Shown here: piece by piece, positions 1 through 19,474 of the stretch
Layout: each line of letters opens with the position of its first letter
Position numbering within the stretch: position 1 is the stretch's first letter
Source of the DNA: a virus
Taxonomy: Duplodnaviria; Heunggongvirae; Uroviricota; Caudoviricetes
Strand: one strand, 5' to 3'
DNA: 19,474 nt
Virus record (IMG/VR): IMGVR_UViG_2563366999_000007
Coordinates: 1 to 19,474 of that record
Notes under the pieces: generated by a model
Seen by the model: only the letters and a program-made list of their open reading frames with translations
Databases searched by the model: none
What the model was told of the DNA's origin: nothing
Made by a program: the position numbers and the translations under genes

Positions 1-526
1 TCAATTAATCAGCAGTTCAGGCTGTGTCACCTGCAAAATGTATTCATGCTCGACAGCCAGGACACGCTTCTCTCTCTTCCGTTCGTTCATTAACCGACTG
101 CCGATCGTACCTTTCAGCTTTGAGCGTGTTTCTTTGATGGCGTAGCGGTGCTGCATTTCTTCGCCAATTGCCATGCGGCGGCTCAGTTGCTCTGCCATCC
201 AGTTGAATGCTGCGATATAGCTCTCCTTGATTGCCGCAGCAGCTTTCCCGGTGAACCCCATCACAACCATGATCCAGCCATCTTTCGTCAGGCTGTACAT
301 CGGGCGAACCTTGCCCTGCTCATCGATATAATCAGCCGACGCAAAATTGCGTTGGCTAAACTCACGCGAGCAATCAGCCTTAACCTGCTCGATTTTCCTG
401 AGAACATCACCGTGTCGCTTGCCGAAGTACTTGGCAATTTTTCTGGATGTGGTAACGACCTCTCCGTTTTTGGCTTGCACCATTTCTCGGAAGTCGAAGG
501 CTGGAATAACTGAATGATTATTCATA
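1..526 (-). CDS. Rha-family phage regulatory protein / putative antirepressor
   Basis: ORF 1..561 (-); preferred start is the ATG at 526..524 (MNNHSVIP...), preceded by AAGG. The N-terminal motif TTSRKIAKYFGKRHGDVLRKI is typical of the Rha family. Stop TGA at 3..1. Confidence 0.7.
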
Positions 527-666
527 GCGTCTTTACCTTTTAGAAAGTGAGCCTGTCTCACAGAAAAGCCGCCCGAGAGAGGTCGCCACCTATAACGGCA
601 TTTCTCAGGCTCGCTTACTGAAAGGCTCTCGTTAATATGCGCGTGAGATGCGCGTTTACTGCGGAC

Positions 667-693
667 ATAAAAAAGCCCCGCATCGCGAGGCTC
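667..693 (-). terminator. Rho-independent terminator downstream of Rz/Rz1
   Basis: Minus strand reads GCCTCGCGATGCGGGGC followed by TTTTTTAT: a GC-rich 7-bp stem (one mismatch), 3-nt loop, then a U-run, immediately after the Rz stop at 724. Confidence 0.6.
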
Positions 694-723
694 ATTAAAT
701 TGACTTTGTGATTTGCAAAAAAA

Positions 724-1191
724 TTATTTCAGGCATTGCGTCCTGATGTACTCCTGAAGCGTTCTCAGTGCTGTTTGGTCACGGATAATTCCGTCCCGGA
801 TACCGAGAACGTTTCGTCCAGCAACTGGAGAGAGTTCGACGGTGGCATCATTGCCCATGCCGGAGGCGCTGGAGGTTTCGGCTGAGGATGGCACAGAGCA
901 TTTTCCTTTGACGAGCACCCGACCACCATTATCAAGCTTGCGCCGAAGAGCATCATTTTCAGCTTTCGCATCAGCCAACTCCTTCGTGTATTTAGCATCG
1001 AGTACATCAGCAGCACGCTGGCGTTGCTGCATGTCAGTAATGGTGGCGGTCGCCTGCTTCAGCTCACTGACTTTTTTATCACGCTGCTCTTTGTAGGCGA
1101 TGGCGTTATCACGGTAATGATTAACAGCCCATGACAGGCAGAGGATGATGCAAATAACCAGAGCGGAGATAATCGCGGTTACCCTGCTCAT
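724..1191 (-). CDS. Rz: i-spanin Rz (inner-membrane spanin subunit)
   Basis: [16 protein letters not shown]...[16 protein letters not shown] closely resembles lambda/21 Rz. The start overlaps the R stop (ATGA). Confidence 0.9.
765..971 (-). CDS. Rz1: o-spanin Rz1 (outer-membrane lipoprotein), embedded in Rz in the +1 frame
   Basis: [22 protein letters not shown]... has a lipobox (VVGC) and a Pro-rich segment ([11 protein letters not shown]), and lies wholly inside Rz in another frame. Confidence 0.8.
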
Positions 1192-1685
1192 TGCTGCCCC
1201 CACAAACAGACTTCACGCTCAATATCACGACGGGTCATCAGCCCTTTCCATTGCTTACCGCCAGCGTATGTCCAGCGACGTAGCTGGTCACATGCGCCTT
1301 TGATATCACCCTGGTTTATTTTGCGAAGAAGCGTCGATGTTCTGAAATTACCAGCGCCCACGTTGTAAACGAGCGAGTAAAGAGCGCCGCGCGTTGTTTC
1401 CGGTATATCGACTTTGATGTACGGGTTAATTTGTCTGGCGACCATGGCAAGGTCTTTATTCAGGAGGGCTTTGCATTCTGCTTCGGTATACGTTTTACCG
1501 GGAATGATGTCTTTTCCGGTGTGTCCGTGACATACAGTCCATACGCCAACGATATCTTCGTATGGTATGTAGCTGACACCTTCCAGGCCATCGTCACCAC
1601 TCGGACCAGTGATGAGCACAGACGCTATGGCAACAGCCCCACCACCAATAGCAGCAGCAACAGCCTTGCGTAATGATGGCGACAT
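1188..1685 (-). CDS. R: SAR endolysin (phage-21 R-type lysozyme, GH24)
   Basis: 165 aa. The N-terminal signal-anchor-release segment ([20 protein letters not shown]) and the rest of the protein match phage 21 R almost throughout. The start overlaps the S stop (TAATG). Confidence 0.92.
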
Positions 1686-1900
1686 TATTCACCTCTCGCA
1701 GCCTTACGCTTATCTTCTTTAATCTTGAAATAAAGGTTTGTCAGATACGTCAGCAAGCCAAACACCAGGCTACCCAATACGCCTATTGCCACCCACTGGG
1801 ATGGGGAGACTTTGTCCAGCAACTGCAGTAGCCAGTATCCCGTCCCCACCGCTGACGTGGTGTATGACACACCTGTTGTGATTTTTTCCATCTGGTACAT
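1685..1900 (-). CDS. S: Pinholin S21-type (holin/antiholin, dual start)
   Basis: 71 aa from [10 protein letters not shown]... The dual-start motif (Met1 and Met4) and two TM segments match phage 21 S21 (...[40 protein letters not shown]). GGGAG ribosome-binding site upstream. Confidence 0.9.
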
Positions 1901-2308
1901 ACCCCGTCTCCCGTTATCCGGAAGCTGACAACAATAAAAAGCCACCAGTTAATTCCTGATGGCCCTGATGCATAAACGTCATAATACCTGACTGTTATGA
2001 TTGACAATAATGATAATGTTTATATAGAAAGGTTCCCGATGTGTGTTACATATCATTTCTCCACGGGGAATATCCCCACGCCAGCGCAGACTCTTTTACC
2101 CGTTCTCTTCTGCGCTGGCTCTTTTTTATTATGCTGCTGCATTTACCTCTGGCACCAGGCTTTCTATCTCAACACAATACGTGGTACTTCTTGTAACCAA
2201 TATCATAACGATTAATCGACATAGAATTTCTCCCGTGTACAGGAACAGAGTTAAAAAGCCGGAACCGGAATCAAATCACAGGATGACCATCTGCCAGTGG
2301 CAGGTCAT

Positions 2309-2335
2309 AAAAAAAAGGCCGCGCCATGCGCAGCC
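2309..2335 (-). terminator. Strong intrinsic terminator on the late-transcript strand (candidate tR' equivalent)
   Basis: Minus strand: GGCTGCGCATGGCGCGGCC, a GC-rich 8-bp stem with one mismatch and a 3-nt loop, followed by eight T (plus-strand A-run 2309..2316). Confidence 0.6.
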
Positions 2336-2521
2336 AGAACTCACAAGGAAAATGATAGAAGGAAATAACATTAGTGATGTACGCATGGCGCCTCCCGCTA
2401 AGTTCTGCAATGATCAAACAGAACTCGCTACGTGCCCTTAAAACTCGATCATTTAGCCCCTCCAAGGAGGATTCACCATGCGGTTGATTTTTTAATAAAC
2501 AGTAAACAAAAAAGTCAAGGA

Positions 2522-2632
2522 TTATTCATTCTGTTTTTTCATCATCGGCCACAGCAATACCACAATGCCGCAGACCAGAGCGCCATCAGTCAGTACCAAC
2601 ATTATCCTGCTGGTGAAATCCATCATCACCAT
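2522..2632 (-). CDS. Hypothetical small hydrophobic peptide (about 33-36 aa)
   Basis: Minus-strand ORF M(VMM)DFTSRIMLVLTDGALVCGIVVLLWPMMKKQNE*, with in-frame TTG/GTG codons extending it upstream. No clear Shine-Dalgarno sequence; may be spurious. Confidence 0.2.
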   Translation of the reverse strand: MVMMDFTSRIMLVLTDGALVCGIVVLLWPMMKKQNE

Positions 2633-2765
2633 CACTAAAAGCAGGATCACAACAGCAAGCAGACACAGTTTATAAAACAATGTTCAGAAAACGCATTCAG
2701 CATGCCTAAGGTTCTATTCCTACGAATAGCCAACTTGCAACTTAAAATATTATTTATGCAGCCAA

Positions 2766-3524
2766 TTAAATTCTGGTCCTTACAATATCAACCTGAAGAT
2801 TCTTATCTTGTGCTGATTGATAAATGACAAACCTTTTACTACCTGCATTGAAAGAAGTAGACAAAACCAGACAATTATCATAACGAGCAAGAACATAATA
2901 CCAACCATCATTATAATTAATCATTTCATATTCTTTCTTAAACTGCGGTTTGTAATATCCTGTCAGAAATGAAAAAAGCCAGAAATATGCCACAAAAGCA
3001 ATCATCACAATCTCAAAAAAATGTTTTTTTATAAATGGCTTATCATAGAAGCATGATACCGATAAAAATCGCCCATAAGATCTTATCGAAATTGTAACCG
3101 CCAGCGCAATCGCTGCTGACAGTAGCAAAAGAGGTACCTGAATCTTCTGTCTCAATATAGAAAACTCAATAATTGCCGGCACAAACAATAATTCCACAGC
3201 AAAATAAAGGCGAAATACATTTAGCTCTTGCATAGAATGTTTTCTTTTCACTGCGAAAAAGAATACAACACCAATACCCCAACCGATAAGAAATATAGCA
3301 ATGACGATAACTGCAAAAAATAAACTTCTGGCAACATCATCAACACCTGCACCTACAATCCACCATGGGAAGCCGTAGTAAAAAGAAGTACCCCATCCAT
3401 AGAAATAAGCACTCCCCCATCCAAGGCATCCCATGTAGGCAATAAAAAGTGAAGAACTCCTGAGCAGCGCACCATCCTTCATAACCACCCCAATACAAGA
3501 TGATAACATTGGCTTACAACTCAT
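2766..3524 (-). CDS. Hypothetical polytopic membrane protein (moron between Q/pR' and the lysis cassette)
   Basis: 252-aa ORF in AT-rich DNA with about five hydrophobic helices rich in F/Y/W and a roughly 50-aa hydrophilic C-terminus. I recognise no family. Start is uncertain (ATG at 3524, or 3482 at MKDGALL). Confidence 0.6.
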   Translation of the reverse strand: MSCKPMLSSCIGVVMKDGALLRSSSLFIAYMGCLGWGSAYFYGWGTSFYYGFPWWIVGAGVDDVARSLFFAVIVIAIFLIGWGIGVVFFFAVKRKHSMQELNVFRLYFAVELLFVPAIIEFSILRQKIQVPLLLLSAAIALAVTISIRSYGRFLSVSCFYDKPFIKKHFFEIVMIAFVAYFWLFSFLTGYYKPQFKKEYEMINYNDGWYYVLARYDNCLVLSTSFNAGSKRFVIYQSAQDKNLQVDIVRTRI

Positions 3525-3679
3525 AACAAAAGCAATTCAATGCCGTCAAGAGGTTACAGGCTAAAAAAACTCTATTACATTGCAGTCAGCATGTTTACTA
3601 CACAAATACAATTCAGAGCATAAAAACTACTCGGCGGCAGGTTATTGAGACTCATCAATGACATGTAAAAAACGCCCAT

Positions 3680-3725
3680 TATTGGTGTCAAGTTTCCCCA
3701 AAGTTATTCAAAAAGTCAATATTAT
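3680..3725 (-). promoter_or_regulatory. Late promoter pR' with Q-utilisation (qut) region
   Basis: Minus strand reads GGCATAATATTGACTTTTTGAATAACTTTGGGGAAACTTGACACCAATAATGGG, which parallels the lambda pR'/qut segment (TTGACT -35, 17-bp spacer, then the pause-region TTGAC motif), about 45 bp after the Q stop. Confidence 0.6.
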
Positions 3726-3761
3726 GCCGTTAATATGTTGCCATCCGTGGCAATCATGGCG

Positions 3762-4385
3762 CTAACGTGTGATCGCATTCAAAATGTTGTCTGCGATTGA
3801 CTCTTCCTTGTGGCATTGCACAACCAGAGCGTCATACAGCGGCTTAACAGTGCGTGACCAGGTGGGTTGGGTAAGGTTTGGGATTAGCATCGTCACAGCG
3901 CGATATGCGGCGCTTGCTGGCATTCTTGAATAACCGACGCCTTTACATCTTCCGCACTCTTTCTCAGCAACTATCCCCCACTGCTCTGTTTTGGCTATAT
4001 CAACCGCACGGCCTGTACCGTGGCAATCTCTGCATCTTGCGCCCGGCGTAGCGGCACTACGGCAATAATCCGCATAAGCGAATGTTGCGAGCACTTGCAG
4101 TACCTTTGCCTTAGTATTTCCTTCAAGCTTTGCCACGCCACGGTATTTCCCCGATACCTTGTGTGCAAATTGCATCAGATAGTTGATAGCCTTTTGTTTG
4201 TCGTTCTGGCTGAGTTCGTGCTTACCGCAGAATGCAGCCATTCCGAATCCGGCTTGTGATTGCGCCATCCCCATAGCAGCCATCACATCAGTACCGGAAA
4301 GAGAGTCAGAAGCCGTAGCCCGTGGTGAGTCGCTCATCATCGGGCTTTTTGGCGAATGAAATTTAGCTACGCTTTCGAGTCTCAT
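3762..4385 (-). CDS. Q: Late-gene antiterminator Q (lambda type)
   Basis: 207 aa, [31 protein letters not shown]..., essentially identical to lambda Q over its length. Confidence 0.97.
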
Positions 4386-5047
4386 GCGCCTTCTCCCTGT
4401 ACCTGAATCAATGTGAGGTTTCCGCAGAACACTGCGCCAGTATCGATATACATCTGGTTGGCAAATTTGAGTGGTTTCACTGCTGGCGTATGACCAAAGA
4501 TAAACGTGTCCGCGCCTTTAATTTCTTTCACGATCCCGTCTTGTGAGTTGCTGATTCGTTCGCGGTTCCAGATTACCTGCTGATGATCAACTGGCTTTCC
4601 AAATTCGTATTCGTCACAAGGATAATCGGCGTGGCAGATGACATATTTTTTACCTTTGCTCACCAGTTCGATGATTAACGGAAGTTCTTCTGCTTTATGG
4701 GCAAGAGCTTTAGCCAGAATTTCTTTGTCGTAATCGAGATTAAAGAACCAGCCACCGCCATTAAGCAGCCAGTGATTGACGTTTCCACGCTCTGATAAGC
4801 CATCAATCATCATTTGCTCATGGTTTCCACGTACAGCTCTGAACCAGGGGAATGTGATTAATTCCAGGCATTCTACGTTCTCTGTACCGCGATCAACCAA
4901 ATCGCCCACCGAGATAAGCAGGTCTTTTTTGGTGTCGAATCCTATCGTCTCCAGTTTTTTCATCAGGTTCGTGTAGCATCCGTGCAGATCGCCAACTACC
5001 CAAATATTTCGGTATTTGCTGCCATCAATTCTTTCGTAGATATTCAT
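4382..5047 (-). CDS. ninI: Ser/Thr protein phosphatase (lambda orf221 / NinI)
   Basis: 221 aa, [25 protein letters not shown]...GNHE... carries the metallophosphatase motifs (GDLHG, GDLVDRG, GNHE) and matches lambda PP. Confidence 0.95.
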
Positions 5048-5649
5048 GCAACCTCACTTCTGCTGTTTCGCAGTTTTTTAAGTTTCTGTTGATACTCCGC
5101 CTTGATGGCCCTGCACTCTTCGACAGTCCAGCGATAGCGGTTATGGTTTGATTCGATTTCCTCTACTGCTACCTGCCCGATGCCGCTAATCAGTTCGACG
5201 CGATACGGAACGAGATTTCCGCTTTTGTGCTGGTTGCACACCACGCATTGCTTGTGAATATTGCGTTCATCAAATCGGAGTTGAGGTGCCGCAGCAGTTG
5301 TCCGGTAATGTCCGGCATCCCACTGAGCAGACGTGAGCGTTCCGCACGAGATACATGGTAAGTCGCGGTCTCTTTCTCTGATGAAGGCGTTTACGGCTTG
5401 TTGGGCTTGCTTAATCCAGTAACTGCGGGGCTTTAAGGCGAGTTTTCGAATCTTAAGTTTATCTTTCTGTTTCTGTTCATCTCGTCGTCGTTTCTTCTCT
5501 GCTGCTTTTTCCGCTTTTTCGCGTTCTTTACTTCGTCGTTCGAGTGCTAATTGAGTTCCGTGTTCCGGGCAGCACCACCACTGATTTGAGAATGCCGGGT
5601 GAAACCATTCCTTGCATATTTTGCATTTCCTTCGCGCTGGTTTAGCCAT
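5044..5649 (-). CDS. ninG: NinG (Rap) recombination-associated protein
   Basis: 201 aa, [18 protein letters not shown]..., strong match to lambda NinG. Its start overlaps the ninF stop. Confidence 0.93.
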
Positions 5650-5812
5650 CGTCTTCTTCCTCGTACATTGAGCTATTCGGATCGCTCATCAGTTCTGCGC
5701 AGCAATCGGAGCACACGTGAACTTCCAGCACATGCAGCTTCTGACCGCAGTTAGCGCACGTTAAAGCTCGCTCGACGCTTTCTTGTTCGTAACTTCGATT
5801 TTGGTCAATCAC
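5642..5812 (-). CDS. ninF: NinF
   Basis: Hand-translated 56 aa (GTG start with GAGGA ribosome-binding site): (M)[55 protein letters not shown], matching lambda NinF. Below the ORF-track length cutoff. Confidence 0.8.
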
Positions 5813-5991
5813 CTTGTTTTCCTCGCACGTTCTCTAAGCCACCGGATATCCCACAGGTGAGCCGTGTAGTTGAAGGTTTTTACGTCAGATTCTTTTGGGA
5901 TTGGCTTGCGTTTATTTCTGGAGCGTTTCGTTGGAAGGTATTTGCAGTTTTCGCAGATGATGTCGGTGAAACTTCGTCGCTGTCGTCTCAT
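5809..5991 (-). CDS. ninE: NinE
   Basis: [60 protein letters not shown], about 60 aa, matches lambda NinE. ATGA overlap with the ninB stop. Confidence 0.9.
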
Positions 5992-6398
5992 TCGTACCTC
6001 CTGTCGGTAAATCTGACACCCTGACCAATAGCCCATGCTGTCGTGTACTCAATCAGACTTGCCATACGCTTCACACTCATCTGCGCGCTGCTTTCGCGAA
6101 TGTTGACGCATTCGCCTTCAAGCCCGGGTAAAACATCAGCTTCCTGTTTCGTTGCCACTGCATGACCGCTTATCAACAAAACCTTCCATTGTTCTGGTTT
6201 TAACCATTTGCCGCGCCACTGAACTTGCCTAGCGATATCTGCGACCATCGCGTGAAATTTTGCGTTCTGGTCAAGGTTGCGCTTGTAGTCAGTAATGCGG
6301 ATGGTAACTGGCTTGTCTTTATCGAGTGGTGTTGCGAGGATGGCGTTGATTGCGGCTTGCTGTTGTTGCTTAGTTCGGAGGAAGATTGTTTGCTTCAT
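5988..6398 (-). CDS. ninB: NinB/Orf-family recombination mediator (divergent from lambda NinB)
   Basis: 136 aa. The conserved core [32 protein letters not shown] aligns with lambda NinB (SLDQNRKLWACLGDVSRQVEWHGRWLDAESWK). GAGG ribosome-binding site. Confidence 0.75.
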
Positions 6399-6405
6399 CG
6401 TTACC

Positions 6406-6612
6406 TCAACTCACAAAACGCCACGCCACTTTTGCTACGACAACAGGCATAACACCGATAATCACCCACAGGAAAATGCTACCGAAAAGCACACCAACCA
6501 GGTCTTTACCTTCGCCTACCAGCCGGACAAAACTGCTGGCAACCACAATGAACGTCGCCACCATCCACATAGCACCGAGAATCCTCAATGCAGAAAAAAT
6601 CAACTCAACCAC
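6406..6612 (-). CDS. Hypothetical small membrane protein (68 aa, two predicted TM helices)
   Basis: GTG start with a strong GGGGGAGAG ribosome-binding site; (M)VELIFSALRILGAMWMVATFIVVASSFVRLVGEGKDLVGVLFGSIFLWVIIGVMPVVVAKVAWRFVS. No lambda counterpart at this position. Confidence 0.45.
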   Translation of the reverse strand: MVELIFSALRILGAMWMVATFIVVASSFVRLVGEGKDLVGVLFGSIFLWVIIGVMPVVVAKVAWRFVS

Positions 6613-6688
6613 GATTTACTCTCCCCCAAATAAAAAGGCCTGCGATTACCAGCAGGCCTGTTACAAGCTCAGTGATGTAGATGGTCAT
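6605..6688 (-). CDS. Hypothetical 27-aa hydrophobic peptide, translationally coupled
   Basis: ATG overlaps the ren stop (ATGA) and has a GGAG ribosome-binding site; MTIYITELVTGLLVIAGLFIWGRVNRG*. Its stop overlaps the GTG start of the 68-aa ORF. Confidence 0.25.
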   Translation of the reverse strand: MTIYITELVTGLLVIAGLFIWGRVNRG

Positions 6689-6975
6689 CTTTTAACTCCA
6701 TATACCGCCAATACCCGTTTCATCGCGGCACTCTGGCGACACTCCTTAAAAATTAGGTTCGTGCTCATCTTTCCTTCCCGTTCTTCCTTGGTAGCAAACC
6801 GGTAATACACCGTTCGCCAGACCTTACCTTCGATAACCAGAAGACCTGCCCGTGCCATTTTAGCCGCGGCCTGATTTATGCTGGTTACTGTTGCGCCTGT
6901 TAGCGCGGCAACGTCCGGCGCACAGAAGCTATTATGCGTCCCCAGGTAATGAATAATTGCCTCTTTGCCCGTCAT
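6685..6975 (-). CDS. ren: Ren (Rex-exclusion resistance protein)
   Basis: 96 aa, MTGKEAIIHYLGTHNSFCAPDVAALTGATVTSINQAAAKMARAG..., near-identical to lambda Ren. Confidence 0.95.
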   Translation of the reverse strand: MTGKEAIIHYLGTHNSFCAPDVAALTGATVTSINQAAAKMARAGLLVIEGKVWRTVYYRFATKEEREGKMSTNLIFKECRQSAAMKRVLAVYGVKR

Positions 6976-7673
6976 ACACTTGCTCCTTTCAGTCCGAACT
7001 TAGCTTTGAGTTCTGCGATCTTCGCCAGAGCCTGTGCACGATTTAGAGGTCTACCGCCCATGACAGGAAGTTGTTTTACTGGTTCAGGGATCGCCTCACC
7101 ACGGTTAATTCTCGCAGTCATATGGACAAGCTCATCTGCGGCCTTACGGCGTAATTCCGCATCAGTAAGCGCATTGGCCCGCATGTTCTGATACAGGTTG
7201 GTAACCAGCCAGTAGTGCGCGTTTGATTTCCACGGATAAAACTCCGCATCCGGATACAGGCCTCGCTTCCGGCAATACTCGTAAACCATATCAACCAGCT
7301 CGCTGACGTTTGGCAGTCCGGCGATAACGGATGCTTCTTCCCGGCACCATGCAACAAACTGCCCGGGTGATGGCAGAAATGGTCGATTCTGCCGACGGGC
7401 TACGCGCATTCCTGCGTTAACCTGTTCCATTGTGGTGATCCCGTTTTCCCGGAAAGCCAGAACCCACTGGCGGCGGATTTCGTTCAGTTCGTTCTGGTCA
7501 CGGTTAGCCAGGCTCGCCGGGAAAGTTGCCAGTAACCGGCTGAACACACCATTGATGATCTGCGCTACCTGTTGTACCTGCGGCTTTTCGTCGTACTGTT
7601 CCGGCATATTGTTGGCGATCCGACGCATCTGCTCACGGTCAAAGTTAACCATCTGTGCGGCGATGTTTTTCAT
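6972..7673 (-). CDS. P: Replication protein P (DnaB helicase loader)
   Basis: 233 aa, MKNIAAQMVNFDREQMRRIANNMPEQYDEKPQVQQ..., near-identical to lambda P. Confidence 0.97.
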   Translation of the reverse strand: MKNIAAQMVNFDREQMRRIANNMPEQYDEKPQVQQVAQIINGVFSRLLATFPASLANRDQNELNEIRRQWVLAFRENGITTMEQVNAGMRVARRQNRPFLPSPGQFVAWCREEASVIAGLPNVSELVDMVYEYCRKRGLYPDAEFYPWKSNAHYWLVTNLYQNMRANALTDAELRRKAADELVHMTARINRGEAIPEPVKQLPVMGGRPLNRAQALAKIAELKAKFGLKGASV

Positions 7674-8569
7674 AGATCCACCCCGTAAATCCAGTCAGTG
7701 TTTGTCAGGTCGAGTTTTGGTTTGCTAGCTGTCACGCCTGCCTGTTGCTTGTTACGGTTGATTTCGAGTTGGGTCCACTTGTCGCGGAGTTTGGCCGGAC
7801 TTAGCACGTTACCGGACCAGAAGTTGTCCTGGCATGCCCAGCGGAACAGCACGCACATGTCGCGGTGGTTACGTCCGTCACGTTCACGCATCAGGCGGAT
7901 ATCGTTAGCCCACCCTGCAAAATTCGGTTTTCTGGCTGATGGCGCGATGGTCTTCACCATGTCAAACATCCACTCTGCGGCGGTCAGGTCTTCTGCTGTT
8001 CCCCACTTGCTGCCGCTCTGAATTGCAGCATCCGGTTTAACCACAGAAAGATCGTTTTCTGGCTGGTCAGAGGATTCGCCAGAATTCTCGGACGAATAAT
8101 CTTTTCTTTTTTCTTTTGTAATAGTGTCTTTTGTGTCCCCCTGTTTTGAGGGATAGCAATCCCCCAATTTGAGGGATGTTTTATCCCTCGTTTTAGGGGA
8201 TTTTCCCTCGTTTTGAGGGATGCACCATTCTGAGATGTTTTTATTTGGTCCAAACATGCCGCATTGCTGCTTGATAATATTCATTCTGACGAGTTCTAAC
8301 TTGGCTTCATTGCACCGTTTGACGGGTAACTTTGTAATCTCGCTAAGTTGAGAATCGGTGATTCTGTCCATTGGTTTATTCCACCCATAGGTTTTACGCA
8401 GAATGGCAAGCAGCACTTTAAACTGTCGCTTGGTCAGATCTGCGCCTGAATAAGCCTCAAGCAGCATATTTGATAGTCTGGCGTAACCATCATCGAGATC
8501 TGCCACATTACGCTCCTGTTTGGCAAAGTTACCTCTGCAGAAGTTGAGTATTTTTGCTGTATTTGTCAT
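7670..8569 (-). CDS. O: Replication initiator protein O
   Basis: 299 aa, MTNTAKILNFCRGNFAKQERNVADLDDGYARLSNMLLEAYSG..., near-identical to lambda O. Contains the ori iterons. Confidence 0.97.
   Translation of the reverse strand: MTNTAKILNFCRGNFAKQERNVADLDDGYARLSNMLLEAYSGADLTKRQFKVLLAILRKTYGWNKPMDRITDSQLSEITKLPVKRCNEAKLELVRMNIIKQQCGMFGPNKNISEWCIPQNEGKSPKTRDKTSLKLGDCYPSKQGDTKDTITKEKRKDYSSENSGESSDQPENDLSVVKPDAAIQSGSKWGTAEDLTAAEWMFDMVKTIAPSARKPNFAGWANDIRLMRERDGRNHRDMCVLFRWACQDNFWSGNVLSPAKLRDKWTQLEINRNKQQAGVTASKPKLDLTNTDWIYGVDL
8095..8221. other. ori-lambda-type replication origin: four O-binding iterons plus adjacent AT-rich region, inside gene O
   Basis: Four tandem repeats of about 19 bp of the form TCCCTCnnnnnGAGGGA (plus strand ...CCCCCTGTTTTGAGGGAT, CCCCCAATTTGAGGGAT, ATCCCTCGTTTTAGGGGAT, TTCCCTCGTTTTGAGGGAT) at about 8136..8221, next to the A/T tract at 8095..8135. 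Confidence 0.85.
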
Positions 8570-8578
8570 AATGACTCC

Positions 8579-8655
8579 TGTAGATTGATCCAGTAATGAC
8601 CTCAGAACTCCATCTGGATTTGTTCAGAACGCTCGGTTGCCGCCGGGCGTTTTTT
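8579..8655 (+). ncRNA. oop: oop antisense RNA (overlaps the cII 3' end)
   Basis: Plus strand ...GATTGATCCAGTAATGACCTCAGAACTCCATCTGGATTTGTTCAGAACGCTCGGTTGCCGCCGGGCGTTTTTTATT matches lambda oop RNA, including its terminator hairpin (GCCGCCGGGCG followed by T6). Confidence 0.7.
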
Positions 8656-8895
8656 ATTGGTGAGAATCGCAGCAACTTGTCGTGCCAATCGAGCCATGTC
8701 GTCGTCAACGACACCCCATTCAAGAACAGCAAGCAGCATTGAGAACTTTGGAATCCAGTCCCTCTTCCACCTGCTGATCTGCGACTTATCAACTCCCACA
8801 GCTTCCGCTGTCTTCTCAGTTCCAAGCATTGCGATTTTGTTAAGCAACGCACTCTCGATTCGTAGAGCCTCGTTGCGTTTGTTTGCACGAACCAT
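8602..8895 (-). CDS. cII: Transcriptional activator CII
   Basis: 97 aa from MVRANKRNEALRIESALLNKIAMLGTEKTAEAVGVDKSQISRWKRDWIPKFSMLL..., matches lambda CII. Confidence 0.95.
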   Translation of the reverse strand: MVRANKRNEALRIESALLNKIAMLGTEKTAEAVGVDKSQISRWKRDWIPKFSMLLAVLEWGVVDDDMARLARQVAAILTNKKRPAATERSEQIQMEF

Positions 8896-8974
8896 ATGTA
8901 AGTATTTCCTTAGATAACAATTGATTGAATGTATGCAAATAAATGCATACACCATAGGTGTGGTTTAATTGGAT

Positions 8975-9006
8975 GCCCTTTTTCAGGGCGGGGATGTGTA
9001 AGAGCG
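8975..9006 (-). promoter_or_regulatory. nutR (boxB hairpin and boxA) N-utilisation site
   Basis: Minus strand carries boxA-like CGCTCTTACACA and boxB GCCCTGAAAAAGGGC (plus strand gccctttttcagggc at 8975..8989) between cro and cII, as in lambda. Confidence 0.8.
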
Positions 9007-9014
9007 GGAATGTC

Positions 9015-9966
<952 letters not shown>

Positions 9967-10241
9967 TCAGGATTGCAGCGCTACTCACAATACTCTTAAC
10001 TACCAGCGCCAATTCTGAATGCTGGATTGTCACAAACCTGCACGGGTACGGGGCAATGAATGGCGATCGTTACGGATTTACAAAAGACAGCACGGAAGAT
10101 TCCGTTTTCCACGTAACAATTAATGGCGATAAATCATCGGTTTATGAATCAGTCTCTGGCGTCTATCCAGAGATGAAATACACTGCTTTGTCATCGAACA
10201 CTATGGTAGGGGAATACCAGTCAGGAGGAGGAATGTAGTGG

Positions 10242-11412
<1,171 letters not shown>

Positions 11413-11671
11413 TGGAGCACCTGTGTTGTTCTGAGGTGAGCATATCACCTCTGTTCAGGTGGCCAAATTCAGTGTGCCACTACAGAATAACTGTTGAAAC
11501 TTGGTCAATCACTACAGACAAAAAAGCTCTTTACTCCAAAGTAATGAATATCCCAGGCATGCAACAACTTACATCAACCAAATCCTTTGTTGGTGATGTA
11601 GTCGGAACCTGCAACCAGTAATCCCCACCTCAATCTCAATAACCAAAAAACAAACTATTTTCCGTTTAAAA

Positions 11672-11752
11672 ACAATGGAGTTTGTTTTGCACCCCCCTTT
11701 TTTACAATATTTCTTGTTTACAATACACAATCTTTCTTGTAATTTTAAACCA
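11672..11752 (+). promoter_or_regulatory. OL operators and pL promoter (434-type operators, lambda-type transcript start)
   Basis: ACAA-N6-TTGT sites ACAATGGAGTTTGT (11672..11685), ACAATATTTCTTGT (11704..11717), ACAATCTTTCTTGT (11727..11740). Candidate -35 TTTACA (11717..11722), 17-bp spacer, -10 TAATTT (11740..11745), start near 11752 at ATCAGCAGGACGCACTGACC as in the lambda pL transcript. Confidence 0.75.
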
Positions 11753-11783
11753 TCAGCAGGACGCACTGACCACCATGAAGGTG

Positions 11784-11815
11784 ATGCTCTTAAAAATTAA
11801 GCCCTGAAGAAGGGC
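11784..11815 (+). promoter_or_regulatory. nutL (boxA and boxB)
   Basis: boxA-like GCTCTTAAAAATTAA followed by the boxB hairpin GCCCTGAAGAAGGGC (11801..11815), matching lambda nutL. Confidence 0.85.
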
Positions 11816-11973
11816 AGCATTCAAAGCAGAAGGCTTTGGGGTGTGTGATACGAAACGAAGCATTGGCCGGAAGTGCGATTCCGGATTAGCTGCCAATGTG
11901 CCAATCGCGGGGGGTTTTCGTTCAGGACTACAACTGCCACACACCACCAAAGCTAACTGACAGGAGAATCCAG

Positions 11974-12297
11974 ATGGATGCACAAACACGCCGCCGCGAA
12001 CGTCGCGCAGAGAAACAGGCTCAATGGAAAGCAGCAAATCCCCTGTTGGTTGGGGTAAGCGCAAAACCAGTTAACCGCCCTATTCTCTCGCTGAATCGCA
12101 AACCGAAATCACGAGTAGAAAGCGCACTAAATCCGATAGACCTTACAGTGCTGGCTGAATACCACAAACAGATTGAAAGCAACCTGCAACGTATTGAGCG
12201 CAAGAATCAGCGCACATGGTACAGCAAGCCTGGCGAACGCGGCATAACATGCAGTGGGCGCCAGAAAATTAAGGGAAAATCGATTCCTCTTACCTAG
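11974..12297 (+). CDS. N: Antitermination protein N
   Basis: 107 aa, MDAQTRRRERRAEKQAQWKAANPLLVGVSAKPVNRPILSLNRKPKSRVESALNPIDLTVLAEYHKQIESNLQRIERKNQRTWYSKPGERGITCSGRQKIKGKSIPLT, matches lambda N including the Arg-rich motif. Confidence 0.96.
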   Translation: MDAQTRRRERRAEKQAQWKAANPLLVGVSAKPVNRPILSLNRKPKSRVESALNPIDLTVLAEYHKQIESNLQRIERKNQRTWYSKPGERGITCSGRQKIKGKSIPLT

Positions 12298-12852
12298 TTA
12301 CTTAGATATTGACCTTGGCTTTATCTCAATATTATATGGATCATAGCTGGCAACTAATTCAGTCCAGTAAATATCCTCAATAGGGAATAATATATGCTTC
12401 CCGTTCCATCGGGAAAAAGTTTTGTTCAACACACCAAGCTCAATCAACTCACTAATGTATGGGAATTGTTTTGATGTAACCACATACTTCCTGCCTTCAT
12501 TAAGGGCTGCGCACAAAACCATAGATTGCTCTTCTGTAAGGTTTTGAATTACTGATCGCACTTTATCGTTTTGCATCTTAATGCGTTTTCTTAGCTTAAA
12601 TCGCTTATATCTGGCGCTGGCAATAGCTGATAATCGATGCACATTAATTGCTAGCGAAAATGCAAGAGCAAAGACGAAAACATGCCACACATGAGGAATA
12701 CCGATTCTCTCATTAACATATTCAGGCCAGTTATCTGGGCTTAAAAGCAGAAGTCCAACCCAGATAACGATCATATACATGGTTCTCTCCAGAGGTTCAT
12801 TACTGAACACTCGTCCGAGAATAACGAGTGGATCCATTTCTATACTCATCAA
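12298..12852 (-). CDS. sieB: Superinfection exclusion protein SieB (membrane protein)
   Basis: 184-aa ORF convergent with N, AT-rich, hydrophobic N-terminal half. Same position, orientation and length (555 bp) as lambda sieB. Confidence 0.75.
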   Translation of the reverse strand: MMSIEMDPLVILGRVFSNEPLERTMYMIVIWVGLLLLSPDNWPEYVNERIGIPHVWHVFVFALAFSLAINVHRLSAIASARYKRFKLRKRIKMQNDKVRSVIQNLTEEQSMVLCAALNEGRKYVVTSKQFPYISELIELGVLNKTFSRWNGKHILFPIEDIYWTELVASYDPYNIEIKPRSISK

Positions 12853-13046
12853 ACTGTAGGGGTTGTAATAGTTTATCCGATTTCTCGCTGTAGGGGTACA
12901 CGAGAACCACCGAGCCTGATGTGGTTAAAAGACAGGCACAATCTTTACTACCGCAATCCACTATTTAAGGTGATATATGGAAGAAGAATTTGAAGAGTTC
13001 GAAGAGCATCCTCAGGATGTGATGGAACAATACCAGGACTATCCGT

Positions 13047-13247
13047 ATGACTACGACTATTGATAAAAATCAATGGTGTGGACAATTCAAGCGATGCAAT
13101 GGATGCAAGCTGCAATCGGAATGCATGGTTAAGCCTGAAGAAATGTTTCCTGTAATGGAAGATGGGAAATATGTCGATAAATGGGCAATACGAACGACGG
13201 CAATGATTGCCAGAGAACTTGGTAAACAGAACAACAAAGTTGCCTGA
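13047..13247 (+). CDS. ral: Restriction alleviation protein Ral
   Basis: 66 aa, MTTTIDKNQWCGQFKRCNGCKLQSECMVKPEEMFPVMEDGKYVDKWAIRTTAMIARELGKQNNKVA, matches lambda Ral. Confidence 0.93.
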   Translation: MTTTIDKNQWCGQFKRCNGCKLQSECMVKPEEMFPVMEDGKYVDKWAIRTTAMIARELGKQNNKVA

Positions 13248-13383
13248 TAGTGGCCTTTATTTTTGGCATAAATAACAGAATAAACACTGCACTGTGTATT
13301 CATTCCAACGAGTGAATACACGGAGCAATGTCGCTCGTAACTAAACAGGAGCCGACTTGTTCTGATTATTGGAAATCTTCTTT

Positions 13384-13409
13384 GCCCTCCAGTGTGAGGG
13401 CGATTTTTT
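13384..13409 (+). terminator. Intrinsic terminator within the pL operon (tL2-like)
   Basis: GCCCTC-CAGTGT-GAGGGC hairpin followed by GATTTTTTA on the plus strand, just upstream of ea10. Confidence 0.5.
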
Positions 13410-13429
13410 ATCTATGAGGATATGAATAG

Positions 13430-13798
13430 ATGTCAAACATCAAAAAATACATCATTGATTACGACTGGAAAGCATCAATAGAAATTGAAATCGACCATGA
13501 CGTAATGACAGAGGAAAAACTTCACCAGATTAATAATTTCTGGTCAGACTCTGAATACCGACTCAATAAACACGGCTCTGTATTAAATGCTGTATTAATC
13601 ATGCTGGCGCAACATGCTCTGCTTATAGCAATTTCAAGCGACTTAAATGCATATGGTGTTGTGTGTGAGTTCGACTGGAATGATGGAAATGGTCAGGAAG
13701 GATGGCCTCCAATGGATGGTAGCGAAGGAATAAGAATTACCGATATCGATACATCAGGAATATTTGATCCAGATGATATGACTATCAAAGCCGCCTGA
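13430..13798 (+). CDS. ea10: Ea10 (lambda early protein, SSB-like)
   Basis: 122 aa, MSNIKKYIIDYDWKASIEIEIDHDVMTEEKLHQINNFWSDSEYRLNKHG..., matches lambda Ea10. Confidence 0.9.
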   Translation: MSNIKKYIIDYDWKASIEIEIDHDVMTEEKLHQINNFWSDSEYRLNKHGSVLNAVLIMLAQHALLIAISSDLNAYGVVCEFDWNDGNGQEGWPPMDGSEGIRITDIDTSGIFDPDDMTIKAA

Positions 13799-13870
13799 AC
13801 GCGGCGTTACCGCATACCAATTACGCTTCACTCGAGGCGTTTTTCGTTATGTATAAATAAGGAGCACACC

Positions 13871-14035
13871 ATGCAATATGCCATTGCAGGGTGGCCTGTT
13901 GCTGGCTGCCCTTCCGAATCTTTACTTGAACGAATTACCCGTAAATTACGTGACGGATGGAAACGCCTTATCGACATACTTAATCAGCCAGGAGTCCCGA
14001 AAAATGGATCAAACAATTATGGCTATCCAGACTAA
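13871..14035 (+). CDS. cIII: CIII (FtsH/HflB protease inhibitor)
   Basis: Hand-translated 54 aa: [54 protein letters not shown], matches lambda CIII. Below the ORF-track cutoff. Confidence 0.9.
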   Translation: MQYAIAGWPVAGCPSESLLERITRKLRDGWKRLIDILNQPGVPKNGSNNYGYPD

Positions 14036-14168
14036 ATTCACTATCGCCACTTTTATTGGCGATGAAAAGATGTTTCGTGAGGCCGTCGACGCTTATAAAA
14101 AATGGATATTAATACAGAAACTGAGATCAAGCAAAAGCATTCACTACCCCCCTTTCCTGTTTTCCTAA
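14022..14168 (+). CDS. kil: Kil (host cell-division inhibitor)
   Basis: [49 protein letters not shown], overlapping the cIII 3' end as in lambda. An alternative in-frame start at 14004 (MDQTIM...) exists. Confidence 0.8.
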
Positions 14169-14222
14169 TCAGCCTGGCATTTCGCGGGCGATATTTTCAC
14201 AGCCATTTTCAGGAGTTCAGCC

Positions 14223-14519
14223 ATGAACGCTTATTACATTCAGGATCGTCTTGAGGCTCAGAGCTGGGCGCGTCACTACCAGCAGATCGCCCGTGAAGAG
14301 AAAGAGGCAGAACTGGCAGACGACATGGAAAAAGGCCTGCCCCAGCACCTGTTTGAATCGCTATGCATCGATCATTTGCAACGCCACGGGGCCAGCAAAA
14401 AAGCCATTACCCGTGCGTTTGATGACGATGTTGAGTTTCAGGAGCGCATGGCAGAACACATCCGGTACATGGTTGAAACCATTGCTCACCACCAGTTTGA
14501 TATTGATTCAGAGGTATAA
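14223..14519 (+). CDS. gam: Gam (RecBCD inhibitor), short 98-aa form
   Basis: [98 protein letters not shown], matches lambda Gam. Confidence 0.95.
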
Positions 14520-14524
14520 AACGG

Positions 14525-15310
14525 ATGAGTACAGCACTCGCAACGCTGGCAGGGAAGCTGGCTGAACGTGTCGGCATGGATTCTGTCGACCCACAGGAAC
14601 TGATCACCACTCTTCGCCAGACGGCATTTAAAGGTGATGCCAGCGATGCGCAGTTCATCGCATTGTTGATCGTCGCCAACCAGTACGGCCTTAATCCGTG
14701 GACGAAAGAAATTTACGCCTTCCCTGATAAGCAGAACGGCATTGTTCCGGTGGTGGGCGTTGATGGCTGGTCCCGCATCATCAATGAAAACCAGCAGTTT
14801 GATGGCATGGACTTTGAGCAGGACAATGAATCCTGTACATGCCGGATTTACCGCAAGGACCGTAATCATCCGATCTGCGTTACCGAGTGGATGGATGAAT
14901 GCCGCCGCGAACCATTCAAAACCCGCGAAGGCAGAGAAATCACGGGCCCGTGGCAGTCGCATCCCAAACGGATGTTACGGCATAAAGCCATGATTCAGTG
15001 TGCCCGTCTCGCCTTCGGATTTGCTGGTATCTATGACAAGGATGAAGCCGAGCGCATTGTCGAAAATACTGCATACACTGCAGAACGTCAGCCAGAACGC
15101 GACATCACTCCGGTTAACGATGAAACCATGCAGGAGATTAACACTCTGCTGATCGCCCTGGATAAAACATGGGATGACGACTTATTGCCGCTCTGTTCCC
15201 AGATATTTCGCCGCGACATTCGCGCATCGTCAGAACTGACACAGGCCGAAGCAGTGAAAGCTCTTGGATTCCTGAAACAGAAAGCCGCAGAGCAGAAGGT
15301 GGCAGCATGA
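14525..15310 (+). CDS. bet: Bet (Red-beta single-strand annealing protein)
   Basis: 261 aa, [68 protein letters not shown]..., matches lambda Bet. Confidence 0.97.
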
Positions 15311-15987
15311 CACCGGACATTATCCTGCAGCGTACCGGGATCGACGTGAGAGCTGTCGAACAGGGGGATGATGCGTGGCACAAATTACGGCTCGGCGTCA
15401 TCACAGCTTCAGAAGTTCACAACGTGATAGCAAAGCCCCGCTCAGGAGAGAAGTGGCCTGACATGAAAATGTCCTACTTCCACACCCTGCTGGCTGAGGT
15501 TTGCACCGGTGTGGCTCCGGAAGTTAATGCTAAGGCGCTGGCCTGGGGAAAACAGTACGAGAACGACGCCAGAACCCTGTTTGAATTCACTTCCGGCGTG
15601 AATGTTATTGAATCCCCGATCATCTATCGCGACGAAAGTATGCGCACCGCCTGCTCTCCCGATGGTTTATGCAGTGATGGCAATGGCCTTGAGCTGAAAT
15701 GCCCGTTTACCTCCCGGGATTTCATTAAGTTCCGGCTCGGTGGTTTCGAGGCCATAAAGTCGGCTTACATGGCCCAGGTGCAGTACAGCATGTGGGTGAC
15801 GCGAAAAGATGCCGGGTACTTTGCCAACTATGACCCGCGTATGAAGCGTGAAGGCCTGCATTATGTCGTGATTGAGCGGGATGAAAAGTACATGGCGAGT
15901 TTTGACGAGATAGTGCCGGAGTTCATCGAAAAAATGGACGAGGCACTGGCTGAAATTGGTTTTGTATTTGGGGAGCAATGGCGATGA
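15307..15987 (+). CDS. exo: Exo (Red-alpha 5'-3' exonuclease)
   Basis: 226 aa, [47 protein letters not shown]..., matches lambda Exo. Confidence 0.97.
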
Positions 15988-16166
15988 AGCATCCTCACGA
16001 TAATATCCGGGTAGGTGCGATCACTTTCGTCTACTCCGTTACAAAGCGAGGCTGGGTATTTCCCGACCTTTCTGTTATCCAAAATCCACTGAAAGCCCAG
16101 CGGCTGGCTGAGGAGATAAATAATAAACGAGGGGCTGTATGCACAAAGCATCTCCTGTTGAGTTAA
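15984..16166 (+). CDS. Lambda orf60a-like protein
   Basis: [60 protein letters not shown]. Start overlaps the exo stop. Confidence 0.85.
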
Positions 16167-16330
16167 GAACGAGCATTGAGATGGCACATAGCCTCGCTCA
16201 AATTGGAGTCAGGTTTGTGCCAATACCAGTAGAAACAGACGAAGAATTTCATACGTTAGCCGCATCCCTTTCACAAAAGCTGGAAATGATGGTGGCGAAA
16301 GCAGAAGCAGATGAGAGAGACCAGGTATGA
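16139..16330 (+). CDS. Lambda orf63-like protein
   Basis: 63 aa, [63 protein letters not shown]. Confidence 0.85.
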   Translation: MHKASPVELRTSIEMAHSLAQIGVRFVPIPVETDEEFHTLAASLSQKLEMMVAKAEADERDQV

Positions 16331-16410
16331 CAACCACTGAATGCATTTTTCTGGCAGCGGGCTTCATATTCTGTGTGCTTATGCTTGCCGACATGGGACT
16401 TGTTCAATGA
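16327..16410 (+). CDS. Hypothetical 27-aa hydrophobic peptide, translationally coupled (ATGA overlaps at both ends)
   Basis: MTTTECIFLAAGFIFCVLMLADMGLVQ*. Its ATG overlaps the orf63 stop and its stop overlaps the orf61 start. Could simply be a coupling spacer. Confidence 0.2.
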   Translation: MTTTECIFLAAGFIFCVLMLADMGLVQ

Positions 16411-16622
16411 CACCTCAGCAAGAAAACGCCCTTCGCAGTATTGCCCGTCAGGCTAATTCTGAAATCAAAAAAGCCAGACAGCAGTTTCCGGATAAAAACG
16501 TCGATGACATTTGCCGTAGCGTACTGAAGAAGCACCGCGAAACGGTAACGCTGATGGGATTCACACCGACTCATTTAAGCCTGGCGATCGGCATGTTAAA
16601 CGGCGTCTTTAAGGAACGGTGA
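16407..16622 (+). CDS. Lambda orf61-like protein
   Basis: MTPQQENALRSIARQANSEIKKARQQFPDKNVDDICRSVLKKHRETVTLMGFTPTHLSLAIGMLNGVFKER, matches lambda orf61. Confidence 0.8.
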   Translation: MTPQQENALRSIARQANSEIKKARQQFPDKNVDDICRSVLKKHRETVTLMGFTPTHLSLAIGMLNGVFKER

Positions 16623-16720
16623 GCATGAAAAACAAAATCATCAGGGAGCTACAGGCTCCTTTTTTATTATTCGCATTCACCCTCAAGCGTATTAACCAAC
16701 AATTCAGGGATTAATGAAAG

Positions 16721-16942
16721 ATGGCAGACATCATTGATTCAGCATCAGAAATTGAAGAATTACAGCGCAACACAGCAATAAAAATGCGCCGCCTGAACCA
16801 CCAGGCTATATCTGCCACTCATTGTTGTGAGTGTGGCGATCCGATAGATGAACGAAGACGCTTGGCCGTTCAGGGTTGTCGGACTTGTGCAAGTTGCCAG
16901 GAGGATCTGGAACTTATCAGTAAACAGAGAGGTTCGAAGTGA
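16721..16942 (+). CDS. DksA/TraR-family C4 zinc-finger protein (lambda orf73-like)
   Basis: 73 aa, MADIIDSASEIEELQRNTAIKMRRLNHQAISATHCCECGDPIDERRRLAVQGCRTCASCQEDLELISKQ. The CxxC-17-CxxC motif and N-terminal helix are typical of TraR-like RNA-polymerase-binding proteins. Confidence 0.8.
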   Translation: MADIIDSASEIEELQRNTAIKMRRLNHQAISATHCCECGDPIDERRRLAVQGCRTCASCQEDLELISKQRGSK

Positions 16943-17094
16943 GCGAAATTAACTAGAAGCCAAAGATAAAATCATCGCTGAGCAGGAGAAAATCGCTAAC
17001 GGAGAAAAGACAGTAAGTCAGTATATGAAAACCGCATGATATCATCAGATAAAAATCGATCGTAAAGCGAAATATTAATACCAGAATAAACGAG

Positions 17095-17118
17095 TCGAGG
17101 TAAATTATATTACCTCGA
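17095..17118 (-). terminator. Hairpin downstream of the reverse-oriented membrane-protein gene (possible terminator)
   Basis: Perfect 9-bp inverted repeat TCGAGGTAA-ATTATA-TTACCTCGA, followed on the minus strand by CTCGTTTATT. AT-rich stem, so only moderate terminator character. Confidence 0.35.
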
Positions 17119-17152
17119 TAAATTAACTAAAACTTGCCCGCTATATACTATC

Positions 17153-17755
17153 TCATTCAGTATCATCACGCGCGGTCTGTGCATATGTTACTACCGCACC
17201 TAATGTATTAATTTTCTTTTCAACATAGATAATATTATCGTACTCATAATTGCCATACGGATAGCAAATGCGAATATTCTCATGTAGATCGGGGTCATCC
17301 ACCTCAGCTCCAGAACAACTTTTTGAACTACCGGAAGTATACCGATACGGTGCAACATAAGACGATGTCTCTCCAGGCAAAAAATAAGTTAGTGTTGTAA
17401 GGGGTATAATCAGAAAAAATCCAGCAAATATGCACATCCCTGCATAAACCTTAAGGTATGCTGACAGACTCTTCCAGCCGCTTTGTTTTACTATCCCCTT
17501 CTTAACCCAAAACAGAGATAACAGAAAAGCTATTCCCATGCTAAACAGAATGTAATAGTGGGATATACTCTGATTAAGAAACGTGACCCTGTAAATATCT
17601 GCCCGCCACCAGAAGAAAAGGAAAATAAAGATCAGGCCTGAAACTGTCATGCAAATCAAATAAGGATACGAATCTTTTTTCATGTTTAGCGCCCATAAAA
17701 TTTTTCCTGCCCCGGACAAATTTACCATCCATTTTTTGCGCAGAAAATAGCTCAT
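17153..17755 (-). CDS. Hypothetical membrane protein (reverse-oriented moron in the ea22/ea8.5 position)
   Basis: 200-aa ORF, AT-rich. Three to four hydrophobic helices (LICMTVSGLIFIFLFFWW, YYILFSMGIAFLLSLFWV, VYAGMCIFAGFFLIIPLTTLTYFL) and a roughly 70-aa hydrophilic C-terminal domain with Cys/Tyr-rich motifs. Opposite orientation to the surrounding pL operon. I recognise no homolog. Confidence 0.6.
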   Translation of the reverse strand: MSYFLRKKWMVNLSGAGKILWALNMKKDSYPYLICMTVSGLIFIFLFFWWRADIYRVTFLNQSISHYYILFSMGIAFLLSLFWVKKGIVKQSGWKSLSAYLKVYAGMCIFAGFFLIIPLTTLTYFLPGETSSYVAPYRYTSGSSKSCSGAEVDDPDLHENIRICYPYGNYEYDNIIYVEKKINTLGAVVTYAQTARDDTE

Positions 17756-17996
17756 TACTTACTGCACAATAATACACAAAATTGCGTAAATTTTTTGCAT
17801 GGATTTTAGCTCTTTCAGCCGACGTTTAAGGGGTAAATAGCATTTCCTAAAAGCAACTGCACCAACCCAACAGAATGAGCTACCGCTTACGTTGAGAGCA
17901 AAAAAGTGTATAGCAGCAATGAACAGCATCCTCGCACTGACGAGGATTTCTTTTATCTGAACTCGCTACGGCGAGTTTTGTTTTATGGAGATGATA

Positions 17997-18164
17997 AATG
18001 CACTTCCGAGTCACAGGTGAATGGAATGGAGAACCATTCAACAGAGTTATCGAAGCAGAGAACATCAATGACTGCTATGACCACTGGATGATATGGGCGC
18101 AGATAGCACATGCAGACATAACCAATATTCGAATTGAAGAACTGAAAGAACACCAAGCCGCCTG
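17997..18164 (+). CDS. Small hypothetical protein upstream of xis (lambda 55-aa ORF-like)
   Basis: Hand-translated 55 aa with GGAGA ribosome-binding site: MHFRVTGEWNGEPFNRVIEAENINDCYDHWMIWAQIAHADITNIRIEELKEHQAA*. Followed by a terminator hairpin. Confidence 0.6.
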
Positions 18165-18179
18165 ATGGCGGCTTTTTCT
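18154..18179 (+). terminator. Intrinsic terminator (AAGCCGCC-TGAT-GGCGGCTT followed by a T-run)
   Basis: GC-rich 8-bp stem, 4-nt loop, then TTTTTCTT on the plus strand, overlapping the stop of the 55-aa ORF and upstream of xis. Confidence 0.6.
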
Positions 18180-18204
18180 TGCGTGTAATTGCGGAGACTT
18201 TGCG

Positions 18205-18423
18205 ATGTACTTGACACTTCAGGAGTGGAACGCACGCCAGCGGCGCCCAAGAAGCCTTGAAACAGTTCGTCGATGGGTACGCGAGTGCAGGATATTCCCT
18301 CCTCCTGTTAAGGATGGAAGAGAGTATTTGTTCCACGAATCAGCGGTAAAAATTGACTTAAATCGACCAGTAACAGGTAGCCTTTTGAAGAGGATCAAAA
18401 ATGGGAAGAAGGCGAAGTCATGA
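18205..18423 (+). CDS. xis: Excisionase Xis
   Basis: 72 aa, MYLTLQEWNARQRRPRSLETVRRWVRECRIFPPPVKDGREYLFHESAVKIDLNRPVTGSLLKRIKNGKKAKS, matches lambda Xis. Confidence 0.96.
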   Translation: MYLTLQEWNARQRRPRSLETVRRWVRECRIFPPPVKDGREYLFHESAVKIDLNRPVTGSLLKRIKNGKKAKS

Positions 18424-19474
18424 GCGCCGGGATTTACCCCCTAACCTTTATATAAGAAACAATGGATATTACTGCTACAGGGACCCAAGGACGGGTAAAG
18501 AGTTCGGATTAGGCAGAGACAGACGTATAGCAATCACTGAAGCTATACAGGCCAATATTGAGTTGCTATCCGGGAACAGGCGTGAGTCACTGATAGACAG
18601 AATTAAAGGCGCTGACGCAATCACTCTTCATGCGTGGCTTGACCGATATGAAACAATCCTCAGCGAGAGGGGTATCAGGCCGAAAACTCTACTCGACTAC
18701 GCCAGCAAAATCAGGGCAATCCGAAGAAAATTGCCGGACAAACCGCTCGCTGACATATCAACGAAAGAGGTGGCAGCAATGCTAAACACCTACGTAGCAG
18801 AAGGTAAAGCGGCTTCCGCAAAATTAATCAGGTCAACCCTTGTTGACGTTTTTCGTGAGGCAATAGCCGAGGGGCATGTGGCTACGAATCCGGTAACAGC
18901 AACCCGCACAGCAAAGTCAGAAGTAAGGCGCTCAAGGCTGACAGCTAATGAGTATGTCGCGATTCACCATGCAGCCGAACCTCTCCCAATCTGGCTGAGG
19001 CTTGCGATGGATTTGGCCGTCGTTACAGGTCAGAGAGTCGGCGATTTGTGCAAAATGAAATGGTCAGACATAAACGACAACCATCTTCACATTGAACAGG
19101 GTAAAACAGGGGCTAAGCTCGCCATTCCGCTGACGCTAACGATTGACGCGCTCAATATCTCATTGGCCGATACACTACAGAAATGCAGGGAGGTCAGCGG
19201 CAGTGAAACAATAATTGCATCAACGCATCACGAACCGCTTTCCCCGAAAACAGTATCTAAGTATTTTACAAAGGCGAGAAATGCATCTGGACTCTCATTT
19301 GATGGAGACCCGCCAACATTCCATGAACTGCGTAGCCTGTCGGCGAGGCTATACCGGAATCAGATTGGCGATAAGTTTGCTCAACGTCTTCTCGGGCATA
19401 AATCAGATTCAATGGCGGCGCGGTATAGGGACAGCCGAGGGAGAGAATGGGACAAAATTGAAATCAACAAATGA
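18401..19474 (+). CDS. int: Tyrosine integrase Int (lambda family)
   Basis: 357 aa, MGRRRSHERRDLPPNLYIRNNGYYCYRDPRTGKEFGLGRDRRIAITEAIQAN..., catalytic-domain motifs (...HELRSLSARLY...LLGHKSDSMAARYRD...). Overlaps the xis 3' end. Stop at the window edge. Confidence 0.96.
   Translation: MGRRRSHERRDLPPNLYIRNNGYYCYRDPRTGKEFGLGRDRRIAITEAIQANIELLSGNRRESLIDRIKGADAITLHAWLDRYETILSERGIRPKTLLDYASKIRAIRRKLPDKPLADISTKEVAAMLNTYVAEGKAASAKLIRSTLVDVFREAIAEGHVATNPVTATRTAKSEVRRSRLTANEYVAIHHAAEPLPIWLRLAMDLAVVTGQRVGDLCKMKWSDINDNHLHIEQGKTGAKLAIPLTLTIDALNISLADTLQKCREVSGSETIIASTHHEPLSPKTVSKYFTKARNASGLSFDGDPPTFHELRSLSARLYRNQIGDKFAQRLLGHKSDSMAARYRDSRGREWDKIEINK

Follow-up and report, generated by a model that had tools for sequence, protein, structure and literature searches.

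A catalogued membrane-protein and sRNA cassette behind a lambda-type late promoter with a decayed stop signal

In phage lambda and the Stx phages, the late promoter pR' is constitutive but without Q its transcript ends at the first terminator, and the stopped product can itself be functional (the pR'-tR' 6S RNA of lambda; StxS, PMC7547250). The phage DNA analysed here, a stretch of 19,474 nucleotides that we call the window, raises the question of what becomes of such a transcript when there is no tR' within about 200 nt of the start and before any gene. A preliminary description had treated the interval between pR' and the lysis genes as a single membrane-protein gene, transcribed in lysogens as part of a leader mRNA of about 1.37 kb that starts at constitutive pR' and ends at 2309. 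The interval is in fact richer, since a DUF3927 ORF and an sRNA gene also lie inside it (Table 1), and the cassette is already catalogued: it consists of two membrane-protein genes and the known sRNA PasD1. The oddity of the locus is the decayed stop signal after pR'. The window has intact Q and lysis genes, plus an immunity-region element; its lysis cassette is assigned from matches to PF04971 (2e-32) and PF00959 (1.6e-44), and loci of the same layout are annotated alike.

Table 1. Features of the Q-to-lysis region of the window.
Feature	Position	Strand	Basis
Q antiterminator, lambda type, 207 aa	3762..4385	-	PF03589 at 1.2e-57; 203/207 (98%) identical to lambda Q
pR'/qut late promoter	3675..3719	-	alignment with lambda pR'
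tR' terminator remnant, decayed	3622..3643	-	homology to intact hairpins elsewhere
Promoter-like element of the cargo gene	3520..3549	-	motif recurs in diverged homologue loci
238-aa inner-membrane protein, PF27470 'TfpB' / 'STM1630 family', 5 TM + C-terminal beta domain	2766..3482	-	
DUF3927 / TciB-like small membrane protein, 52 aa	2522..2680	-	PF13064 1.4e-14; phrog_1470 1.2e-17
PasD1 sRNA gene, 173 nt, including terminator 2309-2335	2309..2481	-	identity to EPEC PasD1
Esr41-like hairpin + U-tract, candidate sRNA, convergent with late operon	2040..2129	+	RF02676, weak
Second intrinsic terminator, just upstream of holin gene	1938..1966	-	dG -16.2, z -4.2
Lysis cassette: S21-type pinholin 1685-1900, SAR endolysin 1188-1685, Rz 724-1191	724..1900	-	

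The placement of pR'/qut directly upstream of the cassette, as first described, is confirmed: the minus strand of the window aligns with lambda pR' base for base. The -35 box (TTGACT, 3719-3714) is identical to that of lambda, the 17-nt spacer with its Q-binding element differs by three changes, and the -10 box is GAAACT (3696-3691) where lambda has TAAATT, so that pR' matches the -10 consensus at only three of six positions and was missed by a consensus promoter scan. The start point is at about 3683/3684; the TTGAC -35-like element is also retained, and the pause-inducing element reads AATAAT+GGG at 3683-3675 (AACGAT-GGG in lambda). Judged by sequence, both the Q family and the promoter with its pause element are those of a lambda-type late module. 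Q acts after initiation in established lambda biology (PMC7547250), and with every lambda promoter and pause element kept, pR' should fire without Q; because the GAAACT box is weaker than its lambda counterpart, its constitutive activity could be low. The identical pR' sequence is present in 572 of 5426 complete E. coli genomes and is also used by the sequenced phage 2B8 (48.8 kb), which has the window's allele together with intact Q and lysis genes.

With respect to what follows pR', a consensus scan found no terminator between 3525 and 3690, and the leader folds no better than its shuffles (z -0.7 to +0.6). These results and a uniform scan agree in finding no terminator between 3525 and 3680, as the preliminary description had it; all that is present there is a decayed remnant. 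That this is unusual for the phage group is clear from a comparison of Q-S intervals, in which one uniform scan placed a strong terminator close to pR' in all seven of the other lambda-Q-type phages, at about +54 in HK97, HK022, Emek and phiKp_30 and at +187 in lambda, HK446 and Kapi1 (distances from pR' are accurate to about 2 nt). In the window, phage 2B8 and the EPEC prophage PP4, the first compact terminator is at about +1368. It is the one that had been recognised earlier as the first convincing stop, with a stem at 2317-2335 (GGCUGCGC-AUG-GCGCGGCC, then U8; dG -14 to -16, z -2.5). An extended AT-rich structure at around +707, within the large ORF (dG -9.4 over 62 nt), was not accepted as a terminator. 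A Rho-loading site in the leader is unlikely in view of its low C content (15% C, 22% G).

The remnant itself is AACCUGCCGCCGAGUAG followed by U5, with a 4-bp stem. Its intact homologue in phage 434 and CP-933K is AAACCCGCUGCCGAGUGGG followed by U8, which reaches dG -12.2/-13.3 when the A-U extension is counted, and the homologous hairpin of locus L114, which has a third Q lineage, is ACCCGCGACCGAGCGGGU, differing from that of 434 and CP-933K by compensatory changes. The decayed form has a dG of only -1.5, against -9.0 (434 and CP-933K, unextended) and -9.8 for intact ones; a weakened variant with U9 in the EPEC prophage PP2 has a dG of -5.5. Decay from the hairpin takes several mutations on both arms and a 4-nt deletion. 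The 101 loci compared fall into two clean allele classes, about 62 with a lambda-type pR' and the decayed hairpin and about 40 with a Q82-type pR' and the intact one; an intact hairpin with a lambda-type pR' occurs in none of the 101.

The large ORF had been described as an AT-rich gene of 252 aa at 2766..3524. Its AT-richness stands, with a GC content of 0.32-0.39 against about 0.50 in the flanks, the deviant base composition between conserved genes that is expected of a moron. Its start does not: 3524 is merely where the longest ORF begins, is not a conserved start and has its ATG inside the promoter-like -10, while all homologues begin at 3482, which is preceded by a GGGGTGG ribosome-binding site and is the likely start (238 aa). 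Nor is it true that the protein belongs to no family. PF27470 ('TfpB') is recorded on 108 of 108 homologues, one of them a cluster representative with 100% identity across the whole query. The NCBI name of WP_001299184.1 (238 aa; locus L003, of the same layout at 99.7% DNA identity) is 'STM1630 family protein'; the Salmonella STM1630-type protein P0074 matches at 1e-70 over 100% of the query, with 46% identity over the full length; and the ORF is assigned to phrog_1521. All three families are of unknown function. Copies of Pfam and NCBIfam that predate the PF27470 model returned nothing for it, the best Pfam entry being DUF4501 at E 0.23. The proposed architecture of about five TM helices and a separate C-terminus agrees with an AlphaFold2 model (pLDDT 78.8, pTM 0.72) that predicts five long helices and a five-strand C-terminal beta domain; with 22 close homologues the model was unusable (pLDDT 59), and it was the addition of ten distant homologues that raised it to 78.8.

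Upstream of this gene is a promoter-like motif, TTGACG (3549-3544), N18 and TG-T-TATGAG (3525-3520). The form TTGAC(G/T)-N18-TATGnn recurs 67-68 nt before the ATG in the window, phage 434, an ETEC plasmid copy and locus L114, and at -74 in the C. rodentium chromosome. Overall it is present at a fixed distance in four of seven diverged homologue loci, as a pattern recognised post hoc and without the conserved T at -7, and the copies in Salmonella and Shigella lack it. The ETEC plasmid copy has neither Q nor pR' nearby, and for Salmonella STM1630 a transcription start and a -10 box of its own have been mapped (PMC6785131). Two other readings of this stretch were set aside: a CII site (TTGT-N6-TTGT, from the 434 annotation), whose spacing to any -10 differs from that of lambda pRE/pI, and a PhoP box, to which the match is poor.

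Downstream, the terminator that had been taken for a plain first stop proves to be the 3' end of a known sRNA. Positions 2481 to 2309 are identical at 173 of 173 nt to PasD1 of EPEC E2348/69 (NC_011601, 1060260-1060432, coordinates from PMC8550237 Table S6), an sRNA whose Hfq-dependent accumulation and base-pairing with targets are reported for EPEC from Northern blot and RIL-seq. In the same source the RNA-seq-estimated 3' end of PasD1 coincides with 2309-2335, and the EPEC Northern blot corroborates its size. The strong terminator of PasD1, with the 3' stem-loop and U-tract of a PasD RNA, ends the cassette and gives it the downstream terminator typical of a moron. Rfam RF02076 (STnc100) scored 37.7 bits over the full model length, below its gathering score of 47, which fits the published view that PasD and STnc100 are distant relatives. 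A lipobox-like motif in a small ORF inside PasD1 is non-canonical and was discarded. The DUF3927 ORF, situated between the large ORF and PasD1, is called TciB in phage 434; a literature search on TciB, ECs3500 and EcOnc13 gave nothing useful. As with the second terminator of the window, the phage 434 annotation has a terminator just upstream of the holin gene.

Expression of the cassette in lysogens can be judged from published RNA-seq. Prophage PP4 of EPEC E2348/69, in a strain other than the window's, has the allele and layout of the window, with one mismatch in the 744-nt ORF region. According to Table S2 of PMC8550237, BaseMean values in uninduced PP4 are 6.0 for Q, 147 for the ORF, 8652 for pasD1, 5.4 for holin and 3.9 for lysozyme. 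The cassette is transcribed in uninduced lysogens, at about 25 times the level of Q and the lysis genes; as a gene expressed from a repressed prophage, the ORF behaves in these data as the lysogeny-expressed cargo that the preliminary description had envisaged. The RIL-seq data of that source include 57 chimeras between the ORF mRNA and the sRNA PasA. The further claim, that this expression is due to pR', fares less well. For PP2, a sister prophage in the same uninduced strain, the same table gives 69 for Q82, 226 for the ORF, 37 for DUF3927, 11017 for pasD2 and 3.5 for holin, and here the promoter is of the Q82 type and the hairpin is retained; the comparison is to be read with the caveat that only 3 of 744 nt distinguish the ORF copies of PP4 and PP2, which makes read assignment ambiguous. 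Because the PP2 hairpin is weakened, leakage from a strong pR'82 could also explain ORF expression in PP2.

With moderate confidence, we interpret the locus as a lysogenic-conversion cassette with its own promoters and a role in the envelope or the host, to which read-through of the decayed tR' would make an additional contribution. The three genes, for the TfpB/STM1630 protein, the DUF3927 protein and PasD1, appear to have been inserted between Q/pR' and the lysis genes, with the protein gene and PasD1 each probably served by a promoter of its own. Such promoters would explain both the equal expression behind a retained terminator and the functioning of family members outside prophages. The short tR' hairpin that separates pR' from the cassette in 434-type prophages has presumably decayed in the window allele. 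RNA polymerase that starts at constitutive pR' is therefore likely to pass through the cassette until the terminator of PasD1 halts it. The second terminator (1938-1966) would back up the first, and the two together would keep lysis Q-dependent. Read-through from pR' is plausible as a cause of expression in lysogens, but it is probably not the main driver and would be an add-on rather than the principal source.

The mechanism proposed originally, in which constitutive pR' lacking tR' drives the whole cassette as a leader mRNA, is in our view unlikely, even though it has real attractions: all elements of pR' are retained, no terminator intervenes between +1 and the ORF, the C-poor leader makes Rho loading improbable, and in the PP4 values of PMC8550237 the signal rises about 25-fold from Q to the ORF and falls after the PasD1 terminator. 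However, a pR' of lambda strength should give an ORF level far above a BaseMean of 147, and in PP2 ORF and PasD levels are equal or higher behind a different promoter and a retained hairpin. Moreover, the promoter-like motif is conserved in the plasmid copy that has no pR', and the cassette is also found behind intact terminators in 434, CP-933K and L114; that it works behind an intact tR' in 434 and CP-933K argues against any general dependence on read-through. A more far-reaching version, to which we give less credence still, would have the loss of tR' create a constitutive 1.37-kb operon in which the PasD1 terminator serves as the operative tR'. The two membrane-protein genes would then be transcribed from pR' in every lysogen, PasD1 would in part be a processed 3' end, that part of its pool being a coding and enlarged counterpart of lambda 6S RNA or StxS, and the decayed, weakened and intact hairpins would form a graded series of alleles that tune cargo expression.

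Alternatively, the hairpin may have been lost by drift in prophages for which late regulation has ceased to be important, and its loss would then have no effect on regulation. Many carriers are indeed defective, the locus in Sakai Sp17 and in 86-24 being riddled with IS elements, and the allele has spread clonally as essentially one haplotype (557 of 573 genomes at least 99% identical). We nevertheless consider this doubtful, since phage 2B8 and the window share this allele and both keep Q and the lysis genes intact. The lysis genes also remain protected by two strong terminators, which suggests that regulation has been maintained and not lost; that the change took several mutations on both arms and a 4-nt deletion also speaks against drift.

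As for the function of the large ORF, the suggestion of superinfection exclusion or another anti-phage activity draws on a position and a lysogenic expression like those of known exclusion morons, on the predicted polytopic inner-membrane topology and on the adjoining DUF3927 gene, for which the putative annotation reads 'TciB-like inhibition of cell division or resistance to colicin'. It seems improbable to us, given that none of the three ORFs had a PADLOC match at E <= 0.1 and that family members lie outside any phage, on chromosomes or plasmids, beside virulence genes. The gene adjoins sseJ in Salmonella, eltAB on ETEC plasmids and LpxR in 434, CP-933K, EPEC PP2, the C. rodentium chromosome and loci L111-113, with PmrD as a further neighbour in L112. 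Pasteurellaceae and Neisseria have distant relatives, and the Salmonella member is linked to animal colonisation, STM1630 mutants being reported as attenuated in both calves and chickens (PMC6785131 S1 Text). A late lytic role, for instance as a lysis regulator that happens to be encoded upstream of holin, would suit a membrane protein in the Q-to-S interval but is highly improbable, because the ORF is expressed uninduced while the holin and lysozyme genes are silent (PMC8550237 Table S2), it matches no family of holins, spanins or antiholins, the gene is missing from lambda, HK97, HK022 and other phages that share this Q, and homologues exist outside phages. For the large ORF, Pfam gave no lysis or structural family and PHROGs only families of unknown function. 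The most likely role of the protein is one at the cell envelope that bears on host colonisation rather than on phage lysis or phage exclusion. Whether or not read-through operates, functional study of this uncharacterised envelope-protein family could reasonably start from the large ORF.

The closest known counterparts of the locus are in phage 434 (GenBank OL657226, annotated in 2022), CP-933K and EPEC PP2, which have the same cassette at 98-99% identity; as in the window, PasD ends in the same terminator and an S21-type lysis cassette comes next. These three loci differ from the window in having a Q82-type Q and promoter with an intact or nearly intact hairpin, where the window has lambda Q/pR' and a decayed one, and in carrying LpxR upstream of the cassette; 434 and PP2 also have a nanS-p/SASA esterase after PasD, which CP-933K and the window lack. 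PasD1 and its EHEC homologue EcOnc13 are treated by Pearl Mizrahi et al. 2021 (PMC8550237) and in a 2026 preprint by Zhu, Shabalina and Storz. The context given in the preprint matches the window, with a PF03589 Q within 10 kb, the sRNA adjoining the holin/lysozyme operon and Esr41-like and STnc100-like signals nearby. Both papers present PasD as an intergenic sRNA gene, and the portions considered here contain no discussion of the upstream ORFs, of the decayed tR' or of the PasD terminator as the first barrier that transcription from pR' would meet. Compared with the stopped transcripts of lambda and the Stx phages, which are non-coding and 194-258 nt long, the window interval is about 1.37 kb, contains two ORFs and an sRNA and probably has its own promoters. 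The classical morons (lambda bor and lom, HK97 gp15, and stx and nanS-p in the Q-to-S interval) are likewise AT-rich inserts with a terminator that are expressed from the prophage, but the moron of the window occupies the promoter-proximal part of the late operon, with a putative promoter of its own and no terminator ahead of it. Salmonella STM1630 resembles the window protein in the length and motifs of its 5-TM and beta-domain layout; it is chromosomal, between steB and sseJ, and has a distant promoter of its own.

The cassette joins a known virulence-associated sRNA to two uncharacterised membrane proteins, one of them from a family that is linked to animal colonisation in Salmonella and has LT toxin, SseJ and LpxR among its neighbours. 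If read-through from pR' does operate, the locus would be a natural case of a single hairpin deciding whether cargo is tied to lysogeny or to induction; if not, it is an ordinary and already annotated moron. Both hairpin alleles coexist in standard strains, which makes read-through directly testable. The cassette is absent from lambda, HK97, HK022, HK446, Emek, Kapi1 and phiKp_30, all with the same Q. The Esr41-like hairpin gave a weak RF02676 match (32.3 bits against a gathering score of 102, E 3e-4). Finally, at least 80% of the segment 2250-3800, from the 3' end of Q through the PasD1 terminator, is present in 682 of 5426 complete E. coli genomes, and the carriers include O157:H7, O111 and EPEC, with the O157 Sakai copy in Sp17.

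On the minus strand, positions 1-5650 make up the end of a lambdoid prophage devoted to late control and lysis, with the gene order NinG – PP1-type phosphatase – Q – AT-rich interval – pinholin – endolysin – Rz – Rha-family regulator. The DNA 3' of the Q stop codon aligns with lambda pR', a TTGAC -35-like element being kept there too, and by analogy the transcript is predicted to start at about 3683. It is established, as PMC7547250 restates, that pR' is constitutive and that Q acts only after initiation; because all of the lambda elements are kept and the same promoter serves the sequenced phage 2B8, the window pR' should be active without Q. Nested in Rz in a different frame, an ORF at 765-1016 (minus strand) begins like a lipoprotein and is the expected Rz1 o-spanin gene. 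Elsewhere, at 13858-13916 (plus strand), the lambda cIII thermoregulator (RF01804) matches with 88.5 bits, which exceeds the gathering score; the immunity/early-left region of the prophage is therefore within the window.

Features of the late-control and lysis region
Feature	Position	Strand	Remarks
Q	3762-4385	minus	203/207 identical to lambda Q
pR' -35	3719-3714	minus	TTGACT
pR' spacer		minus	17 nt, with Q-binding element; 3 changes vs lambda
pR' -10	3696-3691	minus	GAAACT (lambda: TAAATT)
Pause-inducing hexamer	3683-3675	minus	AATAAT, then GGG
Promoter-like motif	3549-3520	minus	TTGACG-N18-(TG)T-TATGAG; 67 nt before ATG
TfpB-family ORF (large ORF)	2766-3482	minus	
DUF3927 / 'TciB-like' ORF	2522-2680	minus	52 aa; 3' of large ORF
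PasD1 sRNA gene	2481->2309	minus	173/173 identical to EPEC E2348/69 PasD1; coordinates from PMC8550237 Table S6
S21-type pinholin	1685-1900	minus	
SAR endolysin	1188-1685	minus	
Rz	724-1191	minus	

The interval between pR' and the lysis genes holds three genes, not one: a membrane-protein ORF, a DUF3927 ORF and the sRNA gene pasD1. The large ORF is indeed AT-rich (GC 0.32-0.39 versus about 0.50 in the flanks). This cassette, its terminator and its sRNA have already been described, in the 434 annotation of 2022 and, for PasD1, in 2021 and 2026. Positions 2250-3800 are 98.7-98.8% identical to phages 434 and 2B8. Of 5426 complete E. coli genomes, 682 contain at least 80% of this segment and 572 have the precise junction of pR' and cargo; among the latter are O157:H7 Sakai (Sp17), strain 86-24 and EPEC E2348/69 (prophage PP4). 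In phages 434 and 2B8, Sakai Sp17 and EPEC PP2 (compared as L001, L002, L110 and L120), PasD is separated from the holin gene by a 1.85-kb nanS-p/SASA sialate esterase gene (2B8 has a shorter CDS annotation there, with a mobile element after it), whereas the window (1946-2308) has the esterase-less 'PasD1-type' layout that it shares with EPEC PP4.

The preliminary description held that no terminator directly follows pR', and this proved correct: a sequence scan found no terminator-like site between the promoter and the large ORF, and the leader folds no more stably than shuffled sequence. Rho-dependent termination is not expected there, since C is scarce in the leader (15% C, 22% G over 190 nt). 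The first convincing terminator had been placed at 2309-2335; there is a strong hairpin at 2317-2335 followed by U8 (dG -14 to -16, z -2.5), but the segment 2481->2309 is identical to PasD1 and the terminator is therefore PasD1's own, which had been missed. When the Q-S interval was compared across relatives by one uniform terminator scan, the first strong terminator lay at about +54 in HK97, HK022, Emek and phiKp_30 and at +187 in lambda, HK446 and Kapi1, against about +1368 in the window, phage 2B8 and EPEC PP4. Because all seven other phages with this Q/pR' type terminate near the promoter, the distant first terminator is real and no chance gap.

That the missing tR' represents a loss follows from its retention in relatives of the cargo. 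The window carries a remnant at 3622-3643, AACCUGCCGCCGAGUAG-U5 (dG -1.5 kcal/mol), whereas the homologous site in phage 434, annotated there as a terminator, and in EDL933 CP-933K reads AAACCCGCUGCCGAGUGGG-U7/8 (-9.0 kcal/mol; -12 to -13 with the A-U extension). In L114, a third lineage with yet another Q, the hairpin is ACCCGCGACCGAGCGGGU-U5 (dG -9.8), and its differences from that of 434 preserve pairing. The 101 loci with the cargo upstream region in common fall into two clean classes: about 62 combine a lambda-type pR' with the decayed hairpin (Sakai Sp17 has this allele) and about 40 a Q82-type pR' with an intact one (as in CP-933K); no lambda-type locus in this survey has an intact hairpin. 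The PP2 hairpin (L120, 2992-3020) is weakened, with GGG changed to GG and U9 (dG -5.5 versus -9.0), so that natural alleles span intact, weakened and decayed forms. The survey also contained three recombinants within the downstream polymorphisms: the IMG/VR loci L027, L030 and L037 join a lambda-type pR' and decayed hairpin to Q82-type downstream polymorphisms, which puts the breakpoints inside the ~60 nt just 3' of the hairpin.

With the hairpin gone, polymerase from pR' would continue for ~1.37 kb to the PasD1 terminator, and a second strong terminator at 1938-1966 (dG -16.2, z -4.2) would provide another stop before the holin gene. Loss of the tR' hairpin from the lambda-Q allele leaves the PasD1 terminator as the first barrier downstream of pR'. 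Neither this role nor the loss itself (the Q82-type keeps the hairpin) was found in the annotations, paper passages and term searches examined; together they are a variant of a known arrangement.

Expression of the cargo in lysogens with silent lysis genes had been predicted, and published RNA-seq of uninduced EPEC (DESeq2 BaseMean, activating condition; PMC8550237) bears this out. In PP4, which matches the window in layout and allele, the values are 6.0 for Q, 147 for the TfpB-family ORF, 8652 for pasD1, 5.4 for holin and 3.9 for lysozyme (DUF3927 is not listed there, and PP4 has no esterase). In the Q82-type PP2 they are 69 for Q, 226 for the ORF, 37 for DUF3927, 11017 for pasD2, 102 for the esterase, 3.5 for holin and 3.2 for lysozyme. 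Lysogens therefore transcribe the cassette but not the lysis genes. However, the hairpin-keeping PP2 allele is expressed at least as well as the decayed PP4 allele, although read assignment between them is uncertain because only 3 of 744 nt distinguish the ORF copies, and some pR'82 leakage in PP2 is possible because its hairpin is weakened. This argues that the cassette RNAs come mainly from internal promoters. The earlier proposal of pR' as their source thus keeps the terminator-free path to the ORF in its favor but has the PP2 values against it, and on the EPEC numbers the regulatory weight of the lost tR' is probably modest. The preliminary observation is confirmed, its interpretation partly supported. 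RIL-seq in the same source recovered 57 chimeras of the ORF mRNA with PasA, a prophage sRNA.

As to internal promoters, the motif arrangement upstream of the large ORF recurs at -67/-68 in L114 and in an ETEC plasmid copy that neighbors eltAB and lacks any Q or pR' close by; in the C. rodentium chromosome it stands at -74. The motif is suggestive only, because it was defined from the very sequences compared and does not have the usual T at -7. Salmonella STM1630 is reported to be transcribed from a start site of its own, mapped together with a -10 box in a different place (PMC6785131). For PasD1, a candidate -35 (TTGACT, 2518-2513) is suitably spaced from position 2481, where the 5' end has been reported, but its -10 is not clear-cut.

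The membrane protein had been read as 252 aa from 3524 and assigned to no recognizable family. Its homologues all begin at the Met encoded at 3482, preceded by GGGGTGG, so that the protein is 238 aa; the ATG at 3524 sits within the -10-like hexamer, which fits the later start. The family already has Pfam and NCBI names: PF27470 'TfpB' is assigned to each of the 108 homologues, one of them a cluster representative that matches the entire query at 100% identity, the 238-aa WP_001299184.1 of the same-layout locus L003 is named 'STM1630 family protein', and PHROGs assigns the ORF to phrog_1521. AlphaFold2 modeling from 33 sequences, including Pasteurellaceae and Neisseria relatives (pLDDT 78.8, pTM 0.72), recovered the five helices expected earlier, all of them long, and a C-terminal beta domain of five strands; from the charge distribution we infer a cytoplasmic N-terminus and a periplasmic beta domain. 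The most strongly conserved segment is N-terminal and rich in aromatic residues and glycine (AY..G.LGWGSAYFYGWG.S.YYGFPWW); a conserved ARSL motif comes after it.

In prophages, family members follow antiterminators of at least three, and probably four, different families; they also adjoin the LT toxin genes on ETEC plasmids and lie between steB and sseJ in Salmonella. They are repeatedly next to lpxR, both within prophages and on the chromosome of C. rodentium (loci L001, L004, L012, L111-L113 and L120; once with pmrD too), which hints at a functional link to lipid A remodeling. According to PMC6785131, Salmonella transposon mutants were attenuated in calves and chickens, although clean deletions showed normal growth and macrophage replication. 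These contexts and data lend some weak support to an envelope or host-adaptation role and speak against a lysis function, as well as against the dedicated phage exclusion suggested earlier, for which PADLOC likewise gave no match.

PasD1 and PasD2 are described in PMC8550237 as abundant Hfq-binding sRNAs, detected by Northern blot with one shared probe and having many targets by RIL-seq; Hfq-dependent stability is reported for the Pas sRNAs. A 2026 preprint links PasD to Rfam STnc100 and describes PasD1 as a neighbor of the holin/lysozyme operon, with a PF03589 Q in the vicinity and, often, Esr41. Consistent with that account are two sub-threshold full-length Rfam matches, one to STnc100 at 2306-2511 (37.7 bits versus 47) and one to Esr41 (RF02676) at 2040-2129 on the plus strand (32 bits versus a gathering score of 102, E 3e-4). 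The latter element has a GC-rich stem of 11 bp, a long loop and a U-tract. It is oriented convergently to the late operon, lies downstream of the PasD1 terminator and ahead of the holin gene, and may be a PasA/PasC/Esr41-type sRNA gene. A 132-aa ORF lies antisense to PasD1 (2043-2441, plus strand), and PGAP calls it at the corresponding position in loci of the same layout (WP_033816266.1, WP_012578864.1; E2348C_1013 in EPEC); it is likely spurious, because the RNA-seq count of 2064 listed for E2348C_1013 (PMC8550237) is probably PasD1 signal. Finally, a short ORF inside PasD1 (~2276-2386, minus strand; MRTSLMLFPSIIFLVSSGC...) has a strong GGGAGG ribosome-binding site before its start and is complete only on read-through transcripts, since it runs through the PasD1 terminator; at its position the 434 annotators called a 62-aa membrane protein.

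What the first reader, a model, noticed from the sequence alone, without database searches (positions are those of the whole stretch)
16943..17996. Reverse-oriented AT-rich membrane protein replaces ea22/ea8.5 between orf73 and xis
Genes on both sides (exo, orf60a, orf63, orf61, orf73 on one side; the 55-aa ORF, xis, int on the other) are collinear with lambda and read from pL on the + strand. Where lambda has ea22 and ea8.5, this window has about 1 kb of low-GC DNA carrying a 200-aa gene on the opposite strand (17153..17755) with three to four TM helices and a hydrophilic Cys/Tyr-containing C-terminal domain, followed by a perfect 9-bp-stem hairpin (17095..17118). Antisense orientation inside an early operon implies its own promoter and expression independent of the lytic cascade, as in known prophage exclusion and defence cargo. 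I cannot assign it to any family.
Basis: partly seen in the sequence, partly recalled or inferred. Interest (0 to 1): 0.7.

Follow-up and report, generated by a model that had tools for sequence, protein, structure and literature searches.

The report
Orphan membrane-protein cassette in lambdoid prophage
A self-contained, backwards-facing gene cassette, apparently imported from a P2-type phage's accessory-gene hotspot, encodes an uncharacterised inner-membrane protein with a small outward-facing domain; it is a plausible but unproven candidate for blocking infection by other phages.

Summary
Lambda collinearity breaks at 16954 and resumes at 17928. The 973-bp low-GC substitution carries a minus-strand ORF (17153..17755) and a 9-bp-stem hairpin (17095-17118). 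The region is nearly identical to phage 434, and 825 of 5426 complete E. coli genomes hold most of 16900-18200.

Corrections and additions:
- All homologues start at Met25, so the likely protein is 176 aa (17153..17683).
- It has three TM helices and a confidently modelled five-strand beta domain with two family-invariant cysteines, predicted to be periplasmic.
- dN/dS is about 0.1. A -35-like element and an extended -10 are conserved upstream.
- No Pfam, NCBIfam, PADLOC or informative fold match was found. The only hit is PHROG 1416, of unknown function.
- Phage-borne homologues in E. coli, Salmonella and Klebsiella lie between portal gpQ and gpA of P2-like prophages, where P2 carries old/tin.
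- The substitution retains P2-backbone sequence and a P2-type ea22 remnant, indicating P2-to-lambdoid transfer.
- More distant homologues are chromosomal, outside prophages.

My best reading (about 0.4) is a lysogen-expressed envelope protein that excludes superinfecting phages. This is not shown, and a non-defence envelope role is nearly as likely. Interest is moderate.

The parts
16940..16954 (+). First five codons of ea22 (VSEIN). These are the last bases collinear with lambda.
   Evidence: BLAST against lambda: 98% identity to 16954, then a break. Lambda Ea22 begins VSEINSQ.
16953..17045 (+). Remnant of an ead/Ea22-like gene of the P2-prophage type, frame-broken (…LEAKDKIIAEQEKIANGEKTVSQYMKTA*).
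   Evidence: Window 16953-16996 is 77% identical to L026 6014-6057 and L027 4560-4603, inside the ea22-like gene of P2-like prophages. tblastn aligns LEAKDKIIAEQEKIA with LETKDNRIAELEKIA.
17046..17152 (-). 3' untranslated part of the cassette, containing the terminator-like hairpin 17095-17118.
   Evidence: DNA similarity to the E. coli P2-like cassette (L026) runs to 17046. Hairpin. The stem is largely preserved in L026 with one changed base pair (my reading of the alignment).
17153..17683 (-). Coding sequence of the 176-aa protein (stop included): three TM helices plus a C-terminal five-strand beta domain with two invariant Cys.
17684..17755 (-). 5' extension of the open frame (24 codons). 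It is probably not translated, because it overlaps the predicted promoter and leader.
   Evidence: No homologue has the extension. L026 has an in-frame TAA here. The conserved promoter elements lie inside it.
17719..17747 (-). Predicted promoter: -35-like TTTTCT (17747-17742), a 17-nt spacer, and extended -10 TGgTAAATT (17727-17719). The palindrome ATTTTCTGCGCAAAAAAT (17748-17731) overlaps it. The predicted transcription start is near 17712.
   Evidence: TTTT, TG, the -12 T and the -7 T are invariant in seven cassettes. The upstream 147 nt is 75% identical to L026, against about 40% identity at synonymous sites. Palindrome. Function is inferred, not shown.
17762..17820 (-). P2-like backbone sequence carrying three 10-bp-phased TTGTGCA-type repeats, degenerate in this window.
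   Evidence: It matches L027 4165-4223, a P2-like hotspot that lacks the membrane gene. Comparable ATGCA repeats lie upstream of the old-tin transcript start in P2.
17816..17877 (-). P2-like backbone sequence from the portal side of the cos region. The 78 bp between this block and the previous one, which includes the cos-like core, is missing.
   Evidence: 74.6% identity to L027 4024-4086. That the missing segment is cos-like is my reading of the P2 end sequence.
17928..17954 (+). tL4 terminator of the pL operon. Lambda collinearity resumes here.
   Evidence: Annotated t-L4 in M60848. Terminator scan. Lambda identity resumes at 17928.

Best explanation
The 973-bp substitution is a fragment of a P2-type phage's cos-proximal accessory hotspot that recombined into the exo-xis region of a 434-type lambdoid phage. 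Its core (about 17046-17761) is an autonomous 'moron' cassette: its own weak -35 and extended -10 promoter, one gene, and its own hairpin terminator. It is transcribed against the pL operon, so it should be expressed when pL is repressed, that is, in the lysogen. The product is a 176-aa inner-membrane protein. Its N-terminus is cytoplasmic, it has three TM helices, and its roughly 75-residue C-terminal beta-barrel faces the periplasm and is stapled by a disulfide between the two invariant cysteines. I propose that it acts at the envelope to exclude superinfecting phages, most likely by interfering with passage of the incoming genome across the periplasm and inner membrane. This is a superinfection-exclusion mechanism, as opposed to a suicide mechanism. 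What is shown: the gene is real and under purifying selection, its architecture, the cassette boundaries, the P2 origin, and the hotspot location of its homologues. What is inferred: the promoter, the topology and disulfide, expression in the lysogen, and the anti-phage function.
For: - Real gene: dN/dS is 0.08-0.15. The family has 61 representatives of constant architecture.
- Structure: AF2 gives pLDDT 81 for the full length and 90 for the C-domain, with helices 29-55, 62-85 and 94-125 and five strands.
- Topology: K+R is concentrated in the N-terminus and loop 2. There are exactly two Cys in the C-domain of every member, and they are the only invariant residues family-wide. A loop-1 strand (58-60) is also modelled.
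- Autonomy: the upstream region is conserved well above synonymous sites, with invariant promoter elements. A hairpin follows the stop codon.
- Foreign origin: GC is 0.39 against 0.47.
- Context: homologues at 55-78% identity in E. coli, Salmonella and Klebsiella lie between the portal gene and gpA of P2-like prophages. They have the position and orientation of P2 old-tin, which are lysogenic-conversion exclusion genes transcribed from near cos. That interval is described as an anti-phage hotspot (PMC9122126). The P2 allele WP_000711113 is listed there as 'hypothetical'.
- P2 origin of the window's insert.
- Retention: the gene is intact in the degraded O157 Sakai prophage Sp3, where int and bet are pseudogenes, and most of the region is present in 825 of 5426 complete E. 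coli genomes.
- Single-gene unit: no constant partner gene appears across contexts.
Against: - No experimental datum on expression or phenotype was found.
- No PADLOC, Pfam or NCBIfam hit.
- No homology to P22 SieA.
- No informative fold match.
- Homologues in Klebsiella, Enterobacter and Cedecea are chromosomal, with non-phage neighbours. In Klebsiella and Enterobacter their GC is close to that of the flanks, which suggests an ordinary cellular role.
- Other lambdoid phages carry forward-strand ea22-type genes at this slot.
- The promoter scores below the scan threshold.
Confidence: 0.4

Rival explanations
1. It is a lysogenic-conversion or host-fitness envelope protein unrelated to phage defence. 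Examples would be an envelope-stress, transport-accessory, resistance or colonisation factor, in the manner of lambda Bor or Lom. On this view a cellular membrane protein was captured by temperate phages.
For: Distant homologues are single chromosomal genes with non-phage neighbours; in Klebsiella and Enterobacter their GC is close to that of the flanks, and they lie at conserved positions next to LysR-type regulators. There is no similarity to any defence model. The P2 hotspot also holds non-defence cargo. The gene is common in pathogenic lineages such as O157, O55, O145 and Shigella sonnei.
Against: The phage-borne clade sits at the position and orientation of old/tin. There is no signal peptide, lipobox or known virulence domain. 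The chromosomal members could themselves be defence genes.
Confidence: 0.3
2. It is an abortive-infection membrane effector. The protein senses an infection cue and permeabilises or depolarises the inner membrane, killing the cell before the phage completes its cycle.
For: It is a small multi-TM protein in a defence hotspot. TM proteins in known systems are often suicide effectors (PMC9122126). There is a faint BFVD resemblance to a '2TM beta-strand-rich effector' (E 0.4).
Against: It has no partner sensor in any context. Its conserved part is a periplasmic-type domain with a putative disulfide, not a cytoplasmic sensor. The fold match is not significant. It is carried constitutively in 15% of complete E. 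coli genomes with no sign of an antitoxin.
Confidence: 0.1
3. It is a phage-development gene. Like ea22 and ea8.5, which it replaces, it would tune the lysis-lysogeny decision or prophage induction, for example by acting on membrane FtsH, holin or cell division.
For: It sits in the exo-xis region, whose genes modulate lysogenisation and induction (PMC3824215 and PMC7093339, listed). It is physically linked to ea22-like remnants in both phage types.
Against: Its orientation is antisense to pL, and its autonomous promoter and terminator do not fit an early-operon function. It occurs in P2-like phages with a different regulatory logic, and on chromosomes without any phage. It is intact in a prophage that has lost int, bet and its immunity region.
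Confidence: 0.1
4. It is a decaying hitch-hiker with no current function in this prophage.
For: The adjacent P2-derived backbone repeats are degenerate in the window. Truncated copies exist (112-aa and 81-aa cluster members).
Against: There is strong purifying selection. Near-identical intact copies are abundant. Promoter elements are conserved.
Confidence: 0.03

Closest known systems
P22 SieA (superinfection exclusion protein A)
   Same: Both are small (164 vs 176 aa) multi-TM inner-membrane proteins encoded by a temperate phage. Both are single genes oriented against the neighbouring operon. SieA has an annotated promoter of its own; the promoter here is only predicted. TM-like segments in SieA.
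   Different: There is no sequence or profile similarity (hhalign probability 0.14). SieA has no cysteines and no sizeable extramembrane beta domain. The function of the present protein is untested.
P2 old and tin (lysogenic-conversion exclusion genes at the cos-proximal gpQ-gpA hotspot)
   Same: Homologues of the window's gene occupy the same interval in the same orientation, reading away from cos toward gpA, in P2-like prophages of E. coli, Salmonella and Klebsiella. The window retains flanking P2-backbone DNA.
   Different: Old is annotated as a cytoplasmic AAA family ATPase and exonuclease, and Tin as a protein that blocks T-even phage growth. Neither is annotated as a membrane protein and there is no homology. 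The shared feature is location, not mechanism.
HK97 gp15 and other lambdoid 'morons' (Bor, Lom)
   Same: It is an autonomous transcription unit (gene plus terminator, deviant GC) inserted between genes that are adjacent in relatives. HK97 gp15 is annotated as a moron product with its own terminator. From my own knowledge, gp15 is a membrane protein that blocks HK97 DNA entry.
   Different: gp15 is 62 aa with a single TM and lies in the tail-gene cluster on the forward strand. There is no homology.
Short NfeD-like proteins (e.g. E. coli YbbJ)
   Different: hhalign probability is 1.1 and there is no Pfam NfeD hit. No SPFH/stomatin partner gene is present in any context. The invariant Cys pair and the charge distribution argue for a periplasmic domain.
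PHROG 1416
   Same: Residues 113-200 match the 90-aa profile end to end (E 2e-50).
   Different: The PHROG covers only TM3 plus the C-domain and has no assigned function, so it adds no mechanistic information.

Membership tests
Moron (autonomous accessory transcription unit in a temperate phage) | Inserted between genes that are adjacent or differently filled in close relatives | tested here: met
   Lambda identity breaks at 16954 and resumes at 17928. Lambda has ea22 and ea8.5 there. Other lambdoids have other fillings.
Moron (autonomous accessory transcription unit in a temperate phage) | Base composition different from the surrounding genome | tested here: met
   Cassette GC is 0.373 against 0.471 for the rest of the window. 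The P2-borne alleles are 0.39-0.43 against 0.53-0.55 in E. coli and Salmonella.
Moron (autonomous accessory transcription unit in a temperate phage) | Own terminator | tested here: met
   9-bp-stem hairpin 17095-17118 with a T-rich tail on the gene's strand. It lies within the block conserved with L026.
Moron (autonomous accessory transcription unit in a temperate phage) | Own promoter, active in the prophage | tested here: inconclusive
   A -35-like element and an extended -10 are conserved with correct 17-nt spacing. The match is below the consensus-scan threshold, and no transcript data were found.
P2 gpQ-gpA (old/tin) hotspot cargo | Located between the portal gene/cos and the replication gene gpA of a P2-like prophage | tested here: met
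   True for homologues P0039, P0044, P0048 and P0055. The window's own copy is in a lambdoid phage but carries P2-backbone flanks. The hotspot is defined in PMC9122126.
Known anti-phage defence systems (PADLOC-DB v2) | Significant match to a model of a known or candidate defence protein | tested here: not met
   No family at E up to 1.
P22 SieA-like superinfection exclusion proteins | Sequence or profile homology to SieA | tested here: not met
   hhalign probability 0.14. The PHROG hit is only to an unknown-function family.
P22 SieA-like superinfection exclusion proteins | Blocks DNA entry of superinfecting phage without killing the cell | not testable with these tools
   This requires phage challenge and DNA-entry assays.
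NfeD-like (TM + OB-fold) proteins | Homology to the NfeD C-terminal domain and an adjacent SPFH-family partner gene | tested here: not met
   hhalign against YbbJ gives probability 1.1. No Pfam hit. No SPFH neighbour in any locus.
Lambda CII-activated promoter (as annotated in the 434 genome record) | TTGC-N6-TTGC flanking the -35 region | tested here: not met
   The site is TTGT-N6-TTGT. The relaxed pattern occurs 6 times against 5.0 expected. The three TTGC-N6-TTGC sites in the window, which I read as the genuine CII sites, are at 8873 (matching lambda pRE as I recall it), 18179 (placed as pI) and 4085 (placed as paQ). The motif is part of a P2-backbone repeat that is also present without the gene.

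The most novel reading that the evidence does not exclude
The protein founds a new single-gene, envelope-level anti-phage family. Its inner-membrane anchor presents a disulfide-stapled periplasmic beta-barrel that intercepts the incoming phage's DNA-delivery machinery, or masks the inner-membrane entry factor, and so blocks genome entry. The same cassette has been shuttled from the P2 old/tin hotspot into the lambda exo-xis region using an ea22-like gene as a homology arm. That would reveal a recombination route by which two unrelated temperate-phage families share accessory cargo.
Probability: 0.3. Interest if true: 0.6.

Novelty: new variant of a known kind. Interest (0 to 1): 0.45.

Why it matters
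The gene has been in the partial sequence of the classic phage 434 (GenBank record M60848), and about 15% of complete E. coli genomes carry most of the region, including O157:H7, O55:H7, O145 and Shigella sonnei. Yet it has no family name, no assigned function, and no paper I could find. If it is an exclusion factor, it would add a structurally new single-gene system acting at the periplasm or inner membrane. It could also affect phage typing, phage therapy and Stx-phage acquisition in these lineages. Independently of function, the locus is a clean, sequence-level example of cargo moving from a P2-type hotspot into a lambdoid phage. It carries footprints (a cos-flank fragment and an ea22-like arm) that show the direction of transfer and a plausible mechanism. 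The 2026 NAR study on P2/P4 hotspots left that question open (PMC13586616).

Tried and rejected
- Curated libraries: Pfam, NCBIfam and PADLOC scans gave nothing. The weak DUF6057 hit (E 0.25) was dismissed as TM noise.
- Fold searches:
  - Foldseek against BFVD gave nothing at E up to 0.001.
  - The afdb50 library was not available.
- A profile search of PDB sequences gave nothing meaningful.
- hhalign against P22 SieA and E. coli YbbJ (NfeD-like) was negative.
- I first read the three 10-bp-phased TTGTGCA repeats as a regulator site of the cassette, considering CII, OmpR-type regulators and DnaA boxes. I rejected this. The repeats belong to the P2-like backbone and occur in a hotspot that lacks the gene. 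The CII-type pattern is at chance frequency.
- The 56-aa ORF 17759..17929, annotated 'putative membrane protein' in the 434 record, was rejected as part of the unit. It has no family hit, and cassette similarity to the P2 copies stops at 17820.
- The 24-codon N-terminal extension of the ORF was rejected.
- An Rfam scan of 16500-18500 found nothing.
Full report
**1. The observation**

- The minus-strand ORF 17153..17755 (200 aa) is present.
- GC falls to 0.36-0.40 between about 16900 and 17950, against 0.45-0.55 on either side.
- A perfect 9-bp-stem, 6-nt-loop hairpin lies at 17095-17118. It is followed on the gene's strand by CUCGUUUAUU.
- The flanking genes are those of the lambda/434 pL operon: gam, bet, exo, orf60a, orf63, a 71-aa ORF and the TraR-like orf73 on one side, and ORF55, xis and int on the other.
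- BLAST against lambda fixes the substitution. Identity is 98% to 16954, which is five codons into ea22 (VSEIN). It resumes at 95% from 17928, at the terminator annotated t-L4 in the partial 434 record M60848.
- So 973 bp (16955-17927) replace lambda's ea22 and ea8.5.

**2. Identity of the region**

- The segment 16900-18200 is 99.6-99.9% identical to phages 434 and 2B8, and 98.4% identical to mEp332.
- At least 80% of it is present in 825 of 5426 complete E. coli genomes. Examples are O55:H7, O145:H28 and O157:H7, some at the lambda attachment site next to ybhC.
- RefSeq names the product WP_000120060.1, 'hypothetical protein'. The 434 genome record calls it 'putative membrane protein'.
- In O157:H7 Sakai it is ECs_0804 in the defective prophage Sp3. 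There int and bet are pseudogenes, but this gene is intact.
- By tblastn, only five phage records (434 twice, 2B8 twice, mEp332) carry it.

**3. It is a real gene, and shorter than the ORF**

- A protein search found 74 relatives, down to 42% identity, in Escherichia, Shigella, Salmonella, Enterobacter, Cedecea and Klebsiella.
- A profile search of 1.84 billion cluster representatives found only 61 hits. The family is small and, in the organisms named, enterobacterial.
- Every full-length homologue begins at the residue aligned with Met25 (MKK…).
- The closest foreign cassette (L026) has an in-frame TAA five codons upstream of that Met (read).
- The conserved promoter elements lie downstream of the Met1 ATG.
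- I therefore take the product to be 176 aa, encoded by 17153..17683.
- Nei-Gojobori dN/dS is 0.10 against the E. coli P2-type allele, 0.08 against one Salmonella allele and 0.14 against another. Synonymous differences are 0.60-0.72, near saturation.

**4. The protein**

- AlphaFold2 with the family alignment gives mean pLDDT 81.
  - Helices are at 29-55, 62-85 and 94-125 in 200-aa numbering.
  - There is a short strand at 58-60 and a C-terminal five-strand domain.
- The C-domain modelled alone reaches pLDDT 90.
- Hydropathy shows three TM segments, not four.
- Across 24 diverse members, the only invariant residues are two cysteines: C147 and C164 in 200-aa numbering, C123 and C140 in 176-aa numbering. 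W50, G149 and G186 (200-aa numbering) are nearly invariant.
- Every member has exactly two Cys in the C-domain.
- Mean K+R per member is 1.8 in the 7-residue N-terminus, about 5 in and around loop 2, and 1.9 in loop 1.
- By the positive-inside rule (established knowledge), this gives N-in and C-out.
- The two cysteines flank the 149-154/159-164 hairpin in the secondary-structure map. A periplasmic disulfide is therefore the economical reading. This is an inference, because I could not measure distances in the model.

**5. No family assignment**

- Pfam, NCBIfam and PADLOC give nothing.
- PHROG 1416 (90 aa, unknown function) matches residues 113-200.
- BFVD Foldseek has no hit at E up to 0.001. 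PDB sequence profiles give nothing.
- hhalign against P22 SieA gives probability 0.14.
- hhalign against the NfeD-like YbbJ gives probability 1.1. I tested YbbJ because of its similar 'TM helices plus small barrel' layout.

**6. Where the homologues live**

*Phage-borne alleles.* All lie in P2-like prophages, between the portal gene and the replication gene gpA, reading away from the portal toward gpA:

| Organism | Protein | Identity to the window's protein |
|---|---|---|
| E. coli | P0039 (WP_000711113) | 78% |
| Salmonella | P0044 | 70% |
| Salmonella | P0048 | 58% |
| Klebsiella michiganensis | P0055 | 55% |

- In P2 itself, this interval holds old and tin. The record annotates them as lysogenic-conversion genes that block lambda and T-even phages, transcribed from starts about 170 nt from cosR.
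- Rousset et al. describe the interval as an anti-phage hotspot (PMC9122126).
- Their supplementary table lists WP_000711113 ten times as 'hypothetical', within StbA/Plasmid_stab_B-containing loci. The gene was therefore catalogued but not examined.
- Neighbours vary and none hit PADLOC. They include a YafO toxin, ParM/StbB, an NB-ARC/AAA_16 protein and small unknown proteins.
- No partner gene is constant, so the unit is a single gene.

*Chromosomal alleles.* The more distant homologues are different:

- Klebsiella P0068, Enterobacter P0069 and Cedecea P0054 are single chromosomal genes among metabolic and regulatory genes.
- In the places sampled for each they lie at the same position with the same neighbours, next to LysR-type regulators in Klebsiella and Enterobacter.
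- In Klebsiella and Enterobacter their GC (0.55 and 0.52) is close to that of the flanks (0.59 and 0.54). The phage-borne alleles of E. coli and Salmonella are 0.39-0.43 against flanks of 0.53-0.55.

**7. The cassette and its origin**

- DNA similarity between the window and the E. coli P2-type locus (L026) is 76% over window 17820..17046. That spans upstream region, gene and terminator.
- The 147 nt upstream of the Met25 ATG is 75% identical, whereas synonymous sites are only about 40% identical.
- Several promoter elements are invariant in seven cassettes from three genera:
  - TTTT of TTTTCT (17747-17742);
  - TG, the -12 T and the -7 T of TGGTAAATT (17727-17719).
- The spacer is 17 nt, which gives a weak -35 and an extended -10 promoter with a predicted start near 17712.
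- A palindrome, ATTTTCTGCGCAAAAAAT (17748-17731), lies across the -35 and spacer. Its meaning is unknown.

Further upstream, the window carries sequence that belongs to the P2-like backbone, not to the cassette:

- Window 17820-17762 matches L027 4165-4223. This stretch holds three 10-bp-phased TTGTGCA repeats.
- Window 17877-17816 matches L027 4024-4086.
- L027 is a P2-like hotspot with an intact ead/Ea22-like gene and no membrane gene.
- The 78 bp between the two blocks is absent from the window. In L027 it contains a cos-like core followed by a hairpin and a T-run, by comparison with the P2 ends.

On the other side of the cassette:

- Window 16953-16996 is 77% identical to the interior of the P2-type ea22-like gene. 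The peptide LEAKDKIIAEQEKIA aligns with LETKDNRIAELEKIA.
- In L026 the membrane gene likewise abuts a truncated ea22-like pseudogene, in convergent orientation.

The whole substitution therefore reads as a piece of a P2-type hotspot, in this order:

1. cos flank;
2. backbone repeats;
3. cassette;
4. ea22' remnant.

- It was placed into a lambdoid phage. One junction falls inside ea22, which both phage types possess (MSEINYQALRE and VSEINSQALRE).
- The backbone pieces occur in P2-like phages without the gene. The direction of transfer is therefore P2-type to lambdoid.
- This also disposes of the 'CII binding site' annotated in the 434 record.
  - The site is TTGT-N6-TTGT, inside the degenerate backbone repeats.
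  - The relaxed pattern occurs at chance frequency, 6 against 5.0 expected.
  - The window's three TTGC-N6-TTGC sites are at 8873, 18179 and 4085. From their positions (8873 near the cII gene, 18179 just upstream of xis, 4085 inside the antiterminator gene) and my recollection of the lambda pRE sequence, I read them as pRE, pI and paQ.

**8. Mechanism**

What the data establish:

- It is an autonomous, horizontally mobile, single-gene cassette under purifying selection.
- It encodes an inner-membrane protein whose conserved business end is a small, probably disulfide-bonded, probably periplasmic barrel.
- Its phage-borne members sit in the slot and orientation where P2 keeps its exclusion genes.
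- It is antisense to pL. Read-through from pL during lytic growth would oppose it, so expression should be highest in the repressed prophage (inference).

What I infer from this:

- A periplasm-facing domain with no partner gene fits interference with entry better than it fits a cytoplasmic sensor-effector suicide system.
- I therefore favour superinfection exclusion at the genome-entry step, with confidence about 0.4.
- The main rival, at about 0.3, is a non-defence envelope or fitness function. It is supported by the host-like chromosomal orthologues and by the presence of clearly non-defence cargo in the same P2 hotspot.
- Abortive infection (0.1), a phage-development role like that of the exo-xis genes it replaced (0.1) and functionless carriage (0.03) are less likely, for the reasons given under the rivals.

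**9. Comparison with known systems**

- It works like, but is not a member of, the SieA class of prophage inner-membrane exclusion proteins. Size, TM-rich nature, reverse orientation and own promoter agree. Homology was tested and is absent.
- It fits the 'moron' definition on three of four sequence criteria. The fourth, promoter activity, is unproven.
- It is cargo of the P2 old/tin hotspot by location.
- It is not in any defence-model library I could search.

**10. Verdict**

- The gene family is uncharacterised and widespread. Its context makes an anti-phage role plausible, but nothing here demonstrates that role.
- The added value of this analysis is the corrected gene model, the predicted topology and promoter, and the demonstration that the insert is P2-hotspot DNA.
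- I rate interest as moderate (0.45). I class it as a new variant of a known kind: a prophage moron encoding a lysogen-expressed membrane protein.

Noticed in passing
window 17762-17796; L005 5895-5921; L027 4196-4222; P2 (L038) about 4953-4985: Three direct repeats at about 10-bp phasing lie near cos on the hotspot side of P2-like phages, whatever cargo follows. [quoted passage not shown] In P2 the third repeat overlaps the -35 region upstream of the annotated old-tin transcript start. They could be terminase or cos-recognition sites, or a backbone-supplied regulatory element for hotspot cargo.
   Followed up: partly
window 17816-17820 junction (compare L027 4087-4164): A 78-bp segment of the P2-like backbone is missing from the lambdoid copy. 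It contains a cos-like core (…GCTGTTCCCCCGTCACCTG…) followed by a hairpin and a T-run. The flanks show short GGCTG/GGCCGG microhomology.
   Followed up: partly
L026 5935-6305; L027 4262-4852; supplementary file 6 of PMC9122126: ead/Ea22-like genes, known from the lambda exo-xis region, are frequent cargo of the P2 gpQ-gpA hotspot. The string 'Ead_Ea22' occurs 81 times in the Rousset table, usually with StbA/ParM and Plasmid_stab_B. They may serve as a shared homology arm for exchange between P2-like and lambdoid phages.
   Followed up: partly
window 17759-17929 (-) and 17766-17779 (-): The 434 GenBank record annotates a 56-aa 'putative membrane protein' and a CII binding site here. Neither is supported. 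The ORF has no family hit and is not conserved beyond 17820 in the related cassettes. The CII-like motif is TTGT-N6-TTGT and occurs at chance frequency.
   Followed up: yes
window 8873-8886, 18179-18192, 4085-4098 (all +): There are three perfect TTGC-N6-TTGC sites. One matches the lambda pRE site as I recall it (TTGCGTTTGTTTGC, near the cII gene). One lies just upstream of xis (the pI position). One lies inside the antiterminator gene (the paQ position).
   Followed up: partly
window 18166-18204: Phage 434 has an extra gene, ORF114, between ORF55 and xis (M60848 and OL657226). This window goes from ORF55 straight to xis, as lambda does. The prophage is therefore a 434/lambda mosaic at this point and not 434 itself.
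   Followed up: partly
window 17928-17947, 17959-17978, 18155-18174: Two tandem plus-strand terminator-like hairpins sit upstream of ORF55: tL4 and a second one followed by TTTTGTTTTAT. A GC-rich hairpin right after ORF55 scores as a terminator on both strands.
   Followed up: no
L016 (O157:H7 Sakai prophage Sp3) 11198-16002: In the degraded prophage Sp3, the integrase and bet are pseudogenes and the immunity and replication region is replaced, yet the membrane-protein gene (ECs_0804) is intact at full length.
   Followed up: partly
L008 6001-6543; L012 6001-6510; L021 6001-6522: Chromosomal family members sit at fixed positions in the places sampled. In Klebsiella and Enterobacter the position is next to a LysR-type regulator; in Enterobacter the gene starts 16 nt after the regulator, on the same strand. 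In Klebsiella and Enterobacter their GC is close to that of the flanks. This hints at a cellular role and a possible regulator.
   Followed up: no
L023 2281-5623: In the Klebsiella P2-like hotspot, the homologue lies beside a 790-aa NB-ARC/AAA_16 (NLR-like STAND) protein and a 279-aa protein. Neither matches any PADLOC v2 model. They may be an uncatalogued Avs-like system.
   Followed up: partly
P0075, P0077, P0082 (cluster of P0039): 5'-truncated forms of the P2-type allele (112 aa and 81 aa, keeping TM3 and the C-domain) are recorded on very many draft contigs, at least 1000 for P0075. PHROG 1416 has the same extent. It is unclear whether these are decayed copies, gene-calling artefacts or a functional short form.
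   Followed up: partly
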